Below are positions 1-43,224 of a stretch of 43,224 bases of DNA, one piece after another; positions within the stretch are counted from its first letter, which is position 1; the number at the start of each line of letters is the position of its first letter. Source of the DNA: a virus; the UHGV virus genome UHGV-0208947. One strand, 5' to 3'. The position numbers and the translations under genes are program-made. Below the pieces are notes generated by a model that did no database searches, had not been told where the DNA came from, and was given only the letters and a program-made list of their open reading frames with translations.

Positions 1-960
1 ATCACTCAGCGCCAGAATGGCCCGGCAACGATCGATTCCCGCTTTCTTTAATACAGAACTGTCATTACTGTCACCGGGGATAACATCAGCATTATCGCCT
101 AAGCGTTGCTCAAGTTGCTTGATATCATCTTCAGGCAAGTTGCTGATAACCGTTACGTTTTGTCCGCGTTGATTCAGTTGCAGGATCGTATTGATGGCGA
201 GAATCGAATGTCCGCAAACAATAAAATGATCTTTACGATGCATTGTATGATTGTTTCCTTTTACAAGTTTGTTGAATCCCCCGCGGATAAGCGGACCAAA
301 AATTGAGGTCATAGATGTGGCAAAAACGGTAATGCCGGAAATAATGACCGAAATAGTGAACAATCGTGCTGATTCAGAAACAGGGACAATATCGCCATAG
401 CCGACGGTTGACATGGTTTCTATCGAAAAATAGAACGCGGTCATCAAACTTTCTATTCGCGGATTAAAACCTTCGCTTAAATAAAGCGCACCGTAGGTTG
501 AGTAAAACAGTAATGTCGTGAAACTAATAAATGCAAAAATTGTCCCGGCTGCGGCGCTACTGTGGGAGAAGTCTTTGCGCAGTATCAGCAAAAACACCAG
601 CGTAAAAATGCAAAATCCAATACTAAATTTCAGCCAGGGATAAAAATGCAGGGTGTAAATTAGCGCTATCAACAACAAAATGATACTGATTGCCCATGCG
701 AGCTTTGCCCGGAACAGTAAGCCAATGGAGTTCAGGACAAGAAAGACGCCGAGCATAAATAGTGGGGCGTTTGCCAGCAAGGAGAGATCCAACTCTGAAA
801 ATGCTTTGATATGGAAAATATCAAGCAAATTGACCGACATACCATAGATTGTTTTAAAAATAAGCAATCCATTTAAAAAGACGGCCAGCGCGAGAATGTC
901 GTGCCGTAGGGTCACCCATAAATTTGTTGCTGTTTGTTTGAATGTAGCCCAGTGACTCAC
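1..960 (-). CDS. kch: Voltage-gated K+ channel Kch-like protein, partial (C-terminal part runs off the window start)
   Basis: Minus-strand ORF starting with GTG at 960-958 (MSHWATFKQ...), several hydrophobic segments, K+ selectivity-filter signature TVGYGD encoded by the reverse complement of 391-408; open to position 1 with no stop. Confidence 0.8.
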   Translation of the reverse strand, partial: MSHWATFKQTATNLWVTLRHDILALAVFLNGLLIFKTIYGMSVNLLDIFHIKAFSELDLSLLANAPLFMLGVFLVLNSIGLLFRAKLAWAISIILLLIALIYTLHFYPWLKFSIGFCIFTLVFLLILRKDFSHSSAAAGTIFAFISFTTLLFYSTYGALYLSEGFNPRIESLMTAFYFSIETMSTVGYGDIVPVSESARLFTISVIISGITVFATSMTSIFGPLIRGGFNKLVKGNNHTMHRKDHFIVCGHSILAINTILQLNQRGQNVTVISNLPEDDIKQLEQRLGDNADVIPGDSNDSSVLKKAGIDRCRAILALSD

Positions 961-1417
961 TGATACCTCTGTAACCACAATTTTGTTTAATAATCTTAGC
1001 GTGCACATTTTCTGAACATACATGCAGCGCGTGAATGTGTTAAACAATAGTAGATGACTTTATCGGCAGTAATCAAAGGTTTTGAGCGAGCAACTCTGCG
1101 TCAGGAAAGGGCATTTTCCTGAATATGTTCACATCATATAAAGAAATACAGATAAAGCTATTATCTGCTTGTGGTGGTGAATGCACTGACCGGCTATAAG
1201 GAAAGGCCAAACAAGAACACGGTTGCAAAAACCGTGCCCTTAAATATTGAATCTCTATTCAGAACACTTTCTTAAATTGTCATTTGGCATATTACGAACA
1301 ATTCCGCGTAAAAACGTTCTGTTACGCTAAACCCTTATCCAGCAGGCTTTCAAGGATGTAAACCATAACACTCTGCGAACTAGTGTTACATTGCGTGTAG
1401 CTTTGAGTGGGCAACTT

Positions 1418-1458
1418 TGTGTACACTTTTGTGTACCCAAAAACAAAAATGTGTACCC
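1418..1458 (+). repeat. Three direct repeats TGTGTAC(A/C)C immediately upstream of the integrase start; candidate arm-type Int binding sites or int regulatory repeats
   Basis: TGTGTACAC at 1418-1426, TGTGTACCC at 1430-1438 and 1450-1458, same orientation. Confidence 0.4.
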
Positions 1459-1463
1459 ATTCA

Positions 1464-2657
1464 ATGATCACCGACACAAAGCTCAGGAAGGCGCTCGGCA
1501 AGAAAAGAGATGATATCGAGATTATTTCTGATTCGCACGGGCTCAACGCCAGAATCAGCCAGGCCGGAAAAATATCATTTTTCTATCGGTATCGCTGGGC
1601 CGGTAAAGCGGTAAAACTCAATGTTGGTGATTATCCTGCAATGAGTATCACCCAGGCAAGAGAGCGTCGCCAACAATTCAGAAACTGGTTAACTGAGGGA
1701 CTGGATCCGCGAGAGCAGGTGAAGCTGGATAAGCAGACCCGACAGGAAGCGATGTCCGTTGCCGAAGCGTTCAATTACTGGATTGAAAGGCACTGTATCG
1801 CTAACGGGCTAGTTAAAGTCGATTACTATCGCTAGGTGTTTGAGAAACATATCGCCGAACCGATGAAGAATGTCAAAGTCGATAACACAGCGAAAATGCA
1901 CTGGATCAACGTCTTCGATTCTATAGAAAGCAGGGTGATGGCTCATTACATGCTTTCGCTGTGCAAACGGGCGTTTAGGTTCTGCGTTAACAGAAGTGTG
2001 ATCGCCTCAAACCCACTCGAGGGATTACTGCCATCTGATGTCGGGCAAAAGCCTAAAAAGAGAACTCGCAGGATGGACGATGACGATCTGCGCAAAATCT
2101 ATCAGTGGTTGAAAAGCCATATGTCGATAGAGTCCGTTTTCCTGGTGAAATTTATTATGCTTACCGGATGCCGTACGGCTGAGATTCGACTTAGTGAGAG
2201 ATCATGGTTTCGATTGGATGATAATGAGTGGGTCGTGCCTGCGGGCAGTTATAAAACTCGGGTACATATTAGAAGGGGACTCTCAGACGCCGCCGTTAAC
2301 CTGGTCAGAAATCACCTCAAGAAAATAAACACCAATCACCTGGTGACTTCACAACGTAAAATTGATGGCGGGATCAAAGATTCGCCCGTTCATTCACCTG
2401 TGGCATCCAATTACGCCCGTTCTATTTGGAATGGAACAGGTATGGCAGAGTGGTCGCTTCATGATATGAGGCGGACGATAGCCACAAATCTCTCTGAGTT
2501 AGGTTGCCCGCCGCACGTAATTGAAAAGCTGCTCGGGCATCAGATGGTGGGGGTTATGGCGCATTACAACCTTCATGACTATATCGATGATCAGAAACAC
2601 TGGCTCCGCGTTTGGCAGAGCCATCTTGAAGAGATCATCGGAGAGCCCTTCAGTTAA
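1464..2657 (+). pseudogene. int: P4-type tyrosine integrase interrupted by an in-frame TAG (amber) codon at 1833-1835
   Basis: N-terminal [14 protein letters not shown]...[31 protein letters not shown] resembles the arm-binding domain of P4-like integrases; C-terminal part (ORF 1836-2657) has HxxR and a terminal MAHYNLHDY tyrosine motif. Track ORFs 1407-1835 and 1836-2657 are in the same frame, separated only by TAG. Confidence 0.6.
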
Positions 2658-2896
2658 TTTATCTTCTTTTTATCCTCCCACTCTTTGATTGACTCAGAGC
2701 GCCAGCGGTTAGGGTTGCCGGGCCAGTCAGGGGGTGGGAACGGGCATACGAAGCCCCGAGGCATTGTGTCTGCACTTTGCCATGACCAAAGGGTTTTGCG
2801 TGAAATTTTGTAGCGACTGGTCAGGTCTGACGTTACCAAAATATCATCCATAGCTCTCTCCAGTTGCCCGTTCGGGCCATTCAAAATCTTTTTCAA
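2654..2896 (-). CDS. AlpA-family small DNA-binding protein (putative excisionase or regulator)
   Basis: 80-aa ORF adjacent to int; ...[15 protein letters not shown]... resembles AlpA/Xis-type HTH; start codon uncertain. Confidence 0.5.
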
Positions 2897-3135
2897 CCAA
2901 CCTGCCCGGGCAGGGAGCGGAGACGGCGCATGCCGGTCATCGCTGTGGCCACGTAGCTCGCCTTTCGGTTCACCACCTCCACCCAGACTTTCACGCCTTC
3001 AACCTTCACCGTATAAGTCTCTTTCATCTTGCTTCGCCCATAGTCGCCATATGTTTGCAAGTGAGCTGCCAGCGCGATGTCGCATGCTTGGCGAGCTAAA
3101 GGTGATTGCTTACTTCCTCGATTGATCAGTCGCAT
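2893..3135 (-). CDS. Hypothetical prophage protein
   Basis: 80-aa ORF co-oriented and overlapping the neighbouring gene by 4 nt; no recognisable motif. Confidence 0.4.
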   Translation of the reverse strand: MRLINRGSKQSPLARQACDIALAAHLQTYGDYGRSKMKETYTVKVEGVKVWVEVVNRKASYVATAMTGMRRLRSLPGQVG

Positions 3136-3173
3136 ATAATCTCCTTGAGGGAGGGTTACCCCTCCCGGTCTCG

Positions 3174-4292
3174 TCAGGCCACGTATTCCGGTTTCATATC
3201 CGCCAGGGTGATGCTGAATTGATCGTGCAGTTCATCGCCTAAGTGACGCTTTGAAGATGCAAGCATGCGCTCGGCTTCAGCGAACCGTTCGGCTGCATGC
3301 GGCTCGTCGGGCTGGGGCAGGGATTTAATAGCCTCCTCAACCTTGTTGCGTGCATCCACTAGGTAATAACGCTTTACGGCTTTGTTTTTCAGCTCGGTGA
3401 ATAGTGCGGATCCCAGCGTAGCTTTCGCCGTTTCAATGTCGGCACGCAGCGATTTGGCGCTATCCACGTCCTGAGCAGATTCGATGCGTTCGCGGAAATC
3501 ATCGGCAAGAGAGTCGACATTTACCGACGATTCCTGTGCGCTTTGCGTGGTTGTGACGGTGTCACCTGAGATATCAGCCAGGCTAACGCGTTGCGGCGTT
3601 GGGTTGATCTCTTTTTCTGTGCGCTGTTCAATCTCATCAGGGGTGTACACACCAAGAACAACTGCAGGGCAATACAGGCGCGCCCAGTATTTGAGTGCCA
3701 GATAAGCGATCTGCTGTTTCGGGTTTGATACCCAAAGTGGAGAATTACGTGTGATTACGCTGGAGAGGAAAACAGGCTCTCCCCAGGTGATATCACTTTC
3801 ACCGCGAATAACGGCACCTACCCGTACCGACAGTCCTTGTTCATCAGCACTTTCCCAACCGCGTACCATTTCTTTCTTGTCGTACGTCCCGCCACCTTTC
3901 GCAGGCTTTTTAACGGTTATCTCGCGGCTGCTGGCACATTTCGACCAGTCGCCCTCGTACTCATAGTGAAAGCGGCCAACGATGGCGTTTGAGCTGGAGA
4001 TCACCGCATTAACCAGTTGCGCTTCGTATCCCAGGACACCGTTAACCAGGTGCGTCTTTTGCGCCACGGCGTAAGGGTTCATACCCCACTGCATCGCCTG
4101 CATGATGATGGCCATGCAGTCTGCCGGATTGCCGCGGAGGTGCTCAGGCACCGTTACGGCTGCCTGTGCCATCAACCCGGCGACAGACTGAAGCTGGGTT
4201 AAAGCCTGCACGTTGAAAATGGCATTGCTGGCTGAGATCGTGTTTGGAGTCTGCTGTTCAGCGGTTACGATATTCGTGTTTTCCATCATCAT
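3174..4292 (-). CDS. RecT-family single-strand annealing protein (candidate)
   Basis: 372-aa ORF immediately downstream of the RecE-like exonuclease; region ...VPEHLRGNPADCMAIIMQAMQWGMNPY...GVLGYEAQLVNAV... follows the RecT-like pattern as I recall it. Confidence 0.55.
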   Translation of the reverse strand: MMMENTNIVTAEQQTPNTISASNAIFNVQALTQLQSVAGLMAQAAVTVPEHLRGNPADCMAIIMQAMQWGMNPYAVAQKTHLVNGVLGYEAQLVNAVISSSNAIVGRFHYEYEGDWSKCASSREITVKKPAKGGGTYDKKEMVRGWESADEQGLSVRVGAVIRGESDITWGEPVFLSSVITRNSPLWVSNPKQQIAYLALKYWARLYCPAVVLGVYTPDEIEQRTEKEINPTPQRVSLADISGDTVTTTQSAQESSVNVDSLADDFRERIESAQDVDSAKSLRADIETAKATLGSALFTELKNKAVKRYYLVDARNKVEEAIKSLPQPDEPHAAERFAEAERMLASSKRHLGDELHDQFSITLADMKPEYVA

Positions 4293-4297
4293 TCCCC

Positions 4298-7207
4298 TTA
4301 TGCATGAGTACGCAGCGCTTCAAGGCGGCGCAGGTCGAAGTCGTTCAGTTCGTCGGTGTAGTCAGCAGTGATTGGCGCTGGCCATTCACCTGTGTCGAAT
4401 CCGGTTGCGATATTGCGCATCGCTTTGCGGTACTCGAGCATACCCAGCTCCAGTAGTTCAGCGGATGCCTCGATGATGGCGATCCAGTGGTAGTTCTCGT
4501 CTTTGTTGACGAAAATCCAGAAGAACTGATCCAGCGCTGCGGTTTCGCAGTACATAGCCGCGCTCAGGTGATAATCACGTTCAATAATTTCCCGGTGTAG
4601 CCTGGCGCGCAGGCTTTCCTGCTTAACATTCCACATGCTGATGGTTTTCAGGTCAGCACCGATACGCACGCCGTCTAGGTCGATCTCAAGGTCAGGGCGC
4701 ACACGAACTTCCAGTCCCGTCTCCTCGTCAAAGCCAAAGTAGCTCACCTCAACGGCGCGGCTCGGGTGGGTTAGCAGCATGCCTGCGGTCGGGTGCGAGA
4801 GCAGTGCTGACTGAATTGCCTGCGCGGTGGCAAGTTGCTGGTGGGTAACCAGCACTTTCCCTTCCGGGTTGTTGCGCCAAGCATCGAGCAGCTCGTCGGC
4901 GAACACTGCATCTGGTTTGACTGCCTTCACGGCCTGAATCAGATCGGCCTTCGTGCCAGAGACTTTCAGCGGTTGCAGCTTCTGAGCTTCCTGCGCGACC
5001 AGGTCAGGATTGATAATCGCAAGTTGTTCGAGTAGTGCGTCGCGGCTGCCGCTGGTTTTAATCTGCGCTGGCAGGGTGGCGTTGTACTCTTTGATGCACG
5101 CCTTCATTGCTGTTGCTGTCTTCTTCTGATCTGCATCGATACGTTGGAATTCAGCTGGCAGCGCCATATAGTTCTGCGCCGTTTCATCCAGGCTAGCGCC
5201 CAGCGGCACCAGCGCTGGCAGGGTGGCGTTGTATTCATCCAGCAAAGCTTTGATATCGTCTGCGCTCAGTTGCGCTGGCAGGCTGGCGTTGTACTCATCA
5301 ATAAACGCGCGGATCGTTGCCGTGGTGGTAAATGCACCTTCCGGAATTACGGGTTCAACGCTAAATTCTTCATCAAGCTGTTCTGGCTGCAACGCCAGCG
5401 CATGTACCAGGTTTCCCATGTCCAGCACTGAGGAGCGCTCTTTGACGATGGTTTTCTCAACGTGGCGCGCATTGAAGTACATCAGCGAAACGCGCGCATC
5501 TTTTACCTGGGTGGAACTGATGCCGTTGGCAGCGTGGTAAACCTCGTTCGGCAGACCTTCATAGCGCCCAGGCTCGAAGTAATCGGGGTAAAAAACAGCT
5601 TGTTCGTCAGATTGCGCCTCTGGCTCGACGTGTGCCAAAACTGGTTCAGTCTGGTTTACAGAATCGCTATTTTGAGCGACAGATTCCGTATTTTGGTTTA
5701 CATCGGCCTGCTGGCCGGGATGTGACTCTTCACCAGTTTCCAGACTGCTTTCGCCTGACTGCATTTCATTACCAACATTTTTTTCATCACTGACAGTTTC
5801 TTGAACCTGCACATTGCTGGTGGTTTCCGTAGCCTGTTTCGTGCCATGAGTTGCTGAGTTCTGCAGTAAAGCCGTAACATCGAATATTCCGTTGCCGACA
5901 TTTTTAACCAGTTCTTGTTCGGCTTTATGTGGTTGTGCTGTCGCTTCCTCTGCGCGGCGGCGTGCTTCTTCTTCACGTACGCGTTGCAGGTTCTCTTCGT
6001 GAGTGCAGAAGGGTTTGCGTGGAGACTCCTTACTTTCAGGTTGGGGAATTTCCTGTGTTGCGGGCTCAGCTTCATGCAATGGCAATAACTCAACAGCAGC
6101 ATTAAACGCAGCAGTCATGGTCCGGTTAACAAACTCCAGGTGAGCGACAGGAGTTAGATGAATATTTTCCGGCGCGATACGTATCAGGTTAAAAATAGCT
6201 GTGCGGTTAACGCCAAGAACGCCGGGTTGATTGCGCAGAATGCTGCTCCATGATTTCCACGGTTCTTCTTTTTTGGTCACGATTTCTTTAGCGCGACGAA
6301 GAATGCTGCCCGGGATCTCGAAGTGGTTGAAGTCCATAGGCAGAAGGGCACATGCAATCTCTAAATCGAGAGTGTCAAGGGTATGGTATGTATCAGGTCC
6401 ACGGTCAGTGACGTAACCGCCGTTGGCATTGGTTCCGGAATCAGTACGCTGAACACTACTGATGTGATTACCGGCAGCCCATTCACGCGCCAGGATGCCA
6501 CGGTCAATGTAATCAGTAGCCGCCCACATTCTGGTGAAACGGAGTACCAGCGCGAGTTCGTGACGCTTGTCCTGGCTGAACACTTTGCGAATGGCATCGG
6601 TGTAGCGCCACAGGTCTTTGGTGTCGTAACCCTTCACTTCCGGGCAGTTCTCAGCAGCTAACAGCAAGTTCTGGACGTAACTGTTATCAGTGTCCATCTC
6701 CAGCGCGCCGATAGCTTCGTACTCTTCGCGGGTTACGTGGTGGCGCAGTTCGTCGGCGGTGAACTGGGAAAGCAGTTGCTTACGAAACGGCATCTGCACT
6801 ACCGGGTAGAGGGTTGAGTCGTCGTCGTGTTCGTCCAGCGTGATGCCAGCGGTTTCTGGCAGCGTTGACTCAGTAGTTATGTGACTATCAACGGTCTGAG
6901 CCGTTTTCTCGTCAGAGTTTTCAGCTGTGACTTTTGGCAGCCAGGTGCGGTCATCGTTCTGCAGTTCGTAGCGTTCGCACCAGGTGTAATCCACTGCGCC
7001 TTCTTCCGGCAGGTCGTCATATACCGGGAAATCGGTGCGGATTGGTTTGGCATAATCTTTACCGCGGCCAGTTTCTTCAATTCCGGCTTCTTCCAGTGCC
7101 ACATCGAGTTGGAGATTGGCGCGCGCTACACTTTTCGCAGTGAACCAAATCACTGCATCTTTCTTGCCAGACTTCTGACTGGCTTTTATCAGATGGAAAA
7201 ATTCCAT
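4298..7207 (-). CDS. RecE-like exonuclease VIII (recombination exonuclease)
   Basis: Long ORF; start taken at the ATG at 7207-7205 (MEFFHLIK...) preceded by AAGAGGA with 6-nt spacing; the track start at 7312 is GTG. Acidic C-terminal domain and position upstream of the RecT-like gene fit a RecE/RecT pair; contains internal EYNA(S/T)LPA repeats. Confidence 0.6.
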   Translation of the reverse strand: MEFFHLIKASQKSGKKDAVIWFTAKSVARANLQLDVALEEAGIEETGRGKDYAKPIRTDFPVYDDLPEEGAVDYTWCERYELQNDDRTWLPKVTAENSDEKTAQTVDSHITTESTLPETAGITLDEHDDDSTLYPVVQMPFRKQLLSQFTADELRHHVTREEYEAIGALEMDTDNSYVQNLLLAAENCPEVKGYDTKDLWRYTDAIRKVFSQDKRHELALVLRFTRMWAATDYIDRGILAREWAAGNHISSVQRTDSGTNANGGYVTDRGPDTYHTLDTLDLEIACALLPMDFNHFEIPGSILRRAKEIVTKKEEPWKSWSSILRNQPGVLGVNRTAIFNLIRIAPENIHLTPVAHLEFVNRTMTAAFNAAVELLPLHEAEPATQEIPQPESKESPRKPFCTHEENLQRVREEEARRRAEEATAQPHKAEQELVKNVGNGIFDVTALLQNSATHGTKQATETTSNVQVQETVSDEKNVGNEMQSGESSLETGEESHPGQQADVNQNTESVAQNSDSVNQTEPVLAHVEPEAQSDEQAVFYPDYFEPGRYEGLPNEVYHAANGISSTQVKDARVSLMYFNARHVEKTIVKERSSVLDMGNLVHALALQPEQLDEEFSVEPVIPEGAFTTTATIRAFIDEYNASLPAQLSADDIKALLDEYNATLPALVPLGASLDETAQNYMALPAEFQRIDADQKKTATAMKACIKEYNATLPAQIKTSGSRDALLEQLAIINPDLVAQEAQKLQPLKVSGTKADLIQAVKAVKPDAVFADELLDAWRNNPEGKVLVTHQQLATAQAIQSALLSHPTAGMLLTHPSRAVEVSYFGFDEETGLEVRVRPDLEIDLDGVRIGADLKTISMWNVKQESLRARLHREIIERDYHLSAAMYCETAALDQFFWIFVNKDENYHWIAIIEASAELLELGMLEYRKAMRNIATGFDTGEWPAPITADYTDELNDFDLRRLEALRTHA

Positions 7208-7345
7208 GTGAGATCCTCTTTTTTGAGTGTTAGAATCCCCGGGCCAGAGATAGCGCCCATTGGATGTTTTTTGGTTTGGTATAAATTCCGGTGTAACTTT
7301 GGTCGGTGGCACCGGACGTGAATCCCGCCTTGCGCGGGTTTTACG

Positions 7346-7507
7346 TTAGCCTTCGTGAGCCATCTGGTCGTGCGAAGCGCAACGTTTGGAGCAATACTCT
7401 TTTTCTTTGCGCGCCAGCTGTGAGCCGTTGCGATAGAGAAGGGTGCTCTTGATTACTTCCTCCGTTTTAACCGGCTTGCCGCAATATCCGCATTTCTTGT
7501 CTAACAT
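7346..7507 (-). CDS. Small zinc-ribbon protein (53 aa), hypothetical
   Basis: ATG at 7507-7505 preceded by GGAGGA; MLDKKCGYCGKPVKTEEV...YCSKRCASHDQMAHEG contains CxxC...CxxxC; below the 60-aa track cutoff. Confidence 0.45.
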   Translation of the reverse strand: MLDKKCGYCGKPVKTEEVIKSTLLYRNGSQLARKEKEYCSKRCASHDQMAHEG

Positions 7508-7518
7508 GACATCCTCCG

Positions 7519-7869
7519 CTAGTGGCTGAGTCCATGCCCCAGACCGTTCAGATAAACTTCAACCAGCAAATCCTTGGTGTAAGTCATTTCTACGCCGCGA
7601 TGCAGATACAAACGTCCGCGAGCGTTAGCTGATGCCGTCCAGGTTGAGTCTTTGTGTTTGACGAGCATCCCCGGCTGAACTGCGCCGCGGTTTACTGTCT
7701 GTGTACCGTAGTGCTGATGAACCATGATGTTCTCCAGTTTTTCTGAGTGAACTTCGCTGGTGGTGCCGCGGCGCTGATCTTCACGGTTGAGCGTTTTAAC
7801 TCTGCAATTCACCACCGCGAAGCTCACTCTGTGCTTTGCCCTTGTCGCCAGGCTGGCGGAACGTTTCAA
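7519..7869 (-). CDS. Hypothetical early protein in the position of an N-like gene (function not supportable)
   Basis: 116-aa ORF just downstream of the leftward operator; track start is TTG, true start unclear (internal M at MVHQHYG). Confidence 0.35.
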   Translation of the reverse strand: MKRSASLATRAKHRVSFAVVNCRVKTLNREDQRRGTTSEVHSEKLENIMVHQHYGTQTVNRGAVQPGMLVKHKDSTWTASANARGRLYLHRGVEMTYTKDLLVEVYLNGLGHGLSH

Positions 7870-7979
7870 ACCTACTGCGCGTTAATCTCACCACCTCATT
7901 CCGGTCTTCGTATGCCCCGGACGGCTACTTCGTGGGCTCCATGCCTGGGTGGTTCGTGGTGCGTCTTGGTGATTGCATA

Positions 7980-7996
7980 TTAAGCCTGAGACTTAA
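7980..7996. promoter_or_regulatory. Candidate left operator site (17-bp near-palindrome TTAAGCCTGAGACTTAA)
   Basis: Exact reverse complement of the 17-mer at 10194-10210 next to the repressor/cro divergent region. Confidence 0.5.
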
Positions 7997-8027
7997 ATCA
8001 TGTCAAGCTCCAGGCGAAATGTGATTG

Positions 8028-8043
8028 TAAGTTTCAGGCTTAA
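8028..8043. promoter_or_regulatory. Second candidate left operator half-copy (TAAGTTTCAGGCTTAA)
   Basis: 16/17 match to the operator motif, 32 bp from the first copy. Confidence 0.35.
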
Positions 8044-8146
8044 TCGTGATGTTCACCGAATTGCAGGCAAAAAAAATCCCGACGCTAAGGTCGAGATCGG
8101 GGACTTCGTGGCTGGGTGTTGGCGGCTGAGATGGTGGGTGAGGGTG

Positions 8147-8177
8147 TAAAAAACCCGACGCTGTGGCCGGGTTTTTT
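8147..8177. terminator. Candidate rho-independent terminator ending the repressor operon (leftward), possibly bidirectional
   Basis: A-run, GC hairpin CCCGAC/GGCCGGG, T-run; on the minus strand the stem CCCGGC/GTCGGG is followed by T7. Confidence 0.45.
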
Positions 8178-8301
8178 CATTACTGCTGGTTAAATCCTTT
8201 CGGCGAGTGCTGCTGTTCTTTATTACCAAATTTTTGATTTACAATGATTTTATAAGCGTTATTGAGAGCTTGCTTTATAGACATTAATATCTCCTTATGT
8301 G

Positions 8302-9606
8302 TTATTGACGATTAAAGTAGTTAGAGTTTAGCTCTTTAGGGAAGTAGTGTTTACGATTTACCCAAACAAATCCATCAACTTTTGATATCACAGCGACATC
8401 AACAGGCCCACCGACAGTTTCATAATCATGTGATACTTTTCTTTTGAATGCAGTGATGTTCACTAATGATTCGGCCATATACGCAAGATCTGCCTTCCCA
8501 AGTGATTGCAACATCGATATCATTTTATTTGTATGGTTATTAACAATATAGCTTTCAAGTTTAGTATCGTGATCTTGTAAAAGTACGTTTTTGAGTTCCT
8601 CAATTTCACTGGAGAAGTGATTGGCTAGTACTCCATTGTTCATTGCAGGGAAAATATTGCTAGAAACATAATGATTAAGCCGATCAAAAACTTCCTCTGT
8701 AAGAGTTCTGTTAAAATTAATGATGTTAGGGTTGCACCCATCAATGAAAGTTACTACTTCATCTTCTTGAGCAAATGGTATAACAAACCCCATATTGGTT
8801 ACCTTATTATGGGATTTATCATCAATATTATGGATCATCAATTTGTTTTTAAAAATGCCGTAGATATGAAGAGTGCAAATGGAAGGGTAATATTCTTCCT
8901 CTCCATAACCTGTTATAACAATCCCTGAATATGTACGACTAGCATGGACTTTGAAAATTAAACAAGTGGAATATAATATGACTTTTTCCATAAGCTCTTG
9001 CTGTATATTTTCACAGTTATCAAGAACAATAATTGATGAAATGTATGGCGATATTAAATCTTGTATATATGCTAAAGCATCATTAAACTCTTCTGTATCA
9101 AACCCTTCGAAAAAGAGATTATTCCTTAAGATTCCTATCTCTAAATCAAAGGCTTGCTTAACTATGTTTTGAAAAATAACATTGTCGAGTTCAACGGCGG
9201 GGTTCATTGTTAAATAGTTTACTACATTATTATCATTAATGTATCTCATCAAACCTTTGAGGTTATCAACAACAAGGTTTATAACGCAAGCCTCTCTCAT
9301 TTCATTTGTTATAAGGTCTGAGTTACCATTGATGAATTTTACAAAGTCATTAACATATTCTTTAATGGTAGGGAAACTAGTTTTCCCCAATTGTTTTCTA
9401 TAGGATTTAATTATAAGTTCCCACGGTGCGCCACCCAGTGTCGCATTATTATAAATCATGATCCCCACGGGATGGTGTTTAGATAGTTCGAATAGTTTTT
9501 CCGCACTATTATTTATTTTTACTAATCTATTATGCTCTGTGGTGACTGCAGAGTCAGCAGCAAGGGCGATTCCAGTATTATTTATTACAACAATCTCAGC
9601 TGTCAT
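8302..9606 (-). CDS. AT-rich accessory protein with HslV/proteasome-beta-like (Ntn hydrolase, threonine peptidase) signatures; candidate defence or abortive-infection gene in the rex position
   Basis: Minus-strand ORF co-oriented with and directly downstream of the repressor gene. The internal ATG at 9606-9604 gives MTAEIVVINNTGIALAADSAVTTEHNRLVKIN..., closely paralleling HslV [35 protein letters not shown] (Thr after Met, Asp about 17, Lys about 30). The C-terminus ...YETVGGPVDVAVISKVDGFVWV resembles the GSGG / D-x-x-S-G-G region of the same fold. About 300 residues of Asn/Ile/Lys-rich sequence lie between. The track ORF extends to an ATG at 9705 (467 aa); 434 aa from 9606. Confidence 0.6.
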   Translation of the reverse strand: MTAEIVVINNTGIALAADSAVTTEHNRLVKINNSAEKLFELSKHHPVGIMIYNNATLGGAPWELIIKSYRKQLGKTSFPTIKEYVNDFVKFINGNSDLITNEMREACVINLVVDNLKGLMRYINDNNVVNYLTMNPAVELDNVIFQNIVKQAFDLEIGILRNNLFFEGFDTEEFNDALAYIQDLISPYISSIIVLDNCENIQQELMEKVILYSTCLIFKVHASRTYSGIVITGYGEEEYYPSICTLHIYGIFKNKLMIHNIDDKSHNKVTNMGFVIPFAQEDEVVTFIDGCNPNIINFNRTLTEEVFDRLNHYVSSNIFPAMNNGVLANHFSSEIEELKNVLLQDHDTKLESYIVNNHTNKMISMLQSLGKADLAYMAESLVNITAFKRKVSHDYETVGGPVDVAVISKVDGFVWVNRKHYFPKELNSNYFNRQ

Positions 9607-9747
9607 TGCAAAACATCCCGTGTAGTAGTGATAAATATTAATTAAATTGATAGTTTTTTTCAATCTAACATAAATGGCGGAATCACCCCCCAGTAAAGAC
9701 ATCATTGTCTCATGGGAACTAAAAATTCAGGACAAACCTAAAGCGAT

Positions 9748-10134
9748 TCAGTCCCCCTGCGAGCGAATCCGCCCCTTCATGTACTTCTCATACAGCTCAT
9801 CCAGTTCCTTAAGACGTATCGAAAAGATGCGGAGCATGTTCTGTTGCTCTTCTTCTGGCAGCTGGCGGTAGAGCTCAAGCAGGCGCTGTTCGTCCGGCTT
9901 AAGTCCGTCCTTCTCGCCGACATCCTCACCGAGTAACCAAGGCACAGACACGCCAGCTGCGTCAGCGACAGCGAGAGCTGATTTCTTGCTGATCACGCCT
10001 TTTTTAAACCAGCCGTTCACAGACTGCGGGGTTACCCCAGCAACCCTGGCCATATCGGATTTGGTCATACCGCGCCCGTTCAGCTCTGAAAGGCGTTCGA
10101 CAAGTATCGGATTAAGTACGGTTTTCTCTTTCAT
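9748..10134 (-). CDS. Prophage repressor, DicA/CI-like HTH (XRE family) protein
   Basis: 128 aa; HTH MTKSDMARVAGVTPQSVNGWFKKG; C-terminal LLELYRQLPEEEQQNML resembles DicA; divergent from the cro-like gene with operator repeats between. Confidence 0.8.
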   Translation of the reverse strand: MKEKTVLNPILVERLSELNGRGMTKSDMARVAGVTPQSVNGWFKKGVISKKSALAVADAAGVSVPWLLGEDVGEKDGLKPDEQRLLELYRQLPEEEQQNMLRIFSIRLKELDELYEKYMKGRIRSQGD

Positions 10135-10193
10135 GGTTAGAAGAATAAGCCTTTTTCTTAAACTTGAAAATTCGCCTCAGGCTTGACAATAAA

Positions 10194-10210
10194 TTAAGTC
10201 TCAGGCTTAA
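10194..10210. promoter_or_regulatory. Candidate right operator (TTAAGTCTCAGGCTTAA) in the repressor/cro divergent promoter region, with -35-like TTGACA at 10183-10188
   Basis: 17-bp near-palindrome identical (as reverse complement) to 7980-7996; related half-sites CTCAGGCTT at 10176-10184 and AAGCCT at 10147-10152. Confidence 0.5.
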
Positions 10211-10238
10211 TTTGATTGTATTCAAATCGGAGACAACG

Positions 10239-10457
10239 ATGAACGGGTTAACGAAAGCCATTAAGTCCGCTGGCACTGCAACAAATCTCGCAACCATGCT
10301 GGGCATCAAGCCGATGTCGGTCAGCCGCTGGAAAAACCGGTACCAGGGCGTGGTGCCTGCTGATCGGGTCCTTCAAATCTACGCGGCTACCGGCGTAACT
10401 CCACACGAGCTGCGCCCTGATCTCTATCCAAACCCAAGTGACGGTTTACCAAAGTAA
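10239..10457 (+). CDS. Cro/YdaS-like small HTH regulator
   Basis: ATG at 10239 after GGAGA; MNGLTKAIKSAGTATNLATMLGIKPMSVSRWKNR... HTH; divergent from the repressor. Confidence 0.7.
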   Translation: MNGLTKAIKSAGTATNLATMLGIKPMSVSRWKNRYQGVVPADRVLQIYAATGVTPHELRPDLYPNPSDGLPK

Positions 10458-10468
10458 GGAATGTAACT

Positions 10469-11008
10469 ATGCAATCACTTACGTATCAACAGAGTAACGG
10501 GTTCATTTCAGCAGCGCTGATAAATCGCGCTCAACCAAAACCGGGCGTCAGTTGTGGTGCCCTCCGTGATGCTGTTCGCGCCTGGTCAGCAGTAGCCGGG
10601 CAGGACGTTGTAACGGCCCTGATCGTTGAAGAGTGGCACCGGATAGGTGGCGAAGGTATCGACTTTCCGGCAGATCACAGCCGTGCCCGGCAGAAGCTGT
10701 TCCGCTTCCTGGATAACCATTTCAACAGCGAACGGTACCGCGAGAACGTCCGCCAGCTGACGCCGGCAATCCTCGCTGTCCTGCCGATTGAATACCGCAA
10801 TCGTCTGCTACCAGAAGACAACGTAATGGCTCGTCTGGCAAGGCTGGAGAAGGAAACCAGCGAAGCGAAGATTGCTGTCGCAATGGATGCGCCACGTCAT
10901 CAGAAGCTGAAAGAGTTGAGCGAGGGGATCGTGGAGATGTATCGCGTTGACCCTGGGTTAACCGGTCCGTTGATGGAAATGGTGCAGATTATGCTGGGGG
11001 CTATATGA
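10469..11008 (+). CDS. CII/YdaT-like early regulatory protein (family uncertain)
   Basis: 179-aa ORF immediately after the cro-like gene, before the replication genes. Confidence 0.45.
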   Translation: MQSLTYQQSNGFISAALINRAQPKPGVSCGALRDAVRAWSAVAGQDVVTALIVEEWHRIGGEGIDFPADHSRARQKLFRFLDNHFNSERYRENVRQLTPAILAVLPIEYRNRLLPEDNVMARLARLEKETSEAKIAVAMDAPRHQKLKELSEGIVEMYRVDPGLTGPLMEMVQIMLGAI

Positions 11009-11092
11009 CCGGTTCAAAAATGGCGAAAGCCGCGGTGCTCGAACACCAACGGCTTTCAGGTGCAAAAACAGTGCGTAATTGCGGAGAACAGT

Positions 11093-12004
11093 ATGTCAAA
11101 CACCGCTGAAATAATCAATTTCCCAAATAAAACCGAACAACCGGGAGGTCGTATGGCCGACCTGTCGAACGGGTATACCAAGGTCGCTAACGAGATCCAA
11201 CAGCTTAAGCCTCGCCTGAGACTGTCAGGCCGGGAATGGCAATGTTTTGAGGCGGTGATCTGGCTTACCTACGGCTGGAACAAGAAACAGGACCGCGTGA
11301 CAAATACGGTTATTGCCGAGCTTACGGGCCTGAGCGATACGCATGTATCGGACGCGCTTAAGTCTCTCGCAGAACGCAAAATCATCTTTTCACAGAAGCA
11401 GGGCATGATGAAAATCGTCGGTGTAAACACTGACCTTTCAGCATGGATTTTAGACAAACCGGAAACGGGAAGAAAATTCCCGAAAACGGGAAAATCCTTC
11501 CCGAAATCAGGAATAACCTTCCCGAAAACGGTAGACACCCAATACAAGAACAAGAACAGTATTAAAAGATCTTCGTCCGAGAATTCTGACGAATCCTCTG
11601 ACGCACGTCTGAAGAAATTTTTATCAACTCATCCTGAAGCTGCGGTCTACACACCATCCGGTGCGAAGTGGGGCTCTGCTGAAGACCTCGAGACAGCTAA
11701 GTGGATTTCCTCCAGGGTGAAGCTGATTAACCCAACCTGCAAAGCCCCGGACATGACCTCCTGGTCTAACACTGTTCGCCTGATGCGCCAGATAGACAAC
11801 CGGTCGCACCAGGACATCTGCGCGCTGTATGACTGGGCTAGCAAACACCACTTCTGGCAGACCAACATCCTGAGTCCCGAAAGCCTGCGTAAGCAGTGGG
11901 ACAAGCTGACAATGCAGCGTAACGCCGGAGGTGAGCAGCGCGGCGCTGTCAAGCCAGATCTGGACTTCAACAACACTGACTGGGCCTATGGGGTGATCCG
12001 ATGA
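11093..12004 (+). CDS. Replication initiator, lambda O-like
   Basis: MSNTAEIINFPNK... parallels lambda O MTNTAKILNF...; ...LTYGWNKKQDRVT... parallels O ...KTYGWNKPMDRIT...; iterons inside the gene; ATGA overlap with the P-like gene. Confidence 0.8.
   Translation: MSNTAEIINFPNKTEQPGGRMADLSNGYTKVANEIQQLKPRLRLSGREWQCFEAVIWLTYGWNKKQDRVTNTVIAELTGLSDTHVSDALKSLAERKIIFSQKQGMMKIVGVNTDLSAWILDKPETGRKFPKTGKSFPKSGITFPKTVDTQYKNKNSIKRSSSENSDESSDARLKKFLSTHPEAAVYTPSGAKWGSAEDLETAKWISSRVKLINPTCKAPDMTSWSNTVRLMRQIDNRSHQDICALYDWASKHHFWQTNILSPESLRKQWDKLTMQRNAGGEQRGAVKPDLDFNNTDWAYGVIR
11457..11531. repeat. Iteron array (candidate replication origin) inside the O-like gene
   Basis: TTCCCGAAAACGGG at 11477, TTCCCGAAATCAGG at 11498, TTCCCGAAAACGG at 11519 (21-bp periodicity) plus a degenerate copy at 11457; AT-richer stretch follows. 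Confidence 0.55.
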
Positions 12005-12690
12005 AATCTCTTGCAGAGCAGATGCGTAACCACGACCGCGAGCAGATGAGCCGCATGGCCCATAACCTGCCAGAGCAGTACCAGGAGTGCGCGCCGGTCG
12101 AGCAGGTGGCGCAGGTATTCAACAAGCTGTTCAACGAGCTGCGCGCCGCGTTCCCGGCCAGCATGGCGAACTTCCGCACCCAGGAAGACCTGAACGAATT
12201 CCGCCGTCAGTGGCTGCTGGCGTTTCAGGAGAACGGGATCCACACCATGGCTCAGGTCGATGCCGGCATGCGCATTGCCCGCCGCCAGGAGCGCCCATTC
12301 CTGCCGTCGCCGGGCCAGTTCGTCGCCTGGTGCAAGCAGAGCGGCGGCGCGCTGGGCGTCAACGTTGACCAGGTGATCGCCGAATACTGGGACTGGCGTA
12401 ACCGCTCGTTCGAATTCATCTCCAGCGAGCAATTTCCATGGTCGCAGCCGGTCATGTACCACATTTGCGTAGAATTGCGCCACCGCAGCACCGAGCGCCA
12501 GTTAACGCATGGTGAACTGGCACGCGAGGCAGGCGATCTGCTGGACATGTGGGAAAGGCGCGTCACCGAGGGTAAGCCAGTGCCGCCGGTACGCCGGGCT
12601 ATTGCCGCACCAGCTGCCGAGCAAGGGCCGACGCCGATCCAGCTGCTGCTGGCCAAGTACAACCGCAACAAGTCGAACGGGATGGTGTGA
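12001..12690 (+). CDS. Replication protein P-like (helicase loader)
   Basis: MKSLAEQMRNHDREQMSRMAHNLPEQY...RPFLPSPGQFVAWC... closely parallels lambda P (MKNIAAQMVNFDREQMRRIANNMPEQY...RPFLPSPGQFVAWC). Confidence 0.85.
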   Translation: MKSLAEQMRNHDREQMSRMAHNLPEQYQECAPVEQVAQVFNKLFNELRAAFPASMANFRTQEDLNEFRRQWLLAFQENGIHTMAQVDAGMRIARRQERPFLPSPGQFVAWCKQSGGALGVNVDQVIAEYWDWRNRSFEFISSEQFPWSQPVMYHICVELRHRSTERQLTHGELAREAGDLLDMWERRVTEGKPVPPVRRAIAAPAAEQGPTPIQLLLAKYNRNKSNGMV

Positions 12691-12749
12691 CATGAACATA
12701 ACAATCCGTGAGCAGGTGCTGGCAGCCCTGCGCAACAACCCAGGGTTGA

Positions 12750-12932
12750 ACAACGCCAAACTGGCAGGGCTTCCCGGAGTGGTACATCATCGATCAGGAC
12801 TATCGGGGGCAGAAGTACGCGAAGGACAAGCAGGTTGCGCGTTGTGGCAACGCAGTTCCGCCGCCATTCGCCGAGGCACTGGTGAGGGCTAATTTACCGG
12901 AGCTTTGTCAGCAGAAAGAGATCGCAGCTTAA
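12750..12932 (+). pseudogene. 3' remnant of a DNA cytosine-5 methyltransferase gene (start-less C-terminal fragment)
   Basis: Open frame with no start encodes ...QGFPEWYIIDQDYRGQKYAKDKQVARCGNAVPPPFAEALVRANLPELCQQKEIAA; GFP(D/E) and GNAVPPP match C5-MTase C-terminal motifs; bounded upstream by TGA at 12747-12749. Confidence 0.5.
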
Positions 12933-13031
12933 TGTCCGAGTTTCAGAACATGGTGTAACAAATCCTGCTACTTCAATGACGTAGATTCAAACCTGATATA
13001 ATTAGGCTCTTCACAACACGAGGAGCCTAAA

Positions 13032-13268
13032 ATGCACCATTACATGATCCCTATCAACGGAACTGTTCACCTGATCAAGACTGACTCTCTAATCCCTGAA
13101 GGGACTGAGTATAGCTTTGAAGGAGAAAGTCTAATCTGCGCTCATGCCACTTTTAAATCTGGGACGTATGGCTTCCTGATACCAAAGGGAAATCAGTTGA
13201 ATAGAGAGCATGCGTTCTGGCATGTAAGTGGAATTCACCCTAATCCCCTGGGAATGGATAAATCGTAA
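13032..13268 (+). CDS. Hypothetical 78-aa moron protein
   Basis: ATG at 13032 with AGGAG 7 nt upstream and TATAAT at 12997-13002; AT-richer than flanks; lies between two methyltransferase 3' remnants. Confidence 0.5.
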   Translation: MHHYMIPINGTVHLIKTDSLIPEGTEYSFEGESLICAHATFKSGTYGFLIPKGNQLNREHAFWHVSGIHPNPLGMDKS

Positions 13269-13387
13269 TCCATAATATGCATGCCATCGTCCTGAACATA
13301 CGGTGGCATGCATCCGGCACTACAACAGAAACGTTAAAGTGCAAACAATACAATTCGAGCAATATTCAACCTGTCACAGATGGCGAA

Positions 13388-13520
13388 TACCACCGCCATT
13401 TCGTGCATTCTGTGGTTTCTATTACCCATTGCGTTAATGCTGTCCAATCATCAGCTCGCTGAGGCGCTGGTTAGGGCTAACCTACAGGAGCTTTGTCAGC
13501 AGAAACAAATAGCGGCGTAA
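13388..13520 (+). pseudogene. Second, frameshifted remnant of a C5-methyltransferase 3' end
   Basis: ...ITHCVNAV... then, in a shifted frame, ...LAEALVRANLQELCQQKQIAA stop; shares the exact 18-mer GAGCTTTGTCAGCAGAAA (13488-13505) with the first remnant (12900-12917). Confidence 0.35.
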
Positions 13521-13538
13521 TAAAACATCGCTAATTCA

Positions 13539-13567
13539 ACCCGCTACGGCGGGTTTTCTTTTTTTAC
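13539..13567 (+). terminator. Rho-independent terminator
   Basis: ACCCGC-TACG-GCGGGT hairpin followed by TTTTCTTTTTTT. Confidence 0.6.
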
Positions 13568-13627
13568 TACTGACAGAAAATTAACAATTTGTGCTCTTAA
13601 AGCGTTGATCATTTCCGCGCATAGGTA

Positions 13628-13647
13628 TACTGTATAAAAACACAGTA
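13628..13647. promoter_or_regulatory. LexA (SOS) box upstream of the DinI-like gene
   Basis: TACTGTATAAAAACACAGTA: CTGT-N8-ACAG with AT-rich centre, matching the E. coli LexA consensus; ends 18 nt before the dinI-like ATG. Confidence 0.6.
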
Positions 13648-13665
13648 AATGCAATGGGGGCCATT

Positions 13666-13899
13666 ATGAAAGTTGAATTAACCATTGATCGCATGAAAGA
13701 ACTTCCTAAAGGCGCAGTACCAGCACTGGAGAAAGAACTGCTTAAGCGCCTGAATGATCACTATGACAATTGCAGGCTCACAATCCGCCGTGCCGGGGCC
13801 GATGGGTTAAGTGTTTTTGGTGGTGACAAGGACGATAAAAAGAAAATTGAATCAATCCTCCAGGATACCTGGGAAAGCGCTGACGACTGGTTTTATTAG
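13666..13899 (+). CDS. dinI: DinI-family protein (DNA-damage-inducible protein I homologue)
   Basis: MKVELTIDRMKELPKGAVPALEKELLKRL...DKKKIESILQDTWESADDWFY parallels E. coli DinI including the C-terminal ...ILQETWESADDWF. Confidence 0.8.
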   Translation: MKVELTIDRMKELPKGAVPALEKELLKRLNDHYDNCRLTIRRAGADGLSVFGGDKDDKKKIESILQDTWESADDWFY

Positions 13900-14016
13900 A
13901 ATTGCGCTTAAGGCTGGCGCGCATTTTTCAGAATACCGCAATTTGCGTAACCCTCTGATGCTGCTGCCGACAATCTTTAATCGCGTCTGTTAGTCGCTCG
14001 AAGGGAGAACATAAAT

Positions 14017-14265
14017 GTGAGTGATTCAGCTTTGCAAACGTCAGAAGACAACTGGTATGACATTGTAAGAAGGTCTGACGGCTGCGTGGTGTTTAGCTTT
14101 CCTTCATCGGGCAGGCATCTAATTTATCGCGTCAATGGCATGGTTTCTATGCGGCCTTTGCTGGATGATGAAGAGGTCTTTACTCCTAATGGTTTTATGC
14201 AGTTTATTCACCGTCTCGGCTACCGGGTAACCCCACCTTCTGATAATATGAAATCAACGGTCTGA
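14017..14265 (+). CDS. Hypothetical protein
   Basis: 82-aa ORF with GTG start, AGGGAG upstream; no recognisable motif. Confidence 0.4.
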   Translation: MSDSALQTSEDNWYDIVRRSDGCVVFSFPSSGRHLIYRVNGMVSMRPLLDDEEVFTPNGFMQFIHRLGYRVTPPSDNMKSTV

Positions 14266-14299
14266 ACAACCGTAACCTACTGCGCCACGGAGAGAAACC

Positions 14300-14899
14300 A
14301 TGGCGCACGAACTACAACTCATCAAGCATTCCTCAGGAATCCTGATCCCCGCTACGCCGGAGACCAGTGATTTACTGCAATCAAAAATCAAACTCGGCTC
14401 CGTACTGGTGGCTGAGTTCCGGCAGGTACGCAACCCGGCCTTTCACCGTCGTTTCTTCGCGTTACTCAATCTCGGTTTCGAATACTGGGAACCCACCGGC
14501 GGGGCAATCTCCTCCAACGAACGCAAGCTGGTAACCGGCTATGCCAAGTTCCTTGCCTCATTCGCGGGAAGTGAAGCAGCACTCCTGGATGCTGCTGAGC
14601 AATATCTGGAGCGCATCGCCGATAAGCGTACTGGTAGCATCTGCGCCTGTAAGTCATTCGATGCATATCGTGCATGGGTCACTATTGAGTCCGGCCATTA
14701 CGACGCCATTCAGCTGCCTGACGGCACCCTCCGCAAACATCCCCGCAGTATCTCATTCGCAAATATGGATGAAACTGAGTTCCAGCAGCTGTACAAAGCC
14801 GCGCTCGATGTTCTGTGGCGATGGATACTCTCCCGATCATTTCGCAGTTGTGAAGAGGCAGAAAACGCCGCCGCCCAGCTGATGAGCTTTGCGGGGTGA
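14300..14899 (+). CDS. Hypothetical nin-region protein
   Basis: 199-aa ORF with ATG and GGAGAGA upstream; typical lambdoid nin-region position. Confidence 0.55.
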   Translation: MAHELQLIKHSSGILIPATPETSDLLQSKIKLGSVLVAEFRQVRNPAFHRRFFALLNLGFEYWEPTGGAISSNERKLVTGYAKFLASFAGSEAALLDAAEQYLERIADKRTGSICACKSFDAYRAWVTIESGHYDAIQLPDGTLRKHPRSISFANMDETEFQQLYKAALDVLWRWILSRSFRSCEEAENAAAQLMSFAG

Positions 14900-15105
14900 T
14901 GGCGATGAAATTTTCCTGGTTCCACCATCACGAATGCACCACCGAACAGGCCGACGAGCTGGTGGAGAAATACCGGGCGCGCGGTGTAAAGACAGAGCGC
15001 AGCCTGAATCGCGACAACATCACCTGGACCGTCAGCGCGCAATTGCCGGAAGGCGATAACGCGCCTCGCCCGAGCCGGGTATGGCAAAGCAAGGCGTGGG
15101 GGTGA
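14896..15105 (+). CDS. Hypothetical small protein
   Basis: 69-aa ORF overlapping the previous stop (ATGA-type coupling). Confidence 0.35.
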   Translation: MMAMKFSWFHHHECTTEQADELVEKYRARGVKTERSLNRDNITWTVSAQLPEGDNAPRPSRVWQSKAWG

Positions 15106-15107
15106 GC

Positions 15108-15398
15108 ATGGCAAATTTACGCAAAGAGGCTCGTGGTCGTGATTGTCAGGTTCGAATTCCCGGCGTCTGCAACGGTAACCCGGAAACGTCTGTACTGGCG
15201 CACATTCGCCTGGCCGGGTTATGTGGCACCGGAATCAAACCGCCTGATCTGATTGCCACCATTGCATGCTCTGCCTGTCACGACGAGATCGACCGCCGTA
15301 CACATTTTGTCGATGCTGAGTATGCTAAAGAATGCGCGCTGGAAGGTATGGCGAGAACGCAGGTTATCTGGCTGAAAGAGGGGGTAATCAAGGCGTGA
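15108..15398 (+). CDS. YbcO-like (DUF1364-type) Cys-rich nin-region protein
   Basis: [34 protein letters not shown]...CSACHDEID...; directly precedes rusA as in DLP12-type prophages; start could also be the ATG at 15081. Confidence 0.6.
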
Positions 15399-15757
15399 AT
15401 ACTTACAACATCACATTGCCCTGGCCGCCGAGCAATAACCGCTACTACCGCCATAATCGCGGGCGCACGCACATCAGCGCAGAAGGGCAGGCATACCGCG
15501 ATAACGTCGCCCGAATCATTAAAAACGCAATGCTGGATATCGGTCTGGCTATGCCTGTGAAAATCCGCATTGAGTGCCACATGCCGGATCGCCGTCGCCG
15601 TGACCTGGATAATCTGCAAAAGGCCGCTTTTGACGCACTCACCAAAGCAGGTTTCTGGCTGGACGATGCTCAGGTCGTTGATTATAGCGTTGTGAAGATG
15701 CCCGTTACCAAAGGTGGAAAGCTGGAACTGACAATCACCGGGCTGGAGGCCGTATGA
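15395..15757 (+). CDS. rusA: Holliday-junction resolvase RusA
   Basis: GTG start overlapping the upstream stop; [96 protein letters not shown]... near-identical to E. coli RusA; 120 aa. Confidence 0.85.
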
Positions 15758-15890
15758 CATTTGAATCCTGTTTTTCCGATCACCTCCGCGTTCGCTGGCA
15801 GCGGCTTCGCTTATACCACTTTCCCGGCTCTGTGCTAACGGACTACCGGATACTGAAGAATTACGTGAAAACTTATGCTGGAGAAGCGCT

Positions 15891-16673
15891 ATGAACCTTG
15901 AAAACACAGTGAAATACCACTTCGCTAAATCCACACTGATTAGCGATTCTCCGCGCGCTACCGCCTCCGATTCACTGACCGGTACCGACATAATGGCTGC
16001 CATGGGCATGACGCAGGAACGCGCCGCAATGGGTTACAGCGCCTTCCTCGGCAAGATGGGCATAAGCAATAACGACCGGGATCGGGCGATCGGTCTGCTG
16101 GCTGAGTACGCGATGACAAAATGCGACAAGGTTGCCGCACTGCGTAAGCTCGGTGCCGCGGTTAAACCTCAGGTGATGCACCAGTTGGCCACCTTCGCTT
16201 TTGAGGACTATTCCCGCAGCGCTGCCAGCGTGAAGCAGTGCGATTGTTGTGACGGTCAGGGCTTCATTGAGGCTGACGTATTTACCAATAAATTCCGTAA
16301 GCCAGAAGGGAAAATGACCGTGTCCGGGATGGTGAAGGTCAAAGAATCCATCAAAGTGCTATGCAAAAAGTGTAATGGCTCTGGTGTGGTTAGTGCTTCT
16401 TGCAGTGATTGCCATGGGCGCGGCAAGGCAGTGAACCAGGCTCTTACTGAGAAACAGGGCGTTCCTGTTCTGGCTGACTGTAAGCGCTGCGGAGGGCGTG
16501 GGTATGAACGACTTCCGTCGACTGAAGCCTATGCTGCTGTATGCCAGATTACTGACGCCATTAGCCTGGACACCTGGAAAAAGTCTGTTAAGCCATTCTA
16601 CGACCTGCTGATCACGAAATTTGATATCGAAGAGTCCTGGGCCGAAAAACAGCTTAAGCAGATAACGCGGTAA
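15891..16673 (+). CDS. Late-gene antiterminator Q-like protein with CxxCxGxG zinc-finger repeats
   Basis: 260-aa ORF between rusA and the lysis cassette; CDCCDGQG, CKKCNGSG, CSDCHGRG, CKRCGGRG repeats; call is mainly positional. Confidence 0.6.
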   Translation: MNLENTVKYHFAKSTLISDSPRATASDSLTGTDIMAAMGMTQERAAMGYSAFLGKMGISNNDRDRAIGLLAEYAMTKCDKVAALRKLGAAVKPQVMHQLATFAFEDYSRSAASVKQCDCCDGQGFIEADVFTNKFRKPEGKMTVSGMVKVKESIKVLCKKCNGSGVVSASCSDCHGRGKAVNQALTEKQGVPVLADCKRCGGRGYERLPSTEAYAAVCQITDAISLDTWKKSVKPFYDLLITKFDIEESWAEKQLKQITR

Positions 16674-16772
16674 CGCCTATAGCGATAGCCTATGATTTTG
16701 TCTTGGGCTATTTACTTTTCCCGAATCTGTGTTAATTTTGTCCCAACGATGGGTTAATGCCTTCGTTTCAAG

Positions 16773-16799
16773 CCCTGCGGATAACACCGTGGGGTTTTT
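16773..16799 (+). terminator. Candidate tR'-like terminator downstream of Q
   Basis: CCCTGCGG-ATAACA-CCGTGGGG hairpin (two G-U pairs) followed by TTTTT. Confidence 0.4.
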
Positions 16800-16876
16800 G
16801 CGTTTCTGGAGACAGCAATACCAAGGTTCGAGACATTCAGGTAAAATTGATGCATTACAGGATGTGAGGTTGGGGA

Positions 16877-17446
16877 ATGAATAATCTACCCGATGATTAC
16901 TTTTTGGATGCGGACGACGAACTCGTTGCTTTTCTGGAGAAGCAGGGCGAGGATTGTATACGCGAAATTCACCAGTCCAACGCACTAAACAAAGAAAATG
17001 GCCAGAAGTTATTGAGTATACTCATTGCTGGCGTGGGCTCGTCATTTTTGTTATTAACGCAACGTACAGGTTTTGATTACCTCACCGCTGGAATGTCTGT
17101 TTTTTTAGTCTACTGGGCAATGTGTGCGGCTTATCTTGTTCGCTGCGTCCTCGTTGTAAGGTCACGAGCTCTCGTGTCATCGACACCCTATGCGCTTTAC
17201 CATGATGGCTATAAAGGGTTTACTGAAGATGATTACACTGGTTTTGAGTCGAAAGGATTTTCAGGAAAGCGTTCAACATTGAACGTCTTGCGGCGCTACC
17301 GGCTTGCGGATTTAACCAGAATGGCTGAAATGAGTAAAAAAGAGAATGCCAGAATAGGCCGAGAACTAGAAAGGGTAAGGATCGCTACAATCCTCACCCC
17401 TGTTTGTGCACTTGTAATCTCAGTACTTACTTACCTTTTTTTCTGA
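16877..17446 (+). CDS. Membrane protein of unknown function (moron between Q and the lysis genes)
   Basis: ATG at 16877 with GAGG upstream; 189 aa with about three hydrophobic helices; AT-rich relative to neighbours. Confidence 0.55.
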   Translation: MNNLPDDYFLDADDELVAFLEKQGEDCIREIHQSNALNKENGQKLLSILIAGVGSSFLLLTQRTGFDYLTAGMSVFLVYWAMCAAYLVRCVLVVRSRALVSSTPYALYHDGYKGFTEDDYTGFESKGFSGKRSTLNVLRRYRLADLTRMAEMSKKENARIGRELERVRIATILTPVCALVISVLTYLFF

Positions 17447-17576
17447 TGTTTTCAGCAGAATCGGCAACAAAGGTATAACCTGTCCTCAGATTTCTTTCGG
17501 CTGGCTGTGGAGCCGGTTTAGGCTGTGGTGCGGGTTGAGGCTTATTTTCTCCAGATGGTTTGTTTGATTCACTCAT
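17427..17576 (-). CDS. Possible small Pro-rich protein (49 aa), convergent with the membrane-protein gene
   Basis: ATG at 17576-17574 with GGAGAA upstream; MSESNKPSGENKPQPAPQPKPAPQPAERNL...; could be spurious. Confidence 0.25.
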   Translation of the reverse strand: MSESNKPSGENKPQPAPQPKPAPQPAERNLRTGYTFVADSAENIRKKGK

Positions 17577-17810
17577 ATAATTCTCCATGTTTGATAGGGT
17601 TATTTTTGGCGATTTAACGATATCAAATACAGTGATTTGCTGCTAGAGCATGCACTTATCTATAACTCGCCCCGGCACCCGCTGGGGCTTTTTTATTTCC
17701 GGCTCACGGTAATCATCCGCTACGTGCTTTGTTGATAAATCCAACCCGTGAAGCCTGAGCCTATTTCCCCTCATACCTGAGAGGACTCACAGCAATTAAG
17801 AGGGGGCTAA

Positions 17811-18197
17811 ATGTCCGATCCAATTTCCGGTACTGGGCTGGCTGGTGGTGCCCTGACGGGTGCCAGTGTTTATGGACTGCTGACCGGAACTGATTACGGC
17901 GTTGTATTTGGCGCATTTGCAGGGGCTGTATTCTACATAGCAACAGCAGCGGATCTGAGCGCATCGCGCCGACTGGCATATTTTATCGTGTCGTATATTG
18001 CCGGGATCCTTTGCTCTGGGTTGGTTGGCTCCAAGCTGGCAAGCTTGACCGGATACAGTGATAAACCTCTGGATGCCATTGGTGCCGTAATCGTATCTGC
18101 TTTAGCCGTTAAGATCCTGACGTTCCTGAATAATCAGGATATCGGGTCGCTGGTGGCGCTCATAACGCGCCGGGGAGGTTCAGGTGGAGCTAAATGA
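17811..18197 (+). CDS. Putative holin
   Basis: ATG with GAGGGGG upstream; 128 aa, Gly/Ala-rich hydrophobic helices, charged C-terminus; first gene of the lysis cassette. Confidence 0.6.
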   Translation: MSDPISGTGLAGGALTGASVYGLLTGTDYGVVFGAFAGAVFYIATAADLSASRRLAYFIVSYIAGILCSGLVGSKLASLTGYSDKPLDAIGAVIVSALAVKILTFLNNQDIGSLVALITRRGGSGGAK

Positions 18198-18465
18198 CCC
18201 GACAGCAACTATAAACGCGCTGTTATGTGCTTGTGTTGTTATTACTCTGATGTTTTATCGTCGTGGTGATTCGCGGCATCGTCCTTGGGTTTCACGTTTA
18301 GCCTGGCTGATTACTGTTACATACAGTGCTGTTCCGTTGGCCTATCTCTGTGGGATTTATCCCCATTCCTCATGGCCCATTATCGTGGCGAATACTATTT
18401 TTCTTTCCGTGCTGGTGGCCGTCAGAGGCAACGTTGCACGCCTGGTTGATCATCTGAGGCACTAA
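18184..18465 (+). CDS. Second small membrane protein of the lysis cassette (holin-like or lysis accessory)
   Basis: GTG start overlapping the holin stop; 93 aa, two hydrophobic segments; ends at the endolysin start (TAATGA overlap). Confidence 0.45.
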   Translation: MELNDPTATINALLCACVVITLMFYRRGDSRHRPWVSRLAWLITVTYSAVPLAYLCGIYPHSSWPIIVANTIFLSVLVAVRGNVARLVDHLRH

Positions 18466-19079
18466 TGAACCAACAATTATTTCAAAAGGCGGCTGGTATC
18501 AGCGCCGGACTGGCTGTGCGCTGGTTTCAACCAGTAGATGCAGCGATGAAAGAATTCGGCATTACAGCACCCGCGGATCAGGCCATGTTCATCGCTCAGG
18601 TAGGTCATGAGTCTGGTGGCTTTAGCGCTGTAGTTGAAAATTTGAACTACACACCATCTGCGCTGGTGGCGACGTTCGGAAAGAGGATCACACAGCAGCA
18701 GGCTGATGCCCTTGGCAGAACATCCGGACATGCAGCTCGTCAGGATGCTATTGCCAATCTGGTGTATAGCAACCGCCTGGGTAACAAAGCGCCCGGCGAC
18801 GGCTGGAAATATCGCGGCAGAGGGTTAATTCAAATCACTGGCCTCGACAATTATCGCACCTGCGGGGCTGCTCTGAAGTTAGATTTGGTGACTTCACCTG
18901 AACAACTGGAACAGGAACTACAGGCTGCGCGCTCAGCTGCATGGTTCTACACCTCTAAAGGCTGCATGATCTACGGTGCCGATATTAATCGTGTTACTCG
19001 CATCATTAACGGCGGTCTGAACGGTATTGAGGATCGTAAGGTCCGATACAACAAGGCGCGGGCGGCGCTGCTGGTATGA
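18465..19079 (+). CDS. Endolysin, glycoside hydrolase family 19-like lysozyme
   Basis: ...MFIAQVGHESGGF...ENLNY...RGRGLIQITGLDNY... match the GH19-type phage lysozyme pattern. Confidence 0.75.
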   Translation: MNQQLFQKAAGISAGLAVRWFQPVDAAMKEFGITAPADQAMFIAQVGHESGGFSAVVENLNYTPSALVATFGKRITQQQADALGRTSGHAARQDAIANLVYSNRLGNKAPGDGWKYRGRGLIQITGLDNYRTCGAALKLDLVTSPEQLEQELQAARSAAWFYTSKGCMIYGADINRVTRIINGGLNGIEDRKVRYNKARAALLV

Positions 19080-19468
19080 AGATGAGTTATTGGGCGCTTA
19101 TTTTAACGTTTATTGCTTGTATTGCTGGTGGTCTTGTCTGGTCAGCGAATCATTACCATGGAAAGTTTCTGGAGGAACAGCGGCGCGCTGACGATGCAGA
19201 ACAGCGCGCTGATTCCTTTGAGACCATCACCGCGAATGTCCTGCGCACCGTAGCAATAACGAACATCATTCTGGAGACAAATCAATATGCCAGGCAGCAG
19301 ATCGCACTGGAGTCACAGAGAACCGAGAACGATATCAAGGCTGCTGTTGCGGATGATGATTGTGCTGTTCGTTTTGTGCCTTCTGGCGCAGTTAAGCGGC
19401 TGCACGACTACGCGAACGGTCTACGTTCCAGTTCCGGTGGTTCCGTTACCAGCCAACCTGACGGCTGA
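19076..19468 (+). CDS. Rz-like inner-membrane spanin
   Basis: N-terminal TM (WALILTFIACIAGGLVW) then charged coiled-coil region; follows the endolysin; Rz1-like ORF is embedded/overlapping in the +1 frame. Confidence 0.6.
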   Translation: MKMSYWALILTFIACIAGGLVWSANHYHGKFLEEQRRADDAEQRADSFETITANVLRTVAITNIILETNQYARQQIALESQRTENDIKAAVADDDCAVRFVPSGAVKRLHDYANGLRSSSGGSVTSQPDG

Positions 19469-19631
19469 AACACCCCAGCCAGATTTACCCGATCCGTTTA
19501 CGTGGGGAGCAAGCCTTAACCTGAATGTTGCGTTGTTGTCAGCGTTAGCACAGTGCAACAGGGATAAGGCTGATATCAGGACTTTCGAGAACAACAGGGC
19601 AGGACAAACAGATGGCACGATTAAACGTTGA
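19353..19631 (+). CDS. Rz1-like outer-membrane lipoprotein spanin
   Basis: MMIVLFVLCLLAQLSGC... has signal peptide and lipobox LSGC; Pro-rich mature part; overlaps the 3' end of Rz in another frame. Confidence 0.6.
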   Translation: MMIVLFVLCLLAQLSGCTTTRTVYVPVPVVPLPANLTAETPQPDLPDPFTWGASLNLNVALLSALAQCNRDKADIRTFENNRAGQTDGTIKR

Positions 19632-19797
19632 AGTTATCCCACCAGACAGCGAGGTGCTGAACGGGATTTTTGCAGAGATTGAGCGCAAATATGCGCGTCA
19701 GCTGCTGACGCCAAAAGTAATTGATGAAATGCAACGCGAAGCGACGCGCCTTGTACGGCGAATGATAACCACAAAGGTTACGTTCGTCCGGGACTGA
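19612..19797 (+). CDS. Hypothetical small protein
   Basis: 61-aa ORF after the lysis cassette; no motif recognised. Confidence 0.3.
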   Translation: MARLNVEVIPPDSEVLNGIFAEIERKYARQLLTPKVIDEMQREATRLVRRMITTKVTFVRD

Positions 19798-19851
19798 CAT
19801 TACAGAAGCCCTTCACTGAGGGGCTTCGATAATGGAGCACTGGGATTATTC

Positions 19852-20472
19852 ATGAACAGACCACACCCACCAGCGCATTTTACGATGCCACCTGACCCGA
19901 AGCCTTACATCAGCATAATGCCCGCCATTGACGTTGGCGAGTGGCTGAATCAGCACATCCTGAGCGATGAGGGTGACCTCTACAACCCTGACCACCAGCA
20001 TTTGCTTGAAGCGGATCTGTGCTTTCTCTGGGCGTCGAACACTTTCGAGAAGAAAGGGCGGTCCGTGCTGGGGCAGGCGGAAGAAGTGGCAATGCGGGCT
20101 GGAGGCTGGCAGAAAGCGCGGATGGAGCAGCAGATGTATGAATGGTTCGGCAGGGTGCCGCAGTTCATCATCACGCTGGCCGCCGATTACTGCTCGCAAT
20201 GTTCCGATCTGGAATTCTGCGCGCTGATAGAGCACGAGCTTTATCACATCTGCCAAGCGACAGATGAATTTGGTGTGCCGAAGTTCACGCAGGAAGGGCA
20301 GCCAAAGCTGAAGCTGCGCGGCCATGACGTGGAAGAGTTTGTGGGCGTGGTTCGCCGTTACGGTGCGAGCCGTGATGTGCAGGAAATGATTGATGCGGCG
20401 AATCAGCCAGCGGAGGTTGCTCATCTCGATATTGCCAGAGCTTGCGGGACGTGCATGCTGCGACTGGCTTAA
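19852..20472 (+). CDS. HExxH-motif protein (possible zinc metallopeptidase-like), function unknown
   Basis: 206-aa ORF with HELYH within ...CALIEHELYHICQATDEFG...; lies between lysis and packaging genes. Confidence 0.45.
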   Translation: MNRPHPPAHFTMPPDPKPYISIMPAIDVGEWLNQHILSDEGDLYNPDHQHLLEADLCFLWASNTFEKKGRSVLGQAEEVAMRAGGWQKARMEQQMYEWFGRVPQFIITLAADYCSQCSDLEFCALIEHELYHICQATDEFGVPKFTQEGQPKLKLRGHDVEEFVGVVRRYGASRDVQEMIDAANQPAEVAHLDIARACGTCMLRLA

Positions 20473-20502
20473 AACTGGACTGAATAAGACGAATGGTGAT
20501 TT

Positions 20503-20976
20503 ATGGCTGCATTAAAACCTGATGTGAAAGCCTTCATCATTCAGTCGCTTGCGTGCTATGACACGCCGACGCAGGTGGTTGAGGCTGTCCAAAAAGAATT
20601 CGGGATCAAGATCACCCGCCAGCAGGCTGAATCTCACGACCCCACGAAGGCCAGCGGTAAGACGCTCGCCAAAAAGTGGATCGAGATGTTCCACGCTACG
20701 CGCGAACGGTTCCTGACCGAAACCAGCGACATTCCGATCGCGAACAAATCCTATCGCCTCCGCGTGCTTGACCGCATGGCAACCAAAACCGAGGGGATGA
20801 AAAACTTCTCCCTGACGGCGCAGCTGATTGAACAGGCCGCGAAAGAGGTTGGCGACGCTTACACCAATAAGCTGAAGGTTGAAAGCACTGGCAAGGATGG
20901 CGGCCCGATCAAGACCGAGACGACCAACCTCACCGCAGATCAGGCCGCAGAGATTTACCGCAAGATGATGGGGTGA
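20503..20976 (+). CDS. Putative terminase small subunit
   Basis: 157-aa ORF with GGTGA upstream, immediately before the terminase large-subunit region; assignment is positional. Confidence 0.45.
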   Translation: MAALKPDVKAFIIQSLACYDTPTQVVEAVQKEFGIKITRQQAESHDPTKASGKTLAKKWIEMFHATRERFLTETSDIPIANKSYRLRVLDRMATKTEGMKNFSLTAQLIEQAAKEVGDAYTNKLKVESTGKDGGPIKTETTNLTADQAAEIYRKMMG

Positions 20977-21001
20977 TAGCCGCATGTTGCGGCTATGGAT
21001 T

Positions 21002-21214
21002 CTAGGCTTGTTTTGGTCGAGTAATACGGCCAAGAGCTTTAATTGCAGCGACTTTGACGTTGTGATTTAGATCCGAAGATAAATCAAGTAAGCGATTTAC
21101 ATGAGCTGGCGTTGCTGAAGCACTCTCGCCGAGAGCATAAATTGCAGACAATTTTACTTCGTTGTTAAGGTCGTTGGTTAATTCCAACAACTTAGCGCTA
21201 ACTGCTGGTGTCAT
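21002..21214 (-). CDS. Small protein with two HEAT-like (PBS-lyase type) repeats, antisense to the packaging operon
   Basis: ATG at 21214-21212 with GGAGG upstream; MTPAVSAKLLELTNDLNNEVKLSAIYALGESASATPAHVNRLLDLSSDLNHNVKVAAIKALGRI shows two D.N..V(K/R)..A..ALG units; AT-rich. Confidence 0.4.
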   Translation of the reverse strand: MTPAVSAKLLELTNDLNNEVKLSAIYALGESASATPAHVNRLLDLSSDLNHNVKVAAIKALGRITRPKQA

Positions 21215-21285
21215 AAAACCTCCTGTAATTGGTACATAAACAATATCAACTTTGTTACGCAAAAACTCAATGCCTGGAATTGTTT

Positions 21286-22908
21286 ATGCCTCTTCCGTTT
21301 GAATTCGATTTCAGAAACCCTGATTACCAGATGGTTTTTGAATGGCGGATGGAGCGCTTACAGCGCATTCGCCAGAACCCTGAAATGCTGCCAGCACTAA
21401 AGCAGTTTTACCGCACCAACCCGGCACAGTTCATCATCGACTGGGGTATGACTACTGACCCGCGTAACATCGATTATGGCCTGCCGGTCACAATCCCTTT
21501 TCTGCTGTTCCCGAAACAGGAAGAGTGGATTCACTGGATCATTGAGCGGCGCGAACGACTGGAGAACGGCATCACCGAAAAGAGCCGCGAAATGGGGCTC
21601 AGTTGGACCGCGATCGGGCTGGCCTGCTCGCTTTGTCTCTTCAACAAAGAAATGGTTATCGGTTTCGGCTCCCGTAAAGAGGAATACGTCGACAGCACCG
21701 GTGACCCGAAGGCGCTGTTCTGGAAGGCGCGAAAGTTCGTGGAAACACTGCCCATCGAGTTTCGTGGTTCGTGGGACGAGAAGAAGCATGCGCCGTATAT
21801 GCGCGTTGAGTTTCCAGATACTGGCGCGGTTATCAAAGGCGAGGCTGGCGACAATATCGGACGTGGTGACCGTACCACGCTCTACCTGGTGGATGAAGCT
21901 GCATTCCTCCAGCGTCCTCTGTTGATTGATGCGGCGCTGTCGCAAACCACCCGTTGCCGTATTGACCTGAGCTCGGTTAATGGCATGGCGAACCCGTTCG
22001 CGCAGAAGCGCCACGGCGGAAAAATACCAGTATTCACATTCCACTGGCGAGATGACCCGCGCAAGGATGAAGAGTGGTATCGCAGGGAGTGCGAGAAAAT
22101 CGACAATCCGGTGGTGGTGGCGCAGGAACTTGACCTGAACTACAGCGCATCTGCGGAAGGCGTCCTGATCCCGTCCGACTGGGTACAGGCTGCCGTCGAC
22201 GCGCATATCAAACTTGGTATTCAGCCAACGGGCAAGCGACTGGGCGCGATGGACGTCGCCGACGAAGGCCGGGACAAAAATGCCTTTTCGACCCGTCACG
22301 GCTTCCTTCTGGAGAACGTGCGTGAATGGTCCGGCGTTGGCAGCGACATTTACCAGTCTGTTGAGAAGGTCTTCGGCTTTTGCGAACAGGACAACCTCGA
22401 AGAGTTTCGCTTCGACGAGGACGGCCTGGGTGCTGGCGTTCGCGGCGATGCGCGCGCCATCAACGAACTGCGTTACGCAGCGCGCCGACCGTCAATACTC
22501 GCCACACCGTTTCGTGGTAGCGGCGCGGTATTTGATCCGGACGATGAAGCGGTGCGCGGGGACAACGGACAGGCCGCACGCCTGAACAAGGACTTCTTCG
22601 CCAACGCCAAGGCCCAGAGCTGGTGGTGGCTACGCAAGCTTTTCCAGAACACCTATCGCGCCGTGGTTGAGGGCATGGCCTACAACCCGGACGAAATCAT
22701 CTCAATCAGCAGCGCCATGGCGAGCAAAGACAAACTCATCATTGAGCTGTCGCAGCCGACCTACTCCATTAATGGCGTGGGGAAAATCGTTGTTGATAAA
22801 CAGCCTGATGGCACCAAGTCGCCGAACCTCGCCGACTCGGTGATGATCAGCTACGCGCCAATGAATTCAGCCCTGAACATCTGGGAGCTGCTAGGGAGAC
22901 AGGCCTGA
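21286..22908 (+). CDS. Terminase large subunit
   Basis: About 540 aa from the ATG at 21286 (MPLPFEF...); Walker-B-like [10 protein letters not shown]; precedes the portal gene with ATGA-type overlap. Confidence 0.75.
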
Positions 22909-24377
22909 TGGCACGAAACAAGCAATCCTCTCAGCGAACGGCACAGGCCACCGCTGACGGCTACGAGAACTTCGTCGCCCGCGTTGGGATGCAGACGCCT
23001 AACCAGCATTCAGCATCGACCTACCGGGCGAACTTCACCAGCCGCAACCGCATGCTGGTGGAATGGTCATATCGCGGTTCGTGGGTTATCGGTGAAGCGG
23101 TCGACGCTATCCCGGACGATATGACCCGAAAGGGCATTCGCATCACTTCGGAGATTGACGCCAAAGACCGTGGCACCCTCGAAGCGCAACTGGATGAGTT
23201 GCAGATCTGGGATGCGCTGAACGACGTGCTGAAATGGTCGCGCCTCTACGGCGGCGCGGTCGGCTTCATCATGATCGAGGGGCAAGCACCAATGACCCCG
23301 CTGCGACTCGAAACCATTGGCGAGGGCAAGTTTAAGGGCATTCTCCCGCTCGACCGCTGGATGATTAACCCGGTGCTGACACGCCGCATTAAAGAGATGG
23401 GGCCGGACCTCGGCAAGCCTGAGTTTTACGACGTGGTGACCACCGCAACGGGCATTCCGGCCTGGCGCATCCATCACAGCCGCCTGATCCGCTTTGATGG
23501 CGTCACGCTGCCATTCCAGCAGAAGATGACCGAAAACGAATGGGGAATGTCGGTTGTAGAGCGTATCTGGGATCGGCTTACTGCGTTCGATAGCGCTACT
23601 GTCGGCGCGGCGCAGCTGGTCTATAAAGCGCATCTGCGTACCTATAGCGTGGAGAAGTTGCGCGAGCTTATCGCGCTTGGAGGCCCGGCGTTCGAAGCGT
23701 TGCTGAAGAACATCGACCTGATCCGCCAGTTCCAGAGCAATGAAGGTATGACGCTCATGGACTCGCGGGATAAGTTCGAAACCCACCAGTACAGCTTTAG
23801 TGGTCTGGATGACATTCTTTCGCAGTTTGCTGAGCAGATCAGCGGTGCCGTTGGTATCCCGCTGGTACGCCTGTTCGGTCAATCCCCGAAAGGCTTCTCT
23901 ACTGGTGATGCAGACCTCGCCAACTATTACGACCGGGTGAGCTCATTGCAGGAGCGCCGCTTACGACTGCCGATGCGCCGGATACTGGACATTATGCACC
24001 GCTCGGAACTCGGAAAGCCGCTGCCGGACGATTTCACGTTTGAGTTTAACCCGCTATGGCAAATGTCAGACGTTGACCGATCAACGGTAGCCGTAAACAC
24101 CACCAACGCGATCAGTACCGCGCTGGGCGACGGATTGATGACGCGTAAGGCGGCGATGACCGACCTGCGCGAAAACTCTGACGTCACCGGCATCGGGGCA
24201 TCCATTACCGACGAGGATATCGAGAATGCCGAAGACGAAGCGCCGCCAGGCATCGGCGAACTTGGCGACAAACCGCCAGAGCCGCCAGGCGGAGATCCGA
24301 TATCGAACGAGCCTACGGCAGATAGCGCGGGCGGTCGGGGATATCGTAAATGGTCGCTACGATGGTTCAAACGATAG
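22908..24377 (+). CDS. Portal protein
   Basis: 489-aa ORF directly after the large terminase and before the MuF-like gene; acidic/Pro-rich C-terminus. Confidence 0.75.
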   Translation: MARNKQSSQRTAQATADGYENFVARVGMQTPNQHSASTYRANFTSRNRMLVEWSYRGSWVIGEAVDAIPDDMTRKGIRITSEIDAKDRGTLEAQLDELQIWDALNDVLKWSRLYGGAVGFIMIEGQAPMTPLRLETIGEGKFKGILPLDRWMINPVLTRRIKEMGPDLGKPEFYDVVTTATGIPAWRIHHSRLIRFDGVTLPFQQKMTENEWGMSVVERIWDRLTAFDSATVGAAQLVYKAHLRTYSVEKLRELIALGGPAFEALLKNIDLIRQFQSNEGMTLMDSRDKFETHQYSFSGLDDILSQFAEQISGAVGIPLVRLFGQSPKGFSTGDADLANYYDRVSSLQERRLRLPMRRILDIMHRSELGKPLPDDFTFEFNPLWQMSDVDRSTVAVNTTNAISTALGDGLMTRKAAMTDLRENSDVTGIGASITDEDIENAEDEAPPGIGELGDKPPEPPGGDPISNEPTADSAGGRGYRKWSLRWFKR

Positions 24378-24999
24378 CGTCACCGAAATAATGGATGCGC
24401 TGGAGCGCTACAGCGAAATCATCACCCCCTGGGCGACTAAGGTTGCTGAGAGCTTCACCGCCGACATTGCGCGCCAGAATGAAAAGCAGTGGCGTCAGCA
24501 CAGTCGGAACATCAGCGCAGAACTACGCAACATGGTCGACCGCGCCCCGGTAGGCCAGGTGATGAAATCCATCGTCGCCGAGCAAATTAAGTACATCAAA
24601 TCTCTGCCTCTTGAGGCCGCCGATCGGGTGTATGACATTCAGAACAAGGCCATCGAGGCTGTAGTAACTGGTGGCCGCGCTGAGCCATTCGCGAAAGAGA
24701 TAGCTGCTTCCGGTGACGTGTCACGCTCACGAGCGAACCTTATCTCCCGGACTGAGCTTGGGCGCGCAACCGGTGCATTGGATCAGGCGCGTGCGCTGTC
24801 AATCGGCTCGAATGGTTATATCTGGCGTACAGCCGAAGATGGCGACGTCCGGCATTCTCATCGAGAGATGGAAGGGAAGTTTGTCGAATGGGGCCGACCT
24901 CCAACGCTTGACGGCATGACCGGTCACGCTGGCGAGCTCCCGAACTGCCGCTGTTACAAAGAAATCGTCTTCCCCAACCCTCATTCTTATCTCGCCTGA
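24226..24999 (+). CDS. Head morphogenesis protein, Mu F-like (minor capsid protein)
   Basis: C-terminal ...GYIWRTAEDGDVRHSHREMEGKFVEW...PNCRCY typical of the Mu F / SPP1 gp7 family; ATG at 24226 with GAGGA upstream overlaps the portal 3' end by about 150 nt, so the true start may be further downstream. Confidence 0.7.
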   Translation: MPKTKRRQASANLATNRQSRQAEIRYRTSLRQIARAVGDIVNGRYDGSNDSVTEIMDALERYSEIITPWATKVAESFTADIARQNEKQWRQHSRNISAELRNMVDRAPVGQVMKSIVAEQIKYIKSLPLEAADRVYDIQNKAIEAVVTGGRAEPFAKEIAASGDVSRSRANLISRTELGRATGALDQARALSIGSNGYIWRTAEDGDVRHSHREMEGKFVEWGRPPTLDGMTGHAGELPNCRCYKEIVFPNPHSYLA

Positions 25000-25013
25000 A
25001 TCGCAGGTAAACC

Positions 25014-26246
25014 ATGAAATATTTTTTCAATACCCGGCTGGGGGAAACCCGTTATCAGCTGGCTGACGGCTCGCTGCTGTGCAAAGACGTGCCGATAGGT
25101 CGAACGGGTAAGCAGCTTTACGGCGCTGCCGATCTGCCAAACCTCAAACCCGACAAGCTCGGCGAGATAGTCGTAACGCGCTCTCCTGATCAGGTATTCC
25201 ATCCGGCCACGCTCGCCTCATTCGAAGGGATGAGCATCACGATCCTGCATCCTGAAGATGAAAACGGGAATGTGCGGCTGGTCAACCCCGAGAACTGGAA
25301 AGAGCTTGCGGTCGGGCATCTTCAGAACGTTCGGCGCGGGACTGGTGATCAGTCTGATTTGATGCTGGCTGACCTTATCGTCAAAGACGAAAGCGCCATT
25401 CAGCTGATCGAAGATGGTCTGCGCGAAGTGTCGTGCGGCTATGACGCTGAGTACGAGCAGACCGAACCCGGAAAAGCCGAGCAGGTCGATATTACCGGAA
25501 ACCATGTGGCTCTTGTCCCTAAAGGCAGAGCCGGAAATCGTTGTGCAATTGGAGACAGAGACACAATGGCAAATCAAAAGAAAAGCTGGTGGACCCGCAT
25601 GCGCACGGCCATCAAAACGGGTGATGCTGACACCATGAACGAACTGCTGGACTCTGCGCCAGCGGCGGTAACGGGCGATGAAGGGGATCTGCCGAGCGGC
25701 GTTAACCTCAACATTAATCTTTCACCGCAACAACCATTGCCGGACAAAAAGCCGGAAATGGGCGGAGAGCCAACCGGCGACGGCGAGGACGATATCAAAA
25801 CCTTGCTCAAAGCCCTGCTGGCTAAGCTGGAAGGTACTGCAACGGGCGATAACGACGATAAGCCTGACGGCAAAGATAACAAAGACCCTACCGGCGACGG
25901 TGAGGACGACGAAGAGGAAACCACGATTACCGGTGACGCTGCTTATCGTGCCGAAGTTATCGTTCCGGGTATCGATCTGAGCCGTAAGGTGAAACCGACC
26001 GCGTTCAAACGTGATGTGCTGTCCGCCGCTGACAAAACACTGGTTCGCCAGGTTGTCGGTGATGCAGATATCCGCAAATTGCCCAAGCAATCGGTCGATA
26101 TGGCGTTTAACGCCGTGTCTGAGATTGCCAAAGGGCGAAACACCCGCAGCACCACGGGCGATGCACAACGTCCAAATATGGGCATGACCAGCATCGCTTC
26201 CCTGAACAAACAAAACGCCGACTTCTGGTCTAACCGCAAAGGATAA
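25014..26246 (+). CDS. Prohead protease/scaffold protein (Mu gpI-like)
   Basis: 410-aa ORF after the MuF-like gene; highly acidic Asp/Gly/Glu-rich linker region (GDGEDD repeats) typical of scaffolding proteins. Confidence 0.55.
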   Translation: MKYFFNTRLGETRYQLADGSLLCKDVPIGRTGKQLYGAADLPNLKPDKLGEIVVTRSPDQVFHPATLASFEGMSITILHPEDENGNVRLVNPENWKELAVGHLQNVRRGTGDQSDLMLADLIVKDESAIQLIEDGLREVSCGYDAEYEQTEPGKAEQVDITGNHVALVPKGRAGNRCAIGDRDTMANQKKSWWTRMRTAIKTGDADTMNELLDSAPAAVTGDEGDLPSGVNLNINLSPQQPLPDKKPEMGGEPTGDGEDDIKTLLKALLAKLEGTATGDNDDKPDGKDNKDPTGDGEDDEEETTITGDAAYRAEVIVPGIDLSRKVKPTAFKRDVLSAADKTLVRQVVGDADIRKLPKQSVDMAFNAVSEIAKGRNTRSTTGDAQRPNMGMTSIASLNKQNADFWSNRKG

Positions 26247-26250
26247 TCCA

Positions 26251-26754
26251 ATGACTGCATATTTGTACCGGATGCCTGTTGGCATTGCCGGGGCTATCTC
26301 TCGCCCGCAGGATTTAACCGTCGAGCCGGTGATCCTTAAATCCGCTAACGCCTTCGCTGCCTATGGTCTGGCTGGCAAATACGACGCTGACGGCTTTTTT
26401 GTGCCGCTGGCGGACGGTGACACCTCCGACAAAGTGAAGGGGATTTACGTTCGTCCGTATCCGACCACATCACAGCCGGACATGGTTCGCCAGGTGGGGA
26501 CGGATAAGAACTTCCCGGGCGATGCAATGAAGCGCGGTTACATGACCGTTAACCTTGGTTCTGACTTTGATGCCAGCACCATCAAAAAAGGTGACCCGGT
26601 ATACGTTGTTGTCTCCACTGATGAATCTATTAAAGTGCCGCTGGGTGGTTTCTGCTCTTCAAGCGTGGAAGGGAAAACTGTCGTACTCGCGAATGCTGAA
26701 TTTACTGGTGCCGGTGACGCTAACGGTAATGCAGAAATCTCCTGGAAGATTTAA
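26251..26754 (+). CDS. Capsid-associated structural protein
   Basis: 167-aa ORF between the scaffold and major capsid genes. Confidence 0.45.
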   Translation: MTAYLYRMPVGIAGAISRPQDLTVEPVILKSANAFAAYGLAGKYDADGFFVPLADGDTSDKVKGIYVRPYPTTSQPDMVRQVGTDKNFPGDAMKRGYMTVNLGSDFDASTIKKGDPVYVVVSTDESIKVPLGGFCSSSVEGKTVVLANAEFTGAGDANGNAEISWKI

Positions 26755-26765
26755 GGAACAGACAA

Positions 26766-27707
26766 ATGATTACTTTTGATCAGGCAACCGTAGATAGCTC
26801 CGGTGCCTTTCTCATCGGGGAGCTGGAGCGACTCGACCAGACGCTGAACCTGCCTCTGGTGGGGTACACCTGGACCCGAGATATTCAACTGCGTGAAGAC
26901 GTGTCTATCGCAGATGACATTTCCAGCTGGACGAATACCAGCTTCGCCGCTGCGGGTACTGGTGCAAATCCGAATGGTAAAAACTGGGTAGGCAAAGACT
27001 CCACCGCTATTGCTGGCGTGAACGTGGATATCAGCAAAGACGGCAATCCACTGAACCTCTGGGGTATGGAACTGGGCTGGACCGTTGTAGAGCTGGCAGC
27101 TGCTCAGCAGGTAGGCCGCCCGATTGATACCCAGAAGTACGACGGGATGCAGCTCAAATGGCAGATGGACAACGACGAGCAGGTTTACATCGGTGATGAC
27201 GCACTCGGCCTGAAAGGTCTGGCAAACCTCGTCGGTGTGACGCTGAACAACGCGCCGAAGACCTGGGCGAACTCAACCAACGACGAGATCCTCGATAGCG
27301 TGAACAGCATTCTGTCTAATGCCTGGGCAGCATCCGGTTATTCCATCGTGCCTTCTGATCTGCGCATTCCGCCAGAGCAGTATTCACTGCTGGCGAGCCG
27401 TAAGGTTTCCGAAGCGGGTAACCAGTCACTGCTGACCTATCTGGCTGTGAACACTATCGCTTTCCACCAGAACGGCGTTCCGCTTGAAATCAAAGCGGTC
27501 AAATGGCTGAAAGGGCGTGGGGTTGGCGGTAAAGACCGTATGATCGCCTACACCAACGACAAGAAATACGTGCGCTATCCGCTGGTGCCGTTGCAGAGCG
27601 TTCCTGTCCAGTATCGCGGTCTGTATCAGATTGCGACCTACTACGGCAAGCTCGGTGCGGTTGAGCCAGTGTACAAAGAAACCCTGTCCTACGTGGACGG
27701 TATCTGA
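26766..27707 (+). CDS. Major capsid protein (Mu gpT-like)
   Basis: 313-aa ORF with strong RBS context in the expected position after protease/scaffold. Confidence 0.65.
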   Translation: MITFDQATVDSSGAFLIGELERLDQTLNLPLVGYTWTRDIQLREDVSIADDISSWTNTSFAAAGTGANPNGKNWVGKDSTAIAGVNVDISKDGNPLNLWGMELGWTVVELAAAQQVGRPIDTQKYDGMQLKWQMDNDEQVYIGDDALGLKGLANLVGVTLNNAPKTWANSTNDEILDSVNSILSNAWAASGYSIVPSDLRIPPEQYSLLASRKVSEAGNQSLLTYLAVNTIAFHQNGVPLEIKAVKWLKGRGVGGKDRMIAYTNDKKYVRYPLVPLQSVPVQYRGLYQIATYYGKLGAVEPVYKETLSYVDGI

Positions 27708-27748
27708 TAACCAGAACGGCCCCGAAAGGGGCCAGAAGGGAACTGAAA

Positions 27749-28138
27749 ATGGCGAAAGAAAAGCTGGTTACCATCCATGTTCACACCCCGTTTACGCTGA
27801 CGCTCGGCGATCAGTCAAAAAGGGAGTTTGGCCGGGGACGGCATAACGTACCGGAAGAGGTCGCGTCGCACTGGTTCACCCAGGCGCACTCCGAGCTTTC
27901 CGAAAGCGTGATTAGCGACACCGATGATCTGCAACCCATTATCGACAGCCTGCAAGCTCAGATTGCCGACAAAGATAAGCAGATTATCGATAAAGATCAG
28001 TTGATTGCCGATCTGCGAGAAGCGCTGCTTAAGCTGCAAGAGCAGAACGACAGCCTGCAAGCGCAGATTGCTGCCGCCCAGACTGGCGGTAATGGGGCGA
28101 AAGATGCCAAAGAATCAAAGCCTGCCAACAGTAAGTGA
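27749..28138 (+). CDS. Hypothetical structural protein with coiled-coil C-terminus
   Basis: 129 aa; heptad-like ...[44 protein letters not shown]. Confidence 0.45.
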
Positions 28139-28511
28139 TTTTCGGCGCGACTTTCCACAGTTTGCTGACCCTGCCAAATATCCCGAAGCACAAATCCAGT
28201 TTCGTCTGAATCTGGCTGATGTGCTGCTGAGCGAAAACGTCACCGGCAAAGAGTTGTTTCCGTACTTTGTCGAGTTGTTCGTGGCTCACTACATGACGCT
28301 CTGGGCGGCAGATAGCCGGGCAATGCTCGTCGGCGGCCCGGGTGGCTCAACCAATGGTGTTCAGTCCTCCAAGTCCGTTGACAAGGTAAGCGTCAGCTAT
28401 GACACCAGCGCGACGCTAAACCCTGACGCAGGCTTCTGGAATAACACCCGATATGGCGCTGAATTTTATCAGCTGATCACGATGTTCGGTGCGGGCGGTC
28501 GCCAGCTATGA
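28104..28511 (+). CDS. Head-tail connector/head completion protein (candidate)
   Basis: ATG at 28104 ([10 protein letters not shown]...) in frame with track ORF 28005-28511; position after the capsid gene. Confidence 0.45.
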
Positions 28512-29062
28512 GTTTCAAAAGTGGTGTAACAACGAGGGTTGATAACGCTCAGGCCATTCTGGATGCGCTCCGGTCGCTAACCAAAAAGGATGTGCTGGTG
28601 GGCATCCCGGAAGAAGACAGCGAGCGTGAGGATGTTCCGTTTGGTAATGCCGGGATCGGTTACGTCAACGAATACGGCTCACCAGCGCAAAACATACCCC
28701 CACGCCCGCACCTGATCCCCGGCGTTAAATCCGTAGAGGAACAGACGGTGCCGCAGCTCAAAGCAGCGGCGCAGGCTGCGCTTGATGGAAATGCGGCGGG
28801 TGCGGAAAGAGCGCTTAACCGCGCCGGAACGCTGGCCGCGAATGGCGTCAGGCGTTACATGACCATTACCGGCTTTACACCGCTTGCTGATAGCACCGTT
28901 GAAGCACGCGCACGCCGTGGGCGCAAAGGGGCAAAAGAGGAACTTGCGCGGCGCGCTGCTGGTGAGTCTCCTGGAACCGATCTGGTGAAACCGCTAATCG
29001 ACACCGGGCAATATCGCAGAGCTATTACCCATATTGTGAGGGATAAAGATGCCGACTCTTGA
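28508..29062 (+). CDS. Hypothetical virion protein
   Basis: 184-aa ORF translationally coupled (ATGA overlap) in the head-tail joining region. Confidence 0.45.
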
Positions 29063-29438
29063 TGTAACAGACGTGCTTTTTGACCCCGATTTTTGCGACT
29101 TCAACCTGTGGGTAACGCGTCGCGCGCAAACGGTGGACGATGACGGGATCGGCAGCGACAGCGAAGTTAAAACGCAGTTTGCCGGGGTTGTTACTGTTGA
29201 CCGCTCCCTGGAAAACCGCCGCATGCAGGCCGGGCAGGTTATCAGCGGCGCGATTCTCATCGTGACAACTGAGCGGCTGACGCAGGGGCAGACTGGCCGT
29301 GATGCCGATATCGTGACGTATCAGAACCGTGATTATCGCGTGACATTCGTCGACCCGTATACGGCTTACGGTGCTGGCTTCGTCCAGGCTCATTGTGAAT
29401 TACTGCCGTTTGATGGGGGAACTCCCATTGAGCAATAA
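29049..29438 (+). CDS. Hypothetical virion protein
   Basis: 129-aa ORF in the structural operon. Confidence 0.45.
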   Translation: MPTLDVTDVLFDPDFCDFNLWVTRRAQTVDDDGIGSDSEVKTQFAGVVTVDRSLENRRMQAGQVISGAILIVTTERLTQGQTGRDADIVTYQNRDYRVTFVDPYTAYGAGFVQAHCELLPFDGGTPIEQ

Positions 29439-29976
29439 CACCAGCACAGAGCGCGGCTGGCTGACACCCACCAGCGGCGATCCGGCTTATGACGAAGCGC
29501 TCGACAGGCTGCTAAGCCAGTGGATGCGCAATGTTTCCGGCTTGCCGTCTGGAATGGTTCGTCCGCGCTGGCAGAAAAATCAGCCGCCACTGCCACCCGT
29601 TGAAACGAACTGGTGCGCGTTTGGCGTTACCGGGTTGCTCATTGATAACAACCCTGCATTCACCGGGCAGACTGAAGAGGGCGCTCAGCTCTGGAGGCAT
29701 GAAACGTTCGAGTGCATGGCGTCGTTCTATGGTCCGGCTGGTATGTCTTATGCGTCCCGTTTTCGCGATGGTATATCTGTCCCGCAAAACAATGCTGAGC
29801 TGAACGCGCTTGGTTTATCCCTTGGCGACTATACCGCTCTGACCCCTTTCCCCGAACTTATCAACCAGCAATGGGTTCGCCGTTACGACATGACGGTGCG
29901 ACTGCGCCGGAAGGTTGTCCGCGAGTATGGCATCAAATCGCTGGTGGAAGTGCCAGTCACCTTTTTTGGAGAATAA
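29413..29976 (+). CDS. Hypothetical virion protein
   Basis: In-frame ATG at 29413 (MGELPLSNN...) within track ORF 29371-29976; start uncertain. Confidence 0.4.
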   Translation: MGELPLSNNTSTERGWLTPTSGDPAYDEALDRLLSQWMRNVSGLPSGMVRPRWQKNQPPLPPVETNWCAFGVTGLLIDNNPAFTGQTEEGAQLWRHETFECMASFYGPAGMSYASRFRDGISVPQNNAELNALGLSLGDYTALTPFPELINQQWVRRYDMTVRLRRKVVREYGIKSLVEVPVTFFGE

Positions 29977-29979
29977 ACT

Positions 29980-31140
29980 ATGACGCAGGGCTTACCTGTA
30001 TCCAACGTTGTAAACGTTGATGTGATCATCTCGCCGAAAGCGGCTACTGGTCGTAACTTCGGCGCATTGCTAATCCTTGGCTCTTCCACTGTCATTCCGG
30101 TGACAGAACGTACTCGCCTATATGCTTCCATTGAGGACATTGGCGAAGACTTCGGTGTCGACAGCCCGGAATATAAAGCAGCGCAGGTTTTCTTCAGCCA
30201 GTCACCGAAGCCGACACAGGTTTATGTTGGTCGCTGGGCGAAGACGCTGAGTTCTTCCGAGAGTGGAGATACTGAAACTATCGTGCAAGCCGTTAATGCC
30301 TGCCTGCAATATACCAACTGGTATGGGCTGGTTGTCGCTGATGATGTTGTCGCTGGTGGCGATGTGCTTGATGCTGATGACGTGATTGAGGTCGCCAAAC
30401 TTATTGAAGCGTCCAGCCTTAGCCGTATCTTTGGTGTGACCTCTGCCGACGCCGAGATTATCAGCACGACTTCGACGACCGATGTTGCGTCGAAATTAAA
30501 GGCTGGCAAGTATGCCCGTACCTTTATTCAGTATTCCACCAGCAGCCCTTACGCAGCGGTTTCTGCTTTCGGTCGTGCGTTTACTGTCAATTTCAACGGC
30601 AGCAATACCACCATTACCCTGAAGTTCAAACAGGAACCAAGCGTAACCTACGAAACGTTGACGGTAGGCCAGGCGGCTGCGGTGGATACGAAGAATGCGA
30701 ACGTGTTCGTGTACTACGCCAACGACACGGCGATCCTGCAACAGGGTGTCATGGCGAACGGTGACTTCTTCGACGAGCGCCACGGGCTCGACTGGTTGCA
30801 GAACTACGTTCAGACCAACCTCTATAACCTGCTTTACACCAGCACCACCAAAATTCCGCAGACTGATGCCGGTGTTACCCGTCTGCTTTCCAACGTTGAA
30901 CAGTCCATGGATCAGTCCGTCACGAACGGTCTGGTAGCTGCTGGCGTGTGGAATGGTGGCCCTATCGGACAGCTGAATTCCGGCGATACGCTGACCAAAG
31001 GCTATTACGTGTATGCGCAACCGCTGTCCGAACAGGCGCAGGCCGACCGCGAAGCGCGCAAAGCACCGTTAATCCAGGTGGCCTGTAAGCTGGCTGGCGC
31101 AGTTCATTATGCCGATGTGCAGATCAACGTGGTTCGCTAA
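29980..31140 (+). CDS. Contractile tail sheath protein (Mu gpL-like)
   Basis: 386-aa ORF followed by a tube-sized gene, a chaperone and the tape measure gene; canonical myovirus order. Confidence 0.65.
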
Positions 31141-31150
31141 GGAGCGATAA

Positions 31151-31591
31151 ATGGCAACTTATTCTTTTCTCGATGTAACCGCGTCGCTCACCGGGCCGAC
31201 CGGCGTTATCGATCTTGGTCAGGGTTCTGCGAACTCTGAGGAAGGTATCACCCAGACCATGGGCGGCAACAAAAACACCATGACCATCGGTGCCGATGGC
31301 GAGGTGATGCACAGCCTGCACGCCGATAAGTCAGGCACCATTACGGTGACGCTACTCAAAACCTCCCCGGTGAATAAAAAGCTGTCTCTGGCGTATAACG
31401 CGCAAAGCCAGTCCTCTGCCACCTGGGGCAATAACGTGATCGTCATTCGCAACACGGCATCGGGTGATATTTCTACTGCGCGTTCGTGTGCATTCCAGAA
31501 ACAGCCTGATTTCAATAACGCTAAAGAGGGCGGAACCGTCGCCTGGGTATTCGACTGCGGCAAGATTGACCAGCTTCTCGGGGAGTTTTAA
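31151..31591 (+). CDS. Tail tube protein
   Basis: 146-aa ORF between sheath and chaperone genes. Confidence 0.6.
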   Translation: MATYSFLDVTASLTGPTGVIDLGQGSANSEEGITQTMGGNKNTMTIGADGEVMHSLHADKSGTITVTLLKTSPVNKKLSLAYNAQSQSSATWGNNVIVIRNTASGDISTARSCAFQKQPDFNNAKEGGTVAWVFDCGKIDQLLGEF

Positions 31592-31594
31592 CGC

Positions 31595-32020
31595 ATGGAA
31601 TTCGAAATTAAAGGCGTGAAATATCGCACCGCAAAGCTCAGCGTTTTCGAACAGCTGAAGGTGTCCCGCAAGCTGTTGCCGGTTCTGGCCGGGATGGTTT
31701 CGGACTTCCGGAGCGTTCAGGAGAAGATCAGCAGCAAAGACACCGAAGGCGCGATGGCTACCATCCTGCCAAAGATTGCCAATGCTGTGTCCGATCTGAG
31801 TGATGGCGACGTGGACGCTATCCTGTTCCCCTGTCTTTCCGTTGTTTCACGCGAGCACATGAAAGGCTGGGTGCCGGTCTGCCAGCATGGCGAAATGGCG
31901 TTTGACGATATCGACCTGCTTACCATGCTGCAACTGGTGGCGCGGGTGGTCGCCGACTCGCTGGGAAATTTTTTGCAAGGACTCCCTACCAGCGAGACGC
32001 CCACCCCGCTAGCGGAATAA
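31595..32020 (+). CDS. Tail assembly chaperone; a -1 frameshift extension (to 32209) is predicted
   Basis: 141-aa ORF just upstream of the tape measure gene; slippery heptamer A-AAT-TTT at 31966-31972 with a start-less -1 frame open from 31960 to a stop at 32207-32209. Confidence 0.55.
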   Translation: MEFEIKGVKYRTAKLSVFEQLKVSRKLLPVLAGMVSDFRSVQEKISSKDTEGAMATILPKIANAVSDLSDGDVDAILFPCLSVVSREHMKGWVPVCQHGEMAFDDIDLLTMLQLVARVVADSLGNFLQGLPTSETPTPLAE

Positions 32021-32197
32021 CCTTCAACAGCCTGCCGGGCGGTGAAGATTTTATTCTTCGCCCGGCGCTTGCCTTCCATATTGACCAGAAAGACCTTAAC
32101 AGCGGTGCGGTAGACCTTTGCCGCATCGCGCTTCTCAATGACTACCTCGACATGCGCGAGGATAACGACGCCCGGGTAGATAAATGGAGAGCGGCCA

Positions 32198-34279
32198 ATG
32201 AGCGGTAACGCAGATACGATTAAAGATTTCCTTGTTTCGCTGGGATTCGATATCGATCAGGCTGGCGCTAATAAGTTTGAAGCAGTGCTGAAAGGCGTTA
32301 CCGCGAACGTTCTGAAGGTCGGCGCGGTGGTGGAAGGAGCAGCGCTGAGCATTGTCGGATTTACCACCCAGATCGCGAATGGTCTGGATAAAATTTACTG
32401 GGCATCCCAGCGGACGGGGGCCAGCGTCCAGGGCATCAAAGCGCTGGGCTATGCCGCATCGCAAACTGGCGCCAGCGCTGAGTCGGCCATGTCCTCCCTC
32501 GAAGGGTTGGCTGGCTTCATGCGTAGCAATCCGGGGGCGGAAGGGTTCCTGAACCGTCTTGGTGTCCAGACCCGCGATGCCAGCGGAAAGATGCGTGATA
32601 CTGCTGCCATCTTTACTGGCGTTGGGCAAAAGCTCAACAACATGCCGTATTACCGCGCGAAGCAATACGCGCAGATGCTCGGCATCGATGAAAACACGCT
32701 GATGGCGATGCGGCGCGGCATGAATGGCTTTACCGCCGATTACCAGTCTATGCTGCAAAAGACGGGGTTCAACGCTGATAAGGCAGCCGTTCAGTCCAAC
32801 AAATTCATGACGTCCATGCGCGGGCTTACGTCGCTGTTTGGCATTATGCGGGACAAGATCGGCTCAAATCTCGCTGGTGGCTTGGCTGGTTCGCTGGACA
32901 GCCTGCGGCGGCGCATCCTCGACAACTTCCCGAAGATTGAAGAGACTCTGACCAAAGTTATTAAGGGCGTGATCTGGCTTGCAAACGCCTTCACACGAAT
33001 GGCGTGGCGGCTTATACAGGGCGCTGGCTCTGTCATTGACTGGTGGAAGCGTCTTGATGATGGCAGTAAAAATCTGCTGAAAATATTCGGTGCTCTACTG
33101 GTCGCATGGCGTCTGCTTAATTCTGCGTTCCTGAAATCCCCGATTGGAATTATCACCACACTGATTCTGGCGATCGGATTGCTGTACGACGATTACCAGA
33201 CGTGGAAAGAGGGCGGTAAAAGCCTGATTGACTGGTCCAAATGGCAGCCAGAAATTGAGCAAGCAAAGAAGGTGTTCAAGTGGCTGCGCGATAAGTTTCT
33301 GGAGCTCAAGGACAACCTCGGCGGCTGGAAAAATACGCTCACCATCCTGTTTGGCTTTCTGGCTGGTGCGAAGCTGGTCTCCATGCTCACTGGCATCGGG
33401 CGACTTGTCGCCGGATTTATGGGGCTTGGTAAGGCAATTGGCGGCTCTATTGGTGGGCTGGGTAAGCTGGCGCAGGGGATCGCACAGCTGGCAATCAAGA
33501 ATCCATGGTTGCTTATGTTCATTCCTGCCAACAATACGCCGACCACCAGTGAAGAAATGGCGTCGATTGGCGGTATAGGCAGCAATATCGTACCTGAAAG
33601 GCAGCAGGCATATGAGGCGCTGAGAAAGGAAAATCCCGGCAAAGACTTTTTCACTGATGAGCAAATCCAGCGAAAAATTCAGGAGATGGGACTGGAGCCG
33701 GAGCTGCGAGCGCAGTCGGTTAAGCGACCTCAGGCGACGGCCCAGGGCAAGGTATTGCTCGACTGGATGGGGCCAATGTTCAATAAACTGGAGTCGCTTT
33801 ATCAGCTGCCAGCTGGCCTGTTGAAAAGCGTGGCGATCACCGAGTCGGGTGGTAACCAGTTCGCCATATCCGGCGCAGGCGCGAAAGGACTGTTTCAGTT
33901 TATGGATGGCACGGCGCGCGACATGGGCCTGCGTGGGAATGATGTATTCGACCCGGAAAAGTCAGCTCAGGCAGCCGCTAAGTACCTCAGCCAGCTGTTG
34001 CGGCAGAACGGCGGAGACCTTAGCAAAGCACTGGCATCATATAACTGGGGGATCGGGAATGTTAAGCGTTATGGAATGGGGCTAATGCCGCAGGAAACGC
34101 GCAACTACATTCCGAAAGTAATGAGCAATATGCCCACCAGCGCCCCGGTGATTCAGCAGGAAACGAATATTAACATCCACGGCGTTTTCGATCCGCGCGA
34201 GGCTGCCCGTTTGACTGTTGACCGTCAAAAGGGCGTGAATTCACAGTTAACCCAGCAACTCCCCGCAGGACCGAGATAA
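32198..34279 (+). CDS. Tail tape measure protein with C-terminal lytic transglycosylase (SLT) domain
   Basis: 693 aa, long helical central region; C-terminal ...SVAITESGGNQFAISGAGAKGLFQFMDGTARDMG...ASYNWGIGNV matches the SLT catalytic region (ES motif). Confidence 0.75.
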   Translation: MSGNADTIKDFLVSLGFDIDQAGANKFEAVLKGVTANVLKVGAVVEGAALSIVGFTTQIANGLDKIYWASQRTGASVQGIKALGYAASQTGASAESAMSSLEGLAGFMRSNPGAEGFLNRLGVQTRDASGKMRDTAAIFTGVGQKLNNMPYYRAKQYAQMLGIDENTLMAMRRGMNGFTADYQSMLQKTGFNADKAAVQSNKFMTSMRGLTSLFGIMRDKIGSNLAGGLAGSLDSLRRRILDNFPKIEETLTKVIKGVIWLANAFTRMAWRLIQGAGSVIDWWKRLDDGSKNLLKIFGALLVAWRLLNSAFLKSPIGIITTLILAIGLLYDDYQTWKEGGKSLIDWSKWQPEIEQAKKVFKWLRDKFLELKDNLGGWKNTLTILFGFLAGAKLVSMLTGIGRLVAGFMGLGKAIGGSIGGLGKLAQGIAQLAIKNPWLLMFIPANNTPTTSEEMASIGGIGSNIVPERQQAYEALRKENPGKDFFTDEQIQRKIQEMGLEPELRAQSVKRPQATAQGKVLLDWMGPMFNKLESLYQLPAGLLKSVAITESGGNQFAISGAGAKGLFQFMDGTARDMGLRGNDVFDPEKSAQAAAKYLSQLLRQNGGDLSKALASYNWGIGNVKRYGMGLMPQETRNYIPKVMSNMPTSAPVIQQETNINIHGVFDPREAARLTVDRQKGVNSQLTQQLPAGPR

Positions 34280-34881
34280 TGGATATTTTATCAGCGATTT
34301 TTCGCCAGCAATCCCGGCGAATTGGAATATTAATCCCCAGCGTGGTTGTTTCTGAAAAGCATTCTGATGCGCTAGAAATTACTGAGCACCCGGTGGAGAA
34401 GCCAACAACGAATAGCGCGTCGGGTTTCATCGCCGATCATGCGTATAAGCGCCCCAGCGAAGTCACGATGGAATGCGGCTTCGCAGGTGGCGGTTCGTTG
34501 CTGGACTTCATTGATACATCGTCAATCGGCCTCAGCGCCGGACTTAGCCCGAAAGAGACCTATCAGCAACTACTGGATCTCCAGTCCTCTCGGGTGCCGT
34601 TCGATGTAGTGACCGGAAAGCGGGTTTACAGCAATATGCTGGTGCGAGCCATCGAGGTGACAACGGATAAAACCAGCGAGAACGTGCTGAACTGCACGCT
34701 TACCCTGCGTGAAGTGATCATGTCGCAGACGCAGAGCGTTAGCGTTGCAGATAAATCAGATATGCAGGATGGCGTCAGCACATCGGCGGTGCAGAATTCC
34801 GGGATGAAATCCACTACACCGCCAAACGAATCCTTGCTGAGCCAGCTGGGCGGAAGCGTTACATCAGCATTCGGGGGATGA
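34279..34881 (+). CDS. Tail/baseplate protein
   Basis: 200-aa ORF coupled (ATGG overlap) to the tape measure gene. Confidence 0.45.
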   Translation: MDILSAIFRQQSRRIGILIPSVVVSEKHSDALEITEHPVEKPTTNSASGFIADHAYKRPSEVTMECGFAGGGSLLDFIDTSSIGLSAGLSPKETYQQLLDLQSSRVPFDVVTGKRVYSNMLVRAIEVTTDKTSENVLNCTLTLREVIMSQTQSVSVADKSDMQDGVSTSAVQNSGMKSTTPPNESLLSQLGGSVTSAFGG

Positions 34882-34882
34882 T

Positions 34883-35188
34883 ATGCAGTTTAACGAAATA
34901 CCGCTTTCTCCTGACAATCAGCAGTTCCGCGTTTTGCTGGGCAATACCACGTATACACTCAGGATCATCTGGCGTGATGCGGCTGGCTGGATTATGGACG
35001 TGATGGATAGCGGCGGTGCCGCGCTTCTCTCTGGCGTACCTCTACTGACCGGCGTAAACCTTTTACGACAATATCCACAGCTTGGCATTGATGGCGCGCT
35101 GGTGGTGGCGACCGATAAGGGCGCACCAGACGAGCCCACCAAAACCAACCTCGGCACATACAGCCACCTCATTTTCGTACAGGAGTAG
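34883..35188 (+). CDS. Tail/baseplate protein
   Basis: 101-aa ORF in the tail operon. Confidence 0.45.
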   Translation: MQFNEIPLSPDNQQFRVLLGNTTYTLRIIWRDAAGWIMDVMDSGGAALLSGVPLLTGVNLLRQYPQLGIDGALVVATDKGAPDEPTKTNLGTYSHLIFVQE

Positions 35189-35190
35189 AA

Positions 35191-36255
35191 ATGTCTCTTA
35201 ACTGGATGCGCCATTTTGAGCTGCAACTGTTGGACCAGAACGGGCAGGGCGTTTCCCTGTCTAACTTTAAGGTCACGTTCCAGATCGAGTGGGCAGACAC
35301 ACGCTGGCCGCGCGTGGCGAACGTGAAAATTTACAACCTTTCGACCGATACCACGAACAAGATACTTGGGCAGGAGTTTGCCAAAATTCGCATCATTGCC
35401 GGGTATGACGGTATAGCGCCGGATGTTGATGCGAGCCAGGTTGGTGTGTCCCGGGAGATTTCACCAGACCAGATAGGGCAGGTGAACGGTCAGAACTACG
35501 GCCTGATTTTTGACGGTGATATTCGCTTCACCGTCACCGGGAAGGACAACATTACGGATTCCTGGGTGTTGATTCAGGCCATTGGTGATCACGAAGCGTT
35601 CCTCTATGCGACCACCATCACCACGCTTGCCGCTGGCTATACCGTTGCGGATCTGCACCGGGCGACGATGCAGGATTTCAACGCGTTCGGCGTGACACAG
35701 GGCATTACCGGCGATTTTCCTGATACCGTGTTTCCTCGTGGCCGCGCGATTTACTCATCCAGCCGCAACGTGATGGATAATATTGCTGCGCAGTGCAAAG
35801 CGACATGGCAACTGGTGGATGGTCGGGTCCAGATGGTGCCGGAGGATAAATATATTCACGAAGCCATTGTGTTGAATGCCAATACTGGCCTGATCGGTAT
35901 GCCGCAACAGACAATGGGCGGCGGCGTAAACGTGCGGTGCCTGATAAACCCAAACATCCGCATTAATGGTCTTATCCAGCTCGATCAGGCTTCGGTGTAC
36001 CGCGCCACGCTCGGCAATAGCGAAATAGCACAGTCGCCCGGGCGTATCACCGAAACAGAAGAGAACGGCAACCGTGTGCTGACCGGCACGACGTCACAGG
36101 CTGCCAGCATTGCGACGGATGGCGTTTATATCGTCAAAGCTATCGACTATACTGGCGACACCAGAGGTCAGGCGTGGTACATGGATTTGATGTGTTTTGC
36201 GCGTGGCGCTCGTGATCTTTATAGCCCGAAAGCAATGCAAGGGACGACGAATTAG
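35191..36255 (+). CDS. Baseplate hub/tail protein (Mu gpP-like)
   Basis: 354-aa ORF preceding the spike gene. Confidence 0.5.
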   Translation: MSLNWMRHFELQLLDQNGQGVSLSNFKVTFQIEWADTRWPRVANVKIYNLSTDTTNKILGQEFAKIRIIAGYDGIAPDVDASQVGVSREISPDQIGQVNGQNYGLIFDGDIRFTVTGKDNITDSWVLIQAIGDHEAFLYATTITTLAAGYTVADLHRATMQDFNAFGVTQGITGDFPDTVFPRGRAIYSSSRNVMDNIAAQCKATWQLVDGRVQMVPEDKYIHEAIVLNANTGLIGMPQQTMGGGVNVRCLINPNIRINGLIQLDQASVYRATLGNSEIAQSPGRITETEENGNRVLTGTTSQAASIATDGVYIVKAIDYTGDTRGQAWYMDLMCFARGARDLYSPKAMQGTTN

Positions 36256-36267
36256 TGAGGTGGGGCC

Positions 36268-36612
36268 GTGAGACATTTACTTTGCACTGTTACCGTGTTC
36301 GCGGTGCTTATATCAGCACCCGCTTTTGCGGATCAGCAATGTGGTGATTTTAAAATCCATTGGGCAGATGATGGCTTAGCCAGAATCAATGGCGCAAAGC
36401 CAGAAATGCAAAAAATCACCTTCCTGAAAAACAAAGGCGATTATAACAATATCAAGATGGATTGGCGTATGGCTACCGATCAGCCTGGAAGATGGGTTGG
36501 TCTTGAGTACATCAATCGAAACGGCAAGATAATTCTCAATGCCCAGTGGCTGCAAGCCAGCATGAATGCGCCGCGTCAGTATGCAACCTATGATTGTATA
36601 AAGGTGAAATGA
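36268..36612 (+). CDS. Small secreted protein (signal peptide, two Cys), moron of unknown function
   Basis: MRHLLCTVTVFAVLISAPAFA-DQQC... signal peptide; AT-rich; inserted between baseplate genes. Confidence 0.55.
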   Translation: MRHLLCTVTVFAVLISAPAFADQQCGDFKIHWADDGLARINGAKPEMQKITFLKNKGDYNNIKMDWRMATDQPGRWVGLEYINRNGKIILNAQWLQASMNAPRQYATYDCIKVK

Positions 36613-37158
36613 GTGGCAGGTAAGGGACTGTCAACTATTGGCCCTTTGGATCTGGCATCTCTAAATGATGATAACTTTGTAATCACCATTGTTTTTCCTC
36701 ATTCGACGGCAAAAAATTATCCAATGGCTGTAGCCATTGCTGAGCTTTCAGATGTAAATAAAATTGGTGAGATAGCAGGGAAAAAATTCCATTTAGCGTC
36801 CTTTAGTAAAACGCCTGATCAACTATCAAGAGCTGCAAACCTATGTTATCTGGTGTATGGAATTACTGGCGTTCAAGCCTTTATTAACGGTGAGTTGGTT
36901 GTAAATGTTCAGGAGTTATCATCTTCTCTTGGATGTTATGCTCGATCACTAAAAGCCAACAATCAGCAGTCTTATTGCGAATGCGTTTCTAACTACCCGG
37001 GCAACTACCTTTTACCTTGCCGTTTACTTAGGGGGTGGGAAGGCGGAGTGTCCGATAAATTGCCATTTAGTTTGGCTGACCAAATACAAGCATTGGCAGT
37101 AAGTAAAGGGTGTAGTTGGTGTCCCAATTTCCACCCAGAAAAGATGAAGCGAATTTAA
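36613..37158 (+). CDS. Cys-rich hypothetical protein (second gene of the moron cassette)
   Basis: GTG start abutting the upstream stop; 181 aa with CxC...C...CxxC; followed by a strong terminator. Confidence 0.45.
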   Translation: MAGKGLSTIGPLDLASLNDDNFVITIVFPHSTAKNYPMAVAIAELSDVNKIGEIAGKKFHLASFSKTPDQLSRAANLCYLVYGITGVQAFINGELVVNVQELSSSLGCYARSLKANNQQSYCECVSNYPGNYLLPCRLLRGWEGGVSDKLPFSLADQIQALAVSKGCSWCPNFHPEKMKRI

Positions 37159-37165
37159 TAACACA

Positions 37166-37191
37166 AACCCGCCGCCGAGCGGGTTTTTTTT
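37166..37191 (+). terminator. Rho-independent terminator closing the moron cassette
   Basis: CCCGC-CGCCGA-GCGGG hairpin followed by T8. Confidence 0.6.
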
Positions 37192-37202
37192 ATGGGGTTT
37201 TT

Positions 37203-37943
37203 ATGCCAATTCCAACTCAATCACAGATCGGCGGTGAGCAGCAGACCGCGCAGGCCATTGCCGATTCGGTGTCTACCCAGATGCGCGTAGCGATGCCCGG
37301 CATCATTCAGTCGTTCGATCCTGATACTGTTACCTGCACGGTAGAGGTAGCGCTTCGCGGTATCGTTGGCGATGGCTCCACCGAATTAAAACCGCTGGTG
37401 GATGTGCCGGTTATCTTCCCGCGTGGCGGCGGTTGTACGCTGACTTTTCCGGTTAAAGAAGGCGACGAGTGCCTGCTGCTCTTTGCCGACCGTTGCATCG
37501 ATTTCTGGTGGCAGAGCGGCGGCGTTCAGGAGACCGTCGATCCGCGACAGCATGACTTATCTGATGCGTTCGCCATCGTTGGCCCGCAGTCGCAAGCACA
37601 GAAAATCAGCGGTATCAGTACCAGCGCCGCGCAGCTGCGAACCGATGATGGTGCGGCGTTCGTAGAGGTTGCCGCAGGACATAACATCACCGTTCAAACA
37701 CCGGGCCAGCTCACGGCTACGGCTGAAGGTGGAACGACAATCACATCCCCGACTATCACGCTGAACGGCAACGTAACGATTAATGGCAATCTGTCTCAGG
37801 GAATGGGCGAAAGTGGCGGTACTGCGACGATGCTTGGGCCGGTGACGGTGACTAACGATGTGAAGGCTGGAGGTAAGAGCCTCATCCAGCATACCCATGG
37901 CGGTGTGCAGAATGGCAGCGGGAATACTACCGCGCCTAATTAA
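37203..37943 (+). CDS. Baseplate spike/assembly protein V-like
   Basis: ATG at 37203 (MPIPTQSQIGGEQQTAQAIADSV...); Gly-rich C-terminus; precedes W-like and J-like baseplate genes. Confidence 0.6.
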   Translation: MPIPTQSQIGGEQQTAQAIADSVSTQMRVAMPGIIQSFDPDTVTCTVEVALRGIVGDGSTELKPLVDVPVIFPRGGGCTLTFPVKEGDECLLLFADRCIDFWWQSGGVQETVDPRQHDLSDAFAIVGPQSQAQKISGISTSAAQLRTDDGAAFVEVAAGHNITVQTPGQLTATAEGGTTITSPTITLNGNVTINGNLSQGMGESGGTATMLGPVTVTNDVKAGGKSLIQHTHGGVQNGSGNTTAPN

Positions 37944-37961
37944 AAACTACCAAACAGACAA

Positions 37962-37995
37962 AAGCCCCGGGTGCGCTAACACTTCGGGGCTTTTT
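37962..37995 (+). terminator. Hairpin plus T-run after the spike gene (terminator or attenuator)
   Basis: GCCCCG...CGGGGC stem followed by TTTTT. Confidence 0.45.
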
Positions 37996-38069
37996 ACTTT
38001 CTGCACCTTGAGGATAGCAAGGGAGAATATGTGATTAATTTTAGCAAACTGATACGGGAGTTGCGAGTC

Positions 38070-38168
38070 ATGGGCGAAAAACTACCCAACTGGAAATTCT
38101 TCCTCATCTGGGCCGTGTTCTTTTTATTCGGTCTGTCAAGCGTTATTAGCGCTATACGCTGGTGGTGA
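38070..38168 (+). CDS. Possible 32-aa membrane peptide
   Basis: MGEKLPNWKFFLIWAVFFLFGLSSVISAIRWW; GGGAG upstream; in-frame GTG at 38031 would give 45 aa; could be spurious. Confidence 0.2.
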   Translation: MGEKLPNWKFFLIWAVFFLFGLSSVISAIRWW

Positions 38169-38171
38169 TTT

Positions 38172-38525
38172 ATGCGATACCGACGCGAAGATGCTGACGG
38201 CGATTACACTTTCGGGCAGGGTGACAACACCTTCCTTATCGACAGCCCGGAGTGCGTTGCCCAGGCCGTAAAAACCCGTTTCGAGCTGTGGCGAGGTCAG
38301 TGGTTTCTCGACCTGACAGAAGGCACGCCGTATGTCCAGTCAGTGCTGGGTAAGCAGCGTTCTGACGTCTACATCCTGGCTATACGCGAACGCATACAGG
38401 ACACACCGGGCGTTCTGTCGATTCTTTCCTTTGATACCAATTATGACGGCACCAGTCGCCGCGTTACCTTCACCTCCTCCATTGACACAATCTACGGCCA
38501 GACGACTGTAACAAGCGAGGCATAA
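38172..38525 (+). CDS. Baseplate protein, GPW/gp25-like (candidate)
   Basis: 117-aa ORF immediately upstream of the J-like baseplate gene. Confidence 0.5.
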   Translation: MRYRREDADGDYTFGQGDNTFLIDSPECVAQAVKTRFELWRGQWFLDLTEGTPYVQSVLGKQRSDVYILAIRERIQDTPGVLSILSFDTNYDGTSRRVTFTSSIDTIYGQTTVTSEA

Positions 38526-39725
38526 ATGGCTTTGAACCTCGACACGCTGGGGCTATCGGCAACGGTAACCGCCCAGGGGATTAGTGCGCCTGATTACCAG
38601 ACAATCCTAGATACACTGACCAGCTATTTCAGGCAGATTTACGGTAGTGATGCCTACCTCGAACCAGACAGCAAAGACGGGCAGATGGTCGCGCTGGTGG
38701 CTCTTGCCGTGCATGACGCTAACAACACCGCTATCGGGATCTACAACTCTTTTTCACCGACGACAGCGCAGGCCGCAGCGCTTAGCAGCAATGTAAAAAT
38801 TAACGGGATCACGCGAAAAGTAGCGACAAACTCTACAGCTGACCTTCTGTTAACCGGTACGGCAGGCACGACTATCTCGAATGGTTCTGCACGGGATAAA
38901 AACGGCATAATCTGGAATTTTCCAGCGAGTGTAGCGATCGGCGTTGATGGTACTGTGCTGGTGACGGCCACATGTGCGAATAGCGGTTCGGTTGCGGCGA
39001 TGGCCGGGACTATCACCACCATTAACACACCGACTCGCGGCTGGGTGTCGGTAACCAACCCGGCTGCGGCTACTGTCGGTTCACCAGCAGAAACCGACGC
39101 AGAGCTGCGCATTCGGCAGGGGCAAAGCGTAGCGCTATCATCGATCACACCGTTTGAAGGCGTCGACGGTGCGATCGCCAACGTTGCGGGCGTGACACGT
39201 CACAAGCTCTACGAAAATGATACTGGAGCAACCGACAGCAACGGGTTGCCACCGCATTCAATTTCCGCCATCGTTGAGGGAGGGGATGTTACTGAAATAG
39301 CCCAGACCATCAGGGGGAATAAAGGGCAGGGAACCGCAACTTACGGTACAACTTCTGTCACCGTGCCGGATACTTACGGTAATCCTCACGTCATCAGTTT
39401 TTCGCGTTCTACCGATGTGCCAATTTTTGTAGCCATTACCCTGAAAGTTTTTACCGGGTATACATCTCAAATCGGCGAGCAGATAAAACAGGCTGTTGCC
39501 GATTATATAAATGGCCTGGCAATTGGCGATGACGTTCTGCTGAGTCGTATTTATTCCCCGGCAAACCTTGGCGTGGTAAGCGGAGGCAGTGCTCGCTATT
39601 ACGACATTCAGGAGCTGCTCATCGGCAAATCCTCTGACTCAGTCGCAAGCGGAAATATCGATATTGCTTATGACGAATCTGCGTCATGCGTTGCGAGTCA
39701 CGTCACTATCACGGTGACCTCATGA
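38526..39725 (+). CDS. Baseplate J-like protein
   Basis: 399-aa ORF in the conserved V-W-J baseplate order. Confidence 0.65.
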   Translation: MALNLDTLGLSATVTAQGISAPDYQTILDTLTSYFRQIYGSDAYLEPDSKDGQMVALVALAVHDANNTAIGIYNSFSPTTAQAAALSSNVKINGITRKVATNSTADLLLTGTAGTTISNGSARDKNGIIWNFPASVAIGVDGTVLVTATCANSGSVAAMAGTITTINTPTRGWVSVTNPAAATVGSPAETDAELRIRQGQSVALSSITPFEGVDGAIANVAGVTRHKLYENDTGATDSNGLPPHSISAIVEGGDVTEIAQTIRGNKGQGTATYGTTSVTVPDTYGNPHVISFSRSTDVPIFVAITLKVFTGYTSQIGEQIKQAVADYINGLAIGDDVLLSRIYSPANLGVVSGGSARYYDIQELLIGKSSDSVASGNIDIAYDESASCVASHVTITVTS

Positions 39726-40402
39726 GCAAATACACCGAACTGATCACTAACTACCATGCTACCAAGCCACTCTTTTTTGACCATATAGATCTGAGCACCC
39801 GCCCGCTGATTGATGTGTCCAGCACTATGTCAGGGCTTGTAACAGCCTTCGATATCGATACGGCGGTTGGCGTGCAACTCGATATCCTCGGCCTGTGGAT
39901 TGGGCGTAGTCGTATAGTCAGCCAGCCAATTAGCGGCGTTTATTTCAGCTGGGACACTGACGGGCTCGGATATGACCAGGGCATCTGGCAAGGGCCATAT
40001 GATCCTGATTCTGGCTATACGACGCTGAGTGATGAGACGTACCGCATCATTCTGAAAGCGAAAATCGCTATCAACAACTGGGATGGTCGGAACGACTCTC
40101 TGCCTCCCATCCTTGACGCTGCTACCGCAGGCTCTGGACTGAAGATGCAGATCGTCGATAACCAGGACATGACGATATCGGTCTGGGTTTTTCCCGAGAC
40201 TGATATTTCTGATGTGTCACTCGAACTGATAGCCGCTATCAAACAGGGTTATCTCACCGTTAAAGCTGCTGGTGTATGGGCTGGCGGCGTTGAAACACCC
40301 TCAGTCGAAACACCGTCCGAAGGAACAAAATTCTTTGGATTTGACATGGATAACGAATACATCGCCGGTTTTAATGACGGCGCATGGGGGAGATTACTTT
40401 AA
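39722..40402 (+). CDS. Tail protein (Mu gp48 / P2 gpI-like position)
   Basis: ATG at 39722 overlapping the previous stop; 226 aa; precedes the tail fibre gene. Confidence 0.5.
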   Translation: MSKYTELITNYHATKPLFFDHIDLSTRPLIDVSSTMSGLVTAFDIDTAVGVQLDILGLWIGRSRIVSQPISGVYFSWDTDGLGYDQGIWQGPYDPDSGYTTLSDETYRIILKAKIAINNWDGRNDSLPPILDAATAGSGLKMQIVDNQDMTISVWVFPETDISDVSLELIAAIKQGYLTVKAAGVWAGGVETPSVETPSEGTKFFGFDMDNEYIAGFNDGAWGRLL

Positions 40403-41130
40403 TGGCTGGAACTAATGATTTTAAAGCGTTTGCGACAGATGCTAATGCAAATGTTACCTCGCAGGAGGAATGGGAGACGCTAACCGCACTGAAGAAAGGA
40501 TTCTCCTCGGGTAAAGCATCCAGCGCACAGGTCAGTAAAGCGCTGCGCCAACCGTCGACGATGGCGGCTGTACTGGGGCAGTTTATCGCGAACGCCGAAC
40601 TGGACGCGCTCGATGATGGTGACGTTGATGGACTGGTGGCAAAGCTGGCGACAGCGATTACCACAAACCTTGGTTTGGGAGAAGGCTCTGCATTACCTGT
40701 TGGTGTCCCTGTTCCGTGGCCTTCAGCCACTCCGCCAACAGGCTGGCTGAAATGCAATGGTGCAGCTTTTTCTGCTGAAGAATACCCGGAACTGGCAAAG
40801 GCTTATCCGACAAATAAATTGCCTGATTTACGTGGTGAGTTTATTCGTGGCTGGGATGACGGTCGTTCAGTAGATACTGGTCGCAGCGTTATGTCTGCAC
40901 AGAGAGCGCGTGTTGGTTATATTAAATTTGATATGGGAATTTATGGTATTCCTGCAGGTACGGGCTCACTTATTTTGTCCAATGATATCTTAATTACGGG
41001 TCATGACAGTAATGGCTCAAGCCTATTACTGAACAACTCTAATGAGCGGGCAATTGGTGAAATGTATGTCGTTCCTGCCGATACTCGCCCACAAAATATT
41101 GCATTTAACTATATCGTGAGGGCCGCATAA
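40402..41130 (+). CDS. Tail fibre protein (constant N-terminus plus currently expressed variable C-terminus with tail-collar-like motif)
   Basis: ...GWLKCNGAAFSAEEYPELAKAY...LPDLRGEFIRG resembles the phage tail collar/fibre domain; the hix-like crossover site lies within the gene at 40658-40683. Confidence 0.75.
   Translation: MAGTNDFKAFATDANANVTSQEEWETLTALKKGFSSGKASSAQVSKALRQPSTMAAVLGQFIANAELDALDDGDVDGLVAKLATAITTNLGLGEGSALPVGVPVPWPSATPPTGWLKCNGAAFSAEEYPELAKAYPTNKLPDLRGEFIRGWDDGRSVDTGRSVMSAQRARVGYIKFDMGIYGIPAGTGSLILSNDILITGHDSNGSSLLLNNSNERAIGEMYVVPADTRPQNIAFNYIVRAA
40658..40683. promoter_or_regulatory. Left inversion crossover site (hix/gix-like 26 bp) inside the tail fibre gene
   Basis: TTACCACAAACCTTGGTTTGGGAGAA; its reverse complement shares the first 14 bp (TTCTCCCAAACCAA) with the site at 42591-42616. 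Confidence 0.6.
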
Positions 41131-41732
41131 TGAATAATGCAGAATTAAATAGTGAATTGATTGCTACTGCGGCAGGGAATATTACTGTTTATAACTATGA
41201 TGGTGAGACGCGAGAGTATACTACTACATCAACTGAATATCTTGCTGTGGGTGTCGGTATCCCGGCAAGTTCCTGTTTAGATACTCCTGGCTCATATAAA
41301 GCTGGTTATGCAATCTGCCGTTCTGCAGATTTTAACTCATGGGAATATGTGCCAGACCATCGCGGTGAAATCGTCTTTAGCACCGAAACAGGAGAATCAA
41401 AAGAAATCACAGCTCCGGGTGATTACCCTAATAATACAACCACTATCGCCCCATTAACGCCATACGATAAATGGGATGGTGAGAAATGGGTGACGGATAC
41501 TGAGGCACAGCATAGCGCCGCAGTAGACGCGGCAGAAGCACAGCGTCAGTCACTGATTGATGCTGCAATGGCTTCCATCAGTCTGATTCAGCTGAAATTA
41601 CAGGCCGGACGGAAGTTGATGCAGGCAGAAACAACCCGGCTTAACGCTGTGCTGGATTACATTGACGCGGTGACGGCAACAAATACCAGCACCGCGCCGG
41701 ATGTCATCTGGCCTGAACTGCCGGAGGAGTAG
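41130..41732 (+). CDS. Tail fibre assembly protein (chaperone)
   Basis: 200 aa; C-terminal ...TNTSTAPDVIWPELPEE typical of Tfa proteins; coupled to the tail fibre gene. Confidence 0.7.
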   Translation: MNNAELNSELIATAAGNITVYNYDGETREYTTTSTEYLAVGVGIPASSCLDTPGSYKAGYAICRSADFNSWEYVPDHRGEIVFSTETGESKEITAPGDYPNNTTTIAPLTPYDKWDGEKWVTDTEAQHSAAVDAAEAQRQSLIDAAMASISLIQLKLQAGRKLMQAETTRLNAVLDYIDAVTATNTSTAPDVIWPELPEE

Positions 41733-42147
41733 GCCATTCAATATCTGGCGCACCGGAAGTATCGACCAGTTCCAGTGCGTCCAGATAATCCAGCCACGAA
41801 TTATATTGCGCCAGTTCCTCGCCTTTCAGACGACCAATAGCAGCTTTGCCAGGCCACTGATGGGTATTGATGTAGGTATTGACTTCTGAAACCAAAGATA
41901 TTTTTTTCATTTCAGCCGTCAACACCTCATCCTCTTTTGAAGGGGGTGGGGAATTAATCCATACTGGCCGTCCTGAACTATCAGCGCCAATTTCTTTCCC
42001 TTCTGGATGCAGACCAAGAAATTGCTCATATGTTTCTCTGGTAATTTCAATAACATCATCAGGAAGCGTTCCCGCATCCTCATATTCTGGAAACAATTCT
42101 TGCAGATAAAAACTTTTACTTCCGGGTGAAAAGAATACTGAGTTCAT
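41704..42147 (-). CDS. Alternative tail fibre assembly protein (inverted orientation)
   Basis: 147 aa; C-terminal ...DTSGAPDIEWPTPPAVQAR parallels the plus-strand Tfa; convergent overlap. Confidence 0.7.
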   Translation of the reverse strand: MNSVFFSPGSKSFYLQELFPEYEDAGTLPDDVIEITRETYEQFLGLHPEGKEIGADSSGRPVWINSPPPSKEDEVLTAEMKKISLVSEVNTYINTHQWPGKAAIGRLKGEELAQYNSWLDYLDALELVDTSGAPDIEWPTPPAVQAR

Positions 42148-42149
42148 TA

Positions 42150-42623
42150 TTACCGTCCAATGATTAACGCTGAGACGCTGGTATCTGAAGGAAAGTCTGC
42201 ATTCAGTGGTTTGTCGACTTTGAATACAATCGTATTATTCCCCCGGACAGCGGCAAAAGAACAAACCGCCGTCGCGTATGAACCTGTAATATTACTGAAT
42301 ACACCACCATAGGCTGTTGTTGATACCAGAGGGATAACGCCCAGCACCTTATTAGGAAATACAAAGGGCAATGTGGCTGTGGCAATATAAGACTTATTAG
42401 AACCTGTAATGGCATAAGCATTATCAGTCATTCCATTCATCGCCACTGGACCGCTTATACTTACAGTAACCATCTGAGTGATTAGCCCGTCAGGTTGACG
42501 AATCACAAAATTTCCATTGCCACCAGTAACCGTCCAGAAAGACATATCAGGGATTTGGTTTTCCCCGTTGCCCACATTCCTTTTTGCCGCTTCTCCCAAA
42601 CCAACCTTTTTTATAACCATCAA
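42150..42623 (-). CDS. Alternative tail fibre variable C-terminal cassette (silent in this orientation)
   Basis: N-terminal ...KKVGLGEAAKRN... reads through the right hix-like site and shares the GLGE junction with the constant part of the plus-strand fibre (..TTNLGLGEGS..). Confidence 0.65.
   Translation of the reverse strand: MMVIKKVGLGEAAKRNVGNGENQIPDMSFWTVTGGNGNFVIRQPDGLITQMVTVSISGPVAMNGMTDNAYAITGSNKSYIATATLPFVFPNKVLGVIPLVSTTAYGGVFSNITGSYATAVCSFAAVRGNNTIVFKVDKPLNADFPSDTSVSALIIGR
42591..42616. promoter_or_regulatory. Right inversion crossover site (hix/gix-like 26 bp)
   Basis: TTCTCCCAAACCAACCTTTTTTATAA; compare hixL TTCTTGAAAACCAAGGTTTTTGATAA as recalled. Confidence 0.6.
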
Positions 42624-42675
42624 AAATCTGGTGATGCTTCGCCGTTTCTCCTGTTTTCATAACAGGAGAAATCCC

Positions 42676-43224
42676 ATGATTTACGGTTATGCCCGAGTAT
42701 CAACAAACCACCAGGACACTGAATTGCAACTAACGGCGCTCAAGTCAGCGGGTTGTGAGAAAATTTTTGAAGAGCATGCCAGCGGGAGGAAATCGAATCG
42801 GCCGGTTCTAAAACGGCTGATCGCCACTATGCAGCCGGGGGATGAACTGGTGGTCTGGAAGCTGGACAGGATAGGCCGCAACGTTCTGCATGCGCTGTTG
42901 ATGTTCCAGCAGTTACAGGAAAAGGGTATCAACTTCCGCAGTATTACCGATGGCGTGGATCTCAAAACAGCCAGCGGCCGCTATAACTTTCGTAACATCC
43001 TTTCCGCAGCACAATATGAATCTGATCTTAATAGCGAACGTACCTTAGCAGGGCTGGCCGTAGCCAGGGCAAAAGGGCGAGTTGGTGGTCGCAGGCCTAA
43101 GTTCACGGATGAGCAATGGTGGGAAATGGGGGAGCGGATGGCAACCGGTGAATCACGACAAAGCGTATCAAAAACATATGGAGTAGGGCTCTCAACTCTG
43201 TATAAAAAGTTTCCAGCTAGCTGA
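42676..43224 (+). CDS. Serine DNA invertase (Gin/Hin/Pin/Cin family)
   Basis: ATG at 42676 after AGGAGA; MIYGYARVSTNHQDTELQ... with catalytic Ser in YARVST, VVWKLDRIGRN, C-terminal HTH ...GLSTLYKKFPAS; ends with TGA at the last window base. Confidence 0.85.
   Translation: MIYGYARVSTNHQDTELQLTALKSAGCEKIFEEHASGRKSNRPVLKRLIATMQPGDELVVWKLDRIGRNVLHALLMFQQLQEKGINFRSITDGVDLKTASGRYNFRNILSAAQYESDLNSERTLAGLAVARAKGRVGGRRPKFTDEQWWEMGERMATGESRQSVSKTYGVGLSTLYKKFPAS

Follow-up and report, generated by a model that had tools for sequence, protein, structure and literature searches.

Several described prophage systems share features with the locus analyzed here. The gp15 protein of phage HK97 is an inner-membrane superinfection-exclusion protein encoded by a moron (PMC3594210). 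In the sas/sieB system of P22, an antisense transcript arising inside the gene region is an essential part of how it works, and lysogens of BTP1 make the transcript STnc6030, which is antisense to the late operon and excludes related phages (PMC7067206). STnc6030 is a non-coding RNA of more than 700 nt that runs antisense to the tailspike and injection genes. The sieA gene of P22, which codes for another inner-membrane exclusion protein, is located in the late region, has its own promoter and points against late transcription. Finally, in type I toxin-antitoxin and convergent excludon pairs a membrane-protein gene is overlapped by a convergent transcript.

The window, i.e., the whole stretch of DNA that was analyzed (43,224 nt of virus genome UHGV-0208947), carries a cassette of two convergent genes between the antiterminator gene Q and the first holin gene (Table 1). 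HK97 gp15 and the larger gene are alike in being membrane-protein morons that lie inside a late operon, are read in the direction of late transcription and are flanked by a terminator, and the position of gp15, with the tail chaperone gene on one side and the tape-measure gene on the other (PMC3594210), is also taken by one subclade of the cassette. However, the 189-aa protein has three helices and is not a small single-pass protein, and its convergent partner is obligate. Homology to the YebO/HK97 gp15 family (PF13974) was rejected, as no match was obtained; the genomic slot is all that the two have in common. P22 SieB (192 aa) resembles the 189-aa protein in size and membrane anchoring, but it begins with two helices and ends in a soluble domain. 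SieB homology was also rejected: no Pfam match to PF14163 was obtained at E<=0.1, and the family profile aligned to P22 SieB with hhalign reached a probability of 0.4%. P22 SieB itself matched PF14163 at 4e-29. The same applies to SieA (hhalign probability 0.2%), whose gene, unlike the 189-aa gene, is not oriented with late transcription.

The predicted antisense transcript of the cassette differs from the P22 sieB/esc/sas arrangement in that it encodes a conserved peptide. It would be antisense to the late operon, as STnc6030 is, but only ~245 nt long, coding, and partnered with a membrane-protein gene. The type I toxins are hydrophobic proteins of <60 aa, whereas the membrane protein here has 189 aa and no hydrophobic segment was found in the 49-aa protein. 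For the cis-encoded antisense RNA that overlaps the toxin mRNA in type I systems, the candidate counterpart is a promoter, a hairpin and an overlap that are predicted from sequence and covariation; unlike in those systems, the antisense partner encodes a conserved protein. Mutually antagonistic expression of the two genes is expected because of their convergent geometry.

Shiga toxin and other late-expressed cargo sit in the interval between Q and the holin, and its contents are therefore of practical and evolutionary interest. An earlier note on this DNA had proposed a moron in this slot, and comparison with phages having the same Q and the same flanks bears this out. HK225, mEp237 and E. coli KL53 have the end of Q, the pR'-tR' region and the pre-holin block in common with the window, and their cargo is different or absent; shared identity stops after CTGGAG (16811) and restarts at the T-tract (17689). 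The segment was also said to be AT-rich. Its GC content (44-46% in windows 16550-17749) is indeed lower than that of the Q gene (51-59%) and over the holin (50-54%), but the difference is only modest. The Hendrix/Juhala definition of morons, summarized in PMC3594210, refers to extra DNA separating genes that stand side by side in related phages, to a base composition unlike that of the surroundings and to an own terminator. The cassette is such extra DNA, differs modestly in composition, and has predicted terminators on both strands, the closing one on the plus strand and the covarying hairpin on the minus strand. The definition also names a promoter of the moron's own that works in the repressed prophage, for which the cassette offers the candidate motifs described below. 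We describe it as a moron of two genes that is self-contained and moves horizontally. An E. coli prophage of 100% identity has the same 189-aa gene in the annotation of the NCBI pipeline.

Table 1. Features of the cassette and its flanks, with positions in the window
Feature	Position	Strand	Basis or detail
Antiterminator Q gene, left neighbor of the slot	15891..16673	+	Pfam PF03589 (Antiterm), E 2e-45; PHROG 127
Late promoter pR'	16711..16750	+	Aligns with lambda pR'; CAACGATGGGTTAAT block identical
pR' -35 element, TTTACT	16711-16716		
pR' TGn	16730-16732		
pR' -10 element, TAATTT	16733-16738		
AACGAT pause element and probable start	16745-16750	+	Within pR'
tR' intrinsic terminator	16770..16807	+	Hairpin 16770-16797 and T-tract; terminator scan; alignment with lambda tR'
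Variable cargo segment (moron), conserved flanks on either side	16812..17688	.	Alignments with HK225, mEp237, E. coli KL53
TAAAAT, candidate -10 for the 189-aa gene	16842..16847	+	Consensus match only; convincing -35 absent
Gene for 189-aa three-helix inner-membrane protein, PHROG 11870	16877..17446	+	ORF call, profile match, dN/dS
Conserved hairpin, ~27 nt past the 49-aa ORF stop, within codons 164-176 (RVRIATILTP) of the 189-aa gene	17372..17400	-	Covariation, folding
Gene for 49-aa disordered Pro/Gln-rich protein, PHROG 14506	17427..17576	-	ORF call, profile match, dN/dS
Predicted promoter and leader of the 49-aa gene	17577..17625	-	Extended -10 TGaTATCGT 17625-17617; predicted start ~17610; SD GGAG 17586-17583
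Intrinsic terminator at the cassette end	17669..17697	+	Terminator scan; -17.5 kcal/mol, z -3.8
First holin gene, right neighbor of the slot	17811..18197	+	Pfam PF16931, E 1e-34

The late promoter upstream of tR' is lambda-like and includes the CAACGATGGGTTAAT pause region, which is identical to that of lambda; we take the AACGAT element to have the same pausing role as there. HK225, mEp237 and KL53, which have this Q allele, have the promoter conserved with it. The hairpin behind it, previously noticed as possibly tR'-like, is real: it folds at -16.8 kcal/mol (z -3.1), aligns with lambda tR', and the homologous site carries a terminator annotation in phage HK225. In the closing terminator the stem differs from one cargo variant to another and the T-tract is common to all; Q-modified polymerase would be expected to read through it. 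No promoter for either cargo gene was found in a generic promoter scan of the cassette. TAAAAT or TAAGAT is present at -34 to -41 from the ATG of the 189-aa gene in 23 of the 33 non-redundant cassettes, including the tail-slot subclade. The remaining 10 variants lack a -10-like hexamer at the conserved position, and in five of these the gene starts within ~35 nt past a terminator-like hairpin, so that late read-through is probably the main source of its mRNA.

The 189-aa protein (WP_001567568.1) is matched by the PHROG 11870 profile over residues 1-188 of 189 (E 5.6e-84), and its gene, which is always oriented along late transcription, has a dN/dS of ~0.11. Its hydrophobic segments, residues 44-62, 69-94 and 167-189, agree with the three or so helices proposed before, the first of them being Gly/Ser-rich. 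The charged N-terminus was presumed in the earlier note to be cytoplasmic, and topology prediction points the same way: since the N-terminus is acidic (11 D/E against 3 K/R) and residues 93-166 are K/R-rich, the protein is predicted to be N-in, C-out. Its AF2 model has a pLDDT of 83. The chain is predicted to begin with an acidic helix in the cytoplasm, followed by the TM1-TM2 hairpin, a basic helical region that is again cytoplasmic, and TM3 at the C-terminus; the cytoplasmic helices are placed at residues 14-43 and 134-166.

Profile and structure searches matched neither protein of the cassette to a known family, defense model or fold, and the statement that the larger one has no recognizable motif stands for Pfam, NCBIfam, PADLOC, PDB and fold searches. 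For both proteins, meaningful matches were absent from Pfam (E<=0.1) and NCBIfam, and PADLOC-DB 2.0 returned 0 families at E<=1. The PDB profile search gave only weak GpsB coiled-coil noise (E 0.025), Foldseek gave nothing at E<0.1 against viral structures, and fold searches gave only generic helical bundles. An exhaustive HMMER search for the 189-aa family yielded 103 representatives; when 65 members and 10 longer ones were compared with Pfam, neither a shared domain nor an informative fusion was present. The candidate P0181 was discarded as a repeat artefact. PHROG 11870 and PHROG 14506 have no annotated family-level function, and no paper on either protein was found in a literature search by accession and PHROG number.

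The 49-aa protein (WP_162842358.1, PGAP annotation) matches PHROG 14506 with an E value of 5.4e-26. With its 8 prolines, a GGAG located 6 nt before the ATG and a 20-nt overlap with the 3' end of the 189-aa ORF, it corresponds to the convergent Pro-rich ORF with a good ribosome-binding site that had been described. Its AF2 model (pTM 0.15) has no fold. The reading frame is open in all variants, with a dN/dS of 0.43, whereas four of the five alternative frames give about 0.9-1.65, and the C-terminal motif R/DFxxxRxxVGDSA(E/D)..RKKxK is conserved, being represented in the window by RTGYTFVADSAENIRKK. Conservation of a 53-aa extension of the ORF to 17588 was looked for and was absent. A search for relatives outside the cassette gave 52 matches, all of them enterobacterial hypothetical proteins of 43-93 aa. 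Because both ORFs match PHROG families and have Enterobacterales homologues under purifying selection, the cassette is real and beyond chance, and on this sequence evidence both are real genes.

The hairpin embedded in the 189-aa gene is kept in all 33 variants. Over the hairpin 94% of cells were paired, compared with 45-57% in slid controls, and five pairs show compensatory changes; the observed values were reached by 0/500 shuffles. It is more stable on the minus strand (-20.1 kcal/mol, z -3.5) than on the plus strand (-11.6 kcal/mol, z -1.4). Over the hairpin the residue combinations V/T, A/A and A/T occur, but never V/A, which would break the minus-strand pair. We consider the hairpin to be probably a terminator or 3' stabilizer of the predicted mRNA of the small gene. 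The architecture is unusual in that a hairpin just 3' of one gene is encoded within the transmembrane helix of the partner.

The predicted extended -10 promoter of the 49-aa gene is located just upstream of the holin and points leftward. TGnTAnnnT was found at a fixed position by a scan in 27 of 30 Q-holin-slot variants and by eye in two more, in which the start codon had been mis-called. The nucleotide conservation of the promoter and leader equals that of the coding parts, but it is not specific to the pair, since this module is generic and used by unrelated cargo. The A-rich leader is unstructured (-1.3 kcal/mol). Pairing in trans of the conserved leader with the 5' end of the 189-aa mRNA was considered and rejected, the duplex energies being equal to those of shuffled controls (z ~0) and a conserved site being absent. 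A search of Rfam with positions 16600-17900 gave nothing near family thresholds.

Both genes occur together in 152 of the 154 loci that have the 189-aa gene (74 of 76 distinct alleles), always with a 3' overlap of 19-34 nt. No intact 49-aa gene was found without the 189-aa gene, only truncated remnants. The small ORF is thus not incidental, a point that the earlier note missed; it is an obligate co-inherited partner with a predicted promoter of its own and a covarying hairpin. It could be argued that the two are independent neighbors, the small ORF being one cargo of a portable leftward promoter that stands before many unrelated ORFs, or that only the antisense RNA matters and the peptide is irrelevant. 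This is very unlikely, given that the co-occurrence includes the tail-slot subclade, where the 49-aa gene has a different upstream region without the promoter module, that the covarying hairpin 3' of the small ORF lies within the coding sequence of the large gene, and that the peptide has an always-open frame, frame-specific dN/dS and a conserved C-terminal motif. Direct observations cover how the cassette is built, that its two genes are obligately linked and both under selection, that the hairpin is strand-specific and that the cassette is mobile.

The pair is found behind at least three Q families and is followed by holin genes of at least five unrelated families, and the cassette is independent of both. 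In one subclade it lies in the tail-gene cluster, at one locus adjoining a YebO-family gene. Homologues are spread across the Enterobacterales, although among 5426 complete E. coli genomes only 13 carry the gene pair, and all inspected loci of the family are in prophage or mobile-element contexts; a widespread but rare gene pair without annotated function is now defined. Distant 158-aa homologues stand alone and point rightward between a leftward early operon and a cI-like repressor, in the position and orientation of P22 sieB, and no conserved convergent small ORF was found beside them. These data bear on whether the membrane protein is a lysis accessory that modulates holin triggering, as an antiholin or in lysis timing, by which its location would be explained: in most loci the holin gene follows it directly, and it is predicted to be co-transcribed with the lysis genes. 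We regard such a role as quite improbable. Homology to a lysis component or antiholin, which would have spoken against the earlier proposal, was looked for and not found (no Pfam match to a holin or antiholin family), no single holin family accompanies the gene, the tail-cluster subclade is far from the lysis genes, the distant homologues adjoin a repressor, and closely related phages lack the gene.

The membrane protein had been put forward in the earlier note as a candidate factor for superinfection exclusion, abortive infection or host interaction. Our tentative reading, possible though by no means assured, is that the cassette encodes an exclusion or abortive-infection-type membrane effector and its cognate antisense-encoded antidote, toggled by convergent transcription. 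In a repressed prophage, pR' transcripts would end at tR' and the small gene would be on; any 189-aa mRNA arising from a weak TAAAAT promoter or from tR' read-through would meet colliding polymerases and a perfectly complementary RNA. In addition, the 49-aa peptide, itself disordered, may bind and neutralize the membrane protein. The sweep of Q-modified polymerase would then silence the small gene and let the membrane protein accumulate. The latter would be an effector harmful if unchecked, and the small gene its antidote and regulator. We infer here the expression timing, toxicity, peptide-protein binding and anti-phage role. In favor of this reading are the moron status, the near-constant pairing, the selection on both genes, the covarying minus-strand hairpin, the fixed position of the extended -10 motif, the independence of Q and holin families, the predicted topology with its Gly/Ser-rich TM1, the second location in the gp15 slot, the sieB-like placement of the distant homologues, and the precedents for antisense control of exclusion in P22 and BTP1. 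Against this stand the generic nature of the promoter and leader, the distant homologues without a small partner, and locus L013, in which an IS element has replaced the 49-aa gene and the 189-aa gene is intact, so that the latter is not obviously lethal alone. If the effector and antidote reading is correct, prophage exclusion would gain a new family of membrane effectors, along with a simple design principle for keeping them silent in the lysogen.

The orientation of the genes would also fit reversed roles, in which defense during lysogeny falls to the small gene, through its peptide, its antisense RNA or both, and the late membrane protein neutralizes it, giving self-immunity so that the lytic cycle can proceed. 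Lysogeny-expressed exclusion functions in late operons do oppose late transcription (P22 sieA; BTP1 STnc6030, PMC7067206), prophage defenses paired with lytic-cycle counter-defenses exist, namely Tai (PMC11364771) and Tha (PMC11087260), and the 10 variants without the hexamer before the 189-aa gene fit as well. We nevertheless consider this unlikely, because the distant homologues alone in immunity regions imply a function independent of the small gene, because the 49-aa protein is disordered and evolves fast, and because the small gene persists without the large one only as truncated remnants. It is likewise doubtful that the membrane protein is a lysogenic-conversion factor unrelated to phages (for example, in envelope stress, colicin or antibiotic tolerance, or colonization), with the small gene tuning its level. 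Many late-operon morons, such as lom and bor, serve the host (PMC3594210) and the cassette has moron hallmarks, but no specific host process is indicated and the inspected loci are without exception prophage or mobile-element ones.

A more far-reaching version of the effector and antidote reading, which we think rather unlikely as a whole, is that the cassette is the first described example of a new prophage switch module. A family of pore-forming or injection-blocking effectors would be checked by a convergent disordered peptide and antisense mRNA and freed only by late transcription, and the shared leftward promoter and leader would be a general device. If so, this promoter and leader would express lysogeny-phase cargo and damp read-through into the lysis genes and, being common to many lambdoid phages, would be a source of antisense RNA directed at the late mRNA of related phages that enter the cell.

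As a separate observation, the same promoter and leader module precedes many unrelated cargo ORFs. The slot appears to be served by a portable leftward expression module, which would drive many uncharacterized genes, of which several likewise stand in convergent pairs.

The window is an Escherichia coli lambdoid prophage, and positions 16600–17850 are 100% identical to the chromosome of E. coli LR-33, where the NCBI annotation lists, in this order, an antitermination protein, a 189-aa hypothetical protein on the plus strand, a 49-aa one on the minus strand, and a pair of holin-family proteins. The 189-aa and 49-aa genes are referred to here as the large and the small gene, and together as the cassette. 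The successive holin-family genes (17811–18465; 128 and 93 aa) overlap by 14 nt, and an endolysin of the GH19 type is encoded next.

Features of the Q-to-holin interval and its flanks in the window
Feature	Position	Strand	Remarks
Q gene	15891–16673		PF03589
pR' −35	16711–16716		TTTACT; from lambda alignment
pR' extended −10	16730–16738		TGT-TAATTT; from lambda alignment
tR' hairpin (T-tract follows)	16770–16797		aligns with lambda tR'
Large gene	16877–17446	+	189 codons; GAGG 7 nt upstream of ATG
Hairpin, 13 bp	17400–17372	−	about 27 nt past small-gene stop; within large-gene codons 164–176 (RVRIATILTP)
Small gene	17427–17576	−	49 codons; GGAG 6 nt upstream of ATG
Predicted small-gene promoter/leader module	17577–17660	−	core GATATYGTTAAATCGCCARAARTAAC; SD and ATG about 22 nt later
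Small-gene extended −10 motif	17625–17617	−	TGaTATCGT
Predicted plus-strand terminator	17669–17697	+	−17.5 kcal/mol; beyond small gene
Holin genes	starts 17811 and 18184		PF16931 and PF05449
GH19 endolysin gene			downstream of both holin genes

Late-operon morons are a well-known kind of element. HK225, mEp237 and an E. coli KL53 prophage match the window at both edges of the interval: on the left they share the end of Q and the pR'-tR' block as far as 16811, and on the right a second terminator's T-tract and some 70 nt leading up to the holin. What lies inside differs, being a 137-aa gene in reverse orientation, a forward gene of 214 aa or no gene, which makes 16812–17688 a segment of exchangeable cargo. 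With a GC content of 44–46%, compared with 51–59% for the Q gene and 50–54% for the holin, the segment shows the hallmarks by which morons have been defined (PMC3594210). The block of roughly 70 nt that separates the cassette terminator from the holin (17698–17768; GGCTCACGGtAATCATCCGCTACGTGCTTTGTTGATAAATCCAaCCCGTGAAGCCTGAGCC) is near-identical in HK225, mEp237 and KL53, despite holins of a different family from that of the window, and gave no Rfam match.

The lambda pR' region aligns with the 140 nt downstream of Q. The block 3' of the −10 element is identical to lambda CAACGATGGGTTAAT, which in lambda contains the start site and the sigma-dependent pause element. The earlier note had proposed a tR'-like hairpin ahead of the large gene, correctly so, because the hairpin was picked up by a terminator scan, folds at −16.8 kcal/mol (z −3.1), aligns with lambda tR' and has a terminator annotated at the homologous site in HK225. 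Compared with lambda, the 6S RNA region of the pR'-tR' unit (16745–16807) is some 138 nt shorter, and the constitutive terminated transcript is therefore predicted to be only about 60 nt long.

The large protein has hydrophobic segments at residues 44–62, 69–94 and 167–189. Its N-terminal 43 residues are acidic and 15 K/R residues fall within 93–166, both features being conserved in the family. From this we predict an N-in topology in which a short loop is periplasmic, the middle region cytoplasmic and the C-terminus an anchor. In the AlphaFold2 model (42-sequence alignment, pLDDT 83), long helices 14–62 and 134–188 span from cytoplasm to membrane, with TM2 at 68–92. Fold searches returned generic long-helix bundles only, and the sequence had no match in Pfam, NCBIfam, PADLOC or PDB sequences; it belongs to PHROG 11870 (E 6e-84), of unknown function. 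Homologues of the same length (189 aa), all labelled "hypothetical", occur in Escherichia, Salmonella, Klebsiella, Citrobacter, Yersinia, Serratia, Proteus, Morganella, Pantoea and others. The invariant residues include G52 (in the Gly/Ser-rich TM1), P104..L107, R140, N157, R168 and P175; G54, S55 and S56 of TM1 are nearly invariant, and the median dN/dS of the gene is 0.11. A TAAAAT or TAAGAT hexamer lies 34–41 nt upstream of the ATG in 23 of the 33 non-redundant cassettes (variants), tail-slot ones (below) included, with no convincing −35 accompanying it; among the ten variants without the hexamer, five have the gene starting at most about 35 nt past a terminator-like hairpin.

A convergent ORF of 47–56 aa, overlapping the large-gene end by 19–34 nt, is present in every non-redundant locus. 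It matches PHROG 14506 and everywhere runs from MS(E/Q)xNKP through a Pro/Gln-rich low-complexity stretch to a conserved C-terminal motif, (D/R)(F/N)xxxRxxVGDSA(E/D)..RKKxK. The frame is open in 34 of 34 variants, while other frames average one to four stops, and its dN/dS is 0.43 as against about 0.9–1.65 in four other frames; for the directly opposite frame it is 0.52, as shared codon positions would lead one to expect. The small protein lacks hydrophobic segments, and structure prediction gave it no fold (pTM 0.15, one helical turn). The small gene encodes a real, fast-evolving, disordered peptide.

The small gene accompanies the full-length large gene in 152 of 154 loci, or 74 of 76 distinct alleles, the exceptions being one locus with an IS element in the small gene's place (L013, below) and one member of a distant 158-aa clade. 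No intact small gene was seen without the large gene, only two truncated remnants, and the 52 database relatives of the small family (43–93 aa) are all enterobacterial. In an Enterobacter MAG (L013, about 4570–4940) an IS transposase ORF sits exactly at the place of the small gene and the large gene is intact, the sole case of this kind.

The cassette is rare (13 of 5426 complete E. coli genomes; 5 of about 50,700 phage records). Most loci have it between a Q gene and a holin gene, with at least three unrelated Q groups, PF03589 and PF06530 among them, and at least five unrelated holin groups as neighbours. One subclade instead lies between the tail chaperone and tape-measure genes, the moron slot of HK97 gene 15 (PMC3594210), one of its loci adjoining a YebO-family gene; pair, overlap and hairpin are retained there, and the region upstream of the small gene differs. 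The large gene points with late transcription in both slots. That the cassette is an accessory of lysis timing is improbable, given its independence of the holin family and its occurrence in the tail slot.

An exhaustive profile search found further distant members of 158–200 aa with like architecture in other Proteobacteria and beyond, with no known domain. The 158-aa homologues are single genes, transcribed rightward between a leftward early operon and a cI-like repressor gene, the same position and orientation as P22 sieB. Kinship of the family with SieB and SieA was rejected (hhalign probabilities 0.4% and 0.2%). Since these distant homologues stand alone, it is unlikely that the roles are reversed, with the small gene as the defence and the large gene as its self-immunity.

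The hairpin past the small-gene stop, followed by CUUUCUAGUUCU, is found in 33 of 33 variants. In a gap-free alignment, 94% of cells are paired, compared with 45–57% when partners are slid by 1–3 columns; five pairs show compensatory changes (46 cells), and none of 500 shuffles matched the observed paired fraction or covariation score. About one-sixth of the cells are G·U, the counterpart of A·C on the opposite strand, and in the window the minus strand folds at −20.1 kcal/mol (z −3.5) versus −11.6 (z −1.4) for the plus strand. At the two coupled codons of the protein alignment V/T, A/A and A/T occur, whereas V/A, which alone would disrupt the minus-strand pair, is never found. We conclude that selection maintains the hairpin in the leftward RNA, where it most probably marks the end of, or stabilises, a transcript predicted from sequence at about 245 nt; as the U-tract is imperfect, "terminator" is our inference.

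At the other end of this RNA, a scan found TGnTAnnnT at a constant distance from the small-gene ATG in 27 of 30 Q-holin-slot variants, and inspection by eye added two more whose start codon the script had assigned wrongly; the middle base is variable. The leader of about 34 nt is A-rich and unstructured (−1.3 kcal/mol), with nucleotide conservation on par with the best coding parts. Just upstream of the promoter, most loci have a hairpin, weak in the window (17637–17650), whose 3' arm yTGGCGGC is conserved and whose 5' arm shifts to pair in different registers (GCCAGA/TCTGGC, TGCCGC/GCGGCA); on the minus strand it falls in the −35 region, and in the plus-strand transcript it is part of the 3' UTR.

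The cassette is thus a mobile accessory of two strictly co-inherited genes, both under selection, with convergent, overlapping transcription units and a strand-specific structured element that lies past one gene and inside the other. That these are merely unrelated neighbours is very improbable in view of the near-perfect linkage and the hairpin embedded in the partner. To our knowledge, neither this obligate pair of convergent genes, with its hairpin embedded in the partner, nor the shared leftward promoter module has been described before. No member of either protein family is characterised, and a literature search by accession found no paper.

The geometry dictates that late, Q-modified transcription runs through the large gene in the sense direction and through the small gene in the antisense direction, and, with the plus-strand terminator beyond the small gene, any large-gene mRNA would carry the full complement of the small mRNA. 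From this and established lambda biology, in a repressed prophage pR' transcripts would halt at tR', leaving the leftward promoter unopposed. After induction, antiterminated polymerases would traverse the cassette, so that the membrane protein would be expressed and the small gene opposed. By analogy, we tentatively suggest that the membrane protein may be an effector of the exclusion or abortive-infection type that needs restraint, possibly by the small RNA or the peptide. HK97 gp15 is a membrane moron in the slot of the tail subclade (PMC3594210), P22 sieB/esc/sas combines a membrane protein with antisense-controlled self-immunity, and STnc6030 of BTP1 is an antisense RNA expressed by the lysogen within the late operon that excludes relatives, as an analogue of the small-gene RNA (PMC7067206). 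Lysogenic conversion unrelated to phages seems doubtful, as nothing points to a specific host process.

The GATATYGTTAAATCGCCARAARTAAC core occurs in 106 viral contigs (L111–L215). About 46 of these have no full-length large-gene match in the stretch fetched, although about ten of those stretches are too short to judge. In these 46 or so it precedes, at the same spacing and antisense to late transcription, many unrelated ORFs, predicted to encode a 67-aa zinc-ribbon protein, a 92-aa protein, a 179-aa DUF2441-like protein and several of 150–170 aa. We therefore regard it as a leftward expression module that is portable and sits at the slot's right edge; its conservation is not peculiar to the pair and is not counted as evidence on the pair's function. 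It is absent from the fetched lambda Q-to-S region.

Several of the module's cargo genes also pair convergently with a late-direction gene, overlapping or nearly so (L216/L217 2550–3044; L115, L120, L139, L165, L177), such as a 92-aa reverse gene with a 76–87-aa forward gene (overlap 4–15 nt) or a 177–180-aa DUF2441-like reverse gene with a 71–74-aa forward gene; this other cargo gave no meaningful Pfam or PADLOC match. The sequence upstream of the core on its strand is invariably complementary to a late-direction terminator or a tRNA cluster. The window has no tRNA gene of its own. In related loci (L119 2111–2340, L137, L147, L161), two to four late-direction tRNA genes (Met, Arg, Thr, Phe, Gly) take the place of the plus-strand terminator beside the leftward module, and tRNA clusters are likewise found in the late regions of Stx phages.

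What the first reader, a model, noticed from the sequence alone, without database searches (positions are those of the whole stretch)
20980..21262. Antisense HEAT-repeat mini-gene between the small and large terminase genes
On the strand opposite the whole late operon, an AT-rich 70-aa ORF with a strong GGAGG RBS encodes two PBS-lyase-type HEAT-like repeats (NNEVKLSAIYALGE / NHNVKVAAIKALGR). Independent, oppositely oriented small genes inside packaging operons are typical of morons; a minimal HEAT scaffold could act as a protein-binding inhibitor.
Basis: partly seen in the sequence, partly recalled or inferred. Interest (0 to 1): 0.4.

Follow-up and report, generated by a model that had tools for sequence, protein, structure and literature searches.

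The report
Antisense mini-HEAT moron between terminase genes
A self-contained 308-bp cassette encoding a real 70-residue, two-repeat HEAT protein sits backwards between a prophage's two DNA-packaging genes; it is an ordinary "moron" in kind, but its cargo belongs to a widespread, unstudied family of tiny proteins shared by enterobacterial prophages and IncI conjugative plasmids.

Summary
Window 21002-21214 (-) is a 70-aa ORF with a GGAGG Shine-Dalgarno. It is AT-rich (42.7% GC against 55-57% in its neighbours). It passes Pfam HEAT_2 and HEAT and models confidently as four helices, most like designed alphaRep binders.

Comparative data make it a textbook moron. A phage with 97-99% identical flanks lacks exactly 20977-21285, leaving the terS stop 2 nt from the terL ATG. 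Only 5 of 352 E. coli genomes with this TerL family carry the cassette.

Thirteen diverged cassettes all keep a positioned TTGnnn-N17-nAnAnT promoter-like motif and a Shine-Dalgarno sequence, and 11 keep a GC hairpin abutting the terS stop. Substitution patterns show purifying selection on the protein.

The same junction holds other antisense mini-genes (DUF1508, DUF2158), so it is an insertion hotspot rather than a packaging-specific site.

The protein family has at least 149 clusters, nearly all 66-72 aa. It also occurs divergently upstream of other terS genes and on about 1,200 IncI plasmids, where it is allelic with hha.

No function is known. The most likely role is a small cytoplasmic protein binder expressed from the repressed prophage. 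This is a new member of a known kind and of modest interest.

The parts
20977..21285 (-). The whole inserted cassette, about 308 bp and 41.1% GC. It is absent from Citrobacter phage Omnitron, where the terS TGA is followed by 'TC' and then the terL ATG.
   Evidence: The junction is 2 nt in seven other relatives.
21265..21270 (-). Predicted -35 hexamer, TTGAGT as read on the minus strand.
   Evidence: A position-conserved TTGnnn-N17-nAnAnT motif is present in 13 of 13 distinct cassettes. Shuffled controls averaged 0.11 of 13 and reached at most 3 in 2000 shuffles. This is a prediction only. The 9-of-12 consensus scan reported no site; this site scores 8 of 12.
21242..21247 (-). Predicted -10 hexamer, GATATT as read on the minus strand. 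It ends 27 nt upstream of the ATG, so the transcription start would be near 21235.
   Evidence: No transcript data.
21219..21223 (-). Shine-Dalgarno GGAGG, 4 nt upstream of the ATG.
   Evidence: GGAG/GGAGG or a weaker purine-rich equivalent (GGAA in L075) precedes the start in all 13 cassettes.
21002..21214 (-). Mini-HEAT gene: 70 aa plus stop, two HEAT-like repeats, four helices (residues 3-12, 18-29, 36-45, 51-65).
   Evidence: Pfam HEAT_2 and HEAT above cut-off. AlphaFold2 pLDDT 92. Purifying selection. Closest solved structures are alphaRep proteins.
20976..20996 (-). Nine-bp GC-rich stem with a 3-nt loop (AUAGCCGCA-ACA-UGCGGCUAU on the minus strand). It lies 5 nt after the HEAT stop, and its first base pair uses the last base of the terS stop codon. 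It is the likely 3' end or terminator of the antisense transcript. There is no clear U-tract.
   Evidence: dG -14.1 kcal/mol, z -3.8. An equivalent hairpin with a different stem sequence is present in 11 of 13 cassettes, dG -12.8 to -19.7 and z -3 to -5.8.
20503..20976 (+). Left flank: the DUF2280 gene in the terS position. Its last ~30 codons (...TNLTADQAAEIYRKMMG*) form a tail shared by otherwise unrelated terS families that pair with this TerL.
21286..22908 (+). Right flank: the large terminase gene, of the SEN34/Brunovirus-like family. In cassette carriers its ATG is uncoupled from terS and preceded by only a weak purine-rich stretch.
   Evidence: phrog_2. RefSeq names it 'TerL protein'. 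Junction sequences.

Best explanation
The feature is a moron: an autonomous, horizontally exchanged transcription unit inserted into the 2-nt terS|terL junction of a lambdoid, SEN34-like packaging module.

Anatomy, shown from sequence and comparison. Read on the minus strand, the cassette has:
- a weak sigma-70-like promoter, TTGAGT-17-GATATT;
- a GGAGG Shine-Dalgarno sequence;
- a 70-codon gene;
- a GC hairpin that abuts the terS stop codon.

The gene encodes a soluble four-helix protein made of two alphaRep-type HEAT-like repeats, and it is under purifying selection.

Mechanism, inferred.
- The gene faces against the Q-dependent late operon. It would therefore be transcribed from its own promoter while the prophage is repressed. 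It would be damped by head-on late transcription after induction.
- The protein most likely acts as a small cytoplasmic binder of another protein, through the helix-B face that alphaRep binders use. E30 and R63, invariant across 21 alleles, lie on that face.
- The partner is unknown.
- The same protein family is carried next to unrelated terminases and on IncI conjugative plasmids. Other mini-genes occupy the same junction. The benefit is therefore probably a general one for the mobile element or its host, such as exclusion, defence, counter-defence or host modulation. It is probably not a role in this phage's own DNA packaging.
For: Insertion.
- Omnitron has 97.5-98.8% identical flanks but lacks 20977-21285.
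- SEN34, vB_EcoM-606R2 and five E. coli prophages have the terS stop 2 nt before the terL ATG.
- The TerL family is in 352 of 5426 E. coli genomes; this cassette is in 5.
- GC is 41% against 55-57% in the flanks.

Autonomous unit.
- All 13 diverged cassettes keep TTGnnn-N17-nAnAnT ending 24-30 nt before the start codon. Shuffles average 0.11 of 13.
- A Shine-Dalgarno sequence is conserved.
- A hairpin is present in 11 of 13, with different stem sequences.

Real protein.
- Pfam hits are above cut-off.
- Between the window and L005/L006 there are 6-7 synonymous changes against 1 non-synonymous. dN/dS is 0.04-0.36 for close pairs. For distant pairs dS is saturated while dN is 0.32-0.42.
- Length stays at 67-72 aa in 21 alleles.
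- AlphaFold2 pLDDT is 92.

Binder-like fold.
- Best PDB matches are alphaRep proteins: profile E 2e-20, TM 0.78-0.83, rmsd 1.3-2.3 A.
- AlphaReps with one internal repeat bind at nanomolar affinity and are stable (PMC3754942).

Hotspot and mobility.
- A motif-independent scan of the junction found 17 viral contigs with HEAT, 4 with DUF2158 and 2 with DUF1508. All 23 are antisense. At least 120 contigs have no insert.
- Between the window and L005 the cassette is 93-98% identical, while the terS body is about 35% identical and parts of terL 67-82%.
- The family has 149 clusters across Enterobacterales and is in 1215 PLSDB plasmids.

The definition of a moron is taken from PMC3594210.
Against: - No transcript, protein or phenotype data exist. 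The promoter scores only 8 of 12 and was missed by the consensus scan.
- The hairpin lacks a clear U-tract, so termination is not assured.
- No binding partner is known.
- The conservation of E30 and R63 is weak evidence. Position 30 is only one of six binder-face positions, and the other face positions vary. Y26 and K59 lost their apparent invariance once alleles were retrieved by synteny rather than by motif.
- The strict antisense orientation of all cargo at this junction could instead point to a cis or RNA-level role.
- No isolated phage in INPHARED carries the gene, so there is no experimental system in hand.
Confidence: 0.72

Rival explanations
1. Cis or RNA-level regulator. What matters is antisense transcription, or the spacer itself, between terS and terL. 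It would uncouple terL translation from terS, or create a double-stranded RNA processing site that sets the TerS:TerL ratio or silences leaky terminase expression in lysogens. The encoded protein would be secondary.
For: - All 23 coding cassettes found at this junction are antisense, whatever they encode.
- Insertion removes the 2-nt terS/terL coupling and leaves terL with a weak ribosome-binding site.
- The hairpin overlaps the terS stop codon.
- An apparently non-coding insert of about 220 nt also occupies the junction in 8-9 contigs.
Against: - There is strong purifying selection on the amino-acid sequence.
- The same protein is kept in quite different contexts, upstream of other terS genes and on IncI plasmids, where no terS/terL junction exists.
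- The predicted transcription start is downstream of the terL start region, so the RNA would not pair with the terL ribosome-binding site.
- More than 95% of phages with this TerL do without any insert.
Confidence: 0.08
2. Packaging modulator. The mini-HEAT protein binds this phage's own terminase, for example the conserved TerS C-terminal tail or TerL. It would hold packaging in check, or block the terminase of superinfecting relatives or satellites.
For: - In prophages the gene always lies next to terminase genes. It sits between terS and terL here, and 27-33 nt upstream of terS in a second group.
- All terS types that flank the junction share the tail ...QAAExYRKMMG. HEAT and alphaRep scaffolds can bind peptides or helices.
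Against: - Unrelated mini-genes (DUF1508, DUF2158) use the same junction, so position is explained by a hotspot.
- The second-group terS proteins have different C-termini.
- The most abundant family members are on IncI plasmids, which have no terminase.
- HEAT allele divergence does not track TerL divergence: L035 is 62% against 96%, and L038 is 50% against 91%.
Confidence: 0.08
3. Host-directed modulator analogous to Hha. The mini-HEAT protein would bind a conserved enterobacterial regulator, such as a nucleoid-associated protein, to adjust expression of horizontally acquired DNA.
For: - On IncI plasmids the HEAT cassette and hha (69 aa) are alternative occupants of the same slot beside excA. 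Their flanks are 90-98% identical.
- Both are all-helical proteins of about 70 aa.
- The family is confined to Enterobacterales.
Against: - There is no sequence relationship to Hha (hhalign probability 0.7%). Hha was not among the 50 best structural matches shown.
- The trbA-traY region is a generally variable cargo region (PMC8004404), so sharing a slot may mean nothing.
Confidence: 0.05
4. Spurious or decaying ORF: a chance open frame, or a fragment of a longer HEAT-repeat gene.
For: It is short, AT-rich and antisense inside an operon. RefSeq start-codon calls disagree, giving 86 aa in one record and 70 aa in others.
Against: - Pfam hits are above cut-off.
- It is intact at 67-72 aa in 21 alleles and 149 clusters.
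- dN/dS is well below 1.
- The Shine-Dalgarno sequence and start are conserved.
- The fold is predicted with confidence.
Confidence: 0.01

Closest known systems
Morons of lambdoid phages, as defined by Juhala et al. 2000 and reviewed in PMC3594210. Examples are HK97 gene 15 inside the tail operon and lambda bor.
   Same: It is extra DNA between genes that are adjacent in relatives. Its GC content differs from its neighbours. It has its own promoter and terminator-like elements, and it sits inside a late operon that is silent in the lysogen.
   Different: The cargo is a soluble two-repeat HEAT protein, not a membrane or surface protein. The insertion site, the terS|terL junction, is unusual. 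Expression from the prophage has not been shown.
AlphaRep designed binders and the natural thermostable HEAT-like (PBS-lyase-type) repeats they derive from (PMC3754942).
   Same: The repeats have the same register, xxV(R/K)xxAAxALGxI, at a period of 31-33 residues. The best sequence and structure matches in the PDB are alphaReps: E 2e-20, TM about 0.8, rmsd 1.3-2.3 A.
   Different: The protein is natural and has only two repeats, with no recognisable N- or C-cap modules. No partner is known. The HEAT_PBS Pfam model itself is below threshold.
PBS-lyase HEAT-like repeat proteins: CpcE/CpcF, NblB and E. coli YibA ('putative lyase' PRK09687).
   Same: There is weak repeat-level similarity.
   Different: Scores are 13-20 bits against curated cut-offs of 220-300 bits. 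Those proteins carry at least five repeats and act on phycobiliproteins. There is no basis for a lyase role here.
Hha/YmoA small modulators on IncI plasmids.
   Same: Similar size, about 69 aa. On IncI plasmids the two are alternative occupants of the same slot beside excA.
   Different: They are not homologous. They lie on opposite strands. No functional data exist for the HEAT protein.
Small satellite-encoded proteins that bind phage TerS (SaPI Ppi, PICI Rpp). This comparison is recalled from memory and was not tested here.
   Same: They are small proteins that would act on the packaging machinery. This is only a possible analogue for the packaging-modulator rival.
   Different: There is no sequence or structural link. 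Those proteins are encoded by satellites, not by the phage. The evidence here argues against a packaging-specific role.

Membership tests
Phage moron (Juhala/Hendrix definition, PMC3594210) | Present as an obvious addition between genes that are adjacent in closely related phages. | tested here: met
   Omnitron has 97-99% identical flanks but lacks 20977-21285. Seven other relatives have a 2-nt junction.
Phage moron (Juhala/Hendrix definition, PMC3594210) | Nucleotide composition differs from the surrounding genes. | tested here: met
   41.1% GC against 55.3% for terS and 56.6% for terL (profile).
Phage moron (Juhala/Hendrix definition, PMC3594210) | Own promoter and terminator. | tested here: inconclusive
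   A positioned -35/-10-like motif is present in 13 of 13 cassettes, well above shuffled controls, and a hairpin in 11 of 13. However, the promoter scores 8 of 12 and was missed by the consensus scan, the hairpin has no clear U-tract, and there is no transcript mapping.
Phage moron (Juhala/Hendrix definition, PMC3594210) | Expressed from the repressed prophage. | not testable with these tools
   This needs strand-specific RNA-seq or a reporter in a lysogen.
Phage moron (Juhala/Hendrix definition, PMC3594210) | Spread among genomes by horizontal transfer. | tested here: met
   The cassette is 93-98% identical between backgrounds whose terS bodies are about 35% identical. It is found with three terS families. 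Relatives occur on IncI plasmids with a phage terS relic.
HEAT repeat proteins (Pfam HEAT_2 PF13646 / HEAT PF02985) | Score above the family's gathering threshold. | tested here: met
   HEAT_2 35.1 against 27.7 bits. HEAT 31.0 against 23.5 bits.
HEAT repeat proteins (Pfam HEAT_2 PF13646 / HEAT PF02985) | Tandem helix-turn-helix repeats forming an alpha-solenoid. | tested here: met
   The AlphaFold2 model has pLDDT 92 and four helices in two A/B pairs. It superposes on alphaRep repeats at 1.3-2.3 A.
PBS-lyase HEAT-like repeat (Pfam HEAT_PBS PF03130; CpcE/F, NblB, YibA) | Score above the HEAT_PBS threshold, or above the NCBIfam equivalog cut-offs. | tested here: not met
   HEAT_PBS 15.6 against 20.9 bits. 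For homologues, PRK09687, NblB and CpcF score 13-20 bits against cut-offs of 220-300. The repeat subtype resembles this family, but membership fails.
Known anti-phage defence or anti-defence proteins | Match to a curated defence-system model. | tested here: not met
   PADLOC gives only a weak, generic repeat hit to HEAT-ARM_XIII, a 1972-position model (E 9e-5). A full-text literature search found no report of a HEAT-repeat anti-defence protein.
Hha/YmoA family | Sequence or profile homology to Hha. | tested here: not met
   hhalign probability is 0.7%.

The most novel reading that the evidence does not exclude
The mini-HEAT proteins could be a previously unrecognised class of minimal two-repeat solenoid binders. 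In this reading, mobile elements of Enterobacterales (temperate phages and IncI plasmids) pass the cassette among themselves. The protein would neutralise one conserved cellular or rival-element protein, such as a defence sensor, a competitor's packaging or transfer component, or a nucleoid silencer. E30 and R63 would be the core of the binding face. Head-on late transcription would switch the gene off when the prophage itself goes lytic.
Probability: 0.1. Interest if true: 0.65.

Novelty: new member of a known kind. Interest (0 to 1): 0.33.

Why it matters
For this window, the result is a clean and well-documented moron. It has exact insertion boundaries, a conserved promoter-like motif, Shine-Dalgarno sequence and hairpin, and a hotspot with interchangeable antisense cargo at the terS|terL junction. 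That is useful for annotation: the correct product is 70 aa, and the insert is not part of the packaging machinery.

More broadly, the cargo belongs to a family of about 68-aa proteins. It is present in many Enterobacterales prophages and in about 1.7% of PLSDB plasmids. I found no publication on it and no name beyond 'HEAT repeat domain-containing protein'.

Small, abundant proteins that move between mobile elements have repeatedly turned out to be exclusion, defence or counter-defence factors, so the family is a reasonable candidate for a screen. Nothing here shows that it is one.

Tried and rejected
- The consensus promoter/terminator scan of 20400-21800 reported no promoter and no terminator for the cassette. 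I then used phylogenetic footprinting.
- The exhaustive profile search of 1.84 billion representatives returned 15,259 hits. Its top 150 are long multi-repeat HEAT proteins, apart from the 68-aa family member P0006, so it says nothing new about the mini-family.
- BFVD viral structures gave no characterised match. INPHARED phages gave no tblastn hit. PADLOC and NCBIfam gave only weak generic repeat hits. Rfam found nothing credible in or around the cassette.
- Five of the nine literature searches (HEAT repeat with prophage, terminase and moron; with anti-defence; with IncI1 and excA; moron with terminase subunits and antisense; RefSeq protein accessions) found no study of this gene or family. 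The other four were for background on DUF2280, alphaRep, DUF1508 and the moron definition.
- I first took Y26, E30, K59 and R63 to be an invariant binding face. The loci had been retrieved with patterns containing exactly those residues. Synteny-based retrieval then showed that Y26 and K59 vary, so only E30 and R63 are kept, with low weight.
- I considered that the protein binds the conserved TerS tail. The second-group terS proteins lack that tail, and the plasmid copies have no terS.
- Homology with Hha was rejected.
- I looked for a clear promoter in the second-group and IncI cassettes. No consistent -10 was found.

Full report
**1. What is in the sequence**

The minus strand of 21002-21214 carries an ATG-initiated ORF of 70 codons, MTPAVSAKLLELTNDLNNEVKLSAIYALGESASATPAHVNRLLDLSSDLNHNVKVAAIKALGRITRPKQA. 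A GGAGG at 21223-21219 lies 4 nt before the ATG.

The ORF sits between a DUF2280 gene in the terS position (20503-20976, +; Pfam E 9e-50) and the large terminase gene (21286-22908, +; phrog_2). The portal gene follows. Apart from shadow frames that overlap longer plus-strand genes, every ORF of at least 150 aa from about 10.4 kb to the window end is on the plus strand.

GC content is 42.7% for the ORF and 41.1% for the 20977-21285 interval. It is 55.3% for terS, 56.6% for terL and 51.6% for the window.

The protein passes Pfam HEAT_2 (35.1 bits, cut-off 27.7) and HEAT (31.0, cut-off 23.5). It does not pass HEAT_PBS (15.6 against 20.9). The only corrections concern the start (the ATG, not the TTG at 21262) and the 'PBS-lyase' label.

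**2. It is an insertion**

Citrobacter phage Omnitron matches the window at 97.5% up to 20977 and at 98.8% from 21286 onward. In between it has a single base, so its sequence reads ...GGGGTGA-TC-ATGCCTCTC....

In Salmonella phage SEN34, in vB_EcoM-606R2 and in five sampled E. coli prophages with this TerL, the terS stop is 2 nt from the terL ATG.

The TerL family occurs in 352 of 5426 complete E. coli genomes. The cassette occurs in 5 of them, at 96-100% identity.

**3. The cassette travels with the terL 5' end and a short terS tail**

Homologous mini-genes of 50-100% amino-acid identity lie antisense at the same junction. They occur in Yersinia, Salmonella, Proteus and many IMG/VR contigs.

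The upstream terS belongs to at least three families: DUF2280 (157 aa), a 190-aa type and Terminase_2 (336-340 aa). All of them, and SEN34's own terS (which has no insert), end in the same tail...TNLTxxQAAExYRKMMG*. The module boundary therefore lies inside terS.

Between the window and E. coli Z1322HEC0009 (L005), the cassette and the first ~170 nt of terL are 92-98% identical. The terS body is about 35% identical and parts of terL are 67-82% identical. Cassette dS (0.13) is far below terL dS (0.56). This pattern indicates recent exchange of the cassette by recombination in its short conserved flanks.

**4. The gene is real and under selection**

- The window differs from L005 and L006 by 6-7 synonymous changes and 1 non-synonymous change, giving dN/dS of 0.04-0.05.
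- The window against L010 gives dN/dS of 0.36.
- For distant alleles dS is saturated and dN is 0.32-0.42.
- Twenty-one distinct alleles are all 67-72 aa.

**5. It has the anatomy of an autonomous transcription unit**

Thirteen distinct junction cassettes have otherwise diverged upstream sequence. Every one keeps TTGnnn-N17-nAnAnT, mostly TTGAnn-17-(C/G)ATATT. The motif begins 16-29 nt from the terL start codon and ends 24-30 nt before the HEAT start. Shuffled controls give 0.11 of 13 on average and never more than 3 in 2000 shuffles.

In the window the elements are:
- -35 at 21270-21265;
- -10 at 21247-21242;
- Shine-Dalgarno sequence at 21223-21219.

Eleven of the 13 cassettes have a GC stem-loop abutting the terS stop codon (dG -12.8 to -19.7 kcal/mol, z -3 to -5.8). 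The stems differ in sequence, for example TAGCCGCA/TGCGGCTA, AAGCCGCC/GGCGGCTT and ATGCCGCTC/GAGCGGCAT. The window's stem is at 20976-20996, with dG -14.1 and z -3.8.

These are predictions. The 9-of-12 consensus scan found no promoter, and the hairpin has no clear U-tract.

Together with sections 2-3 and the GC difference, this meets the published description of a moron. That description is an obvious addition with different GC content and its own promoter and terminator, which mediate expression from a repressed prophage (PMC3594210). Expression itself is untested.

**6. The junction is a hotspot with interchangeable antisense cargo**

I scanned IMG/VR with a pattern anchored only in the terS tail and the terL 5' end, which is independent of the HEAT motifs.

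| Gap size scanned (nt) | Content found | Contigs |
|---|---|---|
| 259-351 | HEAT mini-genes | 17 |
| 259-351 | DUF2158 (YodC-like) genes, 58-66 aa | 4 |
| 259-351 | DUF1508 (YegP-like) genes, 61-79 aa | 2 |
| 259-351 | apparently non-coding insert of about 220 nt | 9 |

The 17 HEAT contigs include new alleles: L064, L070/L077, L073 (with a GTG start) and L075. Every coding cassette is antisense (Pfam confirmation). The position next to the terminase genes is therefore explained by a hotspot. It is not evidence that the HEAT protein has a role in packaging.

**7. The protein**

AlphaFold2 gives pLDDT 92 and pTM 0.80. The model has four helices at residues 3-12, 18-29, 36-45 and 51-65.

The best PDB matches are alphaRep proteins. 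These are artificial binders built from consensus thermostable HEAT-like repeats. The profile E-value is 2.3e-20. Foldseek gives TM 0.78-0.83 and rmsd 1.3-2.3 A over 62-66 residues. The repeat register is identical, LIKALKDEDxxVRxxAAxALGxIG.

In alphaReps, positions 18, 19, 22, 23, 26 and 30 of each repeat form the binding face. Constructs with one internal repeat reach nanomolar affinity and are thermostable (PMC3754942).

In the mini-HEAT family the residues invariant across 21 alleles are A24, A27, G29, E30, L42, G62 and R63. E30 and R63 are at face position 30 of the two repeats. This is weak support for a conserved partner.

Isoelectric points range from 6.1 to 10.2, which argues against a nucleic-acid mimic or a general DNA binder.

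No match was found to defence models, to NCBIfam equivalogs or to characterised viral structures.

**8. The wider family**

A profile of 19 alleles finds 149 clusters at E of 1e-6 or better in the 5.8-billion-protein set. Nearly all are 66-72 aa. Those with a taxonomic label are all Enterobacterales, and their only name is 'HEAT repeat domain-containing protein'.

A second prophage group, at 40-57% identity, lies divergently 27-33 nt upstream of Terminase_2-type terS genes (L040, L041, L044). In other loci it lies next to a decayed copy of that terS 5' end (L043, L046, L047, L052).

The most populous clusters are on IncI1/IncI-gamma/K conjugative plasmids, convergent with excA. tblastn finds the gene in 1215 of 72,556 PLSDB plasmids, of which 1201 are conjugative.

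In pESBL-EA11 the same slot holds hha on the other strand, with flanks 90-98% identical. The two proteins are not homologous.

The plasmid cassette still carries a relic of the phage terS start. Its antisense strand reads MALTYKQESTIASDST*, against MALTDKQEMFCREYL in the phage. The plasmid copy therefore came from a phage.

**9. Interpretation**

Shown:
- a precise, rare and recombinationally mobile insertion;
- a conserved promoter-like motif, Shine-Dalgarno sequence, ORF and hairpin;
- a selected protein of about 70 aa with an alphaRep-like fold;
- a hotspot with alternative antisense cargo;
- a family shared by phages and plasmids.

Inferred:
- transcription from its own promoter in the lysogen, with interference from the late transcript after induction. 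Q antiterminator and lysis genes lie upstream in E. coli AR_0118, whose packaging and head region (window 19622-27285) is 97% identical to the window;
- action as a small protein binder;
- a benefit that is not specific to this phage's packaging.

Unknown: the partner and the phenotype.

The rivals are a cis or RNA-level role, a terminase modulator, an Hha-like host modulator and a spurious ORF. Each is weighed in its own section of this report. The first three remain possible at low probability, and the last is effectively excluded.

**10. Verdict**

The 'inhibitor' idea is plausible but untested.

In kind, this is a new member of a known class. I found no publication on the gene or its family. 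Interest is modest. It is raised slightly by the breadth of the uncharacterised family and by the neat hotspot at the terS|terL junction.

Noticed in passing
window 20503-20976 (tail at about 20890-20973); also L005, L007, L009, L010, L002, L003, L014, L015, L037: Otherwise unrelated terS proteins all end in the same ~30-residue tail, ...TG.DGGP.KTE.TNLTxxQAAExYRKMMG*. They include DUF2280 (157 aa), a 190-aa type, Terminase_2 (336-340 aa) and SEN34's 209-aa terS, and all pair with this TerL. The tail is presumably the TerL-docking segment. It supports reading DUF2280 as a small terminase, and it places the mosaic boundary inside terS.
   Followed up: partly
L055 1350-1744; L076 1911-2337; L063 584-952; L082-L084: The same terS|terL junction holds other antisense mini-gene cassettes in other viral contigs. 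These encode DUF1508 (YegP-like, 61-79 aa) and DUF2158 (YodC-like, 58-66 aa) proteins. Each has a GC hairpin next to the terS stop.
   Followed up: partly
L068 1173-1394 (also L069, L071, L072, L074, L078, L079, L081; a related insert in L080): An insert of about 220 nt lies at the same junction and has no ORF longer than 40 aa. It has no Rfam match. It folds only modestly better than shuffled sequence (z -2.3). Its nature is unknown.
   Followed up: partly
L205-L209, L213, L214 (IncI plasmids); L215 (pESBL-EA11, NC_018659 79500-82600): A 68-69-aa mini-HEAT gene, 41-42% identical to the window's protein, lies convergent with excA on 1215 PLSDB plasmids, almost all conjugative; the two inspected are typed IncI-gamma/K1. 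In pESBL-EA11 the same slot holds hha instead, between conserved flanks.
   Followed up: partly
L205 3300-3500; L043, L046, L047, L052 upstream of the HEAT start: The second-group and IncI mini-HEAT cassettes carry a decayed 5' end of a Terminase_2-type terS just upstream. On the antisense strand it reads MALTYKQESTIASDST* in the plasmid. This shows phage-to-plasmid transfer. It also suggests that the retained ~80 nt contains the gene's control region, but no clear -10 was found.
   Followed up: partly
window 21002-21262; L004 6026-6286 against L005/L006 6026-6238: RefSeq annotates the same gene as 86 aa (TTG start) in E. coli AR_0118 and as 70 aa (ATG start) in other genomes. The conserved Shine-Dalgarno sequence and -10 favour 70 aa.
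   Followed up: yes
window 21286-22908: The 540-aa large terminase has no Pfam-A hit at E of 1 or better. It is recognised only by PHROG 2 and by NCBI's 'TerL protein' name. The adjacent portal gene is labelled 'anti-CBASS protein Acb1 family protein' in some RefSeq genomes (H26-H30) and 'DUF1073' in others.
   Followed up: no
window 19852-20472: The gene upstream of terS matches Pfam PhageMetallopep (E 6e-43), but its PHROG family (phrog_513) is labelled 'transposase'. The two annotations conflict.
   Followed up: no
window 20512-21033 (-), 19846-20424 (-), 21397-22299 (-): Long antisense ORFs of 173-300 aa overlap terS, the metallopeptidase gene and terL. They are most likely shadow frames of GC-rich coding DNA. 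The 173-aa frame runs across the HEAT stop codon and the hairpin.
   Followed up: no

Follow-up and report, generated by a model that had tools for sequence, protein, structure and literature searches.

The window analysed here, the whole 43,224-nucleotide stretch of virus genome UHGV-0208947, carries a tail module whose features all lie on the plus strand. A tail sheath gene (29980..31140; Pfam DUF3383, 4.6e-102) precedes a tail tube gene (31151..31591; Pfam KPP10_Orf10 (DUF3277), 5.8e-60), which lies directly 5' of a tail assembly chaperone of 141 amino acids, the 'G' equivalent, read in the zero frame (31595..32020). Between the chaperone and the tape measure gene (32198..34279), which encodes a C-terminal lytic transglycosylase domain (Pfam SLT, 2.9e-25; PhageMin_Tail matches weakly), there is a 178-nucleotide gap spanned by the -1 frame alone. 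The DUF3383 sheath family bears the label E217_gp31_N on a related contig, and the tube family (PF11681) is also labelled Phage_Tube_PhiTE. The sheath, tube and baseplate genes define the tail type as contractile, and the chaperone locus is part of a contractile-tail prophage. The position of the chaperone between tube and tape measure supports the assignment to a tail module made in the initial annotation. No promoter or plus-strand terminator was found in the interval between chaperone and tape measure.

The chaperone matches Phage_TAC_15 (PF21822) well above the gathering threshold (114.8 bits versus 22; profile positions 1-121 of 127; 4.9e-33) and PHROGs family phrog_1688, 'tail assembly chaperone' (4e-57), while a PDB sequence search with the chaperone profile returned nothing significant and NCBIfam holds no model for either the chaperone or the -1 part. 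The open reading frame (ORF) ends at 32020, as first reported, with the stop codon TAA at 32018-32020. The limits of the -1 frame overlapping its 3' end require correction: this frame is open from 31906 (the preceding stop is at 31903-31905) rather than from 31960, and it continues to 32205, with its TAA at 32206-32208 rather than a stop at 32207-32209. The accompanying statement that it contains no start codon is accurate upstream of 32152, where neither ATG, GTG nor TTG occurs, but not throughout, as there is one ATG at 32152. That codon stands 18 codons before the -1 stop, within a conserved domain match described below, and the frame lacks a usable start. The predicted extension proper, the 'T' equivalent (31972..32208), consists of 78 codons and the TAA; 16 of them overlap the 3' end of G and the other 62 follow the G stop, giving a predicted fusion of 204 amino acids. 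The end of the -1 ORF shares 11 nucleotides with the start of the tape measure gene, an overlap that recurs at the same length in all 11 overlapping relatives for which these two boundaries were tabulated. A +1 frameshift was considered and rejected, the +1 frame being shut 8 codons past the chaperone stop.

Within the region where both frames are open lies the slippery run GGGAAATTTTTTG (31963..31975). It holds three nested in-frame heptamers, G_GGA_AAU (31963), A_AAU_UUU (31966) and U_UUU_UUG (31969). The A_AAT_TTT heptamer originally proposed as the slippery site is indeed present at 31966-31972 in the zero-frame register (codons AAT at 31967-31969 and TTT at 31970-31972), but it is one of three candidates and not the only one. 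A slip at G_GGA_AAU or A_AAU_UUU would produce the predicted junction peptide VVADSLGNFFAR, and a slip at U_UUU_UUG would produce VVADSLGNFLAR. In Escherichia coli, slippery tetramers follow the hierarchy A_AAG > U_UUY, and heptamers of the form H_HH.U_UU.Y, A_AAU_UUU included, rank with the most efficient (PMC4066793). The ORFs of the window contain in-frame heptamers at a rate of 0.34% per codon, and the chance of encountering one in the 37-codon overlap is P ~0.12, so that a heptamer taken alone is weak evidence. The 13-mer GGGAAATTTTTTG itself is found once in the window against 0.09 occurrences expected, with one mismatch allowed. The decisive evidence for the predicted frameshift is comparative.

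Related loci were searched with an alignment of six chaperone sequences, yielding a comparison set of 69 distinct phage and prophage loci. Two single-ORF matches (P0001 and P0110) that contain both Pfam domains were left out, as their assemblies appear full of errors, with scrambled segments. A separate tblastn search with the predicted fusion gave 37 phage records that match in two pieces over at least 80% of the query. The T_TTT core is present at the homologous site in 68 of the 69 loci and a canonical heptamer in 66. In 67, a -1 extension 55-76 codons long runs up to the start of the tape measure gene; the conservation of the overlapping frame in related phages, whose absence the initial annotation named among the results that would count against its proposal, is thus borne out. 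The taxa concerned range from Enterobacterales to Burkholderia and Acinetobacter. Among Enterobacterales, T_TTT_TTG/T (60/69) is better conserved than A_AAT_TTT (55/69), and of the three nested heptamers U_UUU_UUG shows the strongest conservation. Codon choice at the site is equally constrained. The Phe codon is TTT in all 65 sequences compared, versus approximately 40% TTT at other conserved Phe columns, and this column, with zero codon diversity, is unique among 49 conserved columns; Gly124 is encoded by GGA in 49 of 64 sequences, a codon rare at other conserved Gly columns. Three relatives have only U_UUU in place of a canonical heptamer (GAT TTT ATG in ZHS, TCT TTT ATC in E192a and GGG CCT TTT in L067-69), and IFTN9 retains G_GGA_AAU alone.

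The sequence past the chaperone stop evolves in the manner of a protein, and this is seen in the -1 frame only. Across 46 ungapped loci, pN/pS in this stretch is 0.48 in the -1 frame versus 1.15 and 1.37 for the remaining frames, and nucleotide diversity by -1 codon position is 0.26/0.22/0.53, position 3 being twice as diverse as positions 1 and 2. The extension is conserved at the protein level in 20 phages, with the motif LPxGED..L.RP...DG..DL.DIALMND kept from Enterobacterales to Acinetobacter and Burkholderia. Amino acids are conserved from the slip site onwards (GKFFxRTPYQRDA ... LPxGED), which precedes every annotated start. Fusion residues 165-200 (32086..32193), encoded in the -1 frame only, match DUF6889 (PF21829; 1e-10, 41.6 bits versus a cutoff of 23.9), and the extension also matches PHROGs family phrog_4364 (2.3e-17). 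Phage_TAC_15 and DUF6889 were the only Pfam families found on the fusion at E <= 0.01.

These observations bear directly on the readings that compete with a -1 programmed ribosomal frameshift. It is scarcely credible that the -1 frame is open, and the heptamer present, by coincidence and that 32021-32197 is a non-coding spacer: the probability given above for a single in-frame heptamer would allow it, but -1 open runs of at least 100 codons make up just 0.26% of such runs inside genes (median run, 9 codons), and the codon-position periodicity, the low pN/pS, the Pfam domain match and the retention of the arrangement in nearly all loci speak against it. That the downstream piece is instead a separate small gene with its own start is hardly more plausible, despite the precedent in existing records. 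Automatic annotation calls a 27-amino acid 'DUF6889 family protein' in RefSeq and, in phage records, products of 50-58 amino acids named 'hypothetical protein' or 'NTP pyrophosphohydrolase', and phrog_4364 holds such ORFs. Against this, the sole ATG, GTG or TTG of the frame is the ATG inside DUF6889, RefSeq resorts to ATC as the start codon, and conservation precedes all annotated starts; among the 69 loci, the position of the first possible start is not conserved, falling anywhere from 15 to 60 codons past the slip site, and in two there is none.

Transcriptional slippage is an alternative that we also judge very unlikely. An extra U added in the T6 run (31969-31974) would yield a U7 mRNA coding for a G-T fusion in a single frame, and the product obtained by inserting one base into the run is identical. 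Homopolymeric U7/A7 runs are known to be prone to slippage (PMC4066793). A public contig with T7 for T6 encodes a 213-amino acid in-frame fusion with the junction LGNFFAYTP; this contig, in which the fusion is encoded exactly as predicted without a change of frame, was also counted for the frameshift reading. Polymerases usually require some 8-9 T's to slip efficiently, however, more than the T6 present here, and distant homologues with T4 only (CCT TTT ATC, AAT TTT ATT) possess the same -1 extension. Moreover, the zero-frame X_XXY_YYZ register and the choice of GGA and AAT codons fit tRNA re-pairing rather than slippage by the polymerase.

A search for RNA structure downstream of the heptamer, suggested in the initial annotation, found no conserved one. 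RNAalifold returned 0 pairs across the 69 sequences, per-locus folding of the relatives gave a mean z of -0.4, and shuffled versions of a downstream hairpin (32029-32069) scored higher than the hairpin itself. In the window itself, a 201-nucleotide fold (z = -4.2) predicts a long stem, 31934-31964 / 31989-32015 (the whole element occupying 31934..32015), whose loop contains the slippery run. Over the 69 loci, 65.5% of cells pair at this stem versus 63.9% in shuffles, a marginal difference from a test biased by the derivation of the structure from the window, and neither of the two candidate stems of the window has covariation support. The flanking stem is clade-specific and its role doubtful. 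One could imagine that in the window's clade this 25-bp long-range stem around the triple-nested run acts, by flanking the ribosome instead of lying ahead of it, to tune how often frameshifting occurs in that lineage; this model is improbable in our estimation, but if it were true the stem would set a G:GT ratio unlike that of stem-less relatives. An upstream GGGTGG sequence (31944-31949) was rejected as a Shine-Dalgarno-like stimulator, being a poor anti-SD match that, by eye, is not retained in Photorhabdus and other relatives. As no conserved stimulatory RNA element was found upstream or downstream, the frameshift efficiency is not predictable.

True homologues of the locus occur in Klebsiella phage Mulock (CPT_Mulock_014/015, MN098327) and Burkholderia phage Magia (CPT_Magia_015/016, MT701587), whose fusions are 56% and 37% identical, respectively, to that predicted here and whose gene order is the same. 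In both records the joined coding sequences (CDSs) were deposited as 'tape measure chaperone' 'frameshift product', annotations that are computational; the published description of the Mulock genome contains nothing on a frameshift. The slip position is common to all three, at GGGAAATTTTTTG in Mulock and at C_CCU_UUU in Magia, and the -1 extensions of the two phages proceed 62-63 codons past the chaperone stop and end at the tape measure start. Unlike Mulock and Magia, the window's own lineage (prophages of E. coli, Citrobacter and Enterobacter, and phage Omnitron) has been annotated without the frameshift.

Because the tail is contractile, the closest verified parallel is E/E+E' of phage P2 and not G/GT of lambda. 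P2 is an E. coli phage with a contractile tail, its chaperone is encoded between the tube (FII) and tape measure (T) genes, as here, and its -1 extension overlaps the start of the tape measure gene, as in the window. The P2 frameshift is reportedly one that Christie et al. demonstrated experimentally in 2002. The P2 site, as marked in RefSeq NC_001895, lies directly after GGT TTT TTG, where the heptamer U_UUU_UUG on T6G is identical to that of the window, although P2 has this single heptamer versus the three nested here. The products also differ in size, P2 E having 91 amino acids and its fusion 142, versus 141 and 204 in the window. Sequence similarity to P2 gpE was not detectable (BLASTP E = 31) and no P2-type Pfam family was found at E <= 0.01; the likeness to E/E+E' is one of mechanism and heptamer only. 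With lambda the locus shares the G/GT logic of two products from one start, the longer one arising from infrequent -1 slips close to where G ends, just 5' of the tape measure gene. Of the two lambda parts, G binds the tape measure protein and T the tube protein, and neither product is found in virions (PMC5009743, which summarises Levin 1993 and Xu, Hendrix and Duda 2004, 2013, 2014). The window's G_GGA_AAU resembles G_GGA_AAG of lambda, but the conserved core is U_UUU here and A_AAG there, and the lambda tail is non-contractile.

With the criteria of Xu, Hendrix and Duda (2004) for G/GT-type systems applied, the arrangement originally proposed is supported by its position, the -1 overlap, an in-register heptamer, conservation and coding selection in the shifted frame. 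Given the gene order, reading frames, site conservation and -1 coding constraint observed here, it is very probable that this contractile-tail prophage expresses its chaperone pair via a -1 programmed ribosomal frameshift. For the fusion protein, its abundance and its binding partners, we infer the following scheme. Most ribosomes would decode 31595-32020 and release the 141-residue chaperone, while a minority would slip back one base on GGGAAATTTTTTG (31963-31975) and translate the -1 frame as far as its TAA at 32206-32208, thus appending the 78-residue C-terminal 'T' domain (DUF6889) to the chaperone body. The family-wide element is the UUU Phe codon after U (31969-31972); its flanks in the window offer both A_AAU_UUU and U_UUU_UUG, whose products would differ at residue 127 alone (F or L). 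On the model of lambda G/GT and P2 E/E+E', the N-terminal part common to both products may coat the tape measure protein and the T domain may bring in the tube protein, starting tube polymerisation, with the frequency of slipping setting a fixed low ratio of the two products.

A -1 frameshift in the tail chaperone is a well-known device of long-tailed phages, and the locus described here is real but ordinary; it adds nothing new on the mechanism of frameshifting, and its value lies mostly in annotation. The correct gene model comprises the 141-amino acid chaperone and a predicted frameshift product of 204 amino acids, within a tail module that is confirmed. The 27-amino acid RefSeq CDS with the ATC start, annotated in a 100%-identical E. 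coli prophage (locus L077, 1231-1314) and mapped to 32125..32208 of the window, is probably an artefact of the unannotated frameshift. E. coli strain WEM25 (NZ_CP061530) is one carrier of a prophage with 100% identity. More generally, stand-alone proteins recorded as DUF6889, as phrog_4364 of 'unknown function' or as 'NTP pyrophosphohydrolase' most likely represent the T domain of a G/GT-type fusion. Re-annotation along these lines would drop a spurious small-protein family and assign DUF6889 a role.

The tail assembly chaperone gene (31595-32020, plus strand, 141 amino acids (aa), TAA stop at 32018-32020) shares its reading frame (position mod 3 = 2) with the next large gene, that of the tape measure protein at 32198-34279. 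No ORF of the chaperone frame extends across the 178 nt that separate them, nor does any normally initiated ORF of another frame, and a search of the interval for a promoter and a plus-strand terminator found neither. The gap is spanned by the -1 frame, which is open from 31906 (previous stop at 31903-31905) to a TAA at 32206-32208, while the +1 frame ends eight codons past the chaperone stop. The initial annotation had proposed a programmed frameshift into the -1 frame; the frame is indeed open across the chaperone end, but it opens 54 nt before the 31960 proposed, its stop lies one nucleotide upstream of the 32207-32209 assigned to it and, not strictly devoid of start codons, it holds a sole ATG/GTG/TTG, an ATG at 32152, 18 codons before its end.

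Within the overlap, at 31963-31975 on the plus strand, lies the slippery run GGGAAATTTTTTG, whose zero-frame codons are (CT)G GGA AAT TTT TTG. It holds three overlapping X_XXY_YYZ heptamers in zero-frame register: G_GGA_AAU at 31963, A_AAU_UUU at 31966, which was correctly located by the initial annotation, and U_UUU_UUG at 31969. Slippage at either of the first two would yield a product containing ...SLGNFFARTPYQ... and slippage at the third ...SLGNFLARTPYQ...; the predicted fusion is 204 aa long whichever is used. In the 48 putative genes of the window, 0.34% of codons carry a heptamer in frame, and a single heptamer in the 37-codon overlap is without significance on its own, because its chance probability is approximately 0.12. 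Open -1 runs of at least 100 codons make up only 0.26% of the runs inside genes (median 9 codons), the slip-site 13-mer occurs once in the window (0.09 expected), and the chaperone is the only gene of the window in which a heptamer leads to a long -1 extension other than the next gene itself. Close to the 3' end of the tape measure gene (34228-34279), an in-frame A_AAG_GGC opens into a 200-codon -1 frame, but it was rejected as a candidate: the frame is that of the next gene (34279-34881, Dit-like), whose own ATG overlaps the tape measure stop.

Using the predicted fusion as a tblastn query, we recovered 40 phage records, 37 of which matched at least 80% of the query in two pieces, corresponding to two frames. 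From 19 phage loci and 56 prophage loci of distinct bacterial species, 69 distinct sequences were obtained. The overlapping frame proves to be conserved among them, as the initial annotation implied: at the homologous position 68 have a T followed by a TTT Phe codon, at least one canonical heptamer is present there in 66, and a -1 extension of 55-76 codons past the chaperone stop is found in 67. In the window the two genes share 11 nt where the -1 ORF runs into the tape measure start, and the overlap is of this length in all 11 overlapping relatives for which the -1 ORF end and the tape measure start were tabulated. The exceptions are mostly degraded copies, such as those of Arsenophonus and Apirhabdus (L059, L061 and L071). 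The extension is truncated to 23 codons in an Enterobacter sp. R1 prophage (L036) and runs for 242 codons in an Izhakiella australiensis prophage (L054), where the stop has apparently been lost and the frame fused into that of the tape measure; these two and the degraded copies are probably decaying prophages.

Codon usage at the slip site is also constrained. The Phe codon (31970-31972) is invariably TTT (65 of 65 sequences), against 41% TTT in the two other conserved Phe columns, and this column alone among 49 conserved ones lacks any codon diversity; the Gly before it is encoded by GGA in 49 of 64, although that codon is the rarest for Gly in the other conserved Gly columns. Beyond the chaperone stop, nucleotide diversity in the 46 distinct loci aligning without gaps is 0.26, 0.22 and 0.53 at -1-frame codon positions 1, 2 and 3, and pN/pS is 0.48 in the -1 frame, the other frames giving 1.15 and 1.37. 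The -1 translation can be aligned from Enterobacterales to phages of Bordetella, Ralstonia, Burkholderia and Acinetobacter (common motif LPxGED(W/F)(L/I)xRP...DGxxDLxDIALMNDxLDVxADN), its conservation begins immediately past the slip site, and the conserved stretch scores above threshold for Pfam DUF6889.

By position, the 69 sequences include 48 with G_GGA_AAU, 55 with N_NNU_UUU and 60 with U_UUU_NNN. Enterobacterales retain the T6 run (T_TTT_TTG or T_TTT_TTT) even where AAT is replaced by GGT, AGT or GAT, changes that abolish A_AAU_UUU. Distant relatives have only a T4 run, with N_NNU_UUU as their canonical heptamer (C_CCU_UUU, A_AAU_UUU or G_GGU_UUU), so the shared element is U_UUU. Phage IFTN9 keeps G_GGA_AAU as its sole heptamer. 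In E. coli measurements U_UUY is the second-best tetramer, behind A_AAG, and H_HH.U_UU.Y heptamers, including A_AAU_UUU, are among the most efficient (PMC4066793). In P2, RefSeq places the E/E+E' frameshift right after GGT TTT TTG, which holds the same heptamer, U_UUU_UUG, as the window. Given the conservation pattern, these measurements and the P2 site, A_AAU_UUU, the slip site originally favoured, is a good candidate but one of several, and not the best-conserved within this host range.

That the -1 ORF arose by chance is excluded by its coding signal. Independent initiation of the downstream ORF is how RefSeq and several phage records annotate it: in an E. coli prophage 100% identical at this locus, the counterpart of 32125-32208 (NZ_CP061530 1809752-1809835; 1231-1314 of that locus, L077) is entered as a 27-aa 'DUF6889 family protein' that starts at ATC. 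This is contradicted by the lack of a conserved start codon, by a conserved protein that begins upstream of all annotated starts, and by the sole canonical start of the window, which truncates the domain. Transcriptional slippage on T6 would give the same protein as a frameshift, and a public contig (L076, Logan SRR23924998_45326, 1895-1910) in which T7 replaces T6 codes for precisely this fusion as a single frame (P0004, 213 aa, junction LGNFFAYTP); the contig carries either a genuine 'GT-only' mutation or an assembly error in the homopolymer. We nevertheless consider such slippage very improbable, since the run is only T4 in distant homologues and the heptamers stay in register, both of which favour tRNA re-pairing.

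The window itself folds into a strong 25-bp long-range stem (31934-31964 with 31989-32015; 201-nt fold z = -4.2) with the slippery run in its loop. Outside the clade of the window the stem is not strong, and the family-wide comparison speaks against a conserved role: covariation gives no support, and pairing barely exceeds that of shuffles (65.5% vs 63.9%, for a structure derived from the window itself). The search for RNA structure, proposed as a check by the initial annotation, yielded none that is conserved: RNAalifold found no consensus structure in the 69 sequences, folding z-scores per locus averaged -0.4, and a second hairpin at 32029-32069 was unsupported; no conserved Shine-Dalgarno-like element was found upstream. 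The lambda G/GT frameshift likewise is not known to need a defined structure, and a missing structure is thus no argument against frameshifting.

The chaperone matches Pfam Phage_TAC_15 (4.9e-33) and the PHROG 'tail assembly chaperone' (4e-57). Its neighbours are the sheath (29980-31140, DUF3383), tube (31151-31591, KPP10_Orf10/DUF3277) and tape measure (SLT domain) genes, a Dit-like protein and the baseplate hub, followed by genes for the spike, baseplate J, DUF2612, a tail fibre and fibre assembly. Together they make up the tail module, which the initial annotation had also recognised, and the phage is a temperate one with a contractile tail. Citrobacter phage Omnitron is 97.7% identical to 31151-32400, and prophages in several E. 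coli chromosomes are 100% identical to 31595-32208. Between the hub and spike genes, two ORFs without a Pfam match (36268-37158; 114 aa with a signal-peptide-like N-terminus and 181 aa, Cys-rich) coincide with a GC dip (0.46 vs about 0.54) and look like a moron-type insertion. At 40658-43224, 27-nt inverted repeats (40658-40684 and 42590-42616) bracket two opposed tail-fibre assembly genes (41130-41732, plus; 41704-42147, minus) and an alternative fibre C-terminus (42150-42623, minus), adjoined by a serine invertase (42517-43224, Resolvase and HTH_7), an arrangement resembling the Mu G-segment/Gin invertible host-range switch.

At the level of sequence, the arrangement has all the defining features of conserved G/GT-type frameshifting in tail chaperones (Xu, Hendrix and Duda 2004; PMC5009743), the type initially assigned, and its homologues in phages Mulock and Magia already stand in the databases as joined CDSs labelled 'frameshift product'; the predicted frameshift is therefore an unannotated addition to a known type. 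There is no sequence similarity to P2 gpE or to lambda-type families, and the likeness to P2 and lambda is limited to mechanism and gene position; frameshifting of the P2 type exceeds that of lambda 2- to 3-fold in efficiency (review PMC5009743). By analogy with lambda, the G part (the chaperone) would bind the tape measure and the T domain (the -1 extension) would recruit the tube protein. The -1-frame piece also makes up the PHROG family phrog_4364 ('unknown function'), and Klebsiella and Hafnia phage records carry it as 50-58-aa 'NTP pyrophosphohydrolase' or 'hypothetical protein' CDSs; these and the RefSeq CDS look like by-products of an unannotated frameshift. The one mildly useful consequence concerns DUF6889, phrog_4364 and the 27-aa RefSeq proteins, all of which most likely represent the T domain of the fusion.

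Follow-up and report, generated by a model that had tools for sequence, protein, structure and literature searches.

A probable two-tier accessory-gene locus between the baseplate hub and spike genes of a SEN34-like temperate myovirus

Background

Why do two small AT-rich genes lie between the baseplate hub gene and the spike gene of a temperate phage, and what might they do there? The question was raised by UHGV virus genome UHGV-0208947, of which the whole analyzed stretch of 43,224 nucleotides is referred to here as the window. A first-pass annotation described the interval as an inserted two-gene cassette with its own terminator in a Mu-like tail cluster, and suggested that a secreted protein and a cytoplasmic partner might form a toxin/immunity pair.

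Morons are marked, in the published definition, by low GC and a promoter-gene-terminator layout (PMC3594210). Gene 15 of phage HK97 is an exclusion gene within the tail operon, and its product gp15 keeps the DNA of other phages from entering the cell (Juhala et al. 2000; Cumby et al. 2012; reviewed in PMC3594210). P2-like phages possess hotspots of defence and accessory genes at old/tin and Z/fun, according to the account of Rousset et al. (2022) that is relayed in bioRxiv 10.1101/2024.10.15.618418. Literature searches yielded no description of a hotspot between hub and spike genes. In this study, we propose that a SEN34-like temperate myovirus probably carries here, within its baseplate operon, an accessory-gene (moron) locus of two tiers, one that, judging from its sequence signals, is most likely expressed in the lysogen.

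Results and discussion

Gene content and base composition of the region

The prophage is a SEN34-like lambdoid temperate myovirus with an integrase, RecE/RecT, lambda O and P and a Q antiterminator, and its nearest named relative is Salmonella phage SEN34 (PMC5261728); the Mu-like label does not fit this gene content. The tape-measure protein is annotated with an SLT lytic transglycosylase domain, which Pfam also finds in relatives. At the megablast level the region is present in 51 of 5426 complete E. coli genomes, and the counterpart in E. coli LR-33, accession NZ_AP027523, is 99.9% identical. Both small open reading frames lie where they had been placed, between a hub and a gpV-type spike gene, and the features used in this analysis are as follows.

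15891-16670, + strand: Q-type antiterminator gene (Pfam PF03589 Antiterm, E 2.2e-45)
35191-36255, + strand: baseplate hub gene, 354 aa (phrog_196 baseplate hub, E 4.7e-82)
36125-36153, + strand: sigma-70 promoter-like element TTTATA-17-TATACT, within the hub gene at its 3' end and some 115 nt 5' of ORF A
36268-36612, + strand: ORF A, 114 aa, GTG start, Shine-Dalgarno sequence GAGGTGG
36268-36330 (residues 1-21): predicted Sec signal peptide of ORF A
36613-37158, + strand: ORF B, 181 aa, GTG start, Shine-Dalgarno sequence AAGGTGA
37165-37191, + strand: intrinsic terminator, 8-bp G+C-rich stem, 6-nt loop, T8
37203-37943, + strand: spike gene, gpV-type, 246 aa (Pfam N-terminal spike domain, E 1.8e-41; Apex motif, E 3.8e-07)

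The hub gene, which scored 25.7 bits against Pfam E217_GP41 (slightly under the cut-off of 27), anchors the locus on the left, with the left recombination junction at its last codons; the spike gene is the right anchor. As noted in the first-pass annotation, base composition departs from that of the flanking tail genes (GC 0.53-0.57, GC3 0.60-0.64): ORF A has a GC of 0.446 and a GC3 of 0.461, ORF B has 0.414 and 0.335, and the two together fall at the 5th percentile among windows of the same size. Deviant composition, one mark of a moron, is therefore found in both genes.

ORF A, a predicted exported beta-barrel

ORF A is a real gene, since its homologues form 79 clusters. Read-through from the hub gene, which is in the same frame, was rejected because two stops (TAG and TGA) intervene and the spacing varies among other loci. 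The N-terminus, MRH-LLCTVTVFAVLIS-APAFA/DQQCGD (the slash marks the predicted cleavage site), agrees with the earlier description of a signal peptide cleaved after AFA in a protein with two cysteines, which are C25 and C110. It runs from a short basic region through a hydrophobic core (Kyte-Doolittle 2.3-2.7) to an AxA cleavage motif. This layout is kept across 33 aligned homologues while its sequence varies. Both cysteines are invariant in the same alignment, and the mature protein of about 93 aa is strongly conserved except at residues 27-38. A lipoprotein reading was rejected, as no lipobox precedes C25. The signal peptide, the AxA site and the conserved cysteine pair point to a product in the cell envelope, and the protein is predicted to be an exported, disulfide-bonded 8-stranded beta-barrel, whose modelled fold may be akin to that of calycin/avidin-type binders of small ligands. 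A weak avidin hit (E 0.022) was the sole match to PDB sequences, and searches of Pfam, NCBIfam and PADLOC profiles gave none, PHROGs of unknown function being the only matches. The conservation of the mature part would suit a conserved target in the host no less than one in a phage.

ORF A lies downstream of the hub gene in all 96 A-anchored loci and directly adjoins it in 94; in the other two (L010 and L014) further A copies, tandem paralogues, stand in between. Conversely, ORF A occupies this position in 74 of the 77 complete hub-anchored loci, and its place between hub and spike is near-universal across Escherichia, Salmonella, Klebsiella, Serratia, Yersinia and others. An unrelated lipoprotein gene takes its place in the remaining three, whose hub proteins are about 95-97% identical to that of the window, so that ORF A satisfies only weakly the expectation that a moron be absent from some close relatives. 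The tandem arrays, found in only two of about 190 loci, suggest that carrying several A variants is advantageous; they may also be mere scars of repeated recombination. Homologue searches located ORF A only within these tail clusters, never as a free chromosomal gene.

A slot with interchangeable cargo, closed by a backbone terminator

ORF B begins at the base right after the TGA of ORF A and fills exactly the interval from that stop codon to the terminator. Across the 91 A-containing loci with a spike gene, the gap from ORF A to the spike gene ranges from 62 to 1714 nt, and its contents cluster into about 30 unrelated AT-rich types (GC 0.34-0.46), among which are Phd/Doc, DUF4236, EACC1 and antirepressor-like genes. 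Similarity between cargos stops exactly at the stop codon of ORF A, which many cargos overlap, and two loci (L007 and L095) are free of cargo. Sorting the 91 loci gives 22 classes of A, 30 of cargo and 19 of spike, which occur in 60 combinations. ORF B occupies seven of them and, with the cargo-free loci as relatives that lack it, shows the patchy presence of a moron. The insertion proposed earlier therefore holds for ORF B, which is AT-rich and absent from most relatives; it fails for ORF A, which is resident, only the stretch after its stop codon being variable. Flanking repeats, direct or inverted, were sought as a trace of transposition, and this gave only the terminator hairpin and chance matches. 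The other cargo proteins tested gave no significant PADLOC match, and the idea of a defence hotspot thus rests on Phd/Doc, EACC1 and genomic position rather than on catalogued systems.

A strong terminator does follow ORF B, as first described: its stem at 37165-37186 has 8 pairs (5 G-C), the T8 run lies at 37184-37191, the folding energy is -12.5 kcal/mol and the element ends 11 nt before the spike start codon. It is not the property of an inserted cassette, since every locus, the two without cargo among them, has the hairpin, the T-run and the spike ribosome-binding site. At least six different stem sequences were found, all of which fold (mostly at -9 to -14.5 kcal/mol), are followed by U5-8 and differ by compensatory changes. 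On these grounds the terminator is a backbone feature that closes the slot; a terminator of its own, as expected of a moron, is found for the transcription unit of ORF A with its cargo and not for ORF B alone. Rfam gave sub-threshold hits only, among them Trp_leader (E 0.012, 26.8 bits against a gathering score of 41), which overlaps the hairpin and was taken as a chance match.

The promoter-like element in the 3' end of the hub gene matches 9 of 12 consensus positions in a consensus scan, and 26 of 28 distinct sequences keep it with no more than a single change in the hexamers. The Tyr (TAT) and Thr (ACT) codons beneath the hexamers hardly vary at their synonymous sites, in contrast to synonymous sites nearby. 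We regard the element as a candidate lysogenic promoter for ORF A and the cargo; as the 9/12 match lies within coding sequence, constraint on the protein could explain part of its conservation. Between ORF A and ORF B, which abut, no promoter was found.

ORF B, a cysteine-rich cargo protein

ORF B is likewise a real gene, its family comprising 371 representatives at 50% identity. The protein has seven cysteines, including the CxC...C...CxxC pattern already recognised (C122-x-C124, C136, C167-x-x-C170), and F28, C108, C122, P135-C136, C170 and a GCDWCPNF motif are invariant in the family. Neither a signal peptide nor a transmembrane segment was detected. ORF B matches phrog_16260 (E 2e-29); searches of Pfam, NCBIfam, PADLOC and PDB gave no match other than PHROGs of unknown function, and nothing was matched when 57 family members were compared with Pfam and the family profile with PDB sequences. 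In the structural model the Cys-rich C-terminal half is poorly predicted (pLDDT <55). The invariant cysteines suggest that the protein may bind metal. ORF B is a cytoplasmic Cys-rich protein and the swappable cargo in this copy of the slot. No known family of exclusion, defence or toxin proteins was matched by ORF A or ORF B in sequence or in fold, and PADLOC-DB 2.0 returned zero families for either at E up to 1; the profile searches called for earlier have thus been run on Pfam, NCBIfam and PADLOC, and assign a function to neither gene.

Close homologues of ORF B (40-71% identity) always occur in the order hub-A-B-spike. More distant relatives lie directly 3' of cI-like or Mnt-like repressor genes (L106, L107, L191, L192 and L193), and further relatives are antisense within the tail or baseplate clusters of other myoviruses (L108, L194 and L195). 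Repressor operons and positions antisense to late genes are typical of prophage-expressed genes.

Proposed organization and function

In the explanation that we propose, the first tier would be ORF A, a Sec-exported barrel that almost every relative keeps after the hub gene, and the second would be the slot from the ORF A stop codon to the conserved terminator, held here by ORF B, which would rely on a promoter and terminator not its own. In the lysogen, the candidate promoter in the 3' end of the hub gene would transcribe ORF A and co-oriented cargo, and the terminator would end this transcript ahead of the spike gene. During lytic growth, Q-modified polymerase would pass through the terminator at 37165-37191, by analogy with lambda biology. 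Cargo would be swapped by homologous recombination between the 3' end of ORF A on the left and the terminator and 5' end of the spike gene on the right, and the phage's own RecE/RecT may assist this exchange. The likeliest role for ORF A, though at somewhat less than even chances, would be in the lysogen's periplasm, where it might, for instance, keep related incoming phages from penetrating with the tail tip or from delivering their DNA. For ORF B the leading reading, put forward a little more tentatively, is a cytoplasmic accessory factor that binds metal, is expressed in the lysogen and serves exclusion or defence.

Several other explanations were weighed. ORF A could be a host-fitness moron, a periplasmic ligand-binding barrel serving nutrient capture, envelope stress or virulence and unrelated to exclusion. 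The possibly calycin/avidin-like fold and the weak avidin hit agree with such a role, and the conserved mature domain is compatible with a conserved host ligand. Bor of lambda is a precedent moron. Lom of lambda is another (PMC3594210). We consider this reading unlikely, because ORF A has been located only in these tail clusters, its 96% retention over phages of many host genera suggests a benefit to the phage itself, and the tandem arrays of variants fit a role in conflict better.

ORF B could instead be a counter-defence gene (anti-restriction, anti-CRISPR or similar) that serves the phage during infection rather than protecting the lysogen. Being inside the late operon, it would also be expressed from Q-dependent transcripts, and a small, cytoplasmic, variable orphan is typical of anti-defence genes; late expression would, however, be badly timed for counter-defence, and the distant relatives stand in repressor (lysogeny) operons or antisense to late genes. 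This makes the counter-defence reading decidedly improbable.

It is very improbable that ORF A is a structural or assembly component of the baseplate, such as a hub or spike accessory, rather than a lysogenic-conversion gene. Its near-universal position between hub and spike across many genera and its strongly conserved mature sequence would suit such a component, but a cleavable Sec signal peptide and a periplasmic-type disulfide pair (both predicted), a GC3 below that of structural genes, tandem arrays of paralogues and a terminator that follows even in cargo-free loci speak against it. The signal peptide and the replacement by a lipoprotein in three phages with near-identical hubs argue that ORF A is not a virion part. 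Virion proteins are expected to be universal, to lack an export signal and to share late-gene composition; ORF A is signal-bearing, replaceable and AT-rich, and ORF B occurs in a minority of loci and has distant relatives antisense to late genes. Neither is regarded here as part of the virion, in line with the original impression.

Least credible of all is a dedicated two-component system of A and B (toxin/immunity, or an envelope effector with a cytoplasmic partner) moving as one cassette: the genes abut (TGA, then GTG) and are probably co-transcribed, both are AT-rich, and close homologues of ORF B always adjoin an A gene, but B is missing from 84 of the 91 loci that have both an A gene and a spike gene, one locus (L058) joins a 70%-identical A with a 99%-identical B, nine distant B-family loci lack A, and no toxin or antitoxin profile was matched. 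The distribution largely refutes such a pair: the genes reassort freely and each occurs without the other, so that they are not an obligate pair, and neither the joint inheritance nor the similarity to known families expected of toxin-antitoxin or immunity genes was found. Of the secreted protein with a cytoplasmic partner, the predicted secretion of ORF A stands and the pairing does not.

Comparison with known systems

Like HK97 gene 15, the proposed moron locus is extra, compositionally deviant sequence within a tail operon, in a temperate phage of enterobacteria. It has a promoter-like element on one side and an intrinsic terminator on the other, and encodes a product targeted to the envelope (predicted for ORF A). 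Unlike gp15, a small inner-membrane protein, ORF A is predicted to be a soluble exported beta-barrel and bears no sequence or fold relationship to it. The present locus also differs in its two tiers, a near-fixed gene and a slot of about 30 alternative cargos sharing one terminator, and in that ORF B has no signals of its own.

As far as the relayed account of the P2-like hotspots goes, they share with this locus a fixed site between conserved phage genes (one P2 hotspot adjoins a baseplate gene) and the interchange of unrelated AT-rich cargos, including toxin-antitoxin and defence-type genes. The locus described here differs from the hotspots of that account by its SEN34-like lambdoid lineage, its hub-to-spike site and its mostly single small cargos without a PADLOC match.

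T4 Spackle (Sp) is a helical periplasmic inhibitor of the gp5 tail lysozyme of a lytic phage. ORF A resembles it as a small phage protein predicted to be Sec-exported; Sp stops incoming tail tips, and in this phage it is the tape-measure protein that bears an SLT lytic transglycosylase domain. Unlike the helical Sp, ORF A is predicted to be an 8-stranded barrel, and no similarity between the two was detected. Polymorphic toxin loci (CDI, Rhs) contain arrays of orphan modules, in which C-terminal-domain/immunity modules are displaced. The tandem A copies of L010 and L014 recall such arrays, and those of L010 each follow a piece of the hub gene's 3' end; unlike CDI/Rhs modules, the hub fragment is no toxin domain and the arrays are rare.

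Conclusions

SEN34-like prophages are frequent in E. coli, Salmonella, Citrobacter, Klebsiella and Serratia, and the roughly 30 mostly unannotated cargos of their sharply bounded slot supply candidate genes for exclusion, defence or lysogenic conversion. Near-identical phage backbones that differ in nothing but their cargo also provide a natural comparison set. The locus illustrates how passenger genes may borrow the promoter and terminator of a resident moron rather than bring their own. Both the near-universal exported protein A and the B family, with its repeated occurrence in repressor operons, are uncharacterised. A more far-reaching joint reading, which we hold to be doubtful, is that A founds a new periplasmic beta-barrel family that SEN34-like phages keep beside their tail-tip genes and that stops related phages in the periplasm, with some prophages stacking variants in orphan-style arrays, and that B founds a new single-gene family of Cys-rich metal-binding proteins, housed by prophages in both repressor operons and baseplate morons so as to protect the lysogen. 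If that were true, the hub-to-spike slot would be an unexplored hotspot, with about 30 cargo types, for new defence and exclusion genes.

Organization of the hub-to-spike interval

The first-pass annotation described two ORFs between a hub-like and a spike gene, with a signal peptide in the first, a cysteine pattern in the second, low GC and a terminator; every one of these details, including the coordinates, was confirmed in the sequence, and the flanks are indeed the baseplate hub gene (phrog_196) and the gpV-type spike gene.

Features of the interval and associated elements (window coordinates)
15891-16670, plus strand: Q antiterminator gene, candidate for late antitermination
35191-36255, plus strand: baseplate hub gene, left neighbour of ORF A
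36125-36153, plus strand: sigma-70-like element TTTATA-17-TATACT, inside the 3' end of the hub gene
36268-36612, plus strand: ORF A, GTG start, 114 aa
36613-37158, plus strand: ORF B, GTG start, 181 aa, first base directly after the TGA of ORF A
37165-37186 (stem) and 37184-37191 (T8 run), plus strand: intrinsic terminator, -12.5 kcal/mol
37203-37943, plus strand: spike gene, gpV-type, right neighbour of the terminator

The terminator lies 6 nt after the end of B and 11 nt before the spike ATG. GC and GC3 are 0.446 and 0.461 for A and 0.414 and 0.335 for B, against 0.53-0.57 and 0.60-0.64 for the surrounding tail genes. The N-terminus of A is a typical Sec signal (MRH, LLCTVTVFAVLIS and APAFA, with predicted cleavage ahead of DQQC), and B contains seven cysteines, CxC and CxxC among them. 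Overlapping the terminator hairpin, a sub-threshold Rfam resemblance to Trp_leader (37111-37192; 26.8 bits, gathering score 41, E 0.012) was taken as a chance match caused by hairpin and U-run.

In the window are genes for an integrase, RecE/RecT, lambda-type O and P, the Q antiterminator, holins and an endolysin, and for an E217/Pam3-type myovirus tail (DUF3383 sheath, SLT-containing tape measure, Dit-like protein, Pam3 gp18-like plug, hub, spike, baseplate J protein and DUF2612 protein). Among named phages, the closest one that shares this gene order is Salmonella phage SEN34 (genus Brunovirus), described as a lambdoid phage of myovirus morphology (PMC5261728); the phage of the window is not Mu-like, contrary to the earlier label. 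A 99.9% identical copy is present in E. coli LR-33.

Other small or AT-rich regions were noted nearby. Between the spike gene and a 117-aa gene (38172-38525), whose counterparts in related loci match Pfam Sheath_initiator, a gap of 228 nt holds a 45-aa ORF (38031-38168; phrog_6632, E 3e-21; equivalent to SEN34_23) that is predicted to contain a transmembrane segment. This ORF is restricted to loci of a single spike allele class (e.g. L002, L009, L066, L069, L076 and L094), and in most loci the two neighbouring genes abut; the gap is possibly a second accessory slot of small size. At the tail-fibre end, the stretches 40800-41400 and 41850-42750 (GC 0.40-0.45), the latter spanning two minus-strand ORFs (41704-42147 and 42150-42623), could be fibre/chaperone alternatives or further accessory genes.

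Comparison of the locus among related phages

Hub, A, B and spike were mapped in three sets of loci: 91 retrieved with A homologues from viral and genome collections, 79 retrieved with the hub gene, and a set of annotated copies from E. coli genomes and from phages. A directly follows the hub in 94 of 96 A-anchored loci; in L010 and L014, the loci with arrays, additional A copies intervene. Among complete hub-anchored loci A is present in 74 of 77; the other three (L122, 4507-5295; L155 and L168, 4570-5295), with hub proteins about 95-97% identical to that of the window, carry in its place a gene for an unrelated 241-aa predicted lipoprotein (lipobox LTSC) without a match in Pfam or PADLOC. 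The first position after the hub seems reserved for exported proteins.

Across the 91 loci the DNA between A and spike ranges from 62 to 1714 nt. It sorts into some 30 types that are unrelated to one another and uniformly AT-rich (GC 0.34-0.46), with B-type content in seven. On the left the boundary is exact: cargo types cease to be similar at the A stop codon, which the start of many plus-strand cargos overlaps; loci with minus-strand cargo have an additional hairpin right after it. The right edge is constant, with hairpin, T-run, spike ribosome-binding site and spike ATG in every locus, and in the cargo-free loci L007 and L095 the terminator lies about 35 nt past the A stop codon. Sixty combinations were seen among 22 classes of A, 30 of cargo and 19 of spike, and L058 joins a 70%-identical A to a 99%-identical B; A, cargo and spike segments reassort freely.

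The locus is therefore a resident gene A, an interchangeable passenger B and a backbone terminator rather than one cassette. The proposal of an inserted two-gene cassette is partly supported. It holds for B, one passenger of many, which fits exactly between the A stop codon and the terminator and whose type is found in 7 of 91 loci, and fails for A. The terminator, kept even in cargo-free loci, does not belong to a cassette, and reassortment leaves the suggested toxin/immunity pairing of A and B unsupported.

The ORF A family

At 90% identity the A family forms 79 clusters, every one from Enterobacterales, and each copy examined lies in one of these tail clusters. Klebsiella, Escherichia, Yersinia and Salmonella phages have more distant copies (34-55% identity), likewise in the layout hub-A-cargo-spike where checked. 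The signal peptide varies freely in sequence; the mature protein is strongly conserved except for residues 27-38, and C25 and C110 are invariant. The AlphaFold2 model (pLDDT 81.6) has an N-terminal helix followed by eight strands, and a search of a viral structure library with it gave nothing significant. Seven A-like copies in tandem, one frameshifted and with an IS-like insertion among them, were found in Serratia aquatilis (L014, NZ_CP173186, 367-5279), and four, each after a 62-69-aa fragment of the hub C-terminus, in Pseudescherichia vulneris (L010, NZ_BBMZ01000043, 629-2846); these arrays resemble the orphan-module arrays of polymorphic toxin loci.

The first-pass view that A does not resemble a virion component is supported by its signal peptide, its replacement by a lipoprotein, its foreign composition and the terminator directly after it. 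Most likely A acts in the periplasm of the lysogen. Our preferred guess, offered tentatively, is that it interferes with related phages at the stage of tail-tip penetration or DNA entry; the main alternative to such an exclusion role, a ligand-binding protein that serves host fitness, appears unlikely.

The ORF B family and other passengers of the slot

A word-indexed search with B returned only six clusters, all of 181 aa, and an exhaustive profile search 371 representatives at 50% identity, mostly of 160-245 aa. No meaningful Pfam family was obtained for any member tested, and no relative was found in the PDB. Structurally, the family consists of an alpha/beta domain at the N-terminus (pLDDT about 88) and a poorly modelled C-terminal half rich in cysteines. 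F28, C108, C122, P135-C136 and C170 are invariant, C167 nearly so, and this pattern, with the motifs ..AHC.. and GCDWCPNF, suggests a metal site.

Homologues of 40-71% identity (Serratia, Cronobacter, Rosenbergiella and metagenomes) always follow the order hub-A-B-spike, in some cases with extra cargo after B. Those of 24-36% identity are located outside this context.

Distant B relatives in other settings
Immediately downstream of prophage repressor genes (24-33% identity): L106 5913-6548
L107 7001-7627
L191 3435-4130
L192 2989-3642
L193 4001-4687
Antisense in tail/baseplate clusters of unrelated myoviruses: L194 4001-4567
L195 4001-4519
L108 7001-7669

In L106, L107, L193 and Bordetella phage IFTN2 the relative is co-oriented with, and directly downstream of, a cI-like HTH/S24 repressor gene, and within an immI-like region of Klebsiella phage ST899-OXA48phi17.1 it likewise follows directly, and in the same orientation, a repressor gene of the Arc/Mnt-like kind. 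Lambda rexAB also lies immediately downstream of the repressor gene. The annotation 'prophage repressor' of the IFTN2 protein is a label that nothing in this analysis supports. The antisense relatives indicate that at least three phage groups carry a member of the family as a moron in the baseplate cluster; L108 and L195 also have, immediately downstream and on that strand, a gene for a 111-aa protein.

Judged by gene context, such positions are typical of genes expressed from a repressed prophage, and they are incompatible with a structural role. The reading that we favour for B, with reserve, is a lysogen-expressed cytoplasmic exclusion or defence-type factor; that it is instead a counter-defence gene seems improbable.

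Other passengers of the slot
Two kinds of Phd/Doc toxin-antitoxin pair
DUF4236 membrane protein, minus strand, the commonest type
EACC1-domain protein
P22-type antirepressor with an Arc-like gene
Membrane protein with a Mu-F-like Cys-rich end
258-aa protein with a weakly HEPN-like partner
A number of small proteins, secreted or membrane-located, and others without annotation

PADLOC models gave no significant match to ten cargo proteins. Cargos can stack in one slot, as in Rosenbergiella epipactidis (L103, 6711-7656), where B precedes a minus-strand DUF6414 gene (267 aa) and a 59-aa ORF, with the spike gene after them.

Predicted transcription signals and cargo exchange

The terminator hairpin occurs in at least six stem versions with compensatory change (CCCGC/GCGGG, CCAGC/GCUGG, GCCGC/GCGGC, CCCACC/GGUGGG, CCCGGC/GCCGGG and GGUCGC/GCGGCC), all of which fold, most at -9 to -14.5 kcal/mol. 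Of 28 distinct sequences, 26 retain the sigma-70-like element; synonymous sites beneath its hexamers are near-fixed and adjacent ones vary. This element would transcribe A and co-oriented cargo in the lysogen, the terminator would keep that transcription out of the spike and downstream baseplate genes, and Q would permit read-through in lytic growth. The A unit would then have the layout of a classical moron, and HK97 gene 15 is a precedent for an exclusion gene within a tail operon (PMC3594210), but passengers such as B bring no signals of their own and would plug into the A transcription unit. With no transposition-type repeats present at the locus, homologous recombination between the conserved flanks, perhaps assisted by the phage RecE/RecT, appears to be the best explanation of cargo exchange.

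Significance

Accessory hotspots of this kind are well known in temperate phages, as in the morons of HK97 and lambda (PMC3594210); the P2 old/tin and Z/fun hotspots are further examples (bioRxiv 10.1101/2024.10.15.618418). No description of the hub-to-spike hotspot or of either family was found in literature searches, and database entries read 'hypothetical protein' or, in one case, 'secreted protein'. The slot is cleanly delimited and cargo-rich, in a common enterobacterial prophage family, and A and B represent two uncharacterised protein families that could be resolved by simple experiments.

Follow-up and report, generated by a model that had tools for sequence, protein, structure and literature searches.

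Organization of the tail-fibre locus

The stretch of DNA analysed here (the window; UHGV virus genome UHGV-0208947, 43,224 nt in its full length) stems from an E. coli prophage of lambdoid-myovirus hybrid type that occupies the phi80 attachment site, flanked by kch and yciI. It carries a complete-looking tail gene set including sheath, tube, tape measure and baseplate genes. The prophage integrase has an in-frame (amber) stop codon, and the element may therefore be decaying. Downstream of the genes encoding Baseplate_J (38526-39725) and a DUF2612 protein (39722-40402) the following features were found:

40402..41130, plus strand: tail-fibre gene in its expressed form, 242 aa (ORF list, Pfam Collar, PHROG tail-fibre families)
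40658-40683: left 26-bp recombination site, fibre gene codons 86-94 (ITTNLGLGE); the orientation breakpoints of relatives fall here
41130..41732, plus strand: Tfa chaperone of the expressed cassette, TfaE-like, 200 aa (Caudo_TAP PF02413, E=6.5e-31)
41704..42147, minus strand: Tfa chaperone of the silent cassette, TfaP-like, 147 aa (Caudo_TAP, E=9.8e-28)
42150..42604, minus strand: silent alternative fibre C-terminus (Sv'), 146 residues after ..GLGE
42591-42616: right 26-bp recombination site, TTCTCCCAAACC AA CCTTTTTTATAA; the orientation breakpoints of relatives fall here
42629..42672, plus strand: invertase leader with two hairpins, the second covering the Shine-Dalgarno sequence
42676..43224, plus strand: serine DNA invertase, 182 aa, outside the invertible segment (Resolvase and HTH_7)

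The fibre gene consists of a constant part (Sc, 40402 to about 40669, 90 codons) and a variable part (Sv, 40670-41130) that includes a tail-collar domain (Pfam Collar PF07484, E=1.3e-15, residues 101-148), and PHROG tail-fibre families match its N-terminus (residues 1-90) and its C-terminus (residues 84-242) separately. The silent counterpart Sv' has no N-terminus of its own in the present orientation and matches, weakly and under the curated cut-off, a gp53-like C-terminal domain (PF21882, E=7e-4). The two fibre tips carry unrelated domains. Each is accompanied by its own Tfa chaperone gene, as the initial annotation had proposed, and the two tfa genes converge with an overlap of 29 nt. Searching NCBIfam with the five proteins yielded no specific family, every match of the invertase being far under the cut-off.

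Two inverted 26-bp sites bracket the fibre cassettes

The initial annotation had also described two 26-bp hix/gix-like sites, inverted relative to each other, the left one inside the fibre gene. Both statements held upon re-analysis. A repeat finder ranked the pair 40658-40684 / 42590-42616 (27 nt, 81% complementary, 1905 nt apart) first among the inverted repeats of the region, and the left site occupies codons 86-94 of the ORF 40402-41130. Read in the sense of the fibre gene, the left site is TTACCACAAACC TT GGTTTGGGAGAA, and the reverse complement of the right site is TTATAAAAAAGG TT GGTTTGGGAGAA; 21 of the 26 positions agree, and the inner half-site and the central TT are exactly the same. 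The crossover dinucleotides, TT at 40670-40671 in the left site and AA at 42603-42604 in the right site, are identical and correctly inverted. The locus thus has the two inverted, imperfectly palindromic 26-bp sites (12+2+12) with identical central dinucleotides that define Din-type systems. Their half-sites resemble gix, cix and pix as read from Mu, P1 and e14, and the outer half-site of the right site is imperfect (..AAAAGG). In hixR, too, a degenerate outer half ends in ..GG.

Each strand of the 43-kb window has one exact copy of the 14-mer TTGGTTTGGGAGAA, two in all. Its near-matches have 2-3 mismatches, lie far off and are within chance expectation, and a search of the window with AAACCWWGGTTT gave a single match. 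A shufflon or Min-type multi-site system was rejected as the window has only two sites.

Together the sites bracket a 1.93-kb segment of two convergent cassettes, each composed of a fibre C-terminus and a Tfa chaperone. In-silico inversion kept the reading frame and generated an alternative fibre of 240 aa, compared to 242 aa in the present form, with the same 94 N-terminal residues and with the TfaP-like gene directly 3' of it. The proposal that a constant N-terminus ending in ..TTNLGLGE can be fused to either C-terminal cassette was therefore borne out. This is the anatomy of the Mu G and e14 P segments: crossover inside the fibre ORF, the constant N-terminus outside the segment, both C-termini in frame, and each tip followed by its own U/Tfa chaperone in converging units.

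Taken alone, the repeat is suggestive rather than decisive, since exact inverted repeats of at least 15 nt, at least 50 nt apart, arose in 3/500 codon-block shuffles of 38000-43224. This moderate improbability leaves room for a reading in which the repeat merely reflects the ..NLGLGE.. coding motif conserved in many fibre genes, and the locus is a static fossil left when homologous recombination shuffled cassettes in the past. Both StfP and StfE of e14 contain this motif, and the cassettes are mosaic between strains. However, the right site reaches 12 bp past any fibre coding sequence, and its AAACC AA CCTTT pattern recurs beside related invertase genes in several genera. The correctly inverted identical dinucleotides and the intact invertase gene adjoining the site speak against a fossil as well, as do the breakpoints described below, and we consider this reading very improbable.

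Both orientations occur in natural genomes

The same prophage type is present in other E. coli strains at the same chromosomal site, beside yciI/tonB at the phi80 attachment site. The window orientation was found in strains Res13, LR-33 and CH468, and the inverted orientation in strains G3/10, COL60J, ES5 and GPEC60 and in Citrobacter phage Omnitron; the invertases of these orientation variants are 99.7-100% identical. In all eight genomes the outer half-sites are fixed to the flanks and the inner half-site travels with the cassette, which places the breakpoints at the central TT within the 26-bp sites. The exchange of cassettes exactly at the central TT is the decisive support for a real switch.

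The same pair of cassettes lies one way round in Res13 and the other way round in ES5, with 94.5% identity. These two strains constitute the best pair, and no two strains with exactly inverted segments were found. As the segments of different strains are 80-94% identical, but not identical, the both-orientation evidence, which is between genomes, proves inversion over evolutionary time and not current switching. When 5,426 complete E. coli genomes were searched for the invertase-side junctions, the window-state junction had a full-length match in 2 genomes, with 10 further listed matches covering 76-78% of it, and the inverted-state junction had matches of at least 80% coverage in 31 genomes. 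Furthermore, related invertases adjoin two-cassette fibre/Tfa segments with paired sites in Morganella and Erwinia.

The adjacent invertase and its leader

The invertase gene starts 59 nt past the right site, and the window ends at its stop codon. Its product is a small serine recombinase with Resolvase (PF00239, E=3.7e-39) and HTH_7 (PF02796, E=5.1e-9) domains, and among solved structures Gin (3uj3, E=3e-56) is the best relative, the two enzymes aligning end-to-end without gaps. Tyr5, Arg7, the catalytic Ser9, Arg42 and Asp64-Arg65..Arg68 (DRxGR) are conserved, and the DNA-binding motifs GGRRPK and STLYKKF are kept. Identity to Gin, Cin and PinE is 52-55% (51.6% to Gin, 54.9% to PinE). The earlier designation as a Gin/Hin-family invertase therefore applies in the broad sense, for an enzyme that retains Ser9 and adjoins the right site, but several hallmarks of Fis/enhancer-dependent enzymes are missing.

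In the leader, a small terminator-like hairpin (42629-42644) is followed by one of 12 bp (42644-42672), and the Shine-Dalgarno sequence AGGAG (42664-42668) forms part of the 3' arm of the latter. The predicted fold of the leader (-23.2 kcal/mol, z=-4.46) was reached by 0/200 shuffles, and the hairpin sequence is also present in close relatives. The hairpin may act as a brake on invertase expression. No convincing match to a sigma-70 promoter for the invertase was detected in the 59-nt spacer. A weak -10-like TATAAC lies within the outer half-site; a role as promoter is speculation.

The adjacent invertase itself, and not an enzyme acting in trans, probably performs the flipping. Other Pin-type invertases might act in trans, given that the inner half-site is the same as in e14. 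If so, the switch would be real, with resident Din-type invertases (PinE, PinQ, PinR, P2- or Mu-like) flipping it mainly or exclusively, and the neighbouring enzyme would be a weak or inactive passenger of a phi80-type attP/int module. PinQ of prophage Qin has been reported to invert the e14 segment in trans (PMC12529663), and canonical invertases serve cassettes with the same inner half-site in e14 and P2-like phages. The 'DNA invertases' of mEp237 (gp026) and mEpX1 (gp26) are 99.5% and 85.7% identical to the window invertase, respectively, and their genes immediately precede a phi80-type attP and int, as does the window invertase gene once the prophage map is permuted. Unlike the window, these siphoviruses carry no two-site fibre segment: mEp237 has only a relic right site with about 50 nt of cassette, and the N-terminal part of the mEpX1 invertase is canonical (Fin-like). 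A literature search on mEp237 returned nothing relevant. Against a passenger role, the invertase ORF is intact with all catalytic residues and DNA-binding motifs in place, invertases of its clade adjoin complete two-site fibre segments in several genera, and the clade is widespread with motifs invariant across 120 cluster representatives, which implies purifying selection. Taking both sides together, we regard action by resident invertases in place of the adjacent one as improbable.

Marks of canonical Fis control are missing from the invertase clade

As a check of the initial annotation, it had been suggested to look for a Fis-dependent enhancer within the 5' portion of the invertase gene. 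In Din-type systems this recombinational enhancer contains two Fis sites spaced about 48 bp apart; the canonical form was not found here. Scanning for G-N13-C 15-mers with an A/T-rich centre proved too unspecific, with 18-20 matches per 360 nt in every gene and with cin lacking the +7 C at site I, and was replaced by a positional comparison of 11 canonical and 15 clade invertase genes. The proximal Fis site (G-N13-C, nt 71-85) was present in 11/11 canonical genes and in 0/14 clade genes. At this position the window invertase gene reads CAGCGGGTTGTGAGA and has lost both +/-7 guanines; the G at +/-7 is the one base that Fis critically contacts (PMC4784862). Conservation of the site I region (nt 22-36) extends to synonymous positions, but coding dictates the G and the C at its ends; half an enhancer, or an enhancer at another place, may remain. 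Codons 1-24 show reduced synonymous variation (codon entropy 0.74-0.80 compared to a mean of 1.32 in 13 sequences). This is only suggestive of an embedded element, and constraints on translation initiation could explain it equally well.

The protein differs from canonical invertases at the corresponding surfaces. In Hin, Fis and enhancer are contacted by Gln151, Arg154 and Leu155 and by the basic helix B residues Lys47, Lys/Arg48 and Lys/Arg51 (PMC3798978). Arg154 is present in 11/11 canonical enzymes and Gln151 and Leu155 in 9/11 each, whereas the window invertase has Glu, Glu and Arg at these three positions (Hin numbering) and Lys, Arg and Ala at 47, 48 and 51. Within the 120-member clade, positions 151, 154 and 155 vary, and residue 51 is basic in 3/120. 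The helix E control motif GRFFFHVMxALAEMEREL, which includes the Phe105/Met109 lock of Hin (PMC4513852), is likewise missing: the window invertase and all 120 clade representatives read GRYNFRNILSAAQYESDL, while F-F-F-H..M..L..M occurs in 10/11 canonical enzymes, Fin having Ile at position 105. Relative to Hin, Phe105, His107, Met109, Leu112 and Met115 are replaced by Asn, Arg, Ile, Ala and Tyr in the window invertase, and Lys51 by Ala. Asn at the Phe105 lock allows Hin to cleave and invert DNA without Fis (PMC4513852). Helix E (ILSA..Q.E) at first seemed to resemble gamma-delta resolvase, but inspection by hand showed the alignment to be out of register, and the idea was dropped.

How the reaction is controlled in this switch we infer from these features, which make canonical Fis/enhancer control of the window invertase doubtful. 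Because the proximal Fis site is missing, the contact patch is not conserved and Asn occupies the Phe105 position, we tentatively suggest that the enzyme belongs to a separate clade of tail-fibre invertases that is widespread among enterobacteria and possibly works without the canonical Fis/enhancer invertasome, although we would not favour this over other explanations at present. If true, the clade would consist of DNA invertases that in nature need no enhancer or are controlled in a different way, comparable to the hyperactive Hin and Gin mutants used in genome engineering, and would show how rate and directionality are controlled without an invertasome. Output might then be limited by low expression, for instance through the Shine-Dalgarno-sequestering hairpin. 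A literature search on natural Fis-independent fibre invertases found nothing specific.

A proposed two-state switch of the fibre tip

We propose, with a probability of roughly 0.85, that the end of the tail-gene cluster of this E. coli prophage forms a two-state, site-specific inversion switch of the Hin/Gin/Cin/Pin (Din) type. Its structure rests on the sites, the anatomy of the locus, the preserved frame, the intact invertase and the occurrence of both orientations in genomes. The 182-aa serine invertase would bind both 26-bp sites as dimers and cut them at the central TT/AA, and the half-complexes would rotate and religate, leaving the segment 40671-42603 flipped. With the crossover located within the fibre gene, the 94 constant residues on the baseplate side would be joined to either tip: in the present state to the collar-domain tip with the TfaE-like chaperone, and in the flipped state to the gp53-like tip with the TfaP-like chaperone. 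A lysogen population would thereby give rise to particles that each have one of two receptor specificities. Flipping may still go on today, and the two tips are likely to bind different receptors.

A different use of the same switch is conceivable, in which it serves the host: one chimeric fibre would mask a surface receptor and block other phages, the prophage apparently being defective in excision. The nonsense codon in the integrase gene fits this idea. The expressed tip is homologous to StfE of e14 over its first ~70 residues and at its C-terminal end, and StfE2, the product of e14 inversion, is reported to block adsorption of T2 (PMC12529663). However, the central receptor-binding part of the tip is unlike that of StfE, and the complete-looking tail gene set fits a fibre of the virion. 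We consider service to the host unlikely; as it concerns the use of the switch and not the mechanism, it could hold beside the inversion switch proposed here.

The locus is a genuine and familiar kind of tail-fibre switch, and as a host-range switch it breaks no new ground in principle. Textbooks have covered the inversion of tail fibres by Gin, Cin, Pin and Min from the 1980s onwards. In a genome-wide survey of programmed inversions, tail fibre proteins were enriched among the targets and DUF2612 proteins among the neighbours (PMC9881135). The practical value of the locus lies in annotation: the minus-strand 'hypothetical protein' is a silent fibre tip and the 'recombinase family protein' a fibre invertase, and assemblies of such prophages may differ or be misassembled at the switch. 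The sole unusual side is the invertase, which comes from a little-studied branch without the usual marks of Fis control; this clade is the lead worth testing at the bench.

Comparison with known inversion systems

The phase-variable tail-fibre system of the Mu G-segment type postulated initially agrees with the gene order, shared with Mu and e14, and with the two orientations in natural genomes. Nevertheless, among known systems the P segment/Pin of e14 in E. coli K-12 comes closest, ahead of Mu G. In e14 the order is ymfQ-stfP-tfaP-tfaE-stfE-pinE, the fibres are short and split at ..NLGLGE.., the convergent tfa genes share a 29-nt overlap, and the invertase gene follows downstream and shares the strand of the fibre gene, all as in the window. 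The DNA of the expressed cassette is 94.6% identical to stfE/tfaE over 223 nt from the site and 88.4% over 777 nt, with 88% for the TfaE-like gene against tfaE and 88-95% for Sv/Tfa overall. The inner half-site TTCTCCCAAACC and the central AA beside pinE are identical to those of the window. Differences concern the invertase, with its 54.9% identity to PinE, the baseplate neighbour (DUF2612, not DUF2313), the gp53-like second cassette, and the element itself: here the phi80 attachment site harbours a full-length prophage, whereas e14 is a remnant at icd.

Mu shares the gene order gp47 (baseplate J)-gp48-S(c+v)-U-U'-S'v-invertase (gin), the crossover inside S, two 26-bp sites and two states, and Gin is the best solved structural relative of the window invertase. 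However, the Mu fibre has 504 aa compared to 242 aa here, the invertase is only 51.6% identical to Gin, gin has the proximal Fis site at nt 71-85 that the window clade lacks, and the Hin-numbered residues Q151/R154/L155 are E/E/R in the window. Hin and hix resemble the window system in enzyme class and in sites of 12 + 2 + 12 bp with half-sites ending in ..AAACC (PMC3798978, PMC4513852), but Hin flips a promoter and the window system a coding cassette. Finally, in the P1 C segment/Cin and in P2-like prophages, fibre cassettes with Tfa are also flipped by a small serine invertase, and the cassettes of P2-like pro483, Kp48xx and MET_P1_103_31 show ~90% DNA identity to Sv/Tfa of the window, starting at the crossover site. 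Their invertases, in contrast, are canonical, 52-56% identical to that of the window, and keep FFFH..M..L..M, Q..RL and the proximal Fis site.

Organisation of the fibre locus and its recombination sites

The initial annotation proposed inverted 26-bp sites, the left one lying inside a fibre gene so that one N-terminus could be fused to either of two C-termini, a Tfa chaperone for each cassette, and a serine invertase gene abutting the right site. All of these elements were recovered, the enzyme carrying Resolvase and HTH_7 domains:

40402-41130: fibre gene, 242 aa, with a tail-collar domain
40658-40683: left 26-bp site, TTACCACAAACC TT GGTTTGGGAGAA, spanning fibre codons 86-94 (ITTNLGLGE)
41130-41732: first Tfa chaperone gene, 3' of the fibre gene
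41704-42147: second Tfa gene, on the strand opposite to the fibre gene
42150 to ~42604: silent fibre C-terminus without its own N-terminus, on the strand opposite to the fibre gene
42591-42616: right 26-bp site, reading TTATAAAAAAGG TT GGTTTGGGAGAA as its reverse complement
42629-42672: two predicted leader hairpins, one small and terminator-like, the other of 12 bp (42644-42672)
42676-43224: invertase gene, starting 59 nt beyond the right site

The two sites are alike at 21 of 26 positions, the inner half-site (segment side) and the central dinucleotide being exact, and this 14-mer occurs in exactly two copies in the 43 kb, one per strand. Since 3 of 500 shuffled versions of the region also contained an exact inverted repeat of at least 15 nt, the repeat by itself is suggestive rather than proof. 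Flipping 40670-42604 in silico gave an in-frame 240-aa fibre with the 94 N-terminal residues unchanged, directly followed at its 3' side by the second Tfa gene. Separate PHROG family matches to the N-terminal 90 and C-terminal 160 residues of the fibre fit a modular join at the left site. Between the two tfa genes there is an overlap of 29 nt (41704-41732). Inside the segment, an inverted repeat of 18 nt (41651-41668 and 41777-41794, 83% complementary) lies in the 3' parts of these convergent genes, whose products read ..LDYIDA.. and ..LDYLDA..; it was taken as coding homology and not as a recombination site.

The 59-nt invertase leader folds with z=-4.46, and its hairpin sequence also occurs in close relatives. 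The predicted 12-bp hairpin sequesters the Shine-Dalgarno sequence AGGAG, which would keep invertase levels low.

Both orientations occur at the same locus

Prophages at the same chromosomal position with invertases 99.7-100% identical to that of the window were compared. In Res13, LR-33 and CH468 the constant part of the fibre (the N-terminus outside the segment, ending ..TTNLGLGE) is joined to the collar-type cassette, comprising the expressed tip and a TfaE-like chaperone, as in the window. In G3/10, COL60J, ES5, GPEC60 and Citrobacter phage Omnitron it is joined to the ..GLGEAAKR.. cassette, with the collar-type cassette on the opposite strand, adjoining the invertase. Throughout, the outer, flank-side half-sites TTACCACAAACC and TTATAAAAAAGG are fixed to the flanks while GGTTTGGGAGAA travels with the cassettes, which places the exchange at the central TT. 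A search of 5,426 complete E. coli genomes with the invertase-side junction matched the window state over its whole length in 2 genomes, 10 further listed matches covering 76-78%, and the inverted state in 31 genomes at a coverage of at least 80%. The compared segments are mosaic (80-94% identity), the best opposite-orientation pair being Res13/ES5 at 94.5%. Comparing strains in this way documents inversion in the element's past, not switching within a culture; both orientations of the proposed segment were found between genomes.

The prophage and its chromosomal position

Positions 1-1280 of the window are host rather than phage DNA, namely E. coli kch and the kch-yciI spacer (98.99% identity to K-12), and the prophage, which begins at about 1261 and runs onward, therefore occupies the phi80 attachment site. 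Related E. coli genomes have the invertase gene as the final prophage gene before yciI-tonB, the position named as this attachment site in the mEp237 record; the window ends with the invertase stop codon, about 120 nt before the right prophage junction. The integrase, recombination and early genes share 96-99% identity with those of the lambdoid phages mEp237, HK225 and phi80. The late region encodes a contractile tail with sheath, tube-position protein, tape measure, Dit-like protein, baseplate plug and hub, spike, wedge, Baseplate_J and DUF2612 proteins.

Three side observations concern this element and its surroundings. The phi80/mEp237-type integrase gene (1407-2657) carries an in-frame TAG at 1833-1835 where mEp237 has CAG (Gln143), the proteins being otherwise identical; excision may have been lost, or this may be a sequencing error. 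Within the baseplate gene cluster, a 181-aa ORF (36613-37158) without Pfam matches occupies what looks like a variable accessory-gene slot, since apparently the same slot in Res13 holds an opposite-strand gene annotated 'effector-associated constant component EACC1'. In COL60J (L004), a second 'recombinase family protein' gene just past yciI (5602-5935) suggests another invertase-bearing element adjoining the attachment site.

A divergent invertase clade and its control

The invertase gives an ungapped alignment with Gin (3uj3; E=3e-56) and retains the catalytic residues and the DNA-binding motifs GGRRPK and STLYKKF. However, its identity is only 51.6% to Gin, 52.2% to Cin and 54.9% to PinE, enzymes that are mutually 75-82% identical. 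The annotated 'DNA invertase' of mEp237 is 99.5% identical to it. Its clade is populous (Escherichia, Citrobacter, Klebsiella, Enterobacter, Salmonella, Serratia, Morganella, Kluyvera, Erwinia), usually annotated as 'recombinase family protein', and the Morganella and Erwinia members also adjoin two-cassette fibre/Tfa segments with paired sites. In the siphoviruses mEp237 (L008 5916-6549) and mEpX1 (L035 3501-4049), the invertase gene directly precedes a phi80-type attP and int and, unlike in the window, has no invertible fibre segment beside it; what is left in mEp237 is a relic of the right site, TTCTCCCAAACC AA CCTTTCAAATAT, placed 59 nt before the gene, together with about 50 nt of the silent cassette. 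The invertase seems to move together with the attP/int module.

Control of this clade is the one point of more than low interest. The Fis-dependent enhancer sought in the 5' part of the invertase gene was not found in its canonical two-site form, the proximal site being missing. A G-N13-C 15-mer at nt 71-85, in register with the Hin enhancer's proximal Fis site, is present in 11/11 canonical genes (Mu, P1, e14, four P2-like phages, LLS Fin, Chris1, YenM, KPP5665-2) and in 0/14 non-chimeric clade genes. The window's gene reads CAGCGGGTTGTGAGA there, both +/-7 guanines being lost. The +/-7 G is the sole critical base contact of Fis (PMC4784862). In contrast, conservation of the site I region (nt 22-42, GTATCAACAAACCACCAGGAC) extends to synonymous positions, with the Ser codon TCA in 13/13 genes, and codon entropy is 0.74-0.80 over codons 1-24 against a mean of 1.32; some constraint at the DNA or RNA level therefore acts on the 5' end.

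McLean et al. described Hin Gln151, Arg154 and Leu155 as conserved Fis contacts of enhancer-dependent invertases, with residue 47 always Lys and residues 48 and 51 Lys or Arg (PMC3798978). Among the canonical enzymes, 11/11 have R154 and are basic at position 51, and 9/11 have Q151 and L155. The window's invertase has Glu/Glu/Arg at 151/154/155 and Ala at 51; across 120 clade representatives the contact positions are variable, and only 3 are basic at position 51. The canonical helix E control motif GRFFFHVMxALAEMEREL is represented by GRYNFRNILSAAQYESDL in 120/120 clade members, and Asn occupies the Hin Phe105 position in the window's enzyme. With F105N, Hin cleaves strongly, and inverts to some extent, in the absence of Fis (PMC4513852). 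The mEpX1 invertase looks like a chimera: its first ~30 codons (MQIGYVRVSTN..; L035 3501-3600), both Fis-site positions and basic residue 51 are canonical and Fin-like, and the remainder carries the helix E motif of the clade. In our reading, the canonical two-site enhancer is absent from the window's gene; Fis may act through other contacts, an enhancer may lie elsewhere, or the enzyme may need none.

Relationship to known invertible tail-fibre switches

DNA similarity to e14, P2-like phages and E. coli prophage copies numbering in the thousands starts at 40662-40670 and stops at about 42609; the recombination sites thus delimit a cassette module that is exchanged horizontally. In a systematic survey of programmed inversions, tail fibre proteins were enriched among targets, and DUF2612 and tail-fibre-assembly proteins among target neighbours (PMC9881135). 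Inversion of the e14 segment in culture has been documented (PMC4272514), so that switches of this kind are well known.

The genes are arranged in the same order as in Mu (gp47, gp48, S, U, U', S', gin) and e14 (ymfQ, stfP, tfaP, tfaE, stfE, pinE). The e14 stfE/tfaE pair is the counterpart of the expressed cassette, with DNA identities of 94.6% over 223 nt, starting inside the site at 40662, and 88.4% over 777 nt. The e14 site adjoining pinE, TTCTCCCAAACC AA CGTTTATGAAAA, has the same inner half-site as the window, and tfaP and tfaE share the 29-nt overlap. Altogether, these data support the proposed Mu G-type reading, making the locus a further member of the classical invertible tail-fibre switches, with e14 P/Pin as its nearest relative.
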